Positions 1 through 64,000 of a DNA stretch of 64,000 bases are shown here, piece after piece. The notes beneath the pieces were generated by a model that saw nothing but the letters and a program-made list of their open reading frames with translations, was not told the origin of the DNA and did no database searches. How positions within the stretch are numbered: the stretch's first letter is position 1; every line of letters starts with the position of its first letter. The stretch covers positions 288,001 through 352,000 of the forward strand of contig CAVPIW010000005.1 in NCBI GenBank assembly GCA_963705105.1, in the 5' to 3' direction. Made by a program: the position numbers and the translations under genes. Origin of the DNA: an uncultured Nitrospiraceae bacterium. GTDB taxonomy: Bacteria; Nitrospirota; Thermodesulfovibrionia; Thermodesulfovibrionales; Dissulfurispiraceae.

Positions 1-1190
1 AACTTTCTCTTACCCGCCTTGATGATGTATGAACCTGGCCTCAGCCGGTGATCTGGATCGTCTATTCTTGCGTCGTCCACCCGCACGGCGCCCTGCCTGA
101 CGAGCCTGATCGCCTCGGCGGTGCTTGCCGTGAGGCCCGAGAGCTTCATGATCTTCGGAAGCCACATCTCCGCTTCTTCCCACTGTATTTCACTCACCGG
201 GATGTCATCAGGAAGCCCCTTCGCTTTGAATATTTCGTTGAACTCCTCCCGGGCATGCCGTGCAGCCTCGTCTCCCCAGTACCGGCCGACGATCTCGATC
301 GCCAGGTCCTCCTTCACCCTCTTGGGGTGAACGCTTCCGACCTTCAGCCCCTCCTGCAGCCCTTTGAACTCGTCGACGCTGATGTGGCTGAGCAGCTCGT
401 AGTATCTGATCATCAGGTCGTCGCTGACGGACATGACTTTGCCGTACATCTCCCGCGGCGACTCATAGATCCCTATATAATTCCCGTAGCTCTTCGACAT
501 CTTCTTGACGCCGTCCAGTCCTTCCAGCAGGGGCATCATGACGACGACCTGCGGCTTCTGTCCGAAGTGGGCCTGGAGCTCCCTCCCCATGAGGAGATTG
601 AACCGCTGGTCCGTTCCCCCCAGTTCCACATCCGATTCGAGGACGACCGAGTCGTACCCCTGAAGGAGCGGGTAAATGAATTCATGGATGCCGATGGGGT
701 TCTGGCTCGTGAAGCGCTGCTTGAAATCCTCCCGTTCGAGCATGCGCGCGACCGTCAGAGTCGCCTCGAGCCTGATCAGGTCCGAGGCGGTCATGGCACC
801 GAGCCACTCGCTGTTGAAACGGATGACGGTCTTGCCGGGGTCGAGGATCTTGTACACCTGTTCCTTGTACGTCTCGGCGTTTTTCAGCACGTCCTCCCGG
901 GTTAGCGGCTTCCGGGCCTCGGACCGGCCCGTGGGATCGCCGATCATGCCGGTGAAGTCGCCGATCAGGAATGTCACCTCGTGGCCCAGTTCCTGGAAGT
1001 GGCGCATCTTTTCGAGCAGGACGGTGTGGCCGAGGTGAATGTCAGGCGCCGTCGGATCGAAGCCCGCCTTGATCTTCAGGGGCCTGTCCTCCCGGTAGGA
1101 CGCCTCGAGCTTTTCGACAAGCTCTTTTTCGACGATGATCTCGACGACGCCGCGCCTGATGACTTCCAGTTGTTTTTCCGGTTTGAGCAT
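1..1190 (-). CDS. tyrS: Tyrosyl-tRNA synthetase (3' end runs off window)
   Basis: Manual minus-strand translation from ATG 1190: [14 protein letters not shown]...[18 protein letters not shown] (HIGH-like)...[13 protein letters not shown]...KMSKS...IIKAGKRK; absent from the ORF track because the stop lies outside the window. Confidence 0.95.
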
Positions 1191-1447
1191 GACAGTTATA
1201 TTAAAATCTGCCGGTCCCGGAGGTCAAATAGCGGCAGGTTAACCCGGTCCCGCCCCTGCATGGAATCAGTTCCCCCATTGCCTGACCATATGCCATCAAC
1301 ATCACCAATTTGACGATCCCGCAGGAAGCCCGACACGGCAGTCGTCCGTTATTTCCGTGCGAGCGGGAATTCTCCACTTTCGGGTGATGTCGTATAGTGT
1401 GAATACCCGCCCCAGAGAGGGATATTTCCGAATTCATCATTTATATC

Positions 1448-1476
1448 TTGACAGATCTTTTAATACATGGTATACG
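1448..1476 (+). promoter_or_regulatory. Sigma70-type promoter for the S74 gene cluster
   Basis: TTGACA (1448-1453), 17-bp spacer ending TGG, TATACG (1471-1476). Confidence 0.6.
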
Positions 1477-1543
1477 GAAAGCAGGAGAAAAGACGGTATC
1501 AGAATGTATTCACCGTTTCATGCCTATGCAGGGAGGGAACATA

Positions 1544-2878
1544 ATGGAAGCCGGGAAAAGAATGAAGAGGTGGACGGCTTTAACGTATCTGGCGGGAGGT
1601 CTTTTTCTTTGCGCGTTTGTTGTCTTACCGGTTGCGCAGGCCGAGGCAGCCGACTTCATCATAACAGATTCAACGCCGGAGATCATTTTTGACGATTCGG
1701 ACAACGGCGATGATTGGCGTATTTTCACCAACCACAACGTCGACGGATTCGGACTCGGGAGCGTGTGGCGTCTGTTCAAAGGGGGAGGCACAGCAGTGAT
1801 CGACATACGGGGAGACGAGGCAACGTATTCAACGAATCTGGCGGGCTCTCTTCTGATTGACTCAGCCGGGAACCTGCATTTTGCCGACGACGGCATGATC
1901 TTTGACCGTTTCAATGCCCGTATGGGCATCGGTCTTACAACACCCGGCTATACCCTGGACGCCATAGGGAACCGCATCCGCCTCAGAAACAGCACTGCTG
2001 CGGGGGCGAAGTCGATACAGATGAGGACAGACGGAACGTGGATTGACCTTCAGGCCGCCAACTCCGATCTTCTCATCAGCACGACGGGTGCCCACAATAT
2101 CTACCTGAGTTCAAACAGAGTGGGCGTCGGGACATCAAGTCCCTTCTATAAATTCTCCGTCAGCGGAGGAAACTCCGACCGCTCGACCCTTCACTTCACC
2201 AACACCGGGACCGACGTGGGGGGTTGGCTGACATCCGTGGCGGACAACAACTTCTTCGTCTCCTCCGGCGCCATGTGGAACGGCGCCGGATGGGTCCAGA
2301 AGTCACCGGACAACCTGGCCGTCATGGCGGGATCGGGACCGTCCGGCTACCGGGTTATGACGCGGTCCGGCTGTGCCGTCGGCACTGCCTGCTCCATCCC
2401 CATTACCCGCATGCTGATCGACTATGCGGGCAATGTCGGCTTCGGCATCGTTCCCGTTCATCCCCTGGACATGGCAAGCGGCGCACATGTGACGGCGGGA
2501 GGGATCTGGATGAACGCATCCAGCAGGAAGTACAAGGAGCACATCGAGGAACTCGCTATCGAGGATGCCCTCAAAACGCTCCGGAACCTGAACCCTGTGA
2601 CGTTCTCGTACAAGGCGGACCCGGCGGAGAAGCACGTCGGCTTCGTCGCCGAGGACGTCCCTGACCTTGTGGCGACAAAGGACCGCAATGGCCTGAGCCC
2701 CTTGGACATCGTCGCCGTCATGACGAAGGTGGTGCAGGAGCAGCAGAGCGTCATCGAGAAACAACGGAGTGACATGGCAAAACAGCAGAGGATCATCGAA
2801 GACCTCGTGGCGCAGATGGCTGAACTCAGGAGATTGGTTCTCCCGGGAGAGCCCGTTGAAGGTGTAAAAGCAAAATAG
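1544..2878 (+). CDS. Secreted fibre-like protein with C-terminal peptidase S74 intramolecular chaperone domain (copy 1)
   Basis: RBS GGGAGG before ATG 1544; signal peptide ending AQAEA; GIG/VGVGT beta repeats; NASSRKYK..LNPVTFSYK..HVGFVAEDVP..coiled-coil tail. Confidence 0.8.
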   Translation: MEAGKRMKRWTALTYLAGGLFLCAFVVLPVAQAEAADFIITDSTPEIIFDDSDNGDDWRIFTNHNVDGFGLGSVWRLFKGGGTAVIDIRGDEATYSTNLAGSLLIDSAGNLHFADDGMIFDRFNARMGIGLTTPGYTLDAIGNRIRLRNSTAAGAKSIQMRTDGTWIDLQAANSDLLISTTGAHNIYLSSNRVGVGTSSPFYKFSVSGGNSDRSTLHFTNTGTDVGGWLTSVADNNFFVSSGAMWNGAGWVQKSPDNLAVMAGSGPSGYRVMTRSGCAVGTACSIPITRMLIDYAGNVGFGIVPVHPLDMASGAHVTAGGIWMNASSRKYKEHIEELAIEDALKTLRNLNPVTFSYKADPAEKHVGFVAEDVPDLVATKDRNGLSPLDIVAVMTKVVQEQQSVIEKQRSDMAKQQRIIEDLVAQMAELRRLVLPGEPVEGVKAK

Positions 2879-2995
2879 GGATCAGCATCTGACGGACGAA
2901 CTGTCCTGCGGCAGCGCGGAAAGCGCATTGGAAACATTCGGGATGACGGTGTTCTCATCATTCTTCTGTCACATAACCTTTCCCTTGGAGGAAAC

Positions 2996-4687
2996 ATGAA
3001 AACCATTGCAGGAAGCAGAGCATCAAAGTTTATGATTTTTTCGGCCGGGGTCCTGGCGGCTCTCTTGTCGCTCCTGCCGGTCATGGCTCAAAGTCAGACC
3101 ATCGCCCAATCGCCGCGCCTTTCGGCAAACGCCGCAGGCGGAGGCCTGGAGATCGTTGCCGACCTCACCGGGGCAGAAGTGATCAGCATCGATATCGCGG
3201 GCCCCGGGATCGGCGTCCTCCATACGGAATCGAAAGAGAGCCCCGTGTTTCTATCCACCTCGGAACTTACCGATGCCTCGTACCGGTTCGAGGTGCAGCT
3301 TGTGGACGCAGAAACCGGGAAGATCGTTGAACGTCTGGCAGGGGTGTTTACGGTCAAAGACGGCCAGGTCCTCGTGCCGGTACAGAAGAAAGACAGAAGG
3401 GCCGGGAGCCTTTTGTCCGCACTTGCAGAAGTCATGAAGAACTTTGCCAAATCGGTCTGCAGCTTCTTCGTTTCCGGGGCTGAGGCTGCTGACCTGACCG
3501 TGTCCGACGCAGGCTCGGCAGACCTGTTCATCCACGTAACCAATGTCGGCGCGACGGCTCAGTGGGATATTGACGCAGTCGGCTGCAACCTGGGGGGCTT
3601 CGGGACGTGTTTTGACATCTGGAGTTACGGAGTCGCGGGATATGCCCTGCGACTCGCTGACTCGCCAAACGTCCTCCGCAGCTTCCTTGTCGACGGCGCC
3701 GGCGACATTCATTTCGCCAATGACGGCATGGTCTTTGACCGTTCCCTCAAGCGCCTGGGCATCGGGCTCACAACACCCGGCTATACCCTGGACGCCGTCG
3801 GCGACCGGGTGAGGCTGAGAAACAACACGACTGGAACGGCCCAGACCATCATGCTGAGGACCGACGGTCTTGCGACCGACCTTGAGGCTCTGAACGCCGA
3901 CCTCTGGATCCGGGCCGACCTGCCTGCGCCCGCCCACAACATCTACATGCTGTCCAACAGGGTGGGTGTGGGAACGACCGCTCCAGTGTACAAGCTGACC
4001 GTGAGCGGCGAGGGGTCCGACCGCTCGACCCTTCACTTCACCAACACCGGGACCGACGTGGGGGGTTGGCTGACATCCGTGGCGGACAACAACTTCTTCG
4101 TCTCCTCCGGCGCCATGTGGAACGGCGCCGGATGGGTCCAGAAGTCACCGGACAACCTGGCCGTCATGGCGGGATCGGGACCGTCCGGCTACCGGGTTAT
4201 GACGCGGTCCGGCTGTGCCGTCGGCAATATCTGCGCCGTCGCAACGCGCATGCTGATTGACTATGCGGGCAATGTCGGCTTCGGCATCGTTCCCGTCCAT
4301 CCCCTGCACATGGCAAGCGGCGCACATGTGACGGCGGGAGGAATCTGGATGAACGCATCGAGCAGGAAGTATAAGGACCACATCGAGGACCTGGCTATTG
4401 AAGATGCATTGAAGACGATCAGGAACCTGAACCCTGTGACGTTCTCGTACAAGGCGGACCCATCGGAGAAGCACGTCGGCTTCGTCGCCGAGGACGTGCC
4501 CGAACTCGTCGCGACAAAGGACCGCAATGGCCTGAGCCCCATGGACATCGTCGCCGTCATGACAAGGGTGGTGCAGGAGCAGCAGAAGGTCATCGAAAAA
4601 CAGCAGCAAGCAATGGAAATTCAGCAGAAGATCAACGATGACCTGAGCGCAAGACTTGAGAGGATCGAGCGCGCGATGGATCACTGA
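2996..4687 (+). CDS. Secreted fibre-like protein with C-terminal peptidase S74 domain (copy 2)
   Basis: RBS GGAGG; signal peptide; extra N-terminal domain; same C-terminal module as copy 1. Confidence 0.8.
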   Translation: MKTIAGSRASKFMIFSAGVLAALLSLLPVMAQSQTIAQSPRLSANAAGGGLEIVADLTGAEVISIDIAGPGIGVLHTESKESPVFLSTSELTDASYRFEVQLVDAETGKIVERLAGVFTVKDGQVLVPVQKKDRRAGSLLSALAEVMKNFAKSVCSFFVSGAEAADLTVSDAGSADLFIHVTNVGATAQWDIDAVGCNLGGFGTCFDIWSYGVAGYALRLADSPNVLRSFLVDGAGDIHFANDGMVFDRSLKRLGIGLTTPGYTLDAVGDRVRLRNNTTGTAQTIMLRTDGLATDLEALNADLWIRADLPAPAHNIYMLSNRVGVGTTAPVYKLTVSGEGSDRSTLHFTNTGTDVGGWLTSVADNNFFVSSGAMWNGAGWVQKSPDNLAVMAGSGPSGYRVMTRSGCAVGNICAVATRMLIDYAGNVGFGIVPVHPLHMASGAHVTAGGIWMNASSRKYKDHIEDLAIEDALKTIRNLNPVTFSYKADPSEKHVGFVAEDVPELVATKDRNGLSPMDIVAVMTRVVQEQQKVIEKQQQAMEIQQKINDDLSARLERIERAMDH

Positions 4688-4881
4688 GGAGATCATAAAA
4701 GCGCCGGTTTTCCTGCAAAGAAGCCAAGGTCGCCGGGAAAGGCGGGATGACGAACCGGGATGCAGCGGCTGTCAGACCCCCGCAGTGTGACGATGGAGGG
4801 ATTTGCCTGTTCTTTGGGGAAAGAGGGAGTCACATGACGGGCTTTGTATTAACTGACATGAACATGCAGGGAGGAAACGCA

Positions 4882-6126
4882 ATGCAGGTTATGGGAAGAA
4901 TGAAGGGATGGACTGTTTTGACGTGTCTCGCCGGGGGGCTAATTTTGTGCTTGTCCGTTGTCTCACTTCTGGCGGCGCAAGGCGGCAAAGCCCTCGCTCG
5001 GGCGGTGGTCAGGAACGTTGATGTGTCACAGGGCATTGTGCATGAGGCGGGGACATACCTGGCCGAAGCGATGGGGAGTGCAATGGCGTTTCTTGCGCCG
5101 GACGCAGAGGCTGTCGACGTGGTTGTCGAAAGCGCCTTACCCACGCTCTTCTTTGATGACACCAACGACGAGGACTGCGCGACCAATCATGATTGGCAGA
5201 TCACGGCATCGGGAGGCATCAGCAACAATGACGCGAACAATGTCTTCACCATCTCCGGCATGGGGGAATCTGCATTTGGAACTTGCAGTATCGCCGTCCC
5301 GATCATAACGATCAACCACACCGGGGCACTCGGGGTAAACAGCCCGGCGAACAGCCTCGTCATTGATTTCAACGGAGACCTCCGTTTCGCCGCCGATGGG
5401 ATGTTCTTTGACCGTTCTTTATCACACCTGGGAATCGGGATGGTTAGCCCTCAGTATAAGCTCTCCGTGAGCGGCGAGGGGTCCAACCGCTCGACCCTCC
5501 ACTTCACCAACACCGGGACCGACGTGGGGGGTTGGCTGACATCTGTCGCTGACAACAACTTCTTCGTGTCCTCAGGCGCGATGTGGGACTCGTCTGCGGT
5601 GCCCACACCCGGCTGGGTCCAGAAGTCCCCTGATGAAAGAGCCGTCATGGCCGGATCCGGGCCTTCCGGGTACCGCGTGATGACGCGGACGGGCTGCGCA
5701 GTCGGTGCTGTCTGCCCGGTCATTACCCGCATGATGATCGACTATACGGGCAATGTCGGCTTCGGCATCGCACCCATCCATCCCCTGGACATGGCAAGCG
5801 GCGCACATGTGACGGCTGGGGGAATCTGGATGAACGCATCGAGCAGGAAGTATAAGGACCACATCGAGGACCTGGCTATTGAAGATGCATTGAAGACGAT
5901 CAGGAACCTGAACCCTGTGACGTTCTCGTACAAGGCGGACCCATCGGAGAAGCACGTCGGCTTCGTCGCCGAGGACGTGCCCGAACTCGTCGCGACAAAG
6001 GACCGCAATGGCCTGAGCCCCATGGACATCGTCGCCGTCATGACGAAGGTGGTGCAGGAGCAGCAGAAAATTATCGACGATCTTCGCTCAAGGATCGAGA
6101 TGCTGGAGCGCGGGACAGTAAAATGA
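4882..6126 (+). CDS. Secreted fibre-like protein with C-terminal peptidase S74 domain (copy 3)
   Basis: RBS GGAGG before ATG 4882; leader similar to copy 1; same S74 module. Confidence 0.8.
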   Translation: MQVMGRMKGWTVLTCLAGGLILCLSVVSLLAAQGGKALARAVVRNVDVSQGIVHEAGTYLAEAMGSAMAFLAPDAEAVDVVVESALPTLFFDDTNDEDCATNHDWQITASGGISNNDANNVFTISGMGESAFGTCSIAVPIITINHTGALGVNSPANSLVIDFNGDLRFAADGMFFDRSLSHLGIGMVSPQYKLSVSGEGSNRSTLHFTNTGTDVGGWLTSVADNNFFVSSGAMWDSSAVPTPGWVQKSPDERAVMAGSGPSGYRVMTRTGCAVGAVCPVITRMMIDYTGNVGFGIAPIHPLDMASGAHVTAGGIWMNASSRKYKDHIEDLAIEDALKTIRNLNPVTFSYKADPSEKHVGFVAEDVPELVATKDRNGLSPMDIVAVMTKVVQEQQKIIDDLRSRIEMLERGTVK

Positions 6127-6129
6127 CGG

Positions 6130-6163
6130 GCGCCTCGCCCCGCCTTCTTATGCAACGACGAGG
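6130..6163. repeat. Solo end of MITE family A
   Basis: gcgcctcgccccgccttcttatgcaacgacgagg matches the family A terminus; lies between convergent stop codons. Confidence 0.6.
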
Positions 6164-6168
6164 GATTG

Positions 6169-6804
6169 CTACTGCTGCACGGGGATCAGCACTTCGTTAC
6201 GCCGGAGGAACCAGGGCATGAAGGGCGGATTGTAGCGCGCAAACACGGGCTCTCCCACTGGGCGCAAACCCTGCCTCTGCACGAACGCCCTGAGGAGGCC
6301 CTCCTTTTCCTCATACCGCTTCCTGCCCCACGTCCCGGAGTAGGTGATCGCCGCCACGCGGCGGCCCGGCACTTTTTTCAGCACCACCCTCTGATCGAGC
6401 GGCTCCGGCAGCGTCTCCAGGGTATATTCGGAGGGCATCATGAAGGTGATCCTCCAGGCGCCGCCCGTGCTTTCCTGGTTGACCGGCGCCGTCATCGCTA
6501 TCTTCTGAGAGGCCGCGTCCTGCGACACCGGCGCGGTCATGGCGATGGATTCCTTCTTGCGGTTCTTACCCGATATATACTGGAACAGCCGGCGGAAGCC
6601 CTCGTTCCCCACGTCGTCGAAATCCCCCTCGACGATCGTCTCGGCGACGATGTACGGCTCATATTGTCTGATCTCGAAGTCCCCGTCCTTGCTGAGCACG
6701 GTGTATTTCGCCTCTTCGTATGCCATACCCTCTCCATGGGTCAGTGTCACAACCAACCCGAAAAGAAGAAAAACACGGACTAAGAACATGAGGCCGCTTC
6801 TCAT
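6169..6804 (-). CDS. SOUL heme-binding family protein
   Basis: EEAKY..FEIRQY..GFRRLFQYISGKN..IAMTAPV..YNPPFMPWFLRRNEV; N-terminal signal. Confidence 0.9.
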   Translation of the reverse strand: MRSGLMFLVRVFLLFGLVVTLTHGEGMAYEEAKYTVLSKDGDFEIRQYEPYIVAETIVEGDFDDVGNEGFRRLFQYISGKNRKKESIAMTAPVSQDAASQKIAMTAPVNQESTGGAWRITFMMPSEYTLETLPEPLDQRVVLKKVPGRRVAAITYSGTWGRKRYEEKEGLLRAFVQRQGLRPVGEPVFARYNPPFMPWFLRRNEVLIPVQQ

Positions 6805-6813
6805 CCGCTCAGG

Positions 6814-7917
6814 TTACTCCTCATTCTTGCTCCCCCTTTTGAGTTGGGTGCATTTGACGACGTCGAGCTTCATAAAGCGCATGCAGCCGTTGCAGGAGAT
6901 GCAGTCCGCCTTCTCCTTGCCGTCCCTGAATTTTAACGGCAGGTCAGGCTCCCTGATAAGGGGCCGGGCCAGGGAGACGAAGTCCGCATCGCCGCTGGTC
7001 AGGACGTCTTCGGCAACGCTCCGGGAGCGGATGCCTCCGACGAGCATCACCGGGACCGTGAGGTCCTTCTTGAAGAACCGCGCCGATTCCCTGAAATATG
7101 CCTCCTGTTCGGTCCTGAGGATGTTGAGCTGCGCCGTCCTGCTTCCCGATTCATACATGCCCCCGCTCACCTCGACAGCCGCGATGCCCATGTCTTCCAG
7201 CCTCTTGGCAATCCTCAGACTTTCGTCGCGCGTCAGTCCCCCCTCAACGTAGTCTTCAGCGTTCATCTTGATGAGGATCGGGAAATCGGGCCTCACCTCG
7301 GCCCGCATCGCCCTGTAGACCTCTTCGAGAAAGTGGAATCTCCTCTCCTCGTCTCCACCCCAGTAGTCGTCCCTCCTGTTTGTGTGGGGAGAGAGGAACT
7401 CATTGACGAGATACCCGTGGGCGCCGTGGATCTGGATGCCGTCGAACCCGGCGTAGAAGGCCCTGCCTGCGGCGGCGCCGAAGGACTCGATGATCTCCCA
7501 TATCTCCTCGTTCGTCATCGCGGCGGGTGTCACCTTCGTCGAGGGGTCGTGGACCTCCGACGGCGCAAGAGGTTTGCTGCCGCCCAGGAGCGCCGGAAAG
7601 CACTGCCGTCCGCCGTGGACAAGCTGGATGACCACCCTGCCGTCGAGGCTGTGGATCGCATCGGTGAGCATCCTCAGCCCGTCGATATAATGATCGTTGT
7701 GAATGCACATCATCTGCGGAGCGGACCGCCCCGACACGTGGATGAGGGCATTTCCGGTAATGATGAGACCTGAACCGCCAAGGGTGAGTTCACGGTAAAA
7801 ATCGATGAGGGCATCGGTGACGAAACCGTCCACATCGGCCCTCTTTTCATACGTCGCCGAGCGGACGATCCGGTTCCTCAGGGTGACACCCCCGAAGGTG
7901 CACTGGTGAAAGAGCAT
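6814..7917 (-). CDS. NADH:flavin oxidoreductase (Old Yellow Enzyme family)
   Basis: LRNRIVRSAT, GFDGIQIHGAHGYLVNEFLSP, C-terminal CISCNGC. Confidence 0.92.
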   Translation of the reverse strand: MLFHQCTFGGVTLRNRIVRSATYEKRADVDGFVTDALIDFYRELTLGGSGLIITGNALIHVSGRSAPQMMCIHNDHYIDGLRMLTDAIHSLDGRVVIQLVHGGRQCFPALLGGSKPLAPSEVHDPSTKVTPAAMTNEEIWEIIESFGAAAGRAFYAGFDGIQIHGAHGYLVNEFLSPHTNRRDDYWGGDEERRFHFLEEVYRAMRAEVRPDFPILIKMNAEDYVEGGLTRDESLRIAKRLEDMGIAAVEVSGGMYESGSRTAQLNILRTEQEAYFRESARFFKKDLTVPVMLVGGIRSRSVAEDVLTSGDADFVSLARPLIREPDLPLKFRDGKEKADCISCNGCMRFMKLDVVKCTQLKRGSKNEE

Positions 7918-7925
7918 GCCTCCTC

Positions 7926-8885
7926 CTATTCCCTGCTCCGAGACAGGGAGACGGCGAATTTGACCGCCTCGATCATGCTCGAGGGATTCGCGATGCCTTT
8001 CCAGGCCCTGTCATAGGCGGAGCCGTGGTCAGGTGAGGTCCTGATGACGGGCAGGCCGATGGTGACATTCACGCCCGTGTCGAAGGCGATCATCTTCAGG
8101 GGCACAAGACCCTGATCATGATACATGCTGACGATGACGTCGAATTCCCCCTGGTAGGCCCGGTGAAAGAGCGTGTCGGCAGGATATGGACCAGAGACGG
8201 GAATGCCCCTGCCCCAGGCTTCCTGCACCGCCGGGGCGATTTCGTCGATCTCCTCACTGCCGAAGAGCCCCGACTCGCCGGCATGGGGGTTCAGTCCCGC
8301 CACGGCGATCTGCGGATTGCCGATCCCCATCATGCGGCAGGCCTGTTCAGCGAGGACGATCGTTTTAAACACATTCTCCCGGGTGATAAGACCGGGCACA
8401 TCCCTGAGCGGACGGTGGATCGTGACGAGGATCACCCGGAGCGGTCCGCCGCAGAGCATCATGGCATAATCGGCCGTCGCCGTCAGCTCGGCAAGCAGTT
8501 CCGTATGGCCGGGCCAGGGAAATCCCGCCATTCTGATTGATTCCTTCGTGATCGGCGCGGTGACGACGGCATCGACAATGCGAAGCTGAGCAAGCTCGAC
8601 GGCCTTCCTGATATAACTGACGCAGGCCCTGCCGTTGGCGGCATCCGTCCTGGACTTCTGAAAATCGCGGCCTTTGATTTCGCCGGTGCCGAGTACGTCG
8701 TATGCCCCGAGGTCGATGGATATGTCCAGGGCCTGGGCCGTTTCTTCGAGCACCGGCTTGTCGCCTATGATGAGGGGATTGCAGAGATCCATAACCTCGT
8801 CGTTAAGGACCGCTCTGAGGGCCACTTCCGGACCGATGCCGGCAGGGTCTCCGATTGTTATGGCGATTTTCTTGCGTTTCGGCAT
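7926..8885 (-). CDS. pdxA: 4-hydroxythreonine-4-phosphate dehydrogenase
   Basis: ITIGDPAGIGPE, PGHTE, LNPHAGE, MYHDQG, RTSPDHGSA; start set at ATG 8885 after GGGGGAGAAG. Confidence 0.95.
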   Translation of the reverse strand: MPKRKKIAITIGDPAGIGPEVALRAVLNDEVMDLCNPLIIGDKPVLEETAQALDISIDLGAYDVLGTGEIKGRDFQKSRTDAANGRACVSYIRKAVELAQLRIVDAVVTAPITKESIRMAGFPWPGHTELLAELTATADYAMMLCGGPLRVILVTIHRPLRDVPGLITRENVFKTIVLAEQACRMMGIGNPQIAVAGLNPHAGESGLFGSEEIDEIAPAVQEAWGRGIPVSGPYPADTLFHRAYQGEFDVIVSMYHDQGLVPLKMIAFDTGVNVTIGLPVIRTSPDHGSAYDRAWKGIANPSSMIEAVKFAVSLSRSRE

Positions 8886-9018
8886 TTCTCTTCTCCCCCC
8901 TTCCCGATTATTACATTGCAGGAGGCGGCGGGAAAAATGCAAGAGACGGTGTCAGTGTGAAGTGCAAGTGATGCCAGAAGGAATTAACCTTATCGTTTCA
9001 ATGAAAATGGAAGGGTTA

Positions 9019-9220
9019 CCTTTCTGTTGCGTGAAAAAAGGCGGGGCGAAGCGCCTCAAAGCCTTGCTGAAGGCGACACCTTAACCGTCACAAAAGACAG
9101 CGTTCTCAAGCCGATGACAGAAAAAAGTGAGCTCTTTTTCTGACACTCACACTGACACTGACACTGTCTTTCAGAGCGCATACACCCCGCCTTTTCGGCG
9201 ACCCAATTGCAACGATAAGG
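9019..9220. mobile_element. MITE family A copy (hexamer-repeat interior)
   Basis: CC..GG ends; gttgc..aaaggcggggcgaagcgcctcaaagccttgctgaaggcgac left arm; tacaccccgcctttt..ttgcaacgataagg right arm; flanks GTTA/TTTA. Confidence 0.75.
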
Positions 9221-9299
9221 TTTAAAATTATGCGTCCTGAGGTGGTATAATCTGCAGACAACCACTCACAGGAACATGCATCAACGGAGATGATCGACA

Positions 9300-9716
9300 A
9301 TGGATGACCTGCAGAAATTCGTCGCATCGGATGCGCTGGCCGGGCATCTCGGGATCGAGGTGATGGACTACGGTAAGGGCAGTGCGAAGGCCAGGATGAA
9401 GGTGAGGGACTTTCATCTCAACAGCGCAGGCACGGTCCACGGCGGCTCTATCTTCGCCCTTGCCGACGCCGTCTTTTCCGTCGCATCAAACTCCCACGGG
9501 ACCCTTGCGATGGCCATCAACGTATCCATATCCTATTTCAAGGCCGTCAAGAGCGGGACGCTCTTCGCCGAGGGGAAAGAGGTCTCCCTGAACCCGAAAC
9601 TCGCCACCTATCTCATTCGGGTCGAGGACCAGGAGGGTGCGCTCATCGCGCTCTTTCAGGGAACGGTCTACAGGAAAAGGGACCGGCTGGGAGAAGTGCT
9701 CTCTTCCGGAAAATAA
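9300..9716 (+). CDS. PaaI family thioesterase
   Basis: HLNSAGTVHGGSIFALAD hotdog-fold motif. Confidence 0.9.
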   Translation: MDDLQKFVASDALAGHLGIEVMDYGKGSAKARMKVRDFHLNSAGTVHGGSIFALADAVFSVASNSHGTLAMAINVSISYFKAVKSGTLFAEGKEVSLNPKLATYLIRVEDQEGALIALFQGTVYRKRDRLGEVLSSGK

Positions 9717-9734
9717 GAACGACGGTCGGATGCC

Positions 9735-10094
9735 CTATGACTGCTGGGCCAGGGAGCGCGCGAGTCCCCTGTCCATCATTTCCAGCCTCCTGATGGTGAT
9801 CAGGACGACAATAGCCTTTCTGAGCGCCCTGTCATGCCGGGGAATGCGAACAAGACACTGGCAAAGGCCTTCGAGGGAGAGCGTCTTGAGCACCTGGAGC
9901 CAGGCGGCATTTCGTACGGGAGGAACGATCCCCCTCAGATACTGGCACACTTTTGTGCCGCAGGGGTCAACGCTCCTGATGACCATGGAGAGCCTGTTGA
10001 ATTCTCTGCTCTGTTCACCCATCTTGCTCCTGAGCATATTCCTCTGCCTGGAAATATCTCCCCTGTCCGTCAACGCGGCATTTTCCTCTTGCAT
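9735..10094 (-). CDS. Hypothetical protein (~119 aa)
   Basis: ORF with RBS GGAGGG before ATG 10094; no recognised motif. Confidence 0.5.
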   Translation of the reverse strand: MQEENAALTDRGDISRQRNMLRSKMGEQSREFNRLSMVIRSVDPCGTKVCQYLRGIVPPVRNAAWLQVLKTLSLEGLCQCLVRIPRHDRALRKAIVVLITIRRLEMMDRGLARSLAQQS

Positions 10095-10359
10095 GACTCC
10101 CTCCGTGTCTCCTGAAAGGTTCTTGTTCATTCCTGTCATAGCTTTGCAATAAACGATCATTCAATCTCAGCGATACGTATCGGAAGCGGTGCGTTAGGAT
10201 CGGTGAGGCCCGTCGTGCATCGGTGACGTCCTCACATAAAGGATAGACGAAAGGGGCGGGTGAAAAATGTGTTTCGCCTCACAGGGCCGGGGCGGCCGCG
10301 GTCGGCTGAAAACTGCAGGGGCCTGCCGGGCAGGGCCCGTAAAAAACCGGCGTTGTCTG

Positions 10360-10602
10360 TCAGTTCCTGCGGCTGGACGGGTGATCCGAAATGTCCTCAT
10401 CAATCATACGGAACTGGAACCCCTCGGAAATGTCCCCCACAAAAGCAATGAAGTCCGCGCACTGGTATCCTGTCCTGGCACAGCGGGCGACCCTGCGGTT
10501 GCTGCAGTGTATGCAGGGCGGGTCCCCGGCTTCCTTCATGGCATGAACCAGTCTGCTGTATTCCGAAAGAACCGACCTTGACATTTTGAGATCCGCTTTC
10601 AT
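10360..10602 (-). CDS. Small hypothetical protein with 4-Cys motif
   Basis: RBS AGGAGG; CIHC-x7-C-x6-C; downstream of a sigma54 site. Confidence 0.6.
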   Translation of the reverse strand: MKADLKMSRSVLSEYSRLVHAMKEAGDPPCIHCSNRRVARCARTGYQCADFIAFVGDISEGFQFRMIDEDISDHPSSRRN

Positions 10603-10636
10603 GGAGACCCTCCTTGCACGTCGTTTAGTGAATATA

Positions 10637-10654
10637 AAGCAATTATGATGCCAA
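10637..10654 (-). promoter_or_regulatory. Sigma54 (-24/-12) promoter
   Basis: Minus strand TTGGCAT-CATAA-TTGCTT matches TGGCAC-N5-TTGC spacing. Confidence 0.75.
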
Positions 10655-11082
10655 TTTCAACTCCCAGCGTCGCAGCCCCCCGCGGAAAGGGCCTGACTTC
10701 CTGAATGACCGACAATGCTACATCTCAGGGGGTCCCGAACATACACTGTCAGAGCCGATTTTTGTCACCTCAGTGACGATTTTTCTCATCCGGGGCCGCT
10801 CCTTTCCGAAAATATCCATAATATCCATAATAATTCCTCACCTCTGTCCAAAATATTTTGCAGCCGGACTTTGAAAACGAGGATAGGGTGTGGTTTCTGA
10901 AGCAAATCACGGCTGAAACTCGTATCAGGTTATTGTGGACTTACATTTCTTGGAACACTTGTGTATCACAACACGAACACCATTATGATCCCGAAAGGGC
11001 AATTATTTCCCGGGCTATGCACAATGTTCCCACCTGTGCCGTTGTGGTAAAATGTCACAGCCTGCAGAAGACGGGAGGGTCC

Positions 11083-14000
11083 ATGTCCGTACCTATCATG
11101 CATCTGTACCGCAGCCCCGCGCTCAGCCCATACCAGAAGGAGAATCTCCTCTCCAAAGCGCGTGATGTGGGCATGACGGCCCTTGAAGATATCCTCTCCG
11201 AATACTGCTTCAATGTGGAGACCTCTGCCGTGCTCACGGACAGCGAACTCGCCGTCCTCAGGTGGCTTCTTGCGGAAACCTTCGAGCCCTCATTTTTTTC
11301 CGCCGAAAGCTTCCTCTCCGCCCCTGCCCCGGCGGGCGTATCGCACAATACCCCTCACCGCATCGTCGAGGTGGGTCCACGGATGAACTTCACGACGGCC
11401 TGGTCCACCAATGCCGTTGCCGTCTGCCATGCCTGCGGCATCGGTAAGATAAGGCGCATCGAGCGGTCGCGGCGGTTCGGGCTCCTCTTCTCCCCTGAAG
11501 CCCGCACCGCCCTCATCGAGCAGTCCCTGCCGCTCTTCCCCGGTCTCGTTCACGACCGGATGACTGAGTGTCCCTATCCGGCACCCCTCGCCACCTTTGC
11601 GACGGGCATGAAACCGGAGAATGTGAGGATCGTCCCCGTCATCGGGGAGGGAAAACCGGCCCTGGAGAGGATCAACAGGGAACTGGGCCTCGGGTTCGAC
11701 GCCTGGGACATCGACTACTACCACGACCTCTTCGTTCGGGACCTGAAGAGGAACCCCACCGACGTCGAGTGCTTCGACCTCAGCCAGTCGAACAGCGAGC
11801 ACTCCCGTCATTGGTTTTTCCGGGGCAGGCTGATTATAGACGGCAAGGAAATGCCGCACACGCTGATGCAGGTTGTGAAAGAGCCCTATCTGCGCAACCC
11901 CGGCAACAGCATCATTGCTTTCAGCGACAACTCCAGCGCCATCAGGGGATACGAGATCAGGACGATTCTCCCCGGGGACCCCCGCATCCCCTCGCCGTTC
12001 CGTCAGAGGCGGCTGAATTACCACATTATTTTCACGGCCGAGACGCACAATTTCCCCTCCGGCGTGGCACCCTTCCCCGGCGCCGAAACGGGAACAGGCG
12101 GCAGGATCAGGGACGTCCACGCGACGGGCACGGGAAGCCTCGTCGTTGCCGGCACTGCGGCCTACTGCGTGGGCAACCTGCAGATACCAGGCTATCCCCT
12201 TCCCTGGGAAGATCCGTCGTTCCACTACCCCGGCAACCTTGCGCCGCCTCTCCGGATCGAGATCGAGGCAAGCAACGGGGCTTCTGACTACGGGAACAAG
12301 TTCGGCGAACCCGTCATCCAGGGATTCACCCGTTCCTTCGGCCTCCGCATCCCCGGAGGCGAGAGGCGTGAGTGGATCAAGCCGATCATGTTCACCGGCG
12401 GCGTCGGTCAGATCGACGACAGGCATACCGCAAAAGGCGCTCCCGGGCAGGACATGGTCGTCGTCAAGATCGGCGGGCCGGCCTACCGCATCGGCATGGG
12501 CGGCGGCTCGGCATCGAGCATGATACAGGGAGAAAATGTGGAAGAGCTCGATTTCAACGCCGTCCAGCGCGGCGACGCCGAGATGGAGCAGAAGGTCAAC
12601 AGGGTGATCAGGGCCTGCGTCGAATATGGTGACGCAAACCCCATCCTGAGCATCCACGACCAGGGAGCGGGGGGAAACTGCAATGTCGTCAAGGAGATCA
12701 TCTACCCCGCCGGCGCAAAAATCAGCATACGCAAGGTCATCCTGGGCGACGAGACTCTCTCGGTCCTCGAAATCTGGGGAGCCGAGTACCAGGAGCAGGA
12801 TGCCGTTCTCATCAGGCGGGAGAGCGCCGGTCTCTTTGGGGCCCTCTGCGAGCGCGAAAAAGTGCCCTTTGCCGTCATCGGTGACATTACCGGCGACGGG
12901 TTCATCACGCTTCATGACGAATCCGACGGATCCACGCCGGTCCACCTCGAACTCGAAAAAGTCCTTGGACATATGCCCGGCAAGACCTTTCACCTCGACC
13001 GCAGTCCGGCGGAACTCCGGCCTCTCCGTTTTCCCTGGAACGGCGAGGGGTGGAAGGGGTCGTACGGCGACGCCATCACCGAGGCCCTCGGAAGGGTGCT
13101 CAGGCTCGTCTCCGTCGGCTCGAAGCGCTTCCTCGTCAACAAGGTCGACCGCTCCGTCACGGGCCTCATCGCCCGCCAGCAGTGCACCGGTCCGCTTCAC
13201 CTCACTGTCGCCGACGTGGCGGTCATAGCACAGAGCCACCTCGGACTGACAGGCGCTGCCATTGCGATCGGCGAGCAGCCTGTCAAGGGTCTTGTCGACC
13301 CCGCCGCCATGGCGCGGATGAGCGTGGGCGAGGCCCTGACGAACATCGTCTGGGCGAAGATCAGCGACATCGAAGACATCAGGTGCTCCGCCAACTGGAT
13401 GTGGGCTCCCAAGCTTCCCGGTGAAGGCTCGAAGCTCTACGACGCGGCGGTGGCGATGCGGGACATCATGATCGACCTCGGCATCGCCGTCGACGGAGGA
13501 AAGGACAGCCTCTCCATGGCCGCAAGGGTGACCCGCCCGTCAGGGGAGACCGAAGTGGTGAAGTCTCCCGGGACCCTCGTCATCTCGGCCTACGCGCCCT
13601 GCCCCGACGTCACGAAGGTCCTCACGCCCGATCTCAGGAGGCCCGGAAAGAGCAGGCTGCTCCTGATCGACCTCGGCAGGGGAAAAACAAGGCTCGGCGG
13701 GTCCGCCCTGGCTCACTGCTACGGTCAGATCGGTGACGAGTCCCCGGATGTGGATGACACAGGGCTCCTCAAGAGCGCCTTCCGGACCGTCCAGCACCTC
13801 ATCGGGAGGGACCTCATCCTCTGCGGCCATGACAGGAGCGACGGCGGACTCATCACGGCGGTCCTCGAGATGGCCTTTGCCGGCAACTGCGGCGTCGATC
13901 TGACGGTGCCCCTCCCGGCCGGGCTGAGCGACCCCATCCCCCTGCTCTTTTCCGAGGAGCTGGGCCTCGTGATCGGGTACGACCCGGCAGACGAGCATGA

Positions 14001-15084
14001 TGTCTTTGCGGTCCTCGGTGAATATGCCGTACCCTTCGAGGTCATAGGGGAAAGCACTGTCGAACCGAGGATCAGGATCACAGCAGGAGATACTGTCATT
14101 CTTGAGGAGGACGTGACGATGCTGAGGTCCCTCTGGGAGGAGACGAGCTACGAGCTCGACAGGCTCCAGGCGAATCCCCGGTGCGTCGACGAGGAAAGGG
14201 AGACGGTCGCCCGCAGGACCGGCCCGTCGTTTCTTGTATCCTTCACGCCGGAACCGACCCCGGAGGCGCTCCTGCTGCGTGAGTCGAAGCCGGCCGTCGC
14301 GATCATTCGGGAAGAGGGAAGCAATGGAGACCGGGAAATGACGTCCGCCTTTTACACAGCGGGGTTTGAGCCCTGGGACGTGACGATGACGGACCTGATC
14401 GCAGGCCGCGTCAGCCTCTCGGGGTTCAGGGGGGTTGTCTTCGTCGGCGGGTTCAGCTACGCCGATGTCCTCGATTCGGCAAAAGGGTGGGCAGGCGCCA
14501 TACGATTCAATGCCGTCCTCTCCGACCAGTTCCGGGCATTTTACGACCGTGCCGACACCTTCAGCCTCGGTGTCTGCAACGGATGCCAGCTCATGGCCCT
14601 TCTCGGATGGGTCCCCTGGCGGGGGATAGACGACGTTACGCAACCAAGGTTCGTCAGGAACACATCGGGCCGGTTCGAGTCCCGGTTTTCGACGGTCAGG
14701 ATCCTCGAAAGTCCGTCGATCATGCTCAGGGACATGGCCGGTTCCGTCCTCGGTGTCTGGGTGGCCCACGGTGAGGGAAGGGTCCATTTCCCCGAATCTT
14801 CGACGATCGATGACGTAGAGGCCAGGGGACTCGCCCCCGTCAGGTACGTCGACGACGGCGGAGAGATCACGGAGCGGTATCCCTTCAACCCCAACGGTTC
14901 GCCCCGGGGCATCACGGCCCTTTGCACGCCTGACGGCCGGCACCTCGCCATGATGCCCCATCCCGAGCGGACCTTCCTCTTGTGGCAATGGGCCTGGATG
15001 CCCGAAGAGGTGAAGAAAACCCTCCGGGCCTCGCCATGGCTCAGGATGTTTCAGAATGCCCGGGCCTGGTGCGATGGCCGGTAA
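11083..15084 (+). CDS. purL: Phosphoribosylformylglycinamidine synthase, large single-chain type
   Basis: SQSNSEHSRHWFF, AETHNFP, IHDQGAGG, fused glutaminase LGVCNGCQ and MMPHPER; RBS GGGAGG before ATG 11083. Confidence 0.97.
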   Translation: MSVPIMHLYRSPALSPYQKENLLSKARDVGMTALEDILSEYCFNVETSAVLTDSELAVLRWLLAETFEPSFFSAESFLSAPAPAGVSHNTPHRIVEVGPRMNFTTAWSTNAVAVCHACGIGKIRRIERSRRFGLLFSPEARTALIEQSLPLFPGLVHDRMTECPYPAPLATFATGMKPENVRIVPVIGEGKPALERINRELGLGFDAWDIDYYHDLFVRDLKRNPTDVECFDLSQSNSEHSRHWFFRGRLIIDGKEMPHTLMQVVKEPYLRNPGNSIIAFSDNSSAIRGYEIRTILPGDPRIPSPFRQRRLNYHIIFTAETHNFPSGVAPFPGAETGTGGRIRDVHATGTGSLVVAGTAAYCVGNLQIPGYPLPWEDPSFHYPGNLAPPLRIEIEASNGASDYGNKFGEPVIQGFTRSFGLRIPGGERREWIKPIMFTGGVGQIDDRHTAKGAPGQDMVVVKIGGPAYRIGMGGGSASSMIQGENVEELDFNAVQRGDAEMEQKVNRVIRACVEYGDANPILSIHDQGAGGNCNVVKEIIYPAGAKISIRKVILGDETLSVLEIWGAEYQEQDAVLIRRESAGLFGALCEREKVPFAVIGDITGDGFITLHDESDGSTPVHLELEKVLGHMPGKTFHLDRSPAELRPLRFPWNGEGWKGSYGDAITEALGRVLRLVSVGSKRFLVNKVDRSVTGLIARQQCTGPLHLTVADVAVIAQSHLGLTGAAIAIGEQPVKGLVDPAAMARMSVGEALTNIVWAKISDIEDIRCSANWMWAPKLPGEGSKLYDAAVAMRDIMIDLGIAVDGGKDSLSMAARVTRPSGETEVVKSPGTLVISAYAPCPDVTKVLTPDLRRPGKSRLLLIDLGRGKTRLGGSALAHCYGQIGDESPDVDDTGLLKSAFRTVQHLIGRDLILCGHDRSDGGLITAVLEMAFAGNCGVDLTVPLPAGLSDPIPLLFSEELGLVIGYDPADEHDVFAVLGEYAVPFEVIGESTVEPRIRITAGDTVILEEDVTMLRSLWEETSYELDRLQANPRCVDEERETVARRTGPSFLVSFTPEPTPEALLLRESKPAVAIIREEGSNGDREMTSAFYTAGFEPWDVTMTDLIAGRVSLSGFRGVVFVGGFSYADVLDSAKGWAGAIRFNAVLSDQFRAFYDRADTFSLGVCNGCQLMALLGWVPWRGIDDVTQPRFVRNTSGRFESRFSTVRILESPSIMLRDMAGSVLGVWVAHGEGRVHFPESSTIDDVEARGLAPVRYVDDGGEITERYPFNPNGSPRGITALCTPDGRHLAMMPHPERTFLLWQWAWMPEEVKKTLRASPWLRMFQNARAWCDGR

Positions 15085-15105
15085 CTTTTTTTCTGGGGCC
15101 GGACT

Positions 15106-16221
15106 ATGCGACATATGAAAGGGAAAGCGAATAACAATTCACACCTGCGGGCACCGGTGCAGGGCACGGCGAGGAAACGATCGACCAAGGCCGGCCTCCC
15201 TCCCGGCACCCTCGTGCACATCGGGGGAGAGAAAACCGGAACGATCGGCATCACCGTGACGGAGTATTCGTCGGACTCGCTCATTGAGCGCGAACTGTCG
15301 TCTCTTGAGGAATGTCCCATCGTCAGCGGCAAACAGACGGTGACATGGATACACATCGACGGCGTTCACGAAGCGGAGACCGTCGAAAAGATCGGCGCCT
15401 GCTTCCATCTCCATCCCCTCATCATGGAAGACATCATGAACACCGAGCAGAGGCCGAAGATCGACGAATACGACGGGTACCTCTTCATCGTCCTCAAGAT
15501 CCTGAGCTATGACGAGGGGCAAAACGCCCTCGCGGCGGAACAGGTCAGCCTGGTCGTCGGACCGAACTATGTCATATCGTTCGAGGAGCAACGGGGGGAT
15601 TTTTTCGGCGCCGTCAGGGAGCGCATCAGGAACGAAAAGAGCCGCCTCCGGTCACTGGGCGCCGATTATCTCGCCTATTCCCTGATCGACTCCGTTGTGG
15701 ATGCATACTTTATCATCCTCGAGAAGATCGGGGAGAAAATCGAGTTTGTCGAGGAGGATGTCGTCGCCATGCCGTCGACACGGATTGTGAGGGAGATCCA
15801 TGAACTGAAGCGCGAAATGATCTTCCTGCGGAGGTCGGTCTGGCCCCTCCGGGAGATCATCAGCCTCCTTGAGCGGCATGAATCCGGCATCATCCAGCAG
15901 GCGACCCGCGTCTACCTCAAGGACGTCTACGATCACACTATCCAGATCATGGATACCGTCGAGACCCATCGCGATATCATCTCGGGCATGCTCGACATCT
16001 ATCTTTCAAGTATCAGCAACAGGCTCAACGAGGTGATGAAGGTCCTGACGATCATCTCGACCATATTCATCCCCCTGACCTTCATCGCCGGCGTTTACGG
16101 TATGAATTTCAAGTTTATGCCCGAACTGGACTCGCCCTGGGGCTATCCCCTCATCCTTCTCGTCATGCTCGTCATCGGCCTCTCCATGGTCCTCTATTTC
16201 CGCAGGAAGAAGTGGATCTGA
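15106..16221 (+). CDS. corA: Magnesium/cobalt transporter CorA
   Basis: GLPPGTL N-terminus, YGMNF motif, two C-terminal TM helices. Confidence 0.95.
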   Translation: MRHMKGKANNNSHLRAPVQGTARKRSTKAGLPPGTLVHIGGEKTGTIGITVTEYSSDSLIERELSSLEECPIVSGKQTVTWIHIDGVHEAETVEKIGACFHLHPLIMEDIMNTEQRPKIDEYDGYLFIVLKILSYDEGQNALAAEQVSLVVGPNYVISFEEQRGDFFGAVRERIRNEKSRLRSLGADYLAYSLIDSVVDAYFIILEKIGEKIEFVEEDVVAMPSTRIVREIHELKREMIFLRRSVWPLREIISLLERHESGIIQQATRVYLKDVYDHTIQIMDTVETHRDIISGMLDIYLSSISNRLNEVMKVLTIISTIFIPLTFIAGVYGMNFKFMPELDSPWGYPLILLVMLVIGLSMVLYFRRKKWI

Positions 16222-16246
16222 TTCGTTCGAGAAGAGAGGTATAGGC

Positions 16247-16597
16247 ATGCAGGAAATCGCCCCGTTAAAACCGGAACTGAGGGACCTCTTCAGGCGGGAA
16301 CTCACGGCATCGGAAAAAATCTTCTTTCTGAAGAAGGCCGACGAGGCCATTTTCGACAAACGCTATCAGCCCGGCGAGGACCTATTCCATTACTGCTACT
16401 TCCTCACACTCAAGGAACGGCTGCGGACCGTCAGCCCCGACGCCGGAGACGGATACCTGCGATATTTTCTCGTCGAGACGAAAAGGGACGTCGAGGATTC
16501 AGCGCACCTCTATCAAGAAAGATTGGAATTGACGAAGCTGCCCAAGCCCGATGCAGCCACAGGCCAAAGGTTTATTATGGCGTTGGAAAGGGAATGA
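16247..16597 (+). CDS. Hypothetical protein
   Basis: RBS GAGG; 116-aa ORF following corA. Confidence 0.6.
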   Translation: MQEIAPLKPELRDLFRRELTASEKIFFLKKADEAIFDKRYQPGEDLFHYCYFLTLKERLRTVSPDAGDGYLRYFLVETKRDVEDSAHLYQERLELTKLPKPDAATGQRFIMALERE

Positions 16598-17549
16598 CCC
16601 GCGATTCGATGAGTGCCCTGACGACAGTCGTCCAGGCCCTCGCGATATTTGAGAGGTTATACCCCCCTCCTCCGAGCGCGAGCAGCCTCCCACCGCAGCA
16701 TTCCTCGGCAAGGAGACAGAGCCGCTTCGTCACGTGATCATGGACGGCGACGGAATAATTGAGCTGTGTGATGGGATCGTCGGACAGGCCGTCGGCGCCG
16801 CACTGAAAGAGGATGAACTGGGGTCTGCCGTCTCTCAGGAATTCCTCGACGGGGCGCCAGCGTCTGAAAAACTCATCGTCGCCGGAATAGGGAGGCATGG
16901 GGATGTTGACCTTCGACCCTTCCGCAGACCCACGCCCCCTTTCGTCGGCGTCTCCCGTGCCCGGGTAGAGATAGCGGCCGTCTTCGTGGAAATCGGCAAA
17001 GATGACCGCCGGATCCGAGTCGAAGGAATAGTAGACACCGTCGGCATGATGGGCATCGATGTCGACGTAGGCGATACGATCGAGTCCGAAGACTGATTTC
17101 AGCGTCTCGATGGCGACGCCGCAGTCGTTGAAGACGCAGAATCCCCCGGCGGAATTCCTGCGGGCATGATGCAATCCTGCGATCGGAATGAAGGCCCTCC
17201 TGCAGGAGCCGTCCATAATGCGCGAAAGGGCGTCGAGGCCCGTTCCCACGACGAAGGAAGCCGCCTCGAACACGCCGGGAAAGGCAGGGGTATCACCGTA
17301 GTCAAGATACCCGGTCCCCCTCTCCGATTGGCTTTTGACGCGCTCGACGTAATCGTGGGTATGAAAGCGTTCTAACTCATCCCCCGTTGCCATGACGGGT
17401 TTGCCGGGGCAGACCTTTCGGTCCAGTTCGAGGCGGAACAGCTCATCCTGAAAGACGCTGAGGCGGCGCGGCCCCAGGGGATGGGAAGGGCCGAAGTTGT
17501 ACCGTCCGAGATCATCGCCGCTGTAAACACAGACGATGCAGTCCTTCAT
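16575..17549 (-). CDS. Histone deacetylase/AcuC family deacetylase
   Basis: YNFGPSHPL, GLHHA, GGFCVFND, YVDIDAHHADG, LGGGGY. Confidence 0.9.
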   Translation of the reverse strand: MKDCIVCVYSGDDLGRYNFGPSHPLGPRRLSVFQDELFRLELDRKVCPGKPVMATGDELERFHTHDYVERVKSQSERGTGYLDYGDTPAFPGVFEAASFVVGTGLDALSRIMDGSCRRAFIPIAGLHHARRNSAGGFCVFNDCGVAIETLKSVFGLDRIAYVDIDAHHADGVYYSFDSDPAVIFADFHEDGRYLYPGTGDADERGRGSAEGSKVNIPMPPYSGDDEFFRRWRPVEEFLRDGRPQFILFQCGADGLSDDPITQLNYSVAVHDHVTKRLCLLAEECCGGRLLALGGGGYNLSNIARAWTTVVRALIESRVIPFPTP

Positions 17550-17582
17550 GTTTTCTCTCCCTCTCGGCAGGTGCACGCCTGC

Positions 17583-18539
17583 TCAGGCGATGGCGCCCAC
17601 TCAGGTCGAGCCCTGGCCGGCCGTGCAGCCGAAGCAGTGATCGCCGACGACGATCTTTCTTTCCGACAGGCGGCTGTAGTCGAACTCTTCGATGCGCTGG
17701 GGGCAGTCCTTTGCAAGGGGAATGCCGAGGATCTGGTTGAAGTCACAGTCGTGGAGACTGCCGTTCCAGGAGACGCTGACCAGGTGACGGCACATGAGAC
17801 CATCGAGGGTGCCGGCGTTGAAGGCATTGACAAGACTTGACTGATACCTTCCGAGATTGCCTGACCGGACGAGGAAATGCCGAAACCTGCCGATCGGCAT
17901 GTTCGTGAAGGTATAGAGGTTGTTGAAATGGATCCCGTGCCGTTCTGCAAGAATCTTCCGGTATTCTTCCTCGAGGTTCTTCTGCGGCGGCGCCAGGTAG
18001 GCCCCCGGCGGATTATAGACGAGGTTCAGCACGAGACCCGATGAGTCCATCCCGTAGCCGAGGCTGTTGAGCAGTTTCAGCGCCTGCAGGCTTCTGCAGA
18101 ACGTCCCTTTCCCCCTCACCCTGTCGACGGTATCCTCCGTATAATAGGGGACGGAAGCGACCACCTCGGCGCCCGTTGCAGCGAACATCTCCGGCAGGTC
18201 CGTCATGCCCTCTTCAAACAGGACGGTCAGGTTGCTCCTGACGACGGTGCGAATACCCATGGACGCCGACTCCCTGAGAATCCGCCGGAAATGGGGGTTC
18301 AACTCCGGCGCGCCGCCTGTCAGGTCGAGGGTCCTGATAGAGCCTTCGCCGAGAATCCTCAGGACATGACCAGCCGTGACGTCGTCCATCTCCTCCGTCC
18401 TCGCAGGGCCGGCCTCGGCGTGACAATGCTTGCAGGCCATGTTGCACCGGTATCCGAGATTGACCTGCAGGATGCTGATTTCTCTTGCGCCGAGCGATGA
18501 CAGCCCCGCCGTCTGCAACTTCTCCAGAAAAGCCGTCAT
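17583..18539 (-). CDS. arsS: ArsS-like radical SAM/Cys-rich (seleno)protein; UGA at 17601-17603 probably Sec
   Basis: LQVNLGYRCNMACKHCH, DLTGGAPELNP, HCFGCTAGQGST-UGA-VGAIA-stop; UGA aligns with the family's C-terminal Cys/Sec; hairpin follows. Confidence 0.82.
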
Positions 18540-18554
18540 GGCAATCAAACCTCG

Positions 18555-18887
18555 TTACAAGGATATCCTGTCAGCGGCATTGTGCGCCTGGATGCCGTGG
18601 ATGAGCGCCGCTCCTCCCCTGATGGCAGAAGCGACATGCACCGCCTCGGTGACATGATCGAGACTCATGCCCTCTTCCATGCATGCCCTCGTGTAGGCGT
18701 CGATACAGTACGGGCACTGAAGGACATGGGCGACGGCAAGCCCGATGAGGGTTTTTTCACGTTTCGACAGGATCCCGGGTTCGAGTGCCGCACTGTACCA
18801 GTCCATGAATTTCCGGAAAAGCTCCGGGTTGTATTTCCCCATCTCGCCGAACCTCTCGAGGTCTTCTTCACGATAGTATCCGCTCAC
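18555..18887 (-). CDS. AhpD/CMD-like peroxidase-family protein (ArsS-associated type)
   Basis: YY..DL..F..., LIGLAVAHVLQCPYCIDAYT, AIRGGAALIHG. Confidence 0.85.
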   Translation of the reverse strand: MSGYYREEDLERFGEMGKYNPELFRKFMDWYSAALEPGILSKREKTLIGLAVAHVLQCPYCIDAYTRACMEEGMSLDHVTEAVHVASAIRGGAALIHGIQAHNAADRISL

Positions 18888-19334
18888 AACACCCCTCCTC
18901 CCGGAATGACAGTTTTTTTGTTTGTTTTATTATATCCCATACACAGAACAATCCGGAACCCAGCCTTTGGGGTCAGACTTGCGAATTGCATTAGACATGG
19001 AAACATAGTAATACGAACCCGAAAAGACATAAGAAATTAACATTTTTTGGATTGACCGAGGCAGAGAGCATTTCTCGGATTAAACTTAGGCAATATGGGA
19101 GAAAGACAAAGGGGTTGAAGTCATGGCGACTCTTCAGTCTTTCGGCAAGGGCCTATGGGCATCTCGGGATACGGATTGCCGCGTATCTGAAGAGATATCG
19201 GTCGGTGATTGCGAGATTTCAGGGAAGCCAATAACCAGACGTTATCAAGAGTCCGGAGTTTCAGAAAGCCAATAGCAATACACAAGTCTGACCCCGGTTG
19301 GATCAGCTATGGTGTGAGAGGCCGAAAAAAGGGG

Positions 19335-19858
19335 CTAGCGCCCCTGTGTTTCGGCGAAGGTCCAGCGGTCCTGGATTGTCTTATGCCGGGAGCAGAAAGC
19401 CTGACGGACCTGTTCGAACATCTCCTTTGTCCAGGGGGGCAACTCTTTTGCCGCCTTCGCCGCTGCGGCATAAAAATCGGCGAGATGATTCCTCAGGAAG
19501 ATGGTTCTTTCGTCGTCGAGGTCGTCCCCGTAAAAGTGAATGCCGTAGTTCTCCTGGGAGCGCCCGCCTCGAAGTGTCGCGGACCGTCAGCGCCGTGATA
19601 GTCGATCCAGACTTCATAGGTATTTGTCGTTCCCATCAGCGTCGTCGTCCTGATCAGGACCATGATGAGAAGGACATTATCCTCCCTTATCATACAGGGC
19701 AGGACGATGTTGGGTGACTGTGAGGTGCTGCGGATGGTCTTCGAATTCTCCCGTATCAGATAATCCAGATGTGCATCCGGTCTCGACACGAGAGCGGCGA
19801 TGGCCGAGCCTTCATTCTGCCTGACAATGAACTCCTGGGGATTTAATATGTTTTCCAT
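19335..19858 (-). pseudogene. Hypothetical gene with apparent frameshift near 19560
   Basis: 5' frame MENILNPQEF..PRHFEA becomes low-complexity; the shifted frame continues QENYGIHFYGDDLDDERTIFLRNHLADFY..QGR-stop (19335). Confidence 0.5.
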
Positions 19859-19970
19859 GGGAGGGATTATAGCTGAAAGAACATCCCTCTGTCATCCCCA
19901 GTGACCTCAGGAATGCAACCCTTGCAGACGTCCTAGGGAACCCCTGAAATGCGGATCGGCCTTGGTCGTC

Positions 19971-21104
19971 TCATGACAGAAGGGACTGCTTCGCTTTTTT
20001 TCGAAGGATGATCAGGCAGACGAAGAGCGCTGCCAGAACGCCGAAGAGCAGCAGGGATTTTCCCATCAGGATCCCCGACAAGTCACCGCCGCCGGCCGCC
20101 GCTCCGCTCTGTTTCGTGGCCAGATAGGCGAGCCAGCCGCCCATGCCCGCGTTGGCGATATACTGTTTTGCCAGCCTGTAGCCGTTGCCGTAGACGGGGT
20201 CCATATTCCTCTCTATGGCTGCAATGGCCTGTTCCGCTTCCGGACTCCTTTCGTCTGCGAGCACCATGACGGCGAGAGCCTGACAGCTTCCTTCCTCGAA
20301 GGTCTCGTCGAGGCCGTGGTTGTCCTTCAGCCTTATCCAGGCGTGGCAGAGCTCGTGGGCCGCGACCTCGAGGAAATTGACGTGGGGCAATCCTTCGAGG
20401 ATGAGGATCTCCAGTCCCTCCGTCCTCTGGTCATTGAATGTGCGGACGGTGTTAACGTGTGTCACCCCGTTTATCCCCTTTTTCCCCATGATCTCTTCGA
20501 GACGGAAGGCTGTTGCCAGGCGGAGAGGGATCTCCCGGTCGGGAAAGACGAATCCATAGCGGGCAATCTTTGTTTTTACTTCCTTGAACAAATCTGCCGC
20601 CTCACCCTCTTTCCAGACCGTCGTCCTGTCACACCTGTCACAGACGGTCCTGCCATCCTGGTAACGACTGTTCTCACCGGACTGAGCGCGTTGTATCACC
20701 CGGCCGCAGTATGTACAGTGCTTCAGTTCAGCCTGATGATGGGGATGATATTTTGTGCCCCACTCATCTGTCAGGTAGCGCCCCTCGAGAATCTGACCGC
20801 ATATGTCGCACTTGGGAAGGGCCTTCTGCTTATAGCAATTCGGGTGTAAGTATTTCCCGTCGTCTTTCGCAATGTCACCGTGAATAGGTTCGTTGCAGAG
20901 AGCGCAGAGAAGATGCCCCGGATGGAAAAACCTGTCATCGACCTGCAGATGTTGTCCCTCAATTTCCTCGCCGCAGTGATGACAGACGACGCCGGCAGGA
21001 GCGGGATCGGGACAAAATGCAACGATGAGCAGGATTAGGACTGCACAGATAAAATAAAGACGCTCCTTCAAACGCCGGAGCGGGGTTGTCCTGTGGGCTG
21101 ACAT
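19971..21104 (-). CDS. LIM zinc-finger plus DA1-like metallopeptidase protein, membrane anchored
   Basis: CHHC..HPGHLLCALC..HPNC..CDIC..CTYC..CDRC zinc fingers; HELCH and EEGSC peptidase motifs; N-terminal hydrophobic segment and C-terminal TM plus basic tail. Confidence 0.75.
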   Translation of the reverse strand: MSAHRTTPLRRLKERLYFICAVLILLIVAFCPDPAPAGVVCHHCGEEIEGQHLQVDDRFFHPGHLLCALCNEPIHGDIAKDDGKYLHPNCYKQKALPKCDICGQILEGRYLTDEWGTKYHPHHQAELKHCTYCGRVIQRAQSGENSRYQDGRTVCDRCDRTTVWKEGEAADLFKEVKTKIARYGFVFPDREIPLRLATAFRLEEIMGKKGINGVTHVNTVRTFNDQRTEGLEILILEGLPHVNFLEVAAHELCHAWIRLKDNHGLDETFEEGSCQALAVMVLADERSPEAEQAIAAIERNMDPVYGNGYRLAKQYIANAGMGGWLAYLATKQSGAAAGGGDLSGILMGKSLLLFGVLAALFVCLIILRKKAKQSLLS

Positions 21105-21219
21105 ATATGATAAATCGGGGAATTACGGGGTTTCTTGAGCGGACGATCAGCGTTCAGCCGGCATCATCGTCCCGATCCGCCAAACCGAGAGGCGGGGTGC
21201 ACGCGCCGCTTGTGAACAG

Positions 21220-21380
21220 TGACGATCTCCTAAAAAGTCGTCATATCCGCAAAGCTTGTCCCCGCAGATAGTAAGCGGGGAGCGGGTATCCAGAGTACAA
21301 ATAACTACCTGAAGGACTGGATTCCCGTCTGCACTGGAATGACGGATAAGCCCTTTACAGGACTTTTTACGAGGCTGTCA
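21220..21380. repeat. REP-dimer element family B copy 1
   Basis: Ends tgacgatctcctaaaaagtc / gactttttacgaggctgtca; internal gtcatatccgc..gcgggtatccag and ctggattcccgtc..ggaatgac palindromes; AACAGT direct repeats at the ends. Confidence 0.75.
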
Positions 21381-21388
21381 ACAGTAGA

Positions 21389-21599
21389 CCCTGCAGTTGC
21401 ATGAAAAGGCGGGGCGAAGAGCCTCAAAGCCTTGCTGAAGGCGACGATGATCATTGTCATCTTCGTGTTTCAGGATTCCACTCTTTGTGTCATCGACCAT
21501 TTGCGAATAGTTTGTCTTTCGTCTTGATGCAGGTGTCGCCGCAGCAAGGTTTTCGGCACATACACCCCGCCTTTCCGGGAGTGTATTGCAACGATAAGG
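21389..21599. mobile_element. MITE family A copy (interior type I)
   Basis: CC..GG ends, TAGA direct repeats at 21385-21388 and 21600-21603. Confidence 0.8.
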
Positions 21600-21944
21600 T
21601 AGACAGAATACAGTGGACAATAGACAGCAACCAGATGACGAACATGCCGACGGGGAGGCTGATGTGGTGAAAAGCATTTCCGCTAAGATACCTTATTCGT
21701 CCCCAGACTACCCTCTGCCGTGTCTATCGGTGCCAGATACCCGTCAGGCAACAGGCGCTAAACACCTCGAAATGTCTCATCATCGCATTGGAAAGGCGTT
21801 GAACCATATCTGCCTCCCCGGAGGCAGCGGTGGTGACACCGACTCTGACACTGACACTCACACTGTCACTGTTTTTCAGAGCGCTTCGCCCCGCCTTTTC
21901 ATGCAACCGCAAGGTAAAATTATAGGGGCATTCGGCTGACGACG

Positions 21945-22913
21945 TTACTCCAGCATTATGCCCGTCACGATGATGACGAGAGTACCTGCAAAGATGAGCA
22001 GCAGGGCCGTCGTCTCGAGAAAATGCCCCATGCGGTAACGCTTGTTGAACTCTCCGAGGCGGTATTGCTTGAACCACGTCCCGGAAAAGGGCATGGCGTA
22101 GGCGCGGATTTCCTCGAGCGCCATCAGCAGGTTGGCGTCTTCGTGAAGGACCGATCTCAGGAAACGGCCGGCATGAATGGCCAGGAATCCGCCTGAGCAG
22201 AGCAGAAAGACGGCCGGGAACAGATAGATCATCCCATGAGGCATGTTGCGCCTCAGAAAGAGGAGCGCCAGGGCGGCCAGGACGGCGGCGGTCAAGGCAA
22301 CGAGGATCACGATCTGTCCTATCTTCTCCTGTCCCCTGGCCGAACAGAAGCCGAAGTACGTGCTCTCCACCTTTTTCGGATCGGCAGCTTCTTCCTGGAC
22401 CGCCCGGACCGGTTCGCGCTGCGTAACCTGAGAGGCCTGTCGATCGTCCGCTGACTCCTCCATGCTCGTCCCGTCACCCGGTGTTTCCCTTTGAACGTGA
22501 AAGACGACGGACTCCGTCAGTCTCCTGATTTCCCGGGACAGGCGCGCGGGATCGCGCAGGTCGGCTCCGAGCTTGCCGGCCAGAAAGGGCGGCACCTCGC
22601 AGGTATTGATGACGACGGGAAAGACGGTGAACCGCCTTCCGCCGATGTCCGTCGTCATTGCGCGGATCAATTCGCTCCGGACCCAGTCGGTCATGACGGA
22701 CTGGCTCGATATAAGTGCGATGACGACGTCATGCCTTCCCGTCGCATCCCCGATTTTTCGCAGCAGCGACTCGCCCTGTTTCATCTCATCCTCGTCGAGC
22801 CGGACCTGGATGTCTTCGTTGTTCAGCTCCCTGATGATGCGACGCGCCATGGGTTTATCCGAATAACAATGTACAAGAAAAACCGAATGTGCGGTACTCC
22901 CCTGCCCGCTCAT
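21945..22913 (-). CDS. TIR-domain protein with C-terminal transmembrane helices
   Basis: VFLVHCYSDKPMARRI..LDEDEMKQGESL..LISSQSVMTDWVRSEL (TIR_2-like, catalytic Glu position kept); about three hydrophobic helices. Confidence 0.8.
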   Translation of the reverse strand: MSGQGSTAHSVFLVHCYSDKPMARRIIRELNNEDIQVRLDEDEMKQGESLLRKIGDATGRHDVVIALISSQSVMTDWVRSELIRAMTTDIGGRRFTVFPVVINTCEVPPFLAGKLGADLRDPARLSREIRRLTESVVFHVQRETPGDGTSMEESADDRQASQVTQREPVRAVQEEAADPKKVESTYFGFCSARGQEKIGQIVILVALTAAVLAALALLFLRRNMPHGMIYLFPAVFLLCSGGFLAIHAGRFLRSVLHEDANLLMALEEIRAYAMPFSGTWFKQYRLGEFNKRYRMGHFLETTALLLIFAGTLVIIVTGIMLE

Positions 22914-22916
22914 CGG

Positions 22917-25429
<2,513 letters not shown>

Positions 25430-25519
25430 GCAATATGTGGGAATGCCGAATGCTGTGAGAAAGTATACCAGAGCGGGAAGAATGAAGACTACAGGGGGTG
25501 CGGAAAAGGAATGACGCCT

Positions 25520-26287
25520 CTACTTTCCTTCGATGAGCTGGATGAAAGCCTTTGCGTCCTTGTAACCGGGAACGACGCGGCCGTCGGAGAGGACCGTCGC
25601 GGGGGTACCGCTTATACCGAGCTTTTCGGCGAGTTTGATGTTTTCATCAAGGGCCTTCGTCTCGCACGTGGCCTTCGGGAGCGGCTTTTTCTGATAGGCG
25701 TCCTCGAGGAGGGCGAGAGATTTTTCGCAGACGACCGCCTTCGATTTGTCGTAAGCTTCCGGGTGCATCTTCAACGGAAACAGCTTGACAAAAAAGACGA
25801 TGTCCTTCCTCTCACTCAGTATTTTCTTCATCTCCTGATGAAGTTTCTCGCAGAAGGGTCAATCGGGGTCGCTGAAGACGATGGCGCGGTACTTGGCGTT
25901 CTTGTCACCCATGACGATGGCGTCATCGAGGGGGATCTGAGACACATCGACCCGCGTAATGTCCGCCATCCGCTCCTGCGTCAGGTTCTTCCTCTCCTTG
26001 ATCGAGATGACAGCGCCGGAAAAGAGGTTTTTCTTCGCGTAATCGATGTAAACAATGCCTTTCCTTCCGCCCGACTCGATGACGAGCTCCCAGAGACCGC
26101 CTGCCGGCGCCTTGTTGACCTCGGCGACCTTTACGTCGGGGATGATGTCCTTGAGGATCTTTTCAGCCTCGTCCTTTGCCAGGGTGTGACACTTCGAGCA
26201 GTCCTTATCTCCTCCCGCGAAGCCGAAAGCGATGCCGGCCGGGAGCAGGCAGAGGATGAGCAGAGCGAGGGCTGAGATCCGTTTCAT
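25520..26287 (-). CDS. DsbC-family thiol:disulfide isomerase, probable selenoprotein (UGA at 25859-25861)
   Basis: Two in-frame ORFs joined by one TGA giving VFSDPD-U-PFC; signal peptide; GISGTPA cis-Pro loop; hairpin cttcatc-agga-gatgaag after the UGA. Confidence 0.85.
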
Positions 26288-26328
26288 GCTTTTCAGTATA
26301 CAGAGACGGAGTCGAAATATGCAAGGTA

Positions 26329-26396
26329 TCTTGCAGTTGCGTGAAAAGCCGGCGCGAAGCACCTCACCTTCCCGGAGGGCGTATATAACAATAAGG
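26329..26396. repeat. Miniature family A element (fused arms, no interior)
   Basis: tcttgcagttgcgtgaaaagccggcgcgaagcacc joined to ccttcccggagggcgtatataacaataagg. Confidence 0.55.
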
Positions 26397-26403
26397 CTTA
26401 CGC

Positions 26404-27045
26404 TCATCGCGCGCCGAAGCGATGACGGAGGAATTCGATGACGCCGGGCATGACCGATATGACGATGATGGCGAGGATGACAAGGGAGAAGTTGTTTTTG
26501 ACCACCGGTATGTTGCCGAAGAAATAGCCGGAGAGGACAAGGCTCGTTATCCAGAGCACTCCCCCGGCAATGCTGAAAAGCACGTAGCTCCCGTAGCGCA
26601 TCCTGCCGATGCCCGCGACGAAGGGTGCGAAGGTCCGGACGATGGGGACAAACCGGGCGATGATGATCGTTTTGCGACCGTACTTCTCGTAGAAATGGCG
26701 CGTCCTGTCGAGGTGCTTCCTGTTGAGAAAACGGGAACTCTCGCTGTGGAAGACCCGCGGTCCCGTAAAACGCCCGATCCAGTAATTCACGTTGTCGCCT
26801 GAAAAAGACGCCGTGATCAGGAGCGCGATGATCAGCCTGACGTCGAGGGACCCCATCGCGGCCAGGGTACCGACGGCGAAGAGGAGTGAATCTCCCGGCA
26901 GGAAGGGCGTGACGACGAGTCCCGTTTCGCAGAATATTATGAGAAAGAGTATCGCATAGGTCCAGGTCCCGTAATCCCTGATGACGATATCGAGGTACTT
27001 GTCCAGGTGCAGGACGATCTCGATGACGTCACGGATGAATTCCAC
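26404..27045 (-). CDS. dedA: DedA family membrane protein
   Basis: FCETGLVVTPFLPGDSLLF, ARFVPIVRTFAPFVAG. Confidence 0.95.
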   Translation of the reverse strand: MEFIRDVIEIVLHLDKYLDIVIRDYGTWTYAILFLIIFCETGLVVTPFLPGDSLLFAVGTLAAMGSLDVRLIIALLITASFSGDNVNYWIGRFTGPRVFHSESSRFLNRKHLDRTRHFYEKYGRKTIIIARFVPIVRTFAPFVAGIGRMRYGSYVLFSIAGGVLWITSLVLSGYFFGNIPVVKNNFSLVILAIIVISVMPGVIEFLRHRFGAR

Positions 27046-27579
27046 TCACTCTCCCTCGAACTCGGTGAGAGAAAAGATCCTGTATCCCTTTTCAAGAAGC
27101 TTCCCCTCTCCTCCCACATCGGGGAGATTGACGATGAAGACCATCTCGGCAACGGTACCGCCGAGTTTCTCGACGAGGGCCGCCGCTGCGAGGGCCGTAC
27201 CGCCCGTGGCGAGAAGGTCGTCGACGAGGAGCACCCGTGTCCCCTTCTGGAGGGAGTCGCTGTGAATCTCCATTGTGTCCGTTCCGTATTCAAGTTCGTA
27301 TTCGTGGCTGATTTTGTCAGCCGGGAGCTTGCCCTTCTTCCTGATGGGGATGAACCCCTTTCCGAGGGAATAGGCGAGAGCGCCGCCGATGATGAAGCCC
27401 CTCGATTCGATGCCGACGATGATGTCGAACTTCAGATCCCCCCTTATGTACCGCTGCGTGAAGCTGTCGATGACGAGCCTGAACCCCACGGGGTCCTTCA
27501 GCAGCGTCGTGATATCCCTGAAAAGAATACCTTTTTTCGGGTAATCCGGTATGGTCCGTATCTTCGACTTTATCGGCAT
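27046..27579 (-). CDS. apt: Adenine phosphoribosyltransferase
   Basis: IPDYPKKGILFRDIT, RKKGKLP, VDDLLATGGT. Confidence 0.97.
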   Translation of the reverse strand: MPIKSKIRTIPDYPKKGILFRDITTLLKDPVGFRLVIDSFTQRYIRGDLKFDIIVGIESRGFIIGGALAYSLGKGFIPIRKKGKLPADKISHEYELEYGTDTMEIHSDSLQKGTRVLLVDDLLATGGTALAAAALVEKLGGTVAEMVFIVNLPDVGGEGKLLEKGYRIFSLTEFEGE

Positions 27580-27592
27580 CGCTTCCTCCTCC

Positions 27593-28357
27593 TTAATGGT
27601 TGCAGCTCTTCAGGCCCCCGATCTTCGGGACCGTCTTCATAATCAGGTTCCTCACATTACCGGCGTTTTTCTCCATGATCGCGACGATCATCTCCCACGT
27701 GACGGGTTCTTCCCCTTCTTTCCAGCAGTCGTAGTCGGTGGACATGGCGATCGACTGATAGCAGATGCCGGCCTCCCGGGCGAGGATCACCTCGGGTACC
27801 GTGGACATGTTGATGACGTCGGCGCCGAGTTTCCTGAACATGTGCGATTCAGCCCGCGATGAAAACCTGGGCCCCTCGATCGTGACGACCGTTCCCCTGC
27901 GGTGGTGGCGGAGACCCAGCTCCTTTGCCGATTCGACGAGGAGACCCCGCAGTTCCGCGCAGAAAGGATCGCTCATCGGCGTGTGGATCACCTGCTGTTC
28001 ATGGAAGGTGAGCACACGGTGTTTCGTGAAGTCGATGAACTGATCGACGAAGACGAGATCGCCCGGCCTGATCCTCACTCTCAGGGAGCCGACTGCCGTC
28101 GTGGCGAGGATGTGTGAGCAGCCCGCCTCTTTCAGGGCGAGGATGTTGGCCCGGTAATTCACGTTCGTCGGCGAAACGCCGTGATCCTTGCCGTGGCGGG
28201 ACAGCACGACCATATCGATGCCGTCGAGCTTTCCCGTCGTCAGCGGTGACGACGGATCGCCGTACGGCGTCTCCACCGCATGCTCCTCCATATCGCTCAG
28301 GAGACGGGGGTCGTCCATGCCGGATCCGCCGATGATGCCGATCTTTATCTTTTCCAT
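27593..28357 (-). CDS. mtnP: S-methyl-5'-thioadenosine phosphorylase
   Basis: GIIGGSG, RHG, NYRANI, IEGPRFS, INMS, TDYDCW. Confidence 0.93.
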   Translation of the reverse strand: MEKIKIGIIGGSGMDDPRLLSDMEEHAVETPYGDPSSPLTTGKLDGIDMVVLSRHGKDHGVSPTNVNYRANILALKEAGCSHILATTAVGSLRVRIRPGDLVFVDQFIDFTKHRVLTFHEQQVIHTPMSDPFCAELRGLLVESAKELGLRHHRRGTVVTIEGPRFSSRAESHMFRKLGADVINMSTVPEVILAREAGICYQSIAMSTDYDCWKEGEEPVTWEMIVAIMEKNAGNVRNLIMKTVPKIGGLKSCNH

Positions 28358-28439
28358 GAGTACACCTCACATTTCCAAGTCAAAAAGTTTACCATACGGG
28401 AATCACTTTTTGAATCATTGGTGTCCAAAATAACGTGAC

Positions 28440-28622
28440 ACGAGGAGAGGGCATGCTTTCTTCGCAAAATAAACTACCTCTCCTCAAGGGCATGTCTCTA
28501 GTATGAAAACATATGTCTTCGCAGGTACACTGTACGGCTCCCGCTACGGCTTGCGCCTTCGACTCCCGCCGCCGTTCACAGTACCCGTGAATTTTGCTTC
28601 AAAAACCAAACCCTCTCCTCGT
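28440..28622. repeat. Long fold-back element (family D, single copy here)
   Basis: Perfect 12-bp IR acgaggagaggg / ccctctcctcgt plus inner IRs (gcaaaat/attttgc; ggtacactgtacggc/gccgttcacagtacc). Confidence 0.6.
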
Positions 28623-28648
28623 TTTCGACGTCTCACTGTGAAATAATT

Positions 28649-29010
28649 ACCATATCGTTTGCAGACGTGCGACCGAAAGGCGGGATGTATGCGCTGCTTA
28701 CAAACAGCAGACAGAATTCAGTAAACAATAGACAGCAACCAGACGACGAACACACCGACGGGAAGGCTGATGTGGTGAAAAGCCTTTCCGCTAAGATACC
28801 GTGTTCGTCCCCGGACCACACTTTGCCGTGTCTACCGATACCAGATGCCCGTCAGGCAAGAGGCGCTGAACACCTCGATATGTCTCATCATCGCATTGGA
28901 AAGGCTTTGAACCATATCTGCCTTCCCGGAGGCAGTGACACCGACACTGACACTCACACTGTCACTGTTTTTCAGAGCACTTTGTCCCGACTTTTCATAC
29001 AACTGGTAAG
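28649..29010. mobile_element. MITE family A copy carrying Z module (28759-28928)
   Basis: Degenerate arms, heptamer repeats, 170-bp Z module, gacact hexamer repeats. Confidence 0.7.
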
Positions 29011-29070
29011 AATATAATACCTCCGTAGACAAATTGCCGGTCCTGTGGTACCCTTTATGAGAAACGGCAG

Positions 29071-30801
29071 ATGAATACCACAACTGCATATCATGACATC
29101 GTCATCGTCGGCTCCGGCCTCGCCGGGTTGAGGGCGGCCCTCGAAGTCGCCGGCAAGGCGGACGTCGCCGTGATCAGCAAGGTCTACCCGACCCGCTCCC
29201 ACTCGGGCGCCGCCCAGGGAGGGATCGCCGCCGCCCTCGGCAACGAAGAGAGCGACTCCTGGGAATGGCACATGTTCGACACGGTGAAGGGCGGCGATTA
29301 CCTCACCGACCAGGACGCCGCAGAGATTCTCGCACGCGACGCTCCGAGGGCAGTCTATGAATTGGAGCATTGGGGAGTTCCTTTCAACAGGACGCCCGAC
29401 GGGAGAATAGCACAGCGCGCCTTCGGCGGACACACGAGCGAATTCGGACGGGCAGCCGTGAAAAGGGCCTGCCATGCCGCCGACCGGTCGGGACGGGTCA
29501 TGCTCGACATCATGTACTGGGAGGCGGTGCGCCGGGGGATCAAAGTATACAGCGAGTTTCATGTCCTCGATCTCGTCATGACGGGAGACGGTGTCGCAGG
29601 GATCGTCGCCTGTGAGTTTGCCACGGGACAGATCCATGTCTTTCATTCCAAAATCGTGCTCCTCGCCACGGGAGGGTTCGGCAAGGTCTACAGGACGACA
29701 TCGAACTGTTTTGCAAACACCGGCGACGGCGTCGCCATGGCCTTCCGGTCCGGCATACCGCTCGAGGACATGGAATTCGTCCAGATCCATCCGACGGGCA
29801 TCTACGGTCTCGGAGTCCTCATCAGCGAGGCCGCCCGCGGCGAGGGAGGCATCCTGAGAAACAGGGACGGAGAGGCCTTCATGGGACGCTATGCCCCGAC
29901 GGTAAAAGATCTCGCGGCGAGAGACGTCGTGAGCAGGGCCATCTATACCGAAATCCGCGAGGGCAGGGGGATTGACGGAAAGGACTTCGTCCATCTCGAC
30001 CTTACCCATCTGGGGAGGGAGAAAATCGCCGAGAAGCTCTCCGACATCAGCTCATTCGCCACAATCTACCTCGGCGTGGATGCCACGAAATCGCCCATCC
30101 CCGTGCAACCGACCTGCCATTACATGATGGGCGGGATCCCCACAAACTTGGACGGTCAGGTGCTCAGCGAGAATCACGAACCCGTGCCCGGTCTCTATGC
30201 TGCGGGAGAATGCGCATGCCTCTCTCTCCACGGCGCGAACCGCCTCGGCTGCAACTCTCTCCTGGACCTCGTCATCTTCGGCAGGAGGGCGGGTCTGAAA
30301 ATGGCAGAGGAAGTCGGGCGCCTCCAGTTCGTCGATCTCCCCCATCGCCCCGAGGCGAGGGTGACGGACACCGCAGCCGTCCTCAGGGAACGGAAGACGG
30401 GAGAACGGGCGACCGCAATCAGGAGCCTGATGCAGCAGACAATGACAGACCGCTGTTCCGTCTTCCGGACGAGAAATGGACTGATGGAGGCCCTTTCCAT
30501 ACTCAGGGGATTGCGGGACCGGTTCGATCAGGTCATCATCGCCGACAAGGGCGAGCGCTTTAACACCGACCTGCTGGAGGTGCTCGAGTTGGAGTCCCTG
30601 CTGTCCCTGGCGGAGACCATTGTCCGCTCGGCCCTCGCCAGGGAGGAGAGCCGGGGCGCTCACTTCAGGGAGGATTTCCCGGACAGGGACGATGCGAACT
30701 GCCTCAAGCACACGTTGATCAGGAAGGACGGCGAAGGCTGCCGCATCTTCTACAAGCCTGTGCGCATCACCCGTTTCCAGCCCCAGAAGAGGGTCTACTG
30801 A
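29071..30801 (+). CDS. sdhA: Succinate dehydrogenase/fumarate reductase flavoprotein subunit
   Basis: [42 protein letters not shown]. Confidence 0.95.
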
Positions 30802-31508
30802 TGGATATGCACTTCAAGATATACCGTTTTGACCCGGCCGCCGACAAGGGTCCGCATTACCGTCACTACACCGTACAGGCCGAACCGGAGGAGCGCATTC
30901 TTGACTGCCTGAACCGGATCAAGTGGGAGCAGGACGGGACCCTGGCCTACCGGATGTCCTGCGGCCACGGCGTCTGCGGTTCCGACGGCCTCAGGATCAA
31001 CGGCACCTGCAGGCTCGCATGCCAGGCCCTCGTCAGGGATTACCAGTGCCCCGAGGTCGTTATCGAGCCTCTCCCGGGCTTCAGGGTGCTCAAAGACCTC
31101 ATCGTCGACATCGACGGGTTTCTCGAGGGGATCCGTCTCATCAGGCCCTTTCTCATCGCCGCGACGGATCCGCCCGAAAAGGAGCGCCTCCAGGACCCCG
31201 AAGACAGGAAAAAGGTGGATGCCGTCATACGCTGCATCCTCTGCGCCTGCTGTACCGGCGCCTGCCCCGTCCGCTGGATCGACGAGGCCTACGTGGGTCC
31301 GGCAGCACTCGTATGGGCCTACCGCTACATCTTCGATTCACGCGATGAGGAGCGAACGGTGAGGCTGCAGCAGATCGACAACGCGACCGGCGCCTGGGGC
31401 TGCGTCAACCACTTCGAATGCACCCGCGTCTGCCCGAAGGATATCCCTGTCACCAAGTCCATCAACGAGATCAAGAGGGAGATCGAGAAGCGCCTCCGCC
31501 GCACCTGA
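30801..31508 (+). CDS. sdhB: Succinate dehydrogenase/fumarate reductase iron-sulfur subunit
   Basis: SCGHGVCGSD, CILCACCTGACP, CVNHFECTRVCPK. Confidence 0.95.
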   Translation: MDMHFKIYRFDPAADKGPHYRHYTVQAEPEERILDCLNRIKWEQDGTLAYRMSCGHGVCGSDGLRINGTCRLACQALVRDYQCPEVVIEPLPGFRVLKDLIVDIDGFLEGIRLIRPFLIAATDPPEKERLQDPEDRKKVDAVIRCILCACCTGACPVRWIDEAYVGPAALVWAYRYIFDSRDEERTVRLQQIDNATGAWGCVNHFECTRVCPKDIPVTKSINEIKREIEKRLRRT

Positions 31509-31520
31509 TACGTGTCTTTG

Positions 31521-31716
31521 CCGTCCGGCTGCACGGAAAGGCGGGGCGAAGCGCCTCTAAAAACAGTGTCAGTGTCAGTGTGAGTGTCAGCAAAAGGGTC
31601 ACTTTTTTCAGCCGTCAGCCTGAAATGGTCTTTATGGGAAGGCAGAGGTTTCGCAGCACCGAGGCTTGTCGGCGCATACGCCCCGCCTTTCCGGAGGCCC
31701 GATTGCAACGTTGAGG
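31521..31716. mobile_element. MITE family A copy (interior type II plus hexamer repeats)
   Basis: CC..GG ends; flanks TTTG/TTTA; lies between convergent genes. Confidence 0.7.
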
Positions 31717-31734
31717 TTTACGGATTCGTCCCCT

Positions 31735-32040
31735 TCACTCCCCGGGCAGCTTGGCGGCAAGCACATCGACCTTCTCGATGACGGGCGGCTTCGAAAGCAG
31801 CTCGTCAGCCCTGGCCATCAGAGCAGCGGCGACCTTGCCCGTCAGGTGAGCCTGACGCCCCGACTCATCGGGAAATGCGTCGAAAATGCCGAACGTGGAA
31901 GGTCCGAGGCGGATAGCGAACCACGCCGTCGTCGCAGGCTCCTGCTGCACCACCGGCAGGCCGCCGAGCAGGAAGTCCTCAACGTCCTTCTCTTTTCCGG
32001 GCTTTGCCTCCAGACGAACAAACAACGCTACCTTTACCAT
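31735..32040 (-). CDS. Antibiotic biosynthesis monooxygenase (ABM) family protein
   Basis: MVKVALFVRLEAKPGKE..FGIFDAF..GRQAHL. Confidence 0.88.
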   Translation of the reverse strand: MVKVALFVRLEAKPGKEKDVEDFLLGGLPVVQQEPATTAWFAIRLGPSTFGIFDAFPDESGRQAHLTGKVAAALMARADELLSKPPVIEKVDVLAAKLPGE

Positions 32041-32067
32041 CTCTCTTCTCCTTTCCAAACTTATTCT

Positions 32068-32229
32068 TGACGACCTCGTAAAAAGCCTTGCATAGCACTA
32101 TTCTGTCATTCCCGTGCAGACGGGAATCCAGCATTTCGAGGCACTTGCTTATAGTCTGGATACCCGCTCCCCGCTTACTATCCGCGGGGACAAGCCTTGC
32201 GGGTATGACGACTTTTTACGAATCCATCA
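32068..32229. repeat. REP-dimer element family B copy 2
   Basis: Inverted homolog of 21220-21380; gtcattcccgtgcagacgggaatccag; ATTCTT direct repeats at the ends. Confidence 0.78.
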
Positions 32230-32287
32230 TTCTTCGGCCTCTCATTCAAGTTTAGCACCCTTTATGGACAGTGCAAAACAGGCTTTA

Positions 32288-32500
32288 CCTTATCGTTGCA
32301 ATACACTTCCGGGAAAGGCGGGGCGTATGCGCCGAAAACCTTGCTGCGGCGACACCATAACTCTCACAGAAGACAACCTTTCAAACCAATGGTCGACCAC
32401 ACAAAGAGTGGAATCCTGAAAGACAAACCTGACGAGGCGTATCGTCGCCTTCAGCAAGGCTTTGAGGCGTTTCGCCACGCCTTTCTATGCAACTACAAGG
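32288..32500. mobile_element. MITE family A copy (interior type I)
   Basis: ~65-bp imperfect TIRs; perfect TTTA direct repeats at 32284-32287 and 32501-32504. Confidence 0.82.
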
Positions 32501-32501
32501 T

Positions 32502-32963
32502 TTACGGAGGGCAGGCGACCGGCCTTGCCGTAGCGGTGAGATACGTCTGCGTGATGGCCCCCGTTGTGCCGTTACGCCTTGTGTCGATCATTTTTGCAGT
32601 GCCGTTCAGCGACGAGTCGAGCACTATCAGGCCTGTCTCGGAAATGAATGATTGAGCCGCAGGCCCGCCCGGTCCTCCGGGACTTGAAAACGTGTAGTGA
32701 ATTCGTATCTCGCTTCCGACCACTTCGGCGCTTCCCGAGACAGGTACGATCACGCCGAAGGCGTTCGTCCTGCCCGTGATCGCCACGTGCGGACCGTCCA
32801 GGGAAACGCCGAACTGCATGATCGTCGGGATCCCCCCACCAAAATCAACGAGCCAGCAGAAATCTCCGATATAGTCCGCTCCGGCGTCCGGCGCAGCCCA
32901 GACAACGGCAACGGCGATGAAAAGCAACACCCCAACAGCCCGCCACTTCACGGTCATGCACAT
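32502..32963 (-). CDS. Secreted hypothetical beta-rich protein
   Basis: Signal peptide ending APDAGA; mature DYIGDFCW..PVACPP with a likely terminal disulfide. Confidence 0.65.
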   Translation of the reverse strand: MCMTVKWRAVGVLLFIAVAVVWAAPDAGADYIGDFCWLVDFGGGIPTIMQFGVSLDGPHVAITGRTNAFGVIVPVSGSAEVVGSEIRIHYTFSSPGGPGGPAAQSFISETGLIVLDSSLNGTAKMIDTRRNGTTGAITQTYLTATARPVACPP

Positions 32964-33174
32964 AATCCGTTCACGTCTCTCACTCGTTTTCACGGCCAAC
33001 CTCCTTCGATCGTTTTTTTTGTGAAAGATGCACAACGAAGCACTTGAAACAATTATAAACACCTTCCACTGCAAAAGCGACAGGAAAATCTCGCGTCCGT
33101 TGTTTTTTTGCCTCCCCCTCTGGTAGAATCTATGCCCATGATCAACATACTGACAAATAAGGACTATCTTGCCC

Positions 33175-33750
33175 ATGAATAAACGTGAGAGCCTGATAGA
33201 ATTAGTCAAAAAGGTATCGTACCAGTACAGCGAGGAGCCGGTCTTCAAACTCACCTCGGGAGCGGTCAGCAATTTCTATTTCAACATGAAGAAGACGACG
33301 ATGAGCCCCGAGGGTCTTCATCTGGTCGGCAAGATCGTGTATGACAAGATCGTGAATCTTGGCCTCGACAACGTGAAAGGTATCGGCGGCCTCACCCTGG
33401 GGGCCGATCCGATCGCATATGCCGTTTCATACTATGCCATGACCATGAAGCGCATGATATACGCCTTCAGCATCCGCAAGGAGCCCAAGGGTCATGGCCT
33501 GAAGCTGCCCGTGGAAGGGGACGTGCACCCTGGGGACCATGTGGTGATCATCGACGATGTGGTGACGACGGGGGGCTCGACGATCAAGGCGATAAAGGCG
33601 GCGGAAGACTTCGGCCTTGTCATAGATGCAGTGATCGTGCTTGTTGACCGCTGCGAGATGAACGGCAGACAGAATATCGAAGCCCTGGGATATCCCGTGT
33701 ATGCCATTCTGGCGATCGACGACTTCATGCCGGGCCGCTCATCAAAATAG
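33175..33750 (+). CDS. pyrE: Orotate phosphoribosyltransferase
   Basis: FKLTSG, GGLTLGADP, IRKEPKGHG, IDDVVTTGGS. Confidence 0.95.
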   Translation: MNKRESLIELVKKVSYQYSEEPVFKLTSGAVSNFYFNMKKTTMSPEGLHLVGKIVYDKIVNLGLDNVKGIGGLTLGADPIAYAVSYYAMTMKRMIYAFSIRKEPKGHGLKLPVEGDVHPGDHVVIIDDVVTTGGSTIKAIKAAEDFGLVIDAVIVLVDRCEMNGRQNIEALGYPVYAILAIDDFMPGRSSK

Positions 33751-33886
33751 CCTGTCACTGCGCATTTACAGCCGCCTCATCCCCGGCCTCTCCTCGCCTT
33801 GCGTTTGCATTTTCATGAAAAGGCAAGTTAAAGCGCCGCAGGGCTCCCTTTTGTTCACGACAGCGACGGCTGTGATAAGATAAATC

Positions 33887-35637
33887 ATGTCCGTCATCCG
33901 CATCCTGCCCGAAAATCTCCGGAATATGATCGCCGCAGGCGAGGTCGTGGAGCGTCCCGCTTCGGTGGTGAAGGAGCTCCTCGAAAACGCCCTCGATGCC
34001 GGCAGCACAAAGATCGAGATCGACATCGCGAGGGCCGGAAAAGGGCTCATCCGCGTCGCCGACAACGGCGGCGGGATGGATCGCGACGACGCCCTTCTCG
34101 CCTTTCAGCGGTACGCGACGAGCAAGATCGGCGCTGTCGAGGACCTCTTCCGCATCCGCACCCTCGGCTTTCGCGGGGAGGCCCTCTCTTCGATTGCGTC
34201 GGTATCAAGAATGCGGCTTATCACCGCCCTGCCCGGACAGACGGGAACTCTCATCGAGATCGACGGCGGCGAGACGAAGGACCTGCGAGACCATCCCGCA
34301 ACGGGCACGATCATCGAGGTAAAGGACCTTTTTTTCAATACCCCGGCGCGCCGCAAGTTCCTGAAGAGCGATACGACAGAGAACCATCACATCATCGATC
34401 GATCACGCGCTCCGCTCTCTCTCATACCGGAGTGTCTTTCACCCTCCGCATGGACGGCGCAGAGGCGCTGTCTCTCCCCCTGGCGGCTTCGCGAAGGGAG
34501 CGCATAGCCCAGATTTTCGGAAAGGAATTCGCCGATGCGCTCCGGGAATGCAAGGACGACCGGGGCGGCTTCCGGGTCCGCCTGTTCTTGGGCAATCCCC
34601 TGCGCCGTTCAAACTCACGGAAGAATCAGTTCATCTTCGTGAACGGGCGTCCCGTGAGAGACCAGATTATCACCTCGGCCGTCTACAGGGCCTGCGAGGA
34701 CGTCATGCCGAAGGACAGCCATCCCGTCTTCTTCGCATTTCTGGACGCCGATCCGGCAAGCGTGGATGTCAACGTCCACCCGACGAAGCGGGAGGTGCGC
34801 TTTGCGGACCGGCAGGCCATCTTTTCCCTGATCCTCGGTACTGCCCGCAAAGCATTAGCACCTGCCGATTCGGCACCTGAGACCCCCTTCCTGCATGATG
34901 ACGTACCGGTTTGCCCGTCCGAAGCCCGATTTGTCAGCGACGGTTCTCCGGTGACCTCAGAAGCGGGTTACCCGTCAGCCGGTCCGGAAAGACAGGGGGT
35001 GATGCTCGGTGACGGGCAGGCCGCGGCGACGTACAGGGCGGGTGACGGAGACACGCCTTTTTTCTACATCGGCGATACCTTTGTTGCCCTTCCCGGAAAA
35101 GACGGGCTGACACTCATGGACTACCACGCCGCGCACGAACGGGTGAATTACGAGAAATTCCTGAAAAAGACAGCCATCTCTGCCCACAGGCTGCTGTTTC
35201 CCCAGCAGGTGAAGCTCACTGCCGCGGACTACCGGATCATCATTGAGAATGCCGGATTCCTCTCCGAGTTCGGCCTCGACGTTGACGATTTCGGCCACGA
35301 AACCGTCGTCGTCAGAAGCCTTCCCGACGTTCTCCGGGATGCCGACGCAGAGGCGCTCCTGGGTGATCTCGCCTCATCACTGCTGAGCAGGGAAGATTTT
35401 GCTGATCCTGCCGACCCTGACCCGGGCCTCGATCCCTCGTGGTCGATAAAAAGGAAGATCGCCGCAAGGCTGGCCTGCCACGGTTCGTACAGGGGAAAGG
35501 AAGACCGCATCAGGGTGCGGATCGGCGAGTTGCTGAGGGACCTGGATGCGGCGGAACACCCTCACGTCTGCCCTCACGGCAGGCCCACGAGGATATTCCT
35601 GTCTCTCAGGGAACTGAAGAAAATGTTCCGGAAATAG
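33887..35637 (+). pseudogene. mutL: DNA mismatch repair protein MutL with 1-nt frameshift at ~34400 (real or assembly error)
   Basis: [32 protein letters not shown] in the first frame; VDVNVHPTKREV, DYHAAHE, CPHGRP in the second; join gat-cg-atc lacks one base. Confidence 0.9.
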
Positions 35638-35643
35638 CGGTCG

Positions 35644-36462
35644 TCACCCGAAAGCGACGTCGAGGATCATCATGACGACGAACCCGACGATGGCGCCAAG
35701 GGTGGCAAGGTCGGTGTTGTTGTGGCGCTGTGACTCGGGAATCAGTTCTTCGACGGTGACGAAGATCATGGCGCCGGCAGCGAACCCGAGGGCATAGGGC
35801 AGGATCGACTGGGCGCCAGCAACGAGCGCCGCGCCGATGACTCCCGCCACGGGCTCGACCAACCCTGAGAGTTGACCGTACCAGAAACTTTTCAGCCGTG
35901 ACATCCCTTCCCGTCTCAGGGGGACCGAGACGGCGACCCCCTCGGGGAAGTTCTGGATGCCGATGCCGAGGGCCAGGGCCATCGCCCCCGTTACTGATGC
36001 GCTCGCCACACCTTCGCCGGCTGCTCCGAAGGCGACGCCGACGGCAAGACCTTCCGGAATGTTATGAAGGGTCACGGCGAGGACAAGGAGCGTGCTCCTG
36101 CGCCAGGTCGTCCTGATGCCCTCCGCCTCGCTGATCAAAGCCCCTGTGTGGAGGTGGGGCAATATTCTGTCGACGATCCTGAGGGAAACGCCCCCGAGGA
36201 GAAACCCAGCGGCGGCAGGCAGCCAGGGAGGCAAGCCGAGCCCCTGGGACATCTCGATGGCCGGCGCAAGGAGTGACCAGAAACTCGCGGCGATCATGAC
36301 GCCGCTTGCAAAACCGAGCATGCCGTCAAGGACTTTCCTGCTCACGGTCCTTGTAAGGAAGACGAGCGCCGCGCCAAGGGCCGTCAGGAACCAGGTGAAA
36401 CACGTGGCCAGGAACGCCTGCCCGACGGGGCTGAAGGGCTGAATGAAATCAATGGTGCTCAT
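35644..36462 (-). CDS. ZIP family (ZupT/GufA) metal transporter
   Basis: [26 protein letters not shown]. Confidence 0.92.
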
Positions 36463-36510
36463 GGGTCCGCTCCATACTACTATTGTAGCCTCCACCACCG
36501 CTCCTGTAAA

Positions 36511-36698
36511 CCTCATCGTTGCGAACGCCCTCCGGAAAGGCGCGGTACGTGCGCCGAAAAGCCTCGGTGCTGCGACACCTTTGTCGTCCCATAGAGACCA
36601 TTTTAGGTCGCTGGTGTCCAAAATGATCTGACACGAAGCGCTTTGCCCCGCCTTTCCCGATGAATTCCATTCACTGACACTCACTCACACCTACACTG
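36511..36698. mobile_element. MITE family A copy (interior type II, degenerate right arm)
   Basis: cctcatcgttgcg..ggaaaggcgcggtacgtgcgccgaaaagcctcggtgctgcg; trailing cactga hexamer repeats. Confidence 0.65.
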
Positions 36699-36818
36699 CC
36701 GTCGTCCTTGTTGGCATATGCCTGCGCAATTTAGTACAATGTGGACATGAGGGTTCAGGTTTTTTTAAAGGCCTGCAACGTAACCATCACATCTTCCAGT
36801 CGCACAAGGAGAAAGAAA

Positions 36819-37235
36819 ATGAAAGTGCTGAAGATTCTGCTGCTTTCCGTGATCGTCACGGGACTCGTCTTTTCAGTCGCGACCGCCTCAAAGCACACAC
36901 CGGAAGAACGGGGCAAGGCGCTCTTCAATGACCCGAAGTTCGCCGGCGCCACAGCCGGCAAATCCTGCGCTACCTGCCATCCGAAGGGCAAAGGACTGGA
37001 GGCTGCCGGCGAGAAGAAGGAATTCAAGATCATGGGGAAATCGCAGAAGAGTCTCGAGGAGGCGGTCAACTTCTGCATCGAAGGCGCCATCAAGGGGAAA
37101 CCCATCGATCCGAAATCGGACCAGATGAATGATATGGTCGCCTATATCAAGTCGCTGAAGGGCAAGGCGAAGGCGGAAGACAAGGTAAAGGCCCCCGCGG
37201 AGAAGCCGAAGAAGAAGAAGATCGAAGGCTGTTAA
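36819..37235 (+). CDS. Monoheme c-type cytochrome
   Basis: Signal peptide, RGKALF, CATCH, SLEEAVNFC, Lys-rich tail ending IEGC. Confidence 0.85.
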   Translation: MKVLKILLLSVIVTGLVFSVATASKHTPEERGKALFNDPKFAGATAGKSCATCHPKGKGLEAAGEKKEFKIMGKSQKSLEEAVNFCIEGAIKGKPIDPKSDQMNDMVAYIKSLKGKAKAEDKVKAPAEKPKKKKIEGC

Positions 37236-37242
37236 GCAAAGA

Positions 37243-37279
37243 CGGGGGGAGAGGACAATCTCCCCCCGATTTCCTTTTA
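37243..37279 (+). terminator. Rho-independent terminator-like hairpin
   Basis: cggggggaga-ggacaa-tctccccccg followed by atttcctttt. Confidence 0.65.
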
Positions 37280-37282
37280 ATT

Positions 37283-38047
37283 ATGAACCTCTTTCTCATT
37301 AAATCAGGCCTCTCTGTCCTTTTGCTTCTACTCGCGGGCATTTCGACATTCACGATGCTCGAAGTGTTCGGCAGGAGTGAAAAGCGCTACAACATCCAGA
37401 CGCTGAAGACGATTCACAGGGTCTCAGGCATTGTTTACATCCTCCTCTTCCTCTGTGTCGCATACCTGTGCGTTCATTATCTCGTCGTGGCCAAGTCCGA
37501 TCTGACTCCCCGCAATACGGTCCATATCCTCTTCGCCCTGTCGATCTTTGCGCTCCTAAGTCTGAAGGTCCTGTTCGTGAAGGTGTACCGCCAATTCTAC
37601 CCGAAGGTGCAGACCATGGGGCTTGCCCTGTCCCTGCTCACGGTGGGACTCTTCGGCTTTTCCGGCGGGTTTTATCTTGCCGTGACGGAGTTCGGGACGG
37701 ACGATGCCTACTACCGGAAGCATGAGCAGGCGGAACAGGCCCGGGAAAGCTCCGGAACGGGAGATCCCCTTGCAAAGACGGTCATTCATCGCGGCGATCC
37801 GAAGAAAGGGCGGACTGTCTTCGAAGAAAAGTGCCGCTTCTGTCACGATCCCGGCAGTGCGCAGATCACCGTCGGGCCCGGGCTCAAGGGGATTCTCAAG
37901 GGCTCATCATTGCCGGCGAGCGGCAAGCCGGCGACACCGCAAAACATCGCTCTCCAGTTGAAGAAACCACTCGGCAAGATGCCTTCCTTCGCACACATGA
38001 CGGACGAAGAAGTGGCCAACTTGCTTGCATATCTGAAGACGCTCTGA
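37283..38047 (+). CDS. Membrane protein (4 TM, His-containing) fused to c-type cytochrome
   Basis: IHRVSG..VHILF TM helices; CRFCH..GPGLKG..MPSF. Confidence 0.82.
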   Translation: MNLFLIKSGLSVLLLLLAGISTFTMLEVFGRSEKRYNIQTLKTIHRVSGIVYILLFLCVAYLCVHYLVVAKSDLTPRNTVHILFALSIFALLSLKVLFVKVYRQFYPKVQTMGLALSLLTVGLFGFSGGFYLAVTEFGTDDAYYRKHEQAEQARESSGTGDPLAKTVIHRGDPKKGRTVFEEKCRFCHDPGSAQITVGPGLKGILKGSSLPASGKPATPQNIALQLKKPLGKMPSFAHMTDEEVANLLAYLKTL

Positions 38048-38093
38048 AAATAGTGACAGTGTCGGTGTGAGTGTCAGTCAAAGGGAGGGAAAA

Positions 38094-38465
38094 GTGAAGA
38101 TCCGCATCATCCTGTGTGTCATTTCAGGGCTCGTCATCCTGTTTGCTTTCAGCGGCGCCCGGTCCGCATCACCGTCAAAGGCGCAGCCGGTCGTTGTCAA
38201 GAAAGACAGGAAGAGCATCGAGGCGGGCAGGGGCTTGTTCAGGGACAAGTGCTCCTTCTGCCACGAGACGGCGAGCACCGCCTCCATCGTCGGGCCCGGG
38301 CTCAAGGGGATCATGAAAAACAAGACCCTCCCGGTCAGCGGAAGGCCGTCCACAGCGGAAAGCATCGTCTATCAGATGAGGACCCCTTTCAAGGAAATGC
38401 CGTCGTTTTCCTACATGAACGACAGGGACATCGGCAACATCATCGCGTTCCTCAATACGCTGTAG
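38094..38465 (+). CDS. c-type cytochrome, paralog of the preceding domain
   Basis: GTG start after GGGAGG; signal peptide; CSFCH..GPGLKG..MPSF. Confidence 0.85.
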   Translation: MKIRIILCVISGLVILFAFSGARSASPSKAQPVVVKKDRKSIEAGRGLFRDKCSFCHETASTASIVGPGLKGIMKNKTLPVSGRPSTAESIVYQMRTPFKEMPSFSYMNDRDIGNIIAFLNTL

Positions 38466-38476
38466 AGGTCACCGGC

Positions 38477-40507
38477 ATGCCCCGCAACATTCCCGTCGGC
38501 AATGACAGCCTCCTCATCACCTTCGATGAGGACTACTGCATCAGGGACATTTACTTCCCCTGCGTCGGCAAGGAGAACCACACCGTCGGGCACCGATTCA
38601 GGACCGGGCTCTGGGTCGACGGGCAATTCAGTTGGATCGACCGCTCCTGGAACCTCAACCTTGAATACGCGGGAGAGAGCATCATGAGCCACGTCACTGC
38701 CGTCAACGAGCGTCTCGGTGTGACCCTTCACTGCAACGACCTTGTAGATTACCGCGAAAACATCTACATCAAAAAAATCCTGATCAGGAATCTCGCCGAC
38801 CGGAAGCGCGAATTCCGCCTCTTTTTTCAGCACGACTTCCACATCTCCGAGTCCCCGACGGGGGACACGGCTTACTACGACCCGGACGAGCGGGCGGTCA
38901 TACACTACAAGGGGAACCGCTATTTCCTGACAAGCGGCATGCGGAATTCGGCGCACGGCATTGACCAGTTCGCCACGGGCGTCAAGGAATTCAGGGGGAT
39001 GGAGGGCACATGGAGGGACGCTGAGGACGGGGTGCTCGGGGGCAATCCCATCGCACAGGGATCGGTCGATTCCACAATCGGGTTCACCGTCACAGTGGAA
39101 GCCTCGGGCCTGCAGACCATTTACTACTGGATAACGGCAGGGCAGAACTACTCCGAAGTGAGCACCCTGAACAAGATGGTCGTGGGCCACGGCGTGGAGC
39201 ACCTCATCGCGAGGACCGACAGTTACTGGAGCGCATGGATCGACAAGGAGGGGTTCGATCTCTCGGTCCTCCCCGCCGGAGTCGCCAACCTCTTCAGGAA
39301 CAGCCTCCTCATCATGAGGACCAATGTCGACTCGACAGGGGCGATCATGGCTGCCAACGATTCCGACATCCAGCACTTTGCGCGGGATACCTACAGCTAT
39401 ATGTGGCCGAGGGACGGCGCCCTCACGGCCTATGCCTTCGACCTGGCCGGTTATATCGGCATTTCGAGACGGTTTTTCGATTTCTGCCTCGACATCATCG
39501 GCAAGGGCAAGGAATCGGTCGGCTATTTCCTCCACAAGTACAACCCCGACGGGTCCCTCGGCAGTTCCTGGCACCCCTGGATCAGCGACAGCGACAAAAA
39601 ACTGCCCATCCAGGAGGATGGCACAGGGCTCGTGCTCTGGGCGCTCTGGCACCACTTCCATAAATACCGGGACATCGAATTCATCGTCAGGCTCTACGAA
39701 CAGCTCGTCACCCGCTGCGGGGACTTCCTCACGTCTTACCGGGACGGAGAAACGGGCCTTCCCCTTCCCTCCTACGATCTCTGGGAGGAGAAGTGGGGGG
39801 TCCACACCTTCACGGTTTCTGCTGTCTATGCAGGCATCAGGGCTGCCGAGAATTTTACGCGCTTCTTCAGCGACTTCCGGAGGGCAAAGATGTATGCCCG
39901 GGCTGCCGACGAGATCAGGACCGCCATGGACACGTACCTGTACAGCCGGGAGCACGGCAGGTTCCTCAAGTCGATCGTCCCCCGTGACGACGGGTCCTTC
40001 GACGTCGATCTCACCGTCGATTCCAGCATGTACGCGCCTTTCTATTTCGGTGTTTTCGAGCCCGATGACGAGAGGGTCGTGAACACGATGCATGCGATCA
40101 GGGAAAAACTATGGGTCAAAACGGAGGTGGGAGGGATCGCGCGGTACGAGTATGATTACTATCACAGGGTGTCGGACAACGTGAGGGATGTGCCGGGAAA
40201 CCCCTGGTTCATCTGTACCCTGTGGCTCGCCCAGTGGCACATTGCGCGGGCGAAGACGGCCGACGACCTCAAAGAGGTGATCCCGATCCTTGAATGGGTC
40301 GTCTCGCGGGCCTTGCCCTCAGGCGTTCTGGCTGAACAGGTCCATCCCTACACGAACAAGCCACTGTCCGTCTCCCCCCTGACGTGGAGCCACGCAGCCT
40401 TTGTGACAACGGTCCTGGAGTACCTGAACAAGCTCGAAACGATCCATGTCTGCCCCATGTGCGGCGCACCCCTTCACAGCCACAGAAGGGACATGCACCA
40501 CGGGTGA
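38477..40507 (+). CDS. Glycoside hydrolase family 15 (glucoamylase-like)
   Basis: MPRNIPVGN, YSYMWPRDG, IQEDGT, YDLWEE, LAEQ..SPLTWSHA. Confidence 0.9.
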   Translation: MPRNIPVGNDSLLITFDEDYCIRDIYFPCVGKENHTVGHRFRTGLWVDGQFSWIDRSWNLNLEYAGESIMSHVTAVNERLGVTLHCNDLVDYRENIYIKKILIRNLADRKREFRLFFQHDFHISESPTGDTAYYDPDERAVIHYKGNRYFLTSGMRNSAHGIDQFATGVKEFRGMEGTWRDAEDGVLGGNPIAQGSVDSTIGFTVTVEASGLQTIYYWITAGQNYSEVSTLNKMVVGHGVEHLIARTDSYWSAWIDKEGFDLSVLPAGVANLFRNSLLIMRTNVDSTGAIMAANDSDIQHFARDTYSYMWPRDGALTAYAFDLAGYIGISRRFFDFCLDIIGKGKESVGYFLHKYNPDGSLGSSWHPWISDSDKKLPIQEDGTGLVLWALWHHFHKYRDIEFIVRLYEQLVTRCGDFLTSYRDGETGLPLPSYDLWEEKWGVHTFTVSAVYAGIRAAENFTRFFSDFRRAKMYARAADEIRTAMDTYLYSREHGRFLKSIVPRDDGSFDVDLTVDSSMYAPFYFGVFEPDDERVVNTMHAIREKLWVKTEVGGIARYEYDYYHRVSDNVRDVPGNPWFICTLWLAQWHIARAKTADDLKEVIPILEWVVSRALPSGVLAEQVHPYTNKPLSVSPLTWSHAAFVTTVLEYLNKLETIHVCPMCGAPLHSHRRDMHHG

Positions 40508-40511
40508 CAAT

Positions 40512-40739
40512 ATGCCGGCGCAGATAGAAGACAACTACGAGAACGAGGCCGTCTGCCTGCGGTTCTGCGGGACCTGCCCCTCCTACCCGGGAGTGAAAGG
40601 CGAAATCCTTTTCTGCGCCCGCGGCAAGAGCGGCGCCCCGAAGCGGAAAACAGGATGCAACTGCGGTCTCTGCGACCTCTGGAACAAGTACGAGCTGTCG
40701 GATTTCTACTATTGCATCGACAGGAAAAAGGAGGATTAG
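40512..40739 (+). CDS. Small Cys-rich protein, DUF2769-like
   Basis: C..CGTCPSY..LFCARGKS..GCNCGLC..YYC. Confidence 0.72.
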   Translation: MPAQIEDNYENEAVCLRFCGTCPSYPGVKGEILFCARGKSGAPKRKTGCNCGLCDLWNKYELSDFYYCIDRKKED

Positions 40740-40769
40740 AGGGCGAGCCGCTGTTGCCGTGAAAAGTCC

Positions 40770-42008
40770 ATGGCAAAGTATATGAAGAGACGGGATTTTC
40801 TCAAACACTCCGTTGCGGCAGTCGGCGCGCTCGTCGCGTCGGCTCAGGAAGGGCAGGCGCAGCATGACCACGGGGCCCATGCCGGACATGGCGCCGCGGA
40901 AGGACCGAAGCATGATCACATAAAGATGCACGAGCCCGTCGGATGGTCGGACCCGAAGATCACGATGTCCCCCCCACCCCCCCTCATGGGAAAGCAGATG
41001 GGCAGTGTCCACACGCCGGATGTCCCTCCTATAGGTTACGAACTGGACGGCAGGGTCAAGGTCTTCACCCTCATCGTCCAGCCCGTGGAGCGTCTCATCC
41101 TCGACGGCGAACCTCCCGAGGGCTCCATCTGGGACAGGGTCCACAAGGCAAAGGGAATCATGCAGGGCATGCACATCCCGAAGAAGGTGAGGGTCTGGGG
41201 AGTCAACGGCGTTGTCCCCGGCCCGACCATCGAGGCCGTCGAAGGAGACCGGGTGCGTTTCATCGTCAGGAACGAGCTGCCCGAGCCGACATCGGTCCAC
41301 TGGCACGGCATCGAACTCCCCAATGATCAGGACGGTGTCGGCGGCGTCACGCAACCGCCGGTCCAACCGGGGGAGACCTTCGTCTATGAGTTCACGCTCT
41401 ACCAGCACGGCACGTTCATGTATCATTCGAGCTTCAATGAGAAGAAGCAGGTCGGCATGGGGTTCGGGGGGATGTTCGTCGTCCATCCGAAGAAAAGGCG
41501 TTTCTCCATCGACAGGGACTTCGCCATCGTCATACAGGAGTGGAAGTTCCTCCCGGGCAACGAAAATCCCGAGATCACCTCAACGGACCCCAACTGGTTC
41601 ACCTTCAACGCCAAATCGGCGCCCAGCACGGAGATCCTGACAGTGAACCAGGGAGACCGCGTGCGGATACGCTTCGGGAACCTGAGCAACCAGAACAGCC
41701 ATCCCATCCACCTGCACGGCCACACATGGAAGGTCGTCGGCACCGAGGGCGGTCCGGTTCCCGAATCGGCGCAATGGCCGGGAAACACCGTCGACGTGGC
41801 TCCGGGCTCAGTGCGGGACGTGGAGTTCGTCGCCTGGAACCCCGGGCTCTGGCACTTTCACTGCCACAAGCTCCACCACACAGTCAACGCCCATGCCGAC
41901 ATGCCCATGGGCGTCATGCCCATGGGAGGAATGACCACCTTTCTCCAGGTGATACCGAAAGACCCGAAGCCAACCTGGAGGCACTTCAGCGACAAAGGAA
42001 AGCGATGA
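40770..42008 (+). CDS. Tat-exported multicopper oxidase
   Basis: KRRDFLK signal; HWHG, MYHS, HPIHLHGH, HCHKLHH copper motifs. Confidence 0.92.
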   Translation: MAKYMKRRDFLKHSVAAVGALVASAQEGQAQHDHGAHAGHGAAEGPKHDHIKMHEPVGWSDPKITMSPPPPLMGKQMGSVHTPDVPPIGYELDGRVKVFTLIVQPVERLILDGEPPEGSIWDRVHKAKGIMQGMHIPKKVRVWGVNGVVPGPTIEAVEGDRVRFIVRNELPEPTSVHWHGIELPNDQDGVGGVTQPPVQPGETFVYEFTLYQHGTFMYHSSFNEKKQVGMGFGGMFVVHPKKRRFSIDRDFAIVIQEWKFLPGNENPEITSTDPNWFTFNAKSAPSTEILTVNQGDRVRIRFGNLSNQNSHPIHLHGHTWKVVGTEGGPVPESAQWPGNTVDVAPGSVRDVEFVAWNPGLWHFHCHKLHHTVNAHADMPMGVMPMGGMTTFLQVIPKDPKPTWRHFSDKGKR

Positions 42009-43384
42009 TCACCGCGCGTCGATGGTGGACGTTTGTTTTCTGCCTCTTCGTCCTGGCTTCCTGCGCGCAAATTGACTCAAGCAGGGAGTGGGACAGGACA
42101 AAGAGGGGCGCCCTGGAGCTGACGGGCTATGAGCCCCGTTGGGCCAGGTCGGACGAGGCAAAGGCATCGGTCCGGACGGAGATCGACCGCCTCCTCTCCG
42201 ACGGCCTCACCATGGATGAGGCGGTGCATATCGCCCTCATGAACAATGCGAAAATGCAGGCATCCTTCGAAGAGATCGGCATCGCCGCAGCCGAATACGT
42301 CCGCGCCGGTCTGCCGGCGAATCCGGCAATCGGCGCCGCTTTCCGGTTCCCTTCCGGACAGGGAGATACCGAAATCGATGCGGACATGATGATCGATCTG
42401 GCGGCCCTCTGGCAGATACCGCGGCGAAGTGATGCTGCACGGACGAAAAATGATGTCACACGCGCCGTCATCCTCGATGAGATGGCACGGGTAGTCACGG
42501 AGGTAACAGTCGCCTTCATGGACTGCCTCGCCCTGTCGATGATCAGAGAGGAGGGCCTGCGTTTGAAGAGGGAACTCGACGAGTGGGCGTCGCACCTCCG
42601 GTATCGCAGAGGCTTCGGCTTTACGAGCGATGTCGAGATGCATACGGCCGGGACCGTGATCGCTGAACAGGAGATCGAGCTTATCCGCATCGGGAGCGCC
42701 GAAAAATCGGCGAGGGCGAGACTGACCAGGCTGCTCGGCCTGAAGCCGGGAAGAGCCCGGTATGACATGAAAGGATCCATAGACTATAGCGTCGCTCCGA
42801 TGCCGGATTACGGAGAGGCGCTGACGGCAGCGCTGACAAGGAGACCGGACGTTCAGGCAGCGGAACTCAGGGTGACCGAGGCCGGCCACCTGCTTTCCCT
42901 GGAACGGACGCGAGTCCTGCCGCACCTGGAGGCGGGGATCTCATTTTCCCATGATCATGAGGGGAAGGACGCCTATGGCCCGGCATTCGCCCTCCAACTG
43001 CCCGTCTTTGACCGGAATCAGGCGCAGATATCAGCGGCTGAGCACCGGCTCCGCCAGGCCGAACGGGAACTGGAGGAAAAGAAGGCCATCGTGGGCGAAG
43101 AAGTTGCTGAAGCCATAGAACTTCTTATGGCATCACGCCAGGAGGTGACGATCCTGAAAGACCGCCTCCTGCCGCTGAGAAGGGAAGCCGTTATATTCAC
43201 CGAGAAGTACGTCAATGCGATGGAACTCACCATGCTCAACCTCTTTGAGGCGCGGCTGCGGCTGTTCGAAGCGCAGAGACGGTTCATCGAGGCCATGAGG
43301 GATAGCAGGAAGCGGGAGATCGAGTTCGCCCGGGCAACGGGGAGGCTGACCCCGACTGTGCCGCAGGGACACAAAGGACAATGA
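42005..43384 (+). CDS. TolC-family outer-membrane lipoprotein
   Basis: Lipobox LASC; LTMDEAVHIAL, ALTRRPDV, LPVFDRNQ; start overlaps the oxidase stop. Confidence 0.88.
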   Translation: MITARRWWTFVFCLFVLASCAQIDSSREWDRTKRGALELTGYEPRWARSDEAKASVRTEIDRLLSDGLTMDEAVHIALMNNAKMQASFEEIGIAAAEYVRAGLPANPAIGAAFRFPSGQGDTEIDADMMIDLAALWQIPRRSDAARTKNDVTRAVILDEMARVVTEVTVAFMDCLALSMIREEGLRLKRELDEWASHLRYRRGFGFTSDVEMHTAGTVIAEQEIELIRIGSAEKSARARLTRLLGLKPGRARYDMKGSIDYSVAPMPDYGEALTAALTRRPDVQAAELRVTEAGHLLSLERTRVLPHLEAGISFSHDHEGKDAYGPAFALQLPVFDRNQAQISAAEHRLRQAERELEEKKAIVGEEVAEAIELLMASRQEVTILKDRLLPLRREAVIFTEKYVNAMELTMLNLFEARLRLFEAQRRFIEAMRDSRKREIEFARATGRLTPTVPQGHKGQ

Positions 43385-43403
43385 GAATAAGGAGGGAACG
43401 GAC

Positions 43404-43910
43404 ATGAAAGCGTTGATCATCAGTGCCGACGATTTTGAGGACACGGAACTCCTCGTCCCCTACTACCGGCTCAGGGAGGAGGGGATCGACGTCGACGTGG
43501 CGTCGATGAAGAAGACGAAGATCAGGGGGAAGCACGGATACGAGGTGACGCCGACCAAAAGGCTCGCCGACGTGAACCCCGACGAGTACGACCTCCTCAT
43601 TCTGCCCGGCGGCAAGGCCCCCGAAGCGGTCCGGAAGGAGGAAAAAGCCCTCGACATAGCCCGCAATTTCTTCCAAAAGAACAAGCCTGTCTCTGCCATC
43701 TGCCACGGGCCGCAGACGCTCATTTCGGCCGGGCTCATGAAGGGGAGGCACGCCACCTGTTACAAGTCGGTGGCGAAGGAGATGAAGGCGGCGGGGGCGC
43801 GCTATGAGGATCAGGAGGTGATCGTGGACGGCAATCTCGTCACATCACGGCATCCCGCCGATCTGCCGGCCTTCATGCGTGAAACGATGAGACTCCTGAA
43901 GAAAGGTTAA
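43404..43910 (+). CDS. PfpI/DJ-1 family protein
   Basis: FEDTE, LILPGG, AICHGP, VDGNLVTSR. Confidence 0.92.
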   Translation: MKALIISADDFEDTELLVPYYRLREEGIDVDVASMKKTKIRGKHGYEVTPTKRLADVNPDEYDLLILPGGKAPEAVRKEEKALDIARNFFQKNKPVSAICHGPQTLISAGLMKGRHATCYKSVAKEMKAAGARYEDQEVIVDGNLVTSRHPADLPAFMRETMRLLKKG

Positions 43911-44105
43911 CCTTATCGTTGCAATACACTTCCGGGAAAGGCGGGGCGTATGCGCCGAAAACCTTGCTGCGGCGACACCTGTATCGAAGAAGACGAGGCA
44001 TACGCCGATGTCAGGAGAATTGGACATCTTTTCCGACACTGACACACACTGACACTGACACTGTTTTCAGAGTGCTTCGCCACGCCTTTCTATACAACTA
44101 CAAGG
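43911..44105. mobile_element. MITE family A copy (hexamer-repeat interior)
   Basis: CC..GG ends, perfect TTAA direct repeats at 43907-43910 (includes the pfpI stop) and 44106-44109. Confidence 0.82.
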
Positions 44106-44174
44106 TTAACAGGCCGATTCGCTGGGGCAAAGGAAGAGGCGATTGATCTCCCGTGCCCCCGTCTCTCCGGTCGC

Positions 44175-44603
44175 TCAGTATCTTCTCTCGTACTTCTCGC
44201 TTTCGCAGACTTCCCTGACCTGGTCCTTCACCATCCTGCCGTCTTCCCAGACCTTCTCGTGCACTTTTCTGCATTTGGTCTGGCCGTCAGGATAATAGGC
44301 ACCTCCTTCAGGTTCGGCATAGTAGCGCCCCCGGCCGTCGTCGGTCCTGTATTCCACGGGTCTCCCCGTAGTGGCGACCTGGCGGGACCCCCTCATCGAG
44401 ATATCGGTTATAGTCGCCCCGGCGACGGCGCCGAGGCCTGCGCCGATGACTCCGCCTCTCCACGGGTTCTTATGGTCGATAAGCGCTCCGGCGATTCCTC
44501 CGACGAGACCGCCTGCAGCAGCTCCCTCATAGTGGTACTGTGTGCATCCGGTCATCGATGTCGACAGAGCAATCGCCAGTGCGACGGCAATGATTCCCTT
44601 CAT
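44175..44603 (-). CDS. Glycine-zipper lipoprotein
   Basis: Lipobox MTGC; GAAAGGLVGGIAGA..GAGLGAVAGA. Confidence 0.85.
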   Translation of the reverse strand: MKGIIAVALAIALSTSMTGCTQYHYEGAAAGGLVGGIAGALIDHKNPWRGGVIGAGLGAVAGATITDISMRGSRQVATTGRPVEYRTDDGRGRYYAEPEGGAYYPDGQTKCRKVHEKVWEDGRMVKDQVREVCESEKYERRY

Positions 44604-45022
44604 TGTACATCCTCCTGCGTTTTGGTTTCATGCCTGACATGACATTATCTTAAAATCTTTTGTTTATTATAGCCCGTTATCCTTCCCCCTGTCTCTTCTT
44701 CACGCGGAGCAGACCCGAAAGTTCAGTAGTGGAGCGCTGCTCTAATGGACTAAAGACGTCTGACCAATGTACTCCAAGATAAAGACTTCTGACCAATGCC
44801 TGATTTTTGATGTCTAATGATTTATGCCGTGGCATCTTCCCCCCACCTTTTCCGGGGGTTGGATGACCGGTCAAAAAGGCATGCCCTTTTGGATGCGATA
44901 GGGTATAATATGACGTATAATATGACTGGACCGCCGGCTTGGGCATGATGCGACAGGATCGGCGATGGTCGAAAAAAACAGAGGAAGACCACCATACATA
45001 ATGCAATAAAAAGGGGGCAGTC

Positions 45023-45673
45023 ATGGATGCGATTCAGGCAATAAGCGAACGAAGGTCGATAAACTTCTTTGAACCCAACAGAGAGATTTCGGACGACAAG
45101 CTGAACAACCTCCTGGGCATAGCGAACCTGTCGCCGTCTTCCTTCAATCTGCAGCCCTGGAAGGTGCTCGTGATCCGCGACCACGGCAAGAAGAAATTCC
45201 TCCGCCAGTGCGCCTTCAACCAGCCGAAGGCGGAGGAGGCATCGGCGATGCTCATCATCATAGCCGACCCCGCGGCTGTCGAGGAGAACATCGACAAGGT
45301 GCTTAAGAGCTGGGAAAAGCTCGGGTACATGAACCCCGAGATGAGGGACCCCTACATCAAGATGATCAAAGGCCTCTACGGCGAGCAGAACACCGAAAAG
45401 AGGAGGCTCTTCGCCGTGAAGAACGCCGCGCTGTTTGCCATGAACGTGATGATTACGGCCAAGGACCTGGGACTCGAAACGCATCCCATGGACGGTATTG
45501 ACGAAGAGTGCATCAAGAAAGAGTTCAGCATCCCTGAGGACAAATTGATCCCTATGCTCATCGCCGTCGGTTACCTGAAAGAAGGGGTGTCCCTGCTGCC
45601 GAGGGCATGGAGGAGATCAATCGGAGAATTCGTGAGATTCGAATCGTACTACGTCGATCTCGAGATGTACTGA
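45023..45673 (+). CDS. Nitroreductase family protein
   Basis: ERRSINFF, SPSSFNLQPW, THPMDG. Confidence 0.92.
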   Translation: MDAIQAISERRSINFFEPNREISDDKLNNLLGIANLSPSSFNLQPWKVLVIRDHGKKKFLRQCAFNQPKAEEASAMLIIIADPAAVEENIDKVLKSWEKLGYMNPEMRDPYIKMIKGLYGEQNTEKRRLFAVKNAALFAMNVMITAKDLGLETHPMDGIDEECIKKEFSIPEDKLIPMLIAVGYLKEGVSLLPRAWRRSIGEFVRFESYYVDLEMY

Positions 45674-45731
45674 TCATGCCTCAGGGACGGCGCCGCTCTG
45701 AAAAACCCGTCCCCGGAAGGAGAAAGGGCCG

Positions 45732-46421
45732 GTGAATCTCTGCAGAAGGGAATTCCTGATCACAGCCTGTGCCGGCATGACTGCCGCCGTGCTGTGCTCG
45801 TATGATCATCTACCTGCTGAAACAGGAAAGGAGAAAAAAACAATGGCCTATACTGCAAAAGATTATGCAAAACTGATCGGGATGGAGGGTTTCAGCGAAA
45901 CGCTCCTCAAGAACCATTTCACCCTGTACCAGGGCTATGTGACGAACACGAACAAAGTCCTCGACACGCTTGACCAGATGCTCAAAGACGGCAAGACAGC
46001 CACACCGGAGTTTGCCGAACTGAAGAGGAGACTGGGATGGGAGTTCAACGGCATGCGGCTCCATGAGTACTATTTCGAGAACCTCGGGGGCAAGGCCGCC
46101 ATCAACAAGGACGGCAAGCTTGCGAAGAAACTGGCCGGGGACTTCGGAAGCTATGAAGCATGGGAAAAAGATTTCAAGGGGACCGGCACCATGCGGGGCA
46201 TCGGATGGGTCGTCCTGTATCAGGACAGCGCAAACGGAAAACTTATCAATTTCTGGATCAATGAGCACGACGTGTCCCATCCCGCCGGCTGCAACCCCAT
46301 CCTCATCATGGACGTCTTCGAGCATGCCTTCATGATCGATTACGGGCTCAAGAGGGCCGATTACATCGAGGCCTTCTTCAAGAACATCGACTGGGCAGCG
46401 GCGGAAGCGCGGCTTAAGTAG
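45732..46421 (+). CDS. Fe/Mn superoxide dismutase (ChrC-like) with Tat-like N-terminal extension; second start at 45843
   Basis: NHFTLYQGY, LHEYYF, MDVFEHAF metal ligands; CRREFL motif after GTG 45732. Confidence 0.88.
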   Translation: MNLCRREFLITACAGMTAAVLCSYDHLPAETGKEKKTMAYTAKDYAKLIGMEGFSETLLKNHFTLYQGYVTNTNKVLDTLDQMLKDGKTATPEFAELKRRLGWEFNGMRLHEYYFENLGGKAAINKDGKLAKKLAGDFGSYEAWEKDFKGTGTMRGIGWVVLYQDSANGKLINFWINEHDVSHPAGCNPILIMDVFEHAFMIDYGLKRADYIEAFFKNIDWAAAEARLK

Positions 46422-46442
46422 AGACCCGCTCCGCTTTCCGTT

Positions 46443-46489
46443 ACAAGACCGGCCGGGACAGACCCTCTGTCCCGGCCGGTCTTGTTTCT
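46443..46489 (+). terminator. Intrinsic terminator after SOD
   Basis: Perfect 20-bp stem acaagaccggccgggacaga / tctgtcccggccggtcttgt followed by ttct. Confidence 0.8.
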
Positions 46490-46565
46490 ATCCCCGCCCC
46501 TCAAAGTCCTTCTGGATGCAGAAACTATGCACCACCCTCATTTTCAAAGTTCTCCAAGAGTCATT

Positions 46566-46593
46566 TTGGACAAGAGTGACATTCGGGTATAAT
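46566..46593 (+). promoter_or_regulatory. Sigma70-type promoter for the peptide gene
   Basis: Perfect TATAAT at 46588-46593, TTGGAC 16 bp upstream. Confidence 0.55.
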
Positions 46594-46618
46594 TAAGGCA
46601 GAAAGGAGGTGATGCCGG

Positions 46619-46768
46619 ATGAAGAAGGTGATGAATGAGAAAGCCCTTGCCGCGGAGGCAGCATTCTGGGGAGTCATGAAGAAACCGCTCACCGGGCAAT
46701 CGGGCAAGATCTGTCACAAATGAAAGGGCTGAAAGAGCTGAACATTGCCAGGATGGCAATGCACGTAG
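46619..46768 (+). CDS. Putative RiPP precursor peptide; 34 aa to first UGA (46723), up to 49 aa if UGAs are read as Sec
   Basis: Strong RBS AAGGAGGT; MKKVMNEKALAAEAAFWGVMKKPLTGQSGKICHK-U-KG-U-KS-U-TLPGWQCT-TAG; upstream of a radical SAM/SPASM gene. Confidence 0.75.
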
Positions 46769-46769
46769 T

Positions 46770-46820
46770 ACAGGCAGGGCGGGCGGGCGGCATTCTTTTC
46801 GATATCGTCACCCTGCCTGT
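46770..46820 (+). other. Hairpin downstream of the precursor (stabiliser/attenuator)
   Basis: 10-bp stem acaggcaggg / ccctgcctgt. Confidence 0.5.
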
Positions 46821-46845
46821 TCCAATTTCTTCCTGTGTCAAGGTT

Positions 46846-46981
46846 TGACGGATTCGCAAAAGGTCCTTTCCAAACACTTGTCCGTCATTCCCGTGCAGAC
46901 GGGAATCCAATGTATTCAGTCAGTTTCTTCTGGTCTGGATACCCGCCTTCGCGAGTATGACAACTTTTTGCGAGGTCGTAA
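46846..46981. repeat. REP-dimer element family B copy 3
   Basis: gtcattcccgtgcagacgggaatcca and ctggatacccgccttcgcgagtatgac; AAGGTTTGAC repeated at 46840 and 46981. Confidence 0.75.
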
Positions 46982-47012
46982 AGGTTTGACTGAATGAAAA
47001 TGGATCGTCAGC

Positions 47013-48056
47013 ATGCACTATGAATTTTTTATCCAGCTTCACCTCACCGAGAGGTGCAATCTCCGGTGCACCCATTGTTATCAGGGAGGCAACGGGGTTG
47101 ACGAGATGTCCCTTGACGAGATCAGGGACCTCATCGGTGAAGTCGAGGGGATGATCGGGACATGGTCGTCATCGTACTGCCTGGAATTTTCGCCCAGCTT
47201 CACGATTACCGGAGGCGAGCCCTTCCTGAGAAAGGATTTCTTCACGGTCCTTGATGACCTTTCGGCGCGGGGAATCGACACCTTCGTCCTCACGAACGGT
47301 ACCCTTGTCGGGAAGGACAATGCCCGCGACCTTTCACGCCTCGGGATCAAAGGTGTCCAGGTGAGCGTCGATGGACCCCGGGAGATCCATGACCGGATCA
47401 GGGGAAAAGGGAGCTTCACTTCCGCCCTCAGGGGGGTGCGCCATCTCCTTGACGCAGGTATCACAGTCACTCTGAATATGACCCTCTCCTCTCTGAACTC
47501 CGGTTCTTTCATGGAGATGGTCGATCTGTCGAAATCTCTCGGCGTGCAGAGGCTTGGGTTTTCGCGCCTCGTTCCCTGCGGCAGGGGAGAGGTCATGGCA
47601 GGGTCACTCCTCAGCAAGATGGAACTTCGGGAGCTCTGCGAGCGTGCCGAAGCGCTGCACATCGACGGTCTCGAGATCGTCACCGGTGACCCTGTGGCGT
47701 CGCAGATTTCATCTCTCCACGCAGGATGCAGCGATATCGTGCCGGAGAGCGGACCATCCGGTGGGTGCGCCGCAGCCTTTTCAGGATTGACGATCCTGCC
47801 CGACGGCACCATCACCCCCTGCCGGAGACTGCCCGTCCCCATCGGGAATGTGCGCCGTGACAGCCTGAGGGAGGTCTGGGCGACGTCGGAGGTGCTTCAG
47901 CGCCTCAGGGACCAGGGGTCGTACAGGGGAAAGTGCGGGACCTGTTCACGCTGGAATGTCTGCAGAGGTTGCAGGGCCATCGCCTACGCATACGCTCACC
48001 TGCAGGGTCAGGCCGACTACCTGGCAGAAGACCCCCAGTGTTTCATTGAATCATGA
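47013..48056 (+). CDS. Radical SAM/SPASM protein (probable peptide maturase)
   Basis: CNLRCTHC, TGGEP, SVDG; SPASM C..PDGTITPC..IGNV..CGTC..CRGC..DPQC. Confidence 0.9.
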   Translation: MHYEFFIQLHLTERCNLRCTHCYQGGNGVDEMSLDEIRDLIGEVEGMIGTWSSSYCLEFSPSFTITGGEPFLRKDFFTVLDDLSARGIDTFVLTNGTLVGKDNARDLSRLGIKGVQVSVDGPREIHDRIRGKGSFTSALRGVRHLLDAGITVTLNMTLSSLNSGSFMEMVDLSKSLGVQRLGFSRLVPCGRGEVMAGSLLSKMELRELCERAEALHIDGLEIVTGDPVASQISSLHAGCSDIVPESGPSGGCAAAFSGLTILPDGTITPCRRLPVPIGNVRRDSLREVWATSEVLQRLRDQGSYRGKCGTCSRWNVCRGCRAIAYAYAHLQGQADYLAEDPQCFIES

Positions 48057-48088
48057 GGCTGGTTCCAACTGTCGAGTACGGATTCATA

Positions 48089-48301
48089 CCCAATAGTTGC
48101 ATGAAAAGGCGGGGCGAAGCGCCTCAAAGCCTTTCTGAAGGCGACGATGAGCCTCGTCAGGTTTGTCTTTCAGGATTCCACTCTCTGTGTGATCGACCAT
48201 TGGCTTGAAAGGTTGTCTTCAGTGAAGGTTAAGGTGTCGCCGCAGCAAGGTTTTCGGCGCATACACCCCGCCTTTCCCGGGAGTGTATTGCAACGATAAG
48301 G
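48089..48301. mobile_element. MITE family A copy (interior type I)
   Basis: Near-identical to 21389-21599 and to the reverse complement of 32288-32500. Confidence 0.8.
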
Positions 48302-48394
48302 ATAACAAATGACTCAATGACTTTCACGTTGGCATTTCGCTCCACCCTTATAATGCAGCAGGCGGGTTTTATTAAATAGAAGGGAGGCTTGGAC

Positions 48395-48841
48395 ATGCCG
48401 CATGCCGGATTGATGGACGAAAGAGAGCTCGGGCCGGAGGCCGGGCCGTTACTGAGGGCAAAGCTCCACATACGGGGCGGGAAGAGACGGTTGCATCAGG
48501 GGAAAATAGCGGCCGGCATCGTCACCCTTTATGACGCCCTGTCCGCAGCCATGGAATGGTATATCAACAGGCCCGGGTGCAGGGAGACCCTGAGAATTCA
48601 GGACGGCGATAACCTCGATGACGAGCGGACGGCCTATGCTGTTCTTAACCGCTCGGGGATTCTCGACGGCTCCTTCGATTATGACGCCTTCGACATCCTC
48701 CTCGAACGGGCCCTTCATGAAGACCTGGAAGGGTTCGACTATAGGCGGATGCTCAAGGGCCTCGAGTCGATCATGACGCAGCTCGGCGTCATGCCCTTCG
48801 ACGAGGCAGCCCTGCCGCCCGAAGACCCATCGACATACTGA
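48395..48841 (+). CDS. Hypothetical protein
   Basis: RBS GGGAGG; natural-looking ~148-aa ORF. Confidence 0.7.
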   Translation: MPHAGLMDERELGPEAGPLLRAKLHIRGGKRRLHQGKIAAGIVTLYDALSAAMEWYINRPGCRETLRIQDGDNLDDERTAYAVLNRSGILDGSFDYDAFDILLERALHEDLEGFDYRRMLKGLESIMTQLGVMPFDEAALPPEDPSTY

Positions 48842-48866
48842 ATCGCGATTCCCGATGATTCCTGAT

Positions 48867-48979
48867 TATTATTAACCCGGCAATTGAATACTTGTACCAC
48901 CGCCATTGCCGCAAGCCCCGGTCATACCGGGATGACAAGGCCATTGCAGTTCATCTGTTTAATTGCCGCGGTAAATAAT
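48867..48979. repeat. REP-containing element family C copy 1
   Basis: Ends tattaacccggcaatt / aattgccgcggtaaata; inverted homolog of 58264-58425. Confidence 0.68.
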
Positions 48980-48993
48980 ATATTTCACGTTGC

Positions 48994-49371
48994 CTATTGC
49001 GTCCACCCTGCCCAACGGCTGATTGTGTACAGCGTTCCCGCCAGGAATAACGTGCCGAAGATCGATTTGTTGTGCCGGGCGACCCAGAGCGGCAGATAGA
49101 TGTCGAAATTGTCCCGCCGATCGTCGGTGTAACGCGCAGCGATGTCGGTTAGCGGACAACGAAGACCATTTCCTATGAGAATCGCCACTTCGACCAGAAC
49201 CACGCCGACGAGCCAAGCCGCTGCCCGGAAGTGTCCCAGGTACCCCAGGATCGGGATCACGATAATGCACGTCGCGAAGAGCGCCCACACAATGGTGTGC
49301 GCCAACCTTACAAGCTCGAGTTTGGTCGTCGATGTCACGGCGAACGAGAGCATTAGCGCAATGCGCCCCAA
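48994..49371 (-). CDS. Small hypothetical membrane protein
   Basis: Three hydrophobic segments, HT..W and RCPLT motifs; start uncertain. Confidence 0.65.
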   Translation of the reverse strand: MGRIALMLSFAVTSTTKLELVRLAHTIVWALFATCIIVIPILGYLGHFRAAAWLVGVVLVEVAILIGNGLRCPLTDIAARYTDDRRDNFDIYLPLWVARHNKSIFGTLFLAGTLYTISRWAGWTQ

Positions 49372-49418
49372 AAGAGAAAACGGTCATGCTCCTGAGACTC
49401 CGAGATCATATCAGGAGA

Positions 49419-49892
49419 TTATGCTATGCGCAACTGCGCAAGCGATGCACGGGCATCTCCTCCACTTATGTCCGGAACGATTCTCAGTTCCAGTGCCGTC
49501 ACCCCGACGAGATCGACCGTGTAATCTTCTAACTCGCGCATCATGCCCGGAGGACTGAAGGTATATTGCTGACGCACAATCTCCCGGTAGGATTGACCGG
49601 CGTCCGGCGACCACCGCAACACGAATTCCTGCGTGCGCGCCTGTTGATCTTCGTGAAACAGTAGTTGAATACGCCTGATCCGCTGCAACTCGTCAAACAG
49701 AAGGCGGATCGTCTGCTCCCCGGCTTCTGCAGCCCGCCAACCCAATCCGACGCCGGGCATCAGCGCCGCCTCAATTGGGTGCGCCTCCTCCTCGGACGTG
49801 ATTTCGACTTGCGCAAGGCTTTGCAAGTCCAACCAACCTTGATCGACGGGTGAGACATTTTGAAGATGTTGACTAATTATCCGCTTTCGCAT
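49419..49892 (-). CDS. Hypothetical protein (galactose-binding-like fold suspected)
   Basis: [38 protein letters not shown]. Confidence 0.7.
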
Positions 49893-50151
49893 TGGCCTTC
49901 CTCTTACACCTTTCTGTCTTACACAACCTTTTCCCACAGCTGTACTTCAGGTAAAGGTTTTCCACCTTCGTTCTGGCCCATGGGGTCTTCCTTAAGAATT
50001 GCAGGCTGGACTTGATGCCCGGGTTATTGGTAAAGCATCGTATATTGATGATCTGCCCCAATTTCTCCCACCCATGATGCTCCACCAGATGGGTAAGCAT
50101 CATTTCCAGCGTGACACCATGAAGAGGATCTTTATGGTGCTGGTCGCTCAT
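49873..50151 (-). CDS. VF530/DUF2132 family protein
   Basis: [41 protein letters not shown]. Confidence 0.85.
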
Positions 50152-50503
50152 GTCCATCCGCTTTCCGGTTTGCCGGCGCCTTTCCCTGGTCCAACGCGTC
50201 GAGGAATTCCCGAACAGGTGCGGGATCATATTTCCGCATCAACGAGCCGACATACTGCATCTGCCGGGCAAAAGAACCGTGTTTCTTCATGGTCTTCGCC
50301 GCCTTCACGGCATTTAGAATATCTTCAGTCAAACCAATCTGTTTGAGCTGCTTATCCGACAACTTCACCAGACGTTCGCCCAGGTCCTGCAGGGACAGTG
50401 CCGCTTTTTTCTTCTGAGTTCTGCTCAAGCGCACCAGATGCTCTCCCTGTTCCTGCCCGCCTTTCGCTGTCTTCTTCATGTCTTTCTTGTGTACCAGTCC
50501 CAT
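50132..50503 (-). CDS. DUF615 (YjgA/DarP-like) protein, short form
   Basis: [29 protein letters not shown]. Confidence 0.78.
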
Positions 50504-50648
50504 ACATTCACCGTCTTATCAGATCAATTTATGCAAAAATCCGCAATGAGGCGCTGAGCAGTGCCCGAAGAGCATCTGTTTCGAGTGCCTGGATATTTTA
50601 CGGGATGGGGGAGAAGGGGGACAACCCCCTTATTAATTCCTTACCCGA

Positions 50649-51044
50649 TTATGTATCAACTACCTTAAGTCCCAGGTACTCGACCATGGGATCGAAATCT
50701 CTGTCGTCATGCAATAGAGGCAGTTGATAATGAACGCAGAAGGTTCCGATTATGACGTCTATGGTTTTCCTTGGGGTTACGCCTCTTTTCCTAAGAGCCC
50801 TGTAGTTCTCTGCACTTTTTAGGGCGATATCCCGGCCCACCATTGGCATGAATGGCATACCCAGCAGCAGTTCCTTCGCGACCTTGAATTCTTTATTTTT
50901 TTGAAACCCCTGAAGTACTTCAGTCAGGATCAGATCACCCATTATGACTGGCGTGCTTCCGAGTGCCGAATCGAACCAATCCGTTTGCCGTGTGTTGTTG
51001 CCGTTGAAGTAGTCGATCCAGACAGATGAATCGACAATAATCAT
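50649..51044 (-). CDS. vapC: PIN-domain toxin
   Basis: MIIVDSSVWID, TEVLQG, RKTID, LLHDDRDF. Confidence 0.92.
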   Translation of the reverse strand: MIIVDSSVWIDYFNGNNTRQTDWFDSALGSTPVIMGDLILTEVLQGFQKNKEFKVAKELLLGMPFMPMVGRDIALKSAENYRALRKRGVTPRKTIDVIIGTFCVHYQLPLLHDDRDFDPMVEYLGLKVVDT

Positions 51045-51235
51045 CTATCTAACCTCATCTCTTCAAGGTTGCCGGTCCACTTAAGCTTACCCCTAAAACT
51101 CTTTATCTTTTCCTGACTTTTCATTAGCACCAACAGTTTCAGGCCCTCTTCTATTGCCTCTTTCTTTGTCTTAATTCCCGAAGTCCTGAGAGCAGATTCC
51201 ATCAGGTCGTCATTGATCACAACATTAGTTCTCAT
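51041..51235 (-). CDS. vapB: VapB-family antitoxin
   Basis: MRTNVVINDDLM..TKKEAIEEGL..RGKLKWTGNLEEMR; RBS AGGAGG; overlaps toxin start. Confidence 0.9.
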   Translation of the reverse strand: MRTNVVINDDLMESALRTSGIKTKKEAIEEGLKLLVLMKSQEKIKSFRGKLKWTGNLEEMRLDR

Positions 51236-51247
51236 ACGCCACCTCCT

Positions 51248-51277
51248 ATGTGTATCAATATCTCCTATTATACACAT
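51248..51277. promoter_or_regulatory. Probable VapBC autoregulatory operator
   Basis: Perfect IR atgtgtat-N14-atacacat overlapping a minus-strand TATAAT. Confidence 0.6.
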
Positions 51278-51348
51278 CAATGAGTCAATTTGGCAGTCCT
51301 ATGTTGTTGAACACGTAACGTAGTAGCGGAGGGGGTCAAGTAGCGGAG

Positions 51349-52276
51349 GGGGTCAGGTCTTGTTTCTTGCATTTTCCATCCTGCTGATCCTGCTTACCGT
51401 TGAGGAATGGATGCCGAGGAAATCCCCAACCTCCTTCAGGCTGTATCCATGTTCCATAACGGCCCTTTTGATCGCTGATGCCCTATGCTTTTCGCCTGTA
51501 GTCCCCTCTTCCTCAAACAGGCTTTCAAGTGATGGCCTTCCCGCATATCGCTGCCTCTTGGGGATCTCTTTGATATCCATCTGTCCTTTGACGTATCCGT
51601 GCAGGCGGTCGACGAAGTCCTCATCACCAAGGATGCTCTGCCCTTTGACCTTCTCCCATATCCCTTTTTCATTTATGCCGGCCGCCACAAACTCACGGTA
51701 TTTTGTCGCAGCCTGCCGCCTCTTTGATCCGAATTGTCCCAGGATCCAGTCCGTTGTGAGGCAGAGATGAGGTTCTTCAAGGGCCGCCATCGCTCGGTAA
51801 CTGCTCCATGTCCAGTCCTCGGGCTTTCCTGCTGCTTTCGCCCTGACCGGATTCAGAACAACGTATCTGCAAACCTCAAGGAGATAACTTTCCTTCTCTA
51901 TCAGGATCGCCTTATACCTGCCCTGAAGGAGGTGGCCGACACGGGTATGTCGTTTGTTGAAAAGCTGCGTGTATACGCCGTTAAGTTGTCTCATGCCTCG
52001 CGAGAGGTTTCCCTCCGGTGTTTCAACAACCAGGTGATAGTGATTGTTCATGAGACAGTAGGCGTGGCAGAGCCAATTGTAGCGTTTGTTGACTTCATGG
52101 AGGATATCAAGGAAGGCCCGTCGGTCAGCATCGTCCCGATAAATGAGTTTCCGCTCATTACCCCGGGAGGTTATGTGATAGAGTGCACCGTCGTATTCTA
52201 TCCTCAGCGGCCGGGCCATTTCACCTAAGAATAGCATATCTCCATGGGGAGATTGCAAGAAACAAGACCTGACCCC
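51349..52276. mobile_element. Element with perfect 23-bp TIRs enclosing a Y1 transposase
   Basis: ggggtcaggtcttgtttcttgca (51349-51371) / tgcaagaaacaagacctgacccc (52254-52276). Confidence 0.85.
51353..52219 (-). CDS. Y1 HUH transposase (RAYT/IS200-like) with C-terminal HTH
   Basis: MARPLRIEY..YHITSRGN..YCLMNNHYHL..RYVVLNPVRA..WSSY; stop codon lies inside the TIR. Confidence 0.9.
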   Translation of the reverse strand: MARPLRIEYDGALYHITSRGNERKLIYRDDADRRAFLDILHEVNKRYNWLCHAYCLMNNHYHLVVETPEGNLSRGMRQLNGVYTQLFNKRHTRVGHLLQGRYKAILIEKESYLLEVCRYVVLNPVRAKAAGKPEDWTWSSYRAMAALEEPHLCLTTDWILGQFGSKRRQAATKYREFVAAGINEKGIWEKVKGQSILGDEDFVDRLHGYVKGQMDIKEIPKRQRYAGRPSLESLFEEEGTTGEKHRASAIKRAVMEHGYSLKEVGDFLGIHSSTVSRISRMENARNKT

Positions 52277-52291
52277 ATGATCGCTTCACTG

Positions 52292-53074
52292 TCAGCCCAT
52301 GATGTTCAGGCCGCTGTCGACGTACAGCACCTCTCCCGTCATATGACGTGCGAAGGGGGACGCGAGGTAGGCACAGGCATAGCCCACATCCATGATGCCG
52401 ACAAGTTCTCCCATTGGCGAGCGGGCTGCCGCTGAGTTCACCATCTGGTCGAAGTCCTTCAATCCTGAAGCGGCCCTTGTCTTGACAGGTCCCGGCGAGA
52501 TCGCGTGGACGCGGATCTTCTGCGGCCCGAGCTCCCAGGCAAGATAACGGCAGACCGATTCGAGGGCTGCCTTGACCGGCCCCATGACGTTGTAATTGGA
52601 CACGACCTTGTCGGCGCCGTGAAAGGTCATCGTGAAGAGGCTGCCGCCATCCTTCATGAGCGGCGCGGCGAGCCGTGCCATGCAGATGAAGGAGTGGCAG
52701 GAGATATCCATCGCCATGGCAAAACCTGCGGAGGAACAGTTGAGAATGCCTCCCTGCAGGTCGTCCTTCGGGGCGAATGCGATGGCGTGGACGAGCATGT
52801 CCAGTTTGCCCCACTCCTTTTCGATGCGCCCGAAGACCGCCTCCAGTTCTCCCGGTTTGGACACATCAAGGGGCATGAAGATCGGGGCCTCCAGCTCCTT
52901 TGCCAATGGTTCGACATAGGGTTTCGCCTTCTCGTTCAGATAAGTGACCGCCAGGTCGGCGCCCCACTCCCTGAAGGCCTTCGCGCACCCATAGGCGATG
53001 GAATGTTCGTTCGCAATCCCGGCCACCAATGCCTTTGCGCCCGCAAGCGCACCGTTAGGGAACCTACTCATCAT
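52292..53074 (-). CDS. fabI: Enoyl-ACP reductase
   Basis: GIANEHSIAYG, HAIAFAP, YNVMGPVKAALE, SPGPVKTRAASG. Confidence 0.92.
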   Translation of the reverse strand: MMSRFPNGALAGAKALVAGIANEHSIAYGCAKAFREWGADLAVTYLNEKAKPYVEPLAKELEAPIFMPLDVSKPGELEAVFGRIEKEWGKLDMLVHAIAFAPKDDLQGGILNCSSAGFAMAMDISCHSFICMARLAAPLMKDGGSLFTMTFHGADKVVSNYNVMGPVKAALESVCRYLAWELGPQKIRVHAISPGPVKTRAASGLKDFDQMVNSAAARSPMGELVGIMDVGYACAYLASPFARHMTGEVLYVDSGLNIMG

Positions 53075-53102
53075 CCTGTAACCTCCTTTACCTCAGCGTT
53101 TA

Positions 53103-53311
53103 CCATTGTGTTACATATGCCTTCCGGAAGGCGGGGCGAAGATGCCGAAAAGCCTTGGTGCTGCGAAACCTTTGCCTTCCCATACGGATCATTTCAGGCT
53201 AACGGTTTATGACAGGTCGGGTGAAACCCCAATGTCCAATTTCAAATGATCATGCTCGCTATCAGCAAGGCTTTGAGGCAATTTGTCCCGCCTTTTCACG
53301 CAACGACGAGG
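53103..53311. mobile_element. MITE family A copy (interior type II) between ackA and fabI
   Basis: CC..GG ends; flanks TTTA/CTTA, the latter including the ackA stop. Confidence 0.72.
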
Positions 53312-53312
53312 C

Positions 53313-54491
53313 TTATCCAAGCACTCGCCTCGTATGGCGCGCGATCATCATTTCTTCGTTGGTCGGAATGACCCACGCTGCAACCCGTGATGCACCGGTG
53401 CTGATGCGGGGACCTCCTGCCCTGTTTGCATCGGCGTCAAGCTCCACGCCAAGCCATGCTGCATCGAGGCAGACGCGTTCCCGTATCTGCGCCGAGTTTT
53501 CACCGATCCCGCCGGTGAACACGATCGCATCGACTCCTCCGAGGGCCGCGACGAGCGATCCCATCTCACGCCTGATGCGATAGAGAAAAACGTCGATGGC
53601 GATGCGTGCCCCCGGCTCGTCGCTCGCCAGCAGGGTCCGCATGTCGCTCGATAGGCCCGACAGGCCGAGCAGTCCGGACTGCGTGTAGATCAGCTTCTCA
53701 ATGGCCCGGGCGTCCATGCCGCGCCCATCCATGAGATACAGGAGAACTCCCGGGTCCAGGGCGCCGCTCCGCGTCCCCATGGGCAGGCCCTCGACACCGC
53801 TGAACCCCATGGTGCTCGTCATGCTCCTGCAGTTTTCCAGGGCACACATGCTTGCGCCGTTGCCGAGATGGAGCACGACGGTCCTGCCCGAAGCCGCCCC
53901 CTTATCGAACTCCGGCAGCACCGAGGCGATGTATTCATAGGACAGGCCGTGAAAGCCGTAGCGCATCACTCCCGCCTCTGCGTACTCCCGGGGCAGCGCG
54001 TAGAGTTGGGCTACGTGGGGGTTTGTGCGATGAAAGGAGGTGTCAAAACAGGCGACCTGGGGGAGGTCGGGGCGGCGTTCCAGGAGGAGCCGGATGGGCG
54101 CCAGGTTGTTCGGCTGGTGGAGCGGGACGAGAGGGATCAGCCGCTCAAGGGCGGCCAGCACCTCCGCGTCGACCCGCACCGGCTGCGTGTAATCCAACCC
54201 CCCGTGGACGACGCGATGGCCGACACCTAAGAGGTGGTGGCCGGAAAATTCACCCCGCACATATGCGACCAGGTGTTCGAGGGCCCCTTCATGGCCGAGC
54301 TTGGTGCCCTCAGGCCATGACTTCTCAGAGATGACCGTGCCTTCCCCGTCTTTTGCAACGAAGTGCGGAGCGGTGTAGATGCCCTCGGCCTGCCCGCGGG
54401 CAAGGATCTCCGCCTGACCGTCGCGGAGGACGAAAAGAGAAAACTTAATGCTCGAGGAACCGGCGTTCAGGACTGCAATCGTATCCGCCAT
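53313..54491 (-). CDS. ackA: Acetate/propionate kinase
   Basis: LNAGSSSIKF, GHRVVHGG, FDTSFH, RYGFHGLS, HLGNGAS, FTGGIGEN, PTNEE. Confidence 0.95.
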   Translation of the reverse strand: MADTIAVLNAGSSSIKFSLFVLRDGQAEILARGQAEGIYTAPHFVAKDGEGTVISEKSWPEGTKLGHEGALEHLVAYVRGEFSGHHLLGVGHRVVHGGLDYTQPVRVDAEVLAALERLIPLVPLHQPNNLAPIRLLLERRPDLPQVACFDTSFHRTNPHVAQLYALPREYAEAGVMRYGFHGLSYEYIASVLPEFDKGAASGRTVVLHLGNGASMCALENCRSMTSTMGFSGVEGLPMGTRSGALDPGVLLYLMDGRGMDARAIEKLIYTQSGLLGLSGLSSDMRTLLASDEPGARIAIDVFLYRIRREMGSLVAALGGVDAIVFTGGIGENSAQIRERVCLDAAWLGVELDADANRAGGPRISTGASRVAAWVIPTNEEMMIARHTRRVLG

Positions 54492-54499
54492 ATGACGCC

Positions 54500-55894
54500 T
54501 CACATGTTCTGACCCGGCGCCGCACCGCGCTTCGCATGGGCGACGAGGGTCATGACCGCAATGGATGCGAGACGGGTGCGCACGCTGTCGGCCCGGCTTG
54601 TGAGCACGATAGGCACACGGGTGCCCGCGATGATGCCCGCCCCGTCGGCGCCGGCCAGATACTGGAGCTGTTTCGCCAGCATGTTTCCCGCTTCCAAATC
54701 GGGGACGAGCAGGATATCTGCCCTTCCCGCCACGGGGGAATCGATCTTCTTCGTCCTCGCCGCCTGCTCACTGACCGCGTTGTCGAAGGCGAGGGGCCCG
54801 TCGAGGATACCACCGGTGATCTGTTTCCTGTCCGCCATCTTGCAGAGCGACGCCGCCTCGATGGTGGAAGGGATGTCGGGGTTCACCGTCTCGACGGCCG
54901 AGAGGATCGCCACCTTCGGCTCTTCGATCCCCAGGATATGGGCGAGGTCGATGGCGTTCTGGACGATGTCCACCTTCTCCTTGAGCCCAGGAGCGATGTT
55001 GATGGCGGCATCCGTCACCAGAAGGACCCGCGGATAGGTGGGTACGTCCATGACGAAGACGTGGCTGATGCGGCGCGTCGTGCGAAGCCCAGTGGCCGAA
55101 GGCACAACAGCGCTCATCAGCTCGTCCGTATGGAGACTCCCCTTCATGAGGGCCTCCACCTCGCCGGCTCGGGCCATGGCCACTGCCTTCTCCGCGGCTG
55201 CATGGCTGTGCTCCACATCCACGATACGATACGATGAGATGTCCACGCCCGCACCCTGGGCCGCTTCACGGATCTTTGCCCCGGGCCCGATCAGCACCGG
55301 CGTGATCAGTTTGCGTTTTGCCGCCTCGATCGGTCCGGCAAGGGAGTCGTGATCGCAGGGGTGGACAACGGCGCAGATCACCGGCTGCAGTCCCTCACAG
55401 CTCCTGATGAGGCGGGCGAAAACGTCGGTGCGGCGGAAGATGACCTCCGGTGTGGCCAGATCGGTATAACTGATGCGCTTCACCGGCGCCGCAACGGTCG
55501 CTGTGCCGGAGGCGATCACGTCGCCCGTCTCGTTCGTGCAGCGGCAGTCGAAGAGGATCTCCTTCCCCTCCGTTCGTTTCTCCCTCGCCGTGACTGTCGC
55601 CGAGAGGGTGTCGCCCAGCACGATGCGTCCGTGGAATGTGAGGTTATGGGAGAGGATCGTCGTGCCCGGTCCGGGCAGCCGGCGGTTGAGGAGATGGGAG
55701 AAAAGGGCCTCGGCGGCCACCGGTTCGGCCGACGGAATATGTTCCGGCCCACGTTCCCGTTCGACATGGGCCTCGTCGACATCTCCTGACACGAGGATGA
55801 GAGATTCCACATCGGTCCGGGACATGGTGCGAGAAACGGTGACGGACTGGCCGACCTCGATCTCGTCGAATGTCACATTGGTGAAAGAGCTCAT
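54500..55894 (-). CDS. Bifunctional MaoC-like hydratase / phosphate acyltransferase
   Basis: N-terminal hotdog (LPGPGT); LMKGSLHTDE, TDAAINIAP, DGPLAFDNA, LTSRAD. Confidence 0.9.
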   Translation of the reverse strand: MSSFTNVTFDEIEVGQSVTVSRTMSRTDVESLILVSGDVDEAHVERERGPEHIPSAEPVAAEALFSHLLNRRLPGPGTTILSHNLTFHGRIVLGDTLSATVTAREKRTEGKEILFDCRCTNETGDVIASGTATVAAPVKRISYTDLATPEVIFRRTDVFARLIRSCEGLQPVICAVVHPCDHDSLAGPIEAAKRKLITPVLIGPGAKIREAAQGAGVDISSYRIVDVEHSHAAAEKAVAMARAGEVEALMKGSLHTDELMSAVVPSATGLRTTRRISHVFVMDVPTYPRVLLVTDAAINIAPGLKEKVDIVQNAIDLAHILGIEEPKVAILSAVETVNPDIPSTIEAASLCKMADRKQITGGILDGPLAFDNAVSEQAARTKKIDSPVAGRADILLVPDLEAGNMLAKQLQYLAGADGAGIIAGTRVPIVLTSRADSVRTRLASIAVMTLVAHAKRGAAPGQNM

Positions 55895-58221
55895 GATTTC
55901 GCCCCCTTGCTCATCCGGGGCATTTCTTTCTCCTTGAGGTCGAGCACCTCTCCGATACGCTTCAGCATGGCCCGCTGCTCCGGGGTCGCCCCCTCCAGGT
56001 GTACGCGCTTGTCGGAGAGCACGCGGTCGAAGAAGGTCAGCAGCTTCTTCCTGTCCGCCGGGTCTTGCAGGAGCCGGGGCAGGGTCTCAATGGCCTTTTC
56101 GGGCTCGTAACGGACGACGATCTCCTGCTCGCCCCTGATGCGGCGCATCTGATCGCGGGGCATGTCGGGAAGGAGGTCCCGGTATTCTCCTATCAGCTCC
56201 TCTTTGAGGTCCATCCGCGACAGCGGGATCGGCTCGCCGCGGCGTGCAAGGAGCGCCCCTACGCGTGCCAGGGCCTCGGGATAGCCGCCCTCTCCTATGG
56301 AAGCGAGCGCTTCCTGCACGAACGGCAGCTCCCGAGGGTCCTGCGCCTTCGGCACTTCGGCCGCTTTCGCCTCCTGCTTGTCCTCCATATACAGGATGAA
56401 CATGGCGCCGTATGTCTGAAAGAAGAGGGCCTCGCTGACGGCGTCACGGATGTCACGGTACAAGTTGAAAGAGGCGCTCAGGAGGTCCGACACCATTCGC
56501 TCCGCTCTGCGGAGGGGCTGGTCGGGCTCAACAGGCTGACGTTGCTGTTTGACGTATTCTGCAGCGGGCTTGAGCCACCAGAGCCAGGGGTTCCGGTCAG
56601 AAAAGAACCAGCGCTGGAAGCGGAGCGGGTGAAATTCGCGGGCCAGTTTGGCCGACATATTGTTGGACAGGGCCTGGACCAGGGGCTGTGCAAAAAGCTC
56701 GTAGGCCTGCTGGTTGAAATCGGAAATCGCCTCGACGGCCTCGAAGGGCTTCTCGTCGGCACGTTTGAGGCGGTTGAGCCGACCGACGACATCCTCGAGC
56801 CGGTGTTCGATGAATTCGACGTCGTACCGGACCTTGCCGTCGTCACCCTTCGATTCATTTATCTTCATGCCGTAGAGCCCGGGAGGGAGGGCCTCGATGG
56901 ACTTCAGAACCGAAACGATCTGCTTGTGCTCCTTCTTCGCGACCTTACCGGACACGAATATGCCCAGGTGACCGATGTCCTGGTGCAGCAGGCCGACGAT
57001 CGTCTGCCCCCGGGCCTTGATCTCATCGGTCGAGCCGTACACGTCCGCAACCCAGTTGAATGCCTGCTGCGGCGGCGTGATGTTGTCGCCCATAGAGGCG
57101 AAGAGGACGATCGGGGATTTGATCTCGCGCAGATCGAAGGGTTTGCCGCCCTTCGCCCGCACTTTACCCGTCCACAGGTCGTTTCCGACGAAAAGCTCCT
57201 GGACGATCCACTCTATCTCCTCCCGGTTAAGGAGGTAGAAGCCTCCCCACCACCGCTCAAACTCCAGGAAACGGGGCGGTTCCGTGTCGACGTTGGCAAA
57301 TACATGATAGTACTTGTCCCAGAAGGTATTCGCCGGGTTCAGGTTTTCCATGTTCTGGACGAGATAGGCGCCGTCGAACAGACCGTCGCCGAGGTCGGCC
57401 GCCAAAGAGGCCATCCAAGTCCCGCCGAGCATGCCGCCGGCATACCGCATGGGGTTGTCGCCCTCTCCCTCTTTCCAGGCGCCGCCCCAATAAGACATGG
57501 GCGCCCCGTTGATCACGATCGGGCCCGTATCATCAGGGTCCGAGGCGGCGAGCATCATGGCCGCCCATCCGCCCTGGCAGTTGCCGAGGATGGCCGGCTT
57601 GGAGCTATCGGGATGCAACTCCCGGACCTTATGCACAAAATGCGACTCGGCTTCACACACGTCAAGCAGCGTCTGTCCGGGCTCCGGTTGCGGAAAGAAG
57701 ATGATGAAATAGACCGGGTGCCCCTCGCGCAATGCCACACCGACCTGCGAGTCGTCCTTGAAACCGCCGATGCCAGGGCCGTGGCCGGCGCGCGGATCGA
57801 TGATGATATAGGGGCGACGCTTCGGGTCGACGGTCACTCCCGCGGGAGGAATGATGCGCAGGAGGGCATAATTCACGGGACGCTCGAACGTGCGGGCGTC
57901 AACGACGATTTCGTAGTCGAAGTGCAGGACCGGCGGCTTGCCGGCCTGTTCGTGCTCGACGAAATTATCGCCCCTCCGGCGAATCGTATCCCAGAACAGG
58001 ACCGAGCGCTGCGCGAAGTCCGTGGAGTACTGCAGCCAGTTCGTCCAGATTTCCCAGGGCGATAGAGGCTTGCCGACGAGGTCGGCGATCTGCTTGCTGT
58101 ATGCCGCCTGAACGCTCTCATTGAAACGCTTCTGGGCCAGCTCCACCCGTTTCCGGAAGAGCTTGCCGACTTTGGCTGAGAGCTCCTGGTTCTCAGCGAT
58201 CTTCTTTGACACATCCTTCAT
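55891..58221 (-). CDS. DUF3141 alpha/beta-hydrolase (PHA synthase-like)
   Basis: DPRAGHGPGIGGFK, GNCQGGW, GDNITPPQQA, GHLGIFVSG. Confidence 0.88.
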   Translation of the reverse strand: MKDVSKKIAENQELSAKVGKLFRKRVELAQKRFNESVQAAYSKQIADLVGKPLSPWEIWTNWLQYSTDFAQRSVLFWDTIRRRGDNFVEHEQAGKPPVLHFDYEIVVDARTFERPVNYALLRIIPPAGVTVDPKRRPYIIIDPRAGHGPGIGGFKDDSQVGVALREGHPVYFIIFFPQPEPGQTLLDVCEAESHFVHKVRELHPDSSKPAILGNCQGGWAAMMLAASDPDDTGPIVINGAPMSYWGGAWKEGEGDNPMRYAGGMLGGTWMASLAADLGDGLFDGAYLVQNMENLNPANTFWDKYYHVFANVDTEPPRFLEFERWWGGFYLLNREEIEWIVQELFVGNDLWTGKVRAKGGKPFDLREIKSPIVLFASMGDNITPPQQAFNWVADVYGSTDEIKARGQTIVGLLHQDIGHLGIFVSGKVAKKEHKQIVSVLKSIEALPPGLYGMKINESKGDDGKVRYDVEFIEHRLEDVVGRLNRLKRADEKPFEAVEAISDFNQQAYELFAQPLVQALSNNMSAKLAREFHPLRFQRWFFSDRNPWLWWLKPAAEYVKQQRQPVEPDQPLRRAERMVSDLLSASFNLYRDIRDAVSEALFFQTYGAMFILYMEDKQEAKAAEVPKAQDPRELPFVQEALASIGEGGYPEALARVGALLARRGEPIPLSRMDLKEELIGEYRDLLPDMPRDQMRRIRGEQEIVVRYEPEKAIETLPRLLQDPADRKKLLTFFDRVLSDKRVHLEGATPEQRAMLKRIGEVLDLKEKEMPRMSKGAKS

Positions 58222-58263
58222 GGTTACCTCCCCAAGTAATAGTAGTCATTAAGTCATTAAATC

Positions 58264-58425
58264 ATTATTAACCCGGCAATTAAACAGATGAACTGCGCTA
58301 TGCTTTGTCATTCCGGCTTGTCCGGAATCCTTCCCTATTTTCAGAAGGATTGCCGACGCCCCCGCATCAAGTGCGGGGTTGCGGCAATGACAGGATTACT
58401 GGTATTTAATTGGCGGGTAAATAGT
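58264..58425. repeat. REP-containing element family C copy 2
   Basis: Same ends as 48867-48979; internal gtcattccggcttgtccggaatcc / ggattgccg..gcggcaatgac. Confidence 0.7.
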
Positions 58426-58442
58426 CAGCAGTCGAAGTCGGG

Positions 58443-58699
58443 ACCACGTTACGATTGCCCAAGCGGGAAGGCTGATGTGGTGAAAAGCCTTTCCGCTAAG
58501 ATACCCTGTTCATCCCCAGACCACCCTTTGCCGTGTCTGTTGATATCACAAGCCCGACAGGCAACAGGCGCTGAACACCCTGAGATGTCTCATCATCGCA
58601 TTGGAAAGGCCTTGAACCATATCTGCCTTCCCGGAGACAGTGTCGCCATCAGCAAGGCTTCGAGGCACTTTGTCCCGCCTTTTCACGCAACTGCAGAGT
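58443..58699. mobile_element. Family A-type element with Z module (58464-58633)
   Basis: 170-bp Z module followed by the family A arm gtcgccatcagcaaggcttcgaggc..ccgccttttcacgcaac. Confidence 0.68.
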
Positions 58700-58703
58700 C
58701 AAT

Positions 58704-59660
58704 TCACTCGACCTTCTTCCAGGACGGATCGGGATCGTACTTCTTGATCTTCCCGGCAAGACGTGCCGTGTCCGGCCCGAGGTCCTTCTGGTAGACGACC
58801 CCTTCGTGATTCACCATGAAGGTCATGATGCCCGAGGAGCCGTACTTTGCCGGGTGTGCCACCATGCCGTAACCGAGGATCATCTTGCCCTTTGCAACGT
58901 AATCAAAGGCGCCGCCGTTTGCATGTTTTCCCTGCGCCTTCAGGATATTGAAGTAGTATCCATGGAAAGGAGCAGGCTTGCCTCCGCCACCTTTCTTCCC
59001 GTAACCCTCGGCGGCAGCCCGCGCAATGCGTGGACCGACAGGGCTTTCGGGTTCTCCTTCCTTCGGCTCCCAGTACAGACCGTCCTTCTTGCCGGGAGTG
59101 CTCATGATCTTCTGCGCGTAAGGGTAGATGCCATCGCCGTCCCAGTCCCTGTTGGCATACTCGCGCTGTAAATCCACGTAGGCCCGCATGATTTCGATGA
59201 CGCGGAGTTCGTTCCTGCCGATCCGGCGGTTGAAGAGCTCCTGCTGCCCCGCCTTCACGTCGAAGTACCACGCATCCCCCCTCTTCACGACGGGGATCGG
59301 AAAAGGCCAGTCATCGGCGCCGACGGAGAGGACGGCCTTGTTTGCCGACGGTTTCTCGATCTTGTGCTTCTCGTCATAGGCGGCTAAAAAGCGTGCAACG
59401 TCGGCCTTATCCGCCACGGGATCGCCCGAGGACAACAGGCCTTTGCCCCCTAGAATGGCCCAGACAGCCTCGTTGTCATTGGCCTTGATGCCGTTTACAA
59501 AGGCAGTGACCGCCTCTTCGGGAGAGGCAAAGCCTTTTTGCTTTATGGCCTTCGCCCCGGCGTCGCTGGCGACGCCGAAGAAAAGGGAAACAGCCAGAAT
59601 CAGGCTGAAAAGGAATCCGCACAGTGTAACCTTTTGCAGCGTGTGCAGTGCATTCTTCAT
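58704..59660 (-). CDS. DUF2950 family protein
   Basis: FASPEEA, WPFPIP, RRIGRNEL, YAQKIMSTPGKKDGLYW, PFHGYYF. Confidence 0.9.
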   Translation of the reverse strand: MKNALHTLQKVTLCGFLFSLILAVSLFFGVASDAGAKAIKQKGFASPEEAVTAFVNGIKANDNEAVWAILGGKGLLSSGDPVADKADVARFLAAYDEKHKIEKPSANKAVLSVGADDWPFPIPVVKRGDAWYFDVKAGQQELFNRRIGRNELRVIEIMRAYVDLQREYANRDWDGDGIYPYAQKIMSTPGKKDGLYWEPKEGEPESPVGPRIARAAAEGYGKKGGGGKPAPFHGYYFNILKAQGKHANGGAFDYVAKGKMILGYGMVAHPAKYGSSGIMTFMVNHEGVVYQKDLGPDTARLAGKIKKYDPDPSWKKVE

Positions 59661-59741
59661 GTGTTCCTCCCATCGGGAAATGTGCTGCGGTCTGCTCACT
59701 GAGTGCAAGGCACCTGTGAGCCCGGCGACAGGTGAAGCAGG

Positions 59742-61007
59742 CTACCTGCGGCCTCCGCCTCCGCGGCCACCACCGCCACCGCCACGGGACCCACCGCCGG
59801 ACCCGCCGCTGAATCCGCCGCCGGACCCGCCGCCGCTCCGTGATCCGCTGCTCATTCCGCCAGCGCTGGCTCCACCACCGCCACGGGACCCGCTGCTCAT
59901 CTGGCTGCTGCTTCTGCTCGCCTGGCCCCGGTCGCTCGCCTGTTTATCAAAGCCACCCTGGCTTGAGCCGCTGAAGGCGCTGTCACGGCTTCCGCCGCGC
60001 TCGGCCCCGCCGGCCTTGCCGGAATCGGTCCGTGCACTCCGGTCGGAAGCACCGGCCTGCGCCCCGGAACCGCGTCCCTCAGAATATCCCCTGGTGTCCC
60101 GGCCTGCCTGCGATGTGCGCGCCGATGACTGCCCGTGCTTCTGGGCCGTCGCCTGGTCCCGGTAGGCGACTCCGCCCCGGTGGCCCGCGTCATGCTTCCA
60201 TGAACCCTTGCCGGCCTGGTTCACCTGTCCCTTGTTCTGCATCTGCTTCTGGTAATTTTGACGGTTGATATTGTTGTTTATGTTTGTGTTCCTGTTGACA
60301 TCGATATCGACATCGCCCCCTCTCCAGTTCGCATTGCCCCACGCATAGCCCCAGGCGGCGCCGATGGCAACCCCTGTAAGAAGAGCAGCACCTGCCCCAT
60401 ACGGATAATAGGGATAGGGCGGATATGACGGGTATGCCCATGCGCCGTAGACAACAGTCGGGTTGTATGTCGGCACATAGACGACCTGGGGGCTGGCAGA
60501 TTCGATGATGATGACCTCTTGTTCGACCTTGACAACCTGCTCCTTTGTCGTTTTCAGGTTGCCCTCCGCCTTTGCCTTTGCCCGAAGCTTCTGGATTGTG
60601 TTCATGACGTCTTTCTGCTGGGCGAGGAATGCGTCGCCCAACTTCTGTGTCAGGTCGAGCTTCTCGCTCATCATGGTCAGCACGTTGGGAAAGTTCACCA
60701 GGGACTTGACGCTCGGGTCCCAGGGCTGAGCCTCGAGGGCTTTCGTCAGTGCGTCACCCTTCATACTCTTGTTCTGCTTTGCCCAGCGATCAGCCTGCAC
60801 GACCTCAAGGGGATACGTGGAAGCCATCAGTATCTGGGTAAGCAGGGAGTCAGGGTAGAGCGCAATCGGCGCAAGAAGCTGCTCCAGCTCTTCCTGCTTG
60901 AAAGCGGGCTTCCCCCCCGCATCCTGCGCGGCGACGTTGAACGGCATGATCAGCGCCGCGATAAGCAATACACTCATCACGCGCATCCAGTTTCTTCGTT
61001 TGTTCAT
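59742..61007 (-). CDS. DUF3300 family protein with Gly-rich tail
   Basis: LAPIALYPDSLL..ASTYPLEV..WDPSVK..VYVPTYNP; adjacent to DUF2950. Confidence 0.92.
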   Translation of the reverse strand: MNKRRNWMRVMSVLLIAALIMPFNVAAQDAGGKPAFKQEELEQLLAPIALYPDSLLTQILMASTYPLEVVQADRWAKQNKSMKGDALTKALEAQPWDPSVKSLVNFPNVLTMMSEKLDLTQKLGDAFLAQQKDVMNTIQKLRAKAKAEGNLKTTKEQVVKVEQEVIIIESASPQVVYVPTYNPTVVYGAWAYPSYPPYPYYPYGAGAALLTGVAIGAAWGYAWGNANWRGGDVDIDVNRNTNINNNINRQNYQKQMQNKGQVNQAGKGSWKHDAGHRGGVAYRDQATAQKHGQSSARTSQAGRDTRGYSEGRGSGAQAGASDRSARTDSGKAGGAERGGSRDSAFSGSSQGGFDKQASDRGQASRSSSQMSSGSRGGGGASAGGMSSGSRSGGGSGGGFSGGSGGGSRGGGGGGRGGGGRR

Positions 61008-61088
61008 ATTTTCCTCCTTTACAGTTGCTCACAGAGCAGATGTCTTCAACATCCCGTTAAGTTCCACAGCATAGGACTTGCCATTTCC

Positions 61089-61445
61089 GTCATTCCCCGG
61101 CTTGACCGGGGAATCCAGATAGTATGGCCTCATACAGATCTTTCCACTCAGGGTTCCTTTCCTCAATGAGGTCTGTTTTCCACCGGCGGTTGTACTTCTT
61201 CAATCTCTTCTCTCGCCGGATGGCATGTTCAACATCCATGAAGTGTTCATAGTAGACAAGTTTATCAACACCATACCGTTCTGTAAATCCTTTCGCCACC
61301 TTATTCTTGTGTTCCCACACCCGTTTTATCAAATCAGACGTGACTCCTACATACATCGTGCCATTCCGCTGACTCGCCAGTATGTAAACGTAGAAGTTCT
61401 TTTCCAATGAAGAACCTGGATTCCCCGGTCAAGCCGGGGAATGAC
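61089..61445. mobile_element. REP-bounded cassette carrying a GIY-YIG gene
   Basis: Perfect 30-bp IRs gtcattccccggcttgaccggggaatccag (61089-61118) / ctggattccccggtcaagccggggaatgac (61416-61445). Confidence 0.8.
61090..61407 (-). CDS. Small GIY-YIG nuclease family protein
   Basis: FYVYILAS..GTMYVGVTSDL.KRVWEHK..LVYYE..AIRREKRLK..NPEW.DL. Confidence 0.9.
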   Translation of the reverse strand: MEKNFYVYILASQRNGTMYVGVTSDLIKRVWEHKNKVAKGFTERYGVDKLVYYEHFMDVEHAIRREKRLKKYNRRWKTDLIEERNPEWKDLYEAILSGFPGQAGE

Positions 61446-61537
61446 AGTCTCCCAAGCGTTCAATTACCACACAATTTCTGCAATTCTCCATTTTCCTGAG
61501 ACCCTTCGCCATTCCGCAATTCTCTGTCTCAACCCCC

Positions 61538-62623
61538 TTACCCCGCCGGGACCGTGATGATCGGGGCGCCCTCCTTGCCTCCCGTCTCGGTAAGGGAAAA
61601 GATGAACATCAGGAACGAAAAGAGCGACTTCGAGCGCACGTCGCGGTCATCGATCCAGAACCAGTGATTCCGATAGGGGACGGCAATGAAGGCGTCAGCG
61701 GGTTTCCCCGCTGAACTCTGGATCCTGATGAGCGGAGCAACGTGGGCGCCCTGCGCCGTCTCCTCAAGCATGGTCGGGGTCACCCGCTTTTCCTCCACGT
61801 GCACGGCCGGCACCTCGATGGTTGACGCCAGATCGATGATGATCTCGAGCATTGACCGGCTCAACATGGCGATCTCCCTGTCGTCTTTGGCTATTGAACC
61901 ATAGGCGATCCTGAATTCATCCGCTGCGAGGTCGAGGCCGAGTGTTTTACGGACAAAGCCGATGTCCTCCTCCAGTGACGGATCGACCTTCCCCCGGAAG
62001 CCCATCAGCACCCCTTCCGTCTCGTTCGTCCTCTGGACCCTTAGCCCTATGGCGCCGGAGTTCTGGATCTTCCGCAATCTCTCCAGGAGAGGGTAGAACT
62101 CAGGGTCGGCAGGGCGTGCCCGCGCAGTGCCTCCGAAGCGGTTTCTGACACCGTTGACGGAGTGGACGCAGATCCGCAGGACGAGATCGATGGGATAGCC
62201 CCCCTGGATCAGGCTCAGTATGGCAGGCGGCGGGATCGGCTTCATCAGGCTCCGGGTAAATTTCTCTCCGCTGAGCGGCATATAGGTGATGGTGGGCCGG
62301 TCGACATACCGCACGGCGGCCCCCGTTGACTGCGCGTTTGTCCCGGCCTGCACCACGGGATTCACCCAGGTGAGCCTGAGGTCCACCTGGCTCTCCACGG
62401 AGTACTGGTTGATCACCGAGGCGACGTCGAGGAAGACGGGCGTGTCGCCATACCGCAGCTTCACCGTGTTGATGAGCATCTGCTGCTTCCAGGAGTCCCC
62501 AAGAGCCCCCGTATAGTCGAAGCGGTCGTGTACGACCGTTTTTGGCCCGATGCCCCCGCAGCCGGAGAGAACGAACAGACTGAGTGAAAGGGTAATCAGC
62601 ATTAACATTTTGACGGATTTCAT
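61538..62623 (-). CDS. Hypothetical lipoprotein
   Basis: Lipobox LSGC; DRFDY..LINTVKLRY.DTPVFL..PTITYMPLSGE. Confidence 0.78.
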   Translation of the reverse strand: MKSVKMLMLITLSLSLFVLSGCGGIGPKTVVHDRFDYTGALGDSWKQQMLINTVKLRYGDTPVFLDVASVINQYSVESQVDLRLTWVNPVVQAGTNAQSTGAAVRYVDRPTITYMPLSGEKFTRSLMKPIPPPAILSLIQGGYPIDLVLRICVHSVNGVRNRFGGTARARPADPEFYPLLERLRKIQNSGAIGLRVQRTNETEGVLMGFRGKVDPSLEEDIGFVRKTLGLDLAADEFRIAYGSIAKDDREIAMLSRSMLEIIIDLASTIEVPAVHVEEKRVTPTMLEETAQGAHVAPLIRIQSSAGKPADAFIAVPYRNHWFWIDDRDVRSKSLFSFLMFIFSLTETGGKEGAPIITVPAG

Positions 62624-62643
62624 AGTTCTTGTGCTCCGGCACG

Positions 62644-64000
62644 TCATAGAGGGTCCAGACGGAAGAAATGACACTGCCAGGGGCCCAGGGCAACGTACAG
62701 TCCGAAATCCCGCATGTCATCGCCATTCCTGTCGTAGCTCTCACCTGACAGCATATCGTTGAGACGCCAGGTCCTTCCTCTGAGCGCATCCCACGGCATG
62801 TGGACGAGCGCCTGAGCGGTTACTTCAGAGAAATTCACGATGATGAGATAACGCTCGTCGTCCTTGACCCAACACCAGCTTAACACATTGAGACAGCTCT
62901 GGTTGTCGGGCCATCCTGTCCGCTCGCAGAGGCGCCAATCGCCGTTCCGGAAAACATCATGGCCGAGTGCCTTCAGGAGGCCGCTATAGAAGGCCGCAAG
63001 GTCTGTATCGACGGGCTCCTCGGGGCGACGGCCCAAAAACACGGGCAGCCTCACCTTCATCCCCTCGGACTGCCCCTCGTGAAGCAGCCTCGCCCCGGTG
63101 AGCGTGAGGCTCACCACCGCCGCGGCCCGTTCCTTCTCAGTGCCGAACGTTGCCGCGGCCCTCGGCTCGTCGTGGTTCTCGATGAAGCGGACCATCCTCT
63201 CCTGGTAGGCGAGGTCTGCGCAGAGGTGAAGCCGAACGTCCTCGGCATTGCTGTGTTCGAGGCGGTCATAGAGCTTCTTGTCGTAGCAGTAGTCAAACCC
63301 CTGCTGCTGCAGCTCCCATTCGAGGTCCCAGTATGCTTCAGCGATGAACCTGAAGTCGGGATGCTTCGCTCTGACGGGCGGGATAAGGGTCGTCCAGTAG
63401 TCGCTCTCCGGCTTTTCACCGGCGCGCTGCCCCCAGGTCCGCTCGAAGATCGCGTTCAGCACGAGCATCGCCATGTCGCAGCGGATGCCGTCGCACTGCC
63501 CGGCGATGTCTGCAACCGTCCCGGCGATCGCCTGGCGCAGTCCCTGATCGAAGGCGTTCAACTGAAGCACATCGGGCCAGGCCGGAAAGTAGGGGTCCCG
63601 GCCGCAGGCGAAAACGTGGCCTCCCGCTTCAAAGAACGACGCCGGGTCTCTCTGCAGGTCATCGGCATCTCCGCGGATGAAATACCGGGGGTGTTCGAGT
63701 ACCCAGGGGTGATCAGGCGCCACGTGGTTCGGGACGAAATCAAGGATGAGCCGCATCCCCTTTTGACGGAGTATTTTCCGTGCCGCGGCGAGCCCCTCCG
63801 GGCCTCCGAGGTGACTGTCGACCACATATCTCCGCACGCAGTAAGGAGATCCGACAATGTCCTCCGTCCGAAGGTCGGGGAGGGCCCTGCGAAAGTCCGA
63901 CATGAGGCCCTCATTTTTCAACGCAACCTGAATGCCCGCCGGGCTCCGCTCCCAGACGCCCATGAACCAGACGGCATCGGCGCCGAGCGATGCCAGCAAA
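62644..64000 (-). CDS. Alpha-amylase family (GH13) protein, 5' end outside window
   Basis: DAVWFMGVW, LDFVPNH, DGIRCDMA, IAEAY, FIENHDE. Confidence 0.9.
   Translation of the reverse strand, partial: LLASLGADAVWFMGVWERSPAGIQVALKNEGLMSDFRRALPDLRTEDIVGSPYCVRRYVVDSHLGGPEGLAAARKILRQKGMRLILDFVPNHVAPDHPWVLEHPRYFIRGDADDLQRDPASFFEAGGHVFACGRDPYFPAWPDVLQLNAFDQGLRQAIAGTVADIAGQCDGIRCDMAMLVLNAIFERTWGQRAGEKPESDYWTTLIPPVRAKHPDFRFIAEAYWDLEWELQQQGFDYCYDKKLYDRLEHSNAEDVRLHLCADLAYQERMVRFIENHDEPRAAATFGTEKERAAAVVSLTLTGARLLHEGQSEGMKVRLPVFLGRRPEEPVDTDLAAFYSGLLKALGHDVFRNGDWRLCERTGWPDNQSCLNVLSWCWVKDDERYLIIVNFSEVTAQALVHMPWDALRGRTWRLNDMLSGESYDRNGDDMRDFGLYVALGPWQCHFFRLDPL

Follow-up and report, generated by a model that had tools for sequence, protein, structure and literature searches.

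The stretch of DNA analysed here (the window, 64,000 nucleotides at full length) carries a short peptide gene followed on the same strand by a gene for a radical SAM/SPASM enzyme (Table 1). As the earlier note had reported, the peptide frame was missed by the open reading frame track: it starts with the ATG at 46619 and runs for 34 codons to a TGA at 46721, where the series TGA-AAG-GGC-TGA-AAG-AGC-TGA begins, and the radical SAM/SPASM gene lies 3′ of it. The strong ribosome binding site assigned to the peptide gene is likewise present, and 113 of 114 homologous peptide genes have a Shine-Dalgarno-like word upstream. The promoter claimed for the gene fared less well; a TATAAT is found at 46588, but a sigma-70 consensus scan returned 0 sites. 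Apart from the ribosome binding site, TTGACA is the commonest 6-mer upstream of the homologous peptide genes (66 of 114).

Table 1. Features of the peptide-enzyme locus, in positions of the window.
Feature	Position	Strand	Remarks
Long hairpin 3′ of the upstream superoxide dismutase gene	46443..46485	+	Fold of 46430-46492, -43 kcal/mol
Possible promoter, weak	46567..46593	+	TGGACA, 15 nt, TATAAT; read in sequence
Ribosome binding site AGGAGG	46604..46609	+	Read in sequence
Precursor peptide gene	46619..46741	+	Predicted 40 aa; basic leader with E-x-x-F-W; core C32-H-K-U35-K-G-U38-K-S; true stop TGA 46739-46741
UGA1, predicted Sec35	46721..46723	+	27 nt before SECIS loop; TGA in 142/142 loci; Cys in P0225 and P0303
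UGA2, predicted Sec38	46730..46732	+	18 nt before SECIS loop; TGA in 142/142 loci; host selD spacing 17 nt
Third UGA, termination codon	46739..46741	+	9 nt from loop, below the model's 16-37 nt
SECIS hairpin, wholly 3′ of the stop codon	46743..46761	+	8 bp, 3-nt loop starting with G, -9.5 kcal/mol
Second long stem-loop, in the peptide-enzyme gap	46770..46821	+	-26.3 kcal/mol
Palindromic REP/MITE-like repeat in the peptide-enzyme gap	46857..46989	.	35 blastn HSPs genome-wide, including itself
Radical SAM/SPASM enzyme gene	47013..48056	+	347 aa; without RRE; CxxxCxxC (C15/19/22) and seven SPASM Cys (252, 270, 308, 311, 317, 320, 343)

The long hairpin downstream of the superoxide dismutase gene is probably a terminator that sets this gene apart from the peptide gene. 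The second long stem-loop is possibly a terminator or an mRNA stabiliser; a similar stem occurs in five other short-gap-free loci that were folded (L002, L036, L039, L061 and L221) and is absent from the folded loci L207 and L247. The REP/MITE-like repeat is an insertion outside the two-gene system, and a gene for a REP-associated tyrosine transposase lies in the same window at 51353-52258 (NF047646, 82.4 versus 80). An ORF of 150 aa at 48389-48841 has no NCBIfam match, and a look-alike frame follows the enzyme gene at locus L009. Upstream, a stress and metal cluster (37283-46421) comprises genes for cytochromes c, a glucoamylase-like protein, a multicopper oxidase-like protein with a TolC-like channel, PfpI, a nitroreductase and an Fe/Mn superoxide dismutase.

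The host genome (4.2 Mb, 99% complete) holds the selenocysteine machinery on which the reading of the earlier note depended, namely selA, selB, selD (with an in-frame TGA of its own) and tRNA-Sec, and no second copy of the peptide was found in it. Named relatives of the host's enzyme are labelled Nitrospirota or Thermodesulfovibrionales, and the host is accordingly taken to belong probably to the class Thermodesulfovibrionia. Two metatranscriptome assemblies contain short contigs over the peptide gene, with 46633-46791 identical and 46610-46773 carrying nine differences; such contigs cannot show transcription or its level. Elsewhere in the genome, an array of 23 tRNA genes occupies G000:C4:10181-12340 on a 78-kb contig and five more tRNA genes lie on contig C3 (67% GC), and this DNA is possibly mobile or contaminating.

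Related loci were gathered in three ways: from the surroundings of enzyme orthologues, with a DNA pattern, and with a peptide profile in which both UGA columns were given as Cys, to which one single Cys-form protein query was added. The DNA pattern, which accepted any third base at UGA1, matched 68 of the 301 genomes of the class, and three of its hits were false (G254, G091 and one site in G144). Of 401 genomes from the phylum to which a Syntrophales carrier belongs, 29 gave matches (two false), as did 14 of 301 from the class of a Dehalococcoidia carrier (one weak and unlinked) and 11 of 20 from another Nitrospirota family. A search for related loci with the single enzyme as query found nothing, and one with the enzyme alignment found 80 loci, of which 16 reached at least 41% identity. 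The counts given below for 142 loci leave out a degenerate copy (L079), a ferredoxin-like false hit (L249), a locus without the core (L248), 19 metagenome loci and duplicates. About a third of the Thermodesulfovibrionia sampled (102 of 301) carry the peptide, and its leader is conserved as protein across three phyla. The gene selA is present in 98 of the 102 carriers, the four others being fragmented, and SelB in five of five distant carriers; as selA is found in 281 of the 301 class genomes, however, its co-occurrence does not discriminate.

Gene callers shorten the peptide at UGA1, and the family is therefore hidden in databases: 117 of the 120 database matches listed end at C-x-x, and nearly all of 111 representative matches stop at profile position 34 (nine were inspected individually). 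Neither NCBIfam nor Pfam gave a meaningful match for 40 peptides at E<=10, and the ESM Atlas gave no usable match for the 34-aa form.

Cys32, UGA1 and UGA2 are each found in 142 of 142 homologous loci from Nitrospirota, Desulfobacterota-type deltaproteobacteria and Dehalococcoidia, a set of kin rather than of independent trials, though one drawn from three phyla and with enzyme identities as low as about 40%. UGA1 is thus never replaced by the TAA or TAG that, in homologues, would have spoken against recoding, and a second filter applied to a larger set of loci gave TGA at both sites in 150 of 150. This invariance was not built in, as the search profile had Cys at both columns and the filters let TGC and TGT through. 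The codons between the two UGAs vary synonymously or conservatively (AGY and TCN for Ser, AAA and AAG for Lys). At the third periodic position, by contrast, TGA (54 loci), TAA (47), TAG (11) and sense codons (30) vary freely while UGA1 and UGA2 do not, which argues that the third UGA is a stop codon. The true stop is TGA in 59 loci, TAA in 55 and TAG in 28, and it lies two residues after UGA2 in 112 loci, three in 29 and four in one. Our core argument is this contrast between two fixed UGA codons and a stop that drifts beside them, from which the peptide is most likely 40 aa long, with two selenocysteines rather than three (CxxUxxU) and the ending C-H-K-U-K-G-U-K-S. Together with the geometry and covariation of the SECIS hairpin, it makes the insertion of selenocysteine almost certain in our judgement. 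The recoding proposed in the earlier note thus stands for the first two UGAs, and its caveat that the third may sit too near the hairpin and act as the stop is borne out by the variation at this position and by a distance of 9 nt that lies outside the model.

Homologues with Cys aligned to the UGAs, which the earlier note had recommended seeking, are scarce. Two single protein records without DNA, so that their codons are unseen, lend thin support: P0225 has Cys at both UGA sites and P0303 at the first only. Genomic DNA yielded no Cys version in 150 loci, and 19 metagenome matches to a Cys-version DNA pattern were all chance ones, none with leader or enzyme. The peptide family appears almost obligately selenocysteine-containing. 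Two other records, P0155 and P0247, have Trp at the UGA positions; they are probably gene calls under a TGA=Trp code and were not taken as evidence.

The loop G of the hairpin at 46743-46761 is 27, 18 and 9 nt from UGA1, UGA2 and the third UGA respectively, as the earlier note had measured. The bSECIS model (PMC13188914) specifies a loop of 3-9 nt, a stem of 4-16 bp, a G in the first two loop positions, a distance of 16-37 nt from the UGA and an MFE <= -7.5 kcal/mol; UGA1 and UGA2 fall within these limits and the third UGA falls outside them. In 133 of the 142 loci UGA2 is followed at 15-19 nt by the loop of a hairpin of 5 bp or more, compared with 8.1% of 5000 random TGAs in the host genome, and the G in the first two loop positions is present in 140 of 142. 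Among 70 aligned sequences, 97.3% of cells are paired and four of six pairs show two-sided changes. Such changes occupy 36 cells versus 8.1 after shuffling, and slid controls are 16-60% paired; the structure was drawn from the same 70 sequences, and kinship inflates the shuffle test. We conclude that the hairpin is a SECIS element, which covaries and fits the bacterial model for UGA1 and UGA2. Rfam gave no SECIS family match, only chance hairpin matches.

In selD and two further candidate selenoprotein genes of the host the SECIS spacing is 17 nt. UGA1 has no hairpin of its own and lies 25-28 nt from the loop in most loci, versus 17 nt in the three host elements measured. The two further candidates encode a VMM-U-GCP protein (G000:C14:183516(-)) and a methyltransferase-like SG-U-ITG protein (C6:886025(+)). 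At the peptide loci the SECIS loop lies past the stop codon in 114 of 114 cases measured. Since PMC13188914 places the SECIS elements of bacteria inside coding regions, a SECIS in the 3′-UTR that serves two codons is unusual, though it may have precedents: UxxU proteins appear in the selenoprotein table of that paper, and a C-terminal selenocysteine in other proteins would force a similar position. The family would lend itself to studying how bacterial SelB serves two UGAs from a single SECIS and how it works with one placed beyond the coding sequence, as more than 100 natural variants bracket the spacing: UGA would mean selenocysteine at 16-28 nt in most loci and stop at under 10 nt.

The cysteine motifs and fold of the enzyme, along with its dedicated short precursor, suggest a radical SAM/SPASM protein of the RiPP-maturase type. 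All ten Cys (CxxxCxxC and seven in the SPASM region) are invariant in 58 enzyme sequences, and the seven are spaced like the three cluster-1 and four cluster-2 ligands of CteB, an arrangement suggestive of crosslinking or oxidation at selenium or sulphur. In a structure model with pLDDT 85 the closest folds are SkfB, SuiB and anSME, then PqqE. The enzyme scores below the cutoff of each of the best 25 NCBIfam models, its best scores, to the heme-biosynthesis models AhbD/NirJ2 and to the ACGX maturase, all being far below, so that its substrate may be something other than a peptide.

That this enzyme is the dedicated partner of the peptide, as the earlier note implied, agrees with their distribution. 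The enzyme gene lies within 1 kb 3′ of the peptide in 122 of 142 loci, and in the 301-genome class sample the peptide is present in 99 of 99 genomes with an enzyme orthologue, even where the two are unlinked (64 by the pattern and 35 by the profile). Only two of 45 enzyme-negative controls have the peptide, both beside a partial or broken enzyme gene; G201 is a similar case, making three peptide-positive genomes below the enzyme threshold in all, and the remaining enzyme-negative genomes were screened by the less sensitive pattern only. When the peptide gene is detached, the enzyme is kept elsewhere in 10 of 10 genomes tested. A tree of 126 enzymes, built by a quick method, places all 45 peptide-adjacent rows on one branch of 49 rows (SH-aLRT 97). 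Decayed peptide genes stand beside intact enzyme genes at L079 (G197) and L008 (G003), with an intact copy elsewhere (L080 and L037).

Among 114 loci with 1.5-4 kb flanks, no constant third gene, protease or exporter recurs. The neighbours include YceI (20), a methyltransferase-like membrane protein (11), a thioredoxin-domain protein (7), a B12 radical SAM protein (7), a flavin disulfide oxidoreductase (6), PfpI (6) and SOD (3), and single detached peptide copies adjoin selD, selB, a selenium-metabolism LysR and ArsS. This company hints at an intracellular redox or selenium role.

We consider it probable that the locus represents an uncatalogued two-gene, RiPP-like system of a di-selenocysteine precursor and a dedicated maturase, whose binding, modification and product could be as follows. 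SelB, acting at one SECIS past the stop codon, would insert selenocysteine at UGA1 and UGA2, a step strongly supported by the comparison of loci, and the third in-frame stop, too near the hairpin, would end translation to give a 40-aa peptide ending C-x-x-U-K-x-U-K-S; within 21 nt UGA would thus be read in two ways. The neighbouring radical SAM/SPASM enzyme, marked by co-occurrence as the peptide's own partner, quite likely takes it as substrate. The E-x-x-F-W leader may dock on this RRE-less enzyme, a Sec or Cys side chain may bind the open iron of auxiliary cluster 1, and the 5′-dA radical may abstract a hydrogen, leading to thio- and selenoether crosslinks, for example from C32 to K36 and from U35 to K39 (i, i+4). 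If the peptide is modified at all, such crosslinks are the leading chemistry, although we give them somewhat less than an even chance; they are favoured because a Lys stands four residues after Cys32 in 134 of 142 loci and after Sec35 (K39) in 141 of 142. The i,i+4 spacing is that of the crosslinks made by PapB. The conserved Lys codons could instead be readthrough context. The formation of seleno- or thio-oxazoles in the manner of SbtM, and other chemistry, are each a step less probable than crosslinking and on a par with one another.

As no protease or exporter is conserved, the product is probably intracellular, and one may speculate that it serves there to buffer redox state, metal or selenium. 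The most specific proposal, which we put forward tentatively and think more apt to fail in some part than to hold as a whole, is a natural family of selenoether-crosslinked RiPPs, in which an RRE-less SPASM enzyme joins Se and S to Lys carbons, the product serves anaerobes of three phyla as an internal redox or selenium buffer, and one 3′-UTR SECIS directs two Sec insertions while the third in-frame UGA terminates. The system would provide a small, synthetically accessible substrate-enzyme pair for new selenium chemistry.

The best surviving alternative, which we nevertheless judge unlikely, is that the di-selenocysteine peptide is made and left unmodified, as an electron or selenium carrier or as a mini-protein that binds metal or Fe-S through CxxUxxU, while the enzyme acts on another substrate. 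Spacing of the CxxCxxC type resembles ferredoxin and metallothionein motifs, and the missing RRE, the lack of a conserved protease or exporter, the heme enzymes at the top of the HMM scores and the detached copies beside selenium genes and ArsS all suit this explanation. A leader and a Cys core directly 5′ of a SPASM enzyme nevertheless form the RiPP pattern, and the best-scoring non-orthologues of the enzyme follow Gly/Ser-rich CxxC-tailed proteins (17 rows), which suggests Cys-rich C-termini as the substrates of the subfamily.

We find it harder still to believe that the frame is a selenium-sensing leader, in which UGA readthrough controls translation or transcription of the enzyme and the peptide itself matters little. 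In 13 of the 112 loci with a located enzyme N-terminus, the only candidate enzyme start overlaps UGA1 (4), UGA2 (5) or the true stop (4), which allows translational coupling; the SECIS there falls inside the enzyme gene, and the window's locus is not among them. Many Nitrospirota loci also have the second stem-loop. The other 99 of the 112 enzymes, however, have their own start after the peptide stop, the peptide remains intact where the enzyme gene is not linked to it, and the leader is conserved at the protein level in three phyla. Coupling may be a secondary layer, and not what the arrangement is for.

Two further readings concern the codons themselves, and we regard both as very improbable. 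That all three UGAs encode selenocysteine in this genome, giving the CxxUxxUxxU pattern and TLPGWQCT tail of the earlier note, would use the TGA found here at the third position and a frame open to TAG with one more Cys; 88 of 142 loci nevertheless have TAA, TAG or a sense codon at the third position, in 40 loci the frame past a third TGA reads as 15 different 4-mers, which take their shape from the hairpin and are not conserved as peptide, and 9 nt to the loop is too short for the SECIS model. That UGA1 is an ordinary stop ending a 34-aa peptide, the rest being either non-coding but conserved or part of an overlapping -1 frame, would accord with the 117 database proteins that end there and with a -1 frame of the pattern [MV]K..LK.L, which in a few loci continues into the enzyme without a stop, but the true stop drifts to TAA or TAG in 83 of 142 loci where UGA1 does not, the G of UGA2 never varies although it is a wobble base in the -1 frame, TAA closes that frame in L207, L240, L245 and L246, and the Cys homologues read on through the position of UGA1.

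The precursor-maturase reading invites comparison with several known systems. In AhbD and NirJ2, which give the highest NCBIfam scores (178.4 and 158.7), length is similar and an RRE is likewise absent, but the enzyme here falls far short of the 500 cutoff, these genomes have a separate, near-universal paralogue of about 35% identity, and no heme-biosynthesis neighbours recur around the peptide loci. Among 41 relatives, the best-scoring non-orthologues are radical SAM enzymes encoded 3′ of TIGR04222-domain proteins (41-42% identity), whose putative substrate has a Cys-periodic C-terminus; there, however, the upstream gene encodes a large membrane protein and no in-frame UGA was seen in the tails, and a sister placement of these enzymes depends on a weak root of the enzyme tree. 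Radical SAM genes directly follow Gly/Ser-rich CxxC-tailed proteins at L013 (where the TIGR04222 domain is found), L014, L015, L127 and 13 more loci, possibly forming a system that modifies protein tails.

Geopeptides (TIGR04229/TIGR04280) also pair a short Cys peptide with a radical SAM gene 3′ of it, and in the same host, but the resemblance of the leader suggested in the earlier note did not hold up: the locus has no TIGR04229 match even at E<=1, and the enzyme scores 66.5 against a cutoff of 400 for TIGR04280, compared with 593.6 for the host's true geopeptide maturase on contig C2. The latter's locus (G000:C2:60867-62443; L250 and L251) has the TIGR04280 maturase preceded by two short peptides in tandem, which are nearly identical and carry a CC motif.

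The ranthipeptide and sactipeptide maturases CteB, PapB, Tte1186 and SkfB share the layout of three plus four SPASM Cys and, to judge by the ligand pattern, the open cluster-1 site, and SkfB is the top PDB match of the enzyme in both sequence and fold. Their natural substrates carry Cys rather than Sec, the enzyme here is without their N-terminal RRE, it scores 68.3 versus 340 with the PapB model and 67.6 versus 300 with that of SkfB, and the peptide core has no conserved Asp, Glu or Thr acceptor in 142 loci. According to PMC10177961, the open iron of PapB and Tte1186 binds substrate selenium, and selenoethers form on synthetic Sec peptides.

PMC13188914 and PMC9204691 describe in SbtA/SbtM (TIGR04081, 'selenobacteriocin', and TIGR04082) a similar arrangement in anaerobes, with a short precursor bearing two UGA-encoded Sec and a radical SAM/SPASM enzyme that oxidises Cys/Sec to thio(seleno)oxazole (PMC9204691). 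The Sec of SbtA lies in a G-U-G type motif, whereas the motif here is C-x-x-U-K-x-U-K; 0 of 40 peptides match the TIGR04081 precursor HMM, and against TIGR04082 the enzyme scores 128.7 versus a cutoff of 350 bits, with the first ~200 of 516 profile positions missing. Judged by these profiles, the pair shares the logic of SbtA/SbtM and is not a member. The host has TIGR04081 matches on other contigs (G000:C17:57956-58033 and C12:186315-186380; L252 and L253), near long radical SAM ORFs; both are short precursors with Cys or Ser that end early in the stretch seen.

Among the texts covered, our search of the literature found no description of this peptide-enzyme system; a term search of PMC12013277 gave 0 matches for it, and C-x-x-U-K-x-U-K is absent among the families in the rows of the PMC13188914 table that were covered. 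The best reading of these comparisons is an uncatalogued Sec-RiPP-like precursor with its putative maturase, neither geopeptide nor SbtA/SbtM. In those rows of the 2026 selenoproteome table (PMC13188914) SbtA is the sole Sec-containing RiPP precursor, and the peptide described here would then be a second, unrelated to SbtA and found in two other phyla besides about one-third of the Thermodesulfovibrionia sampled.
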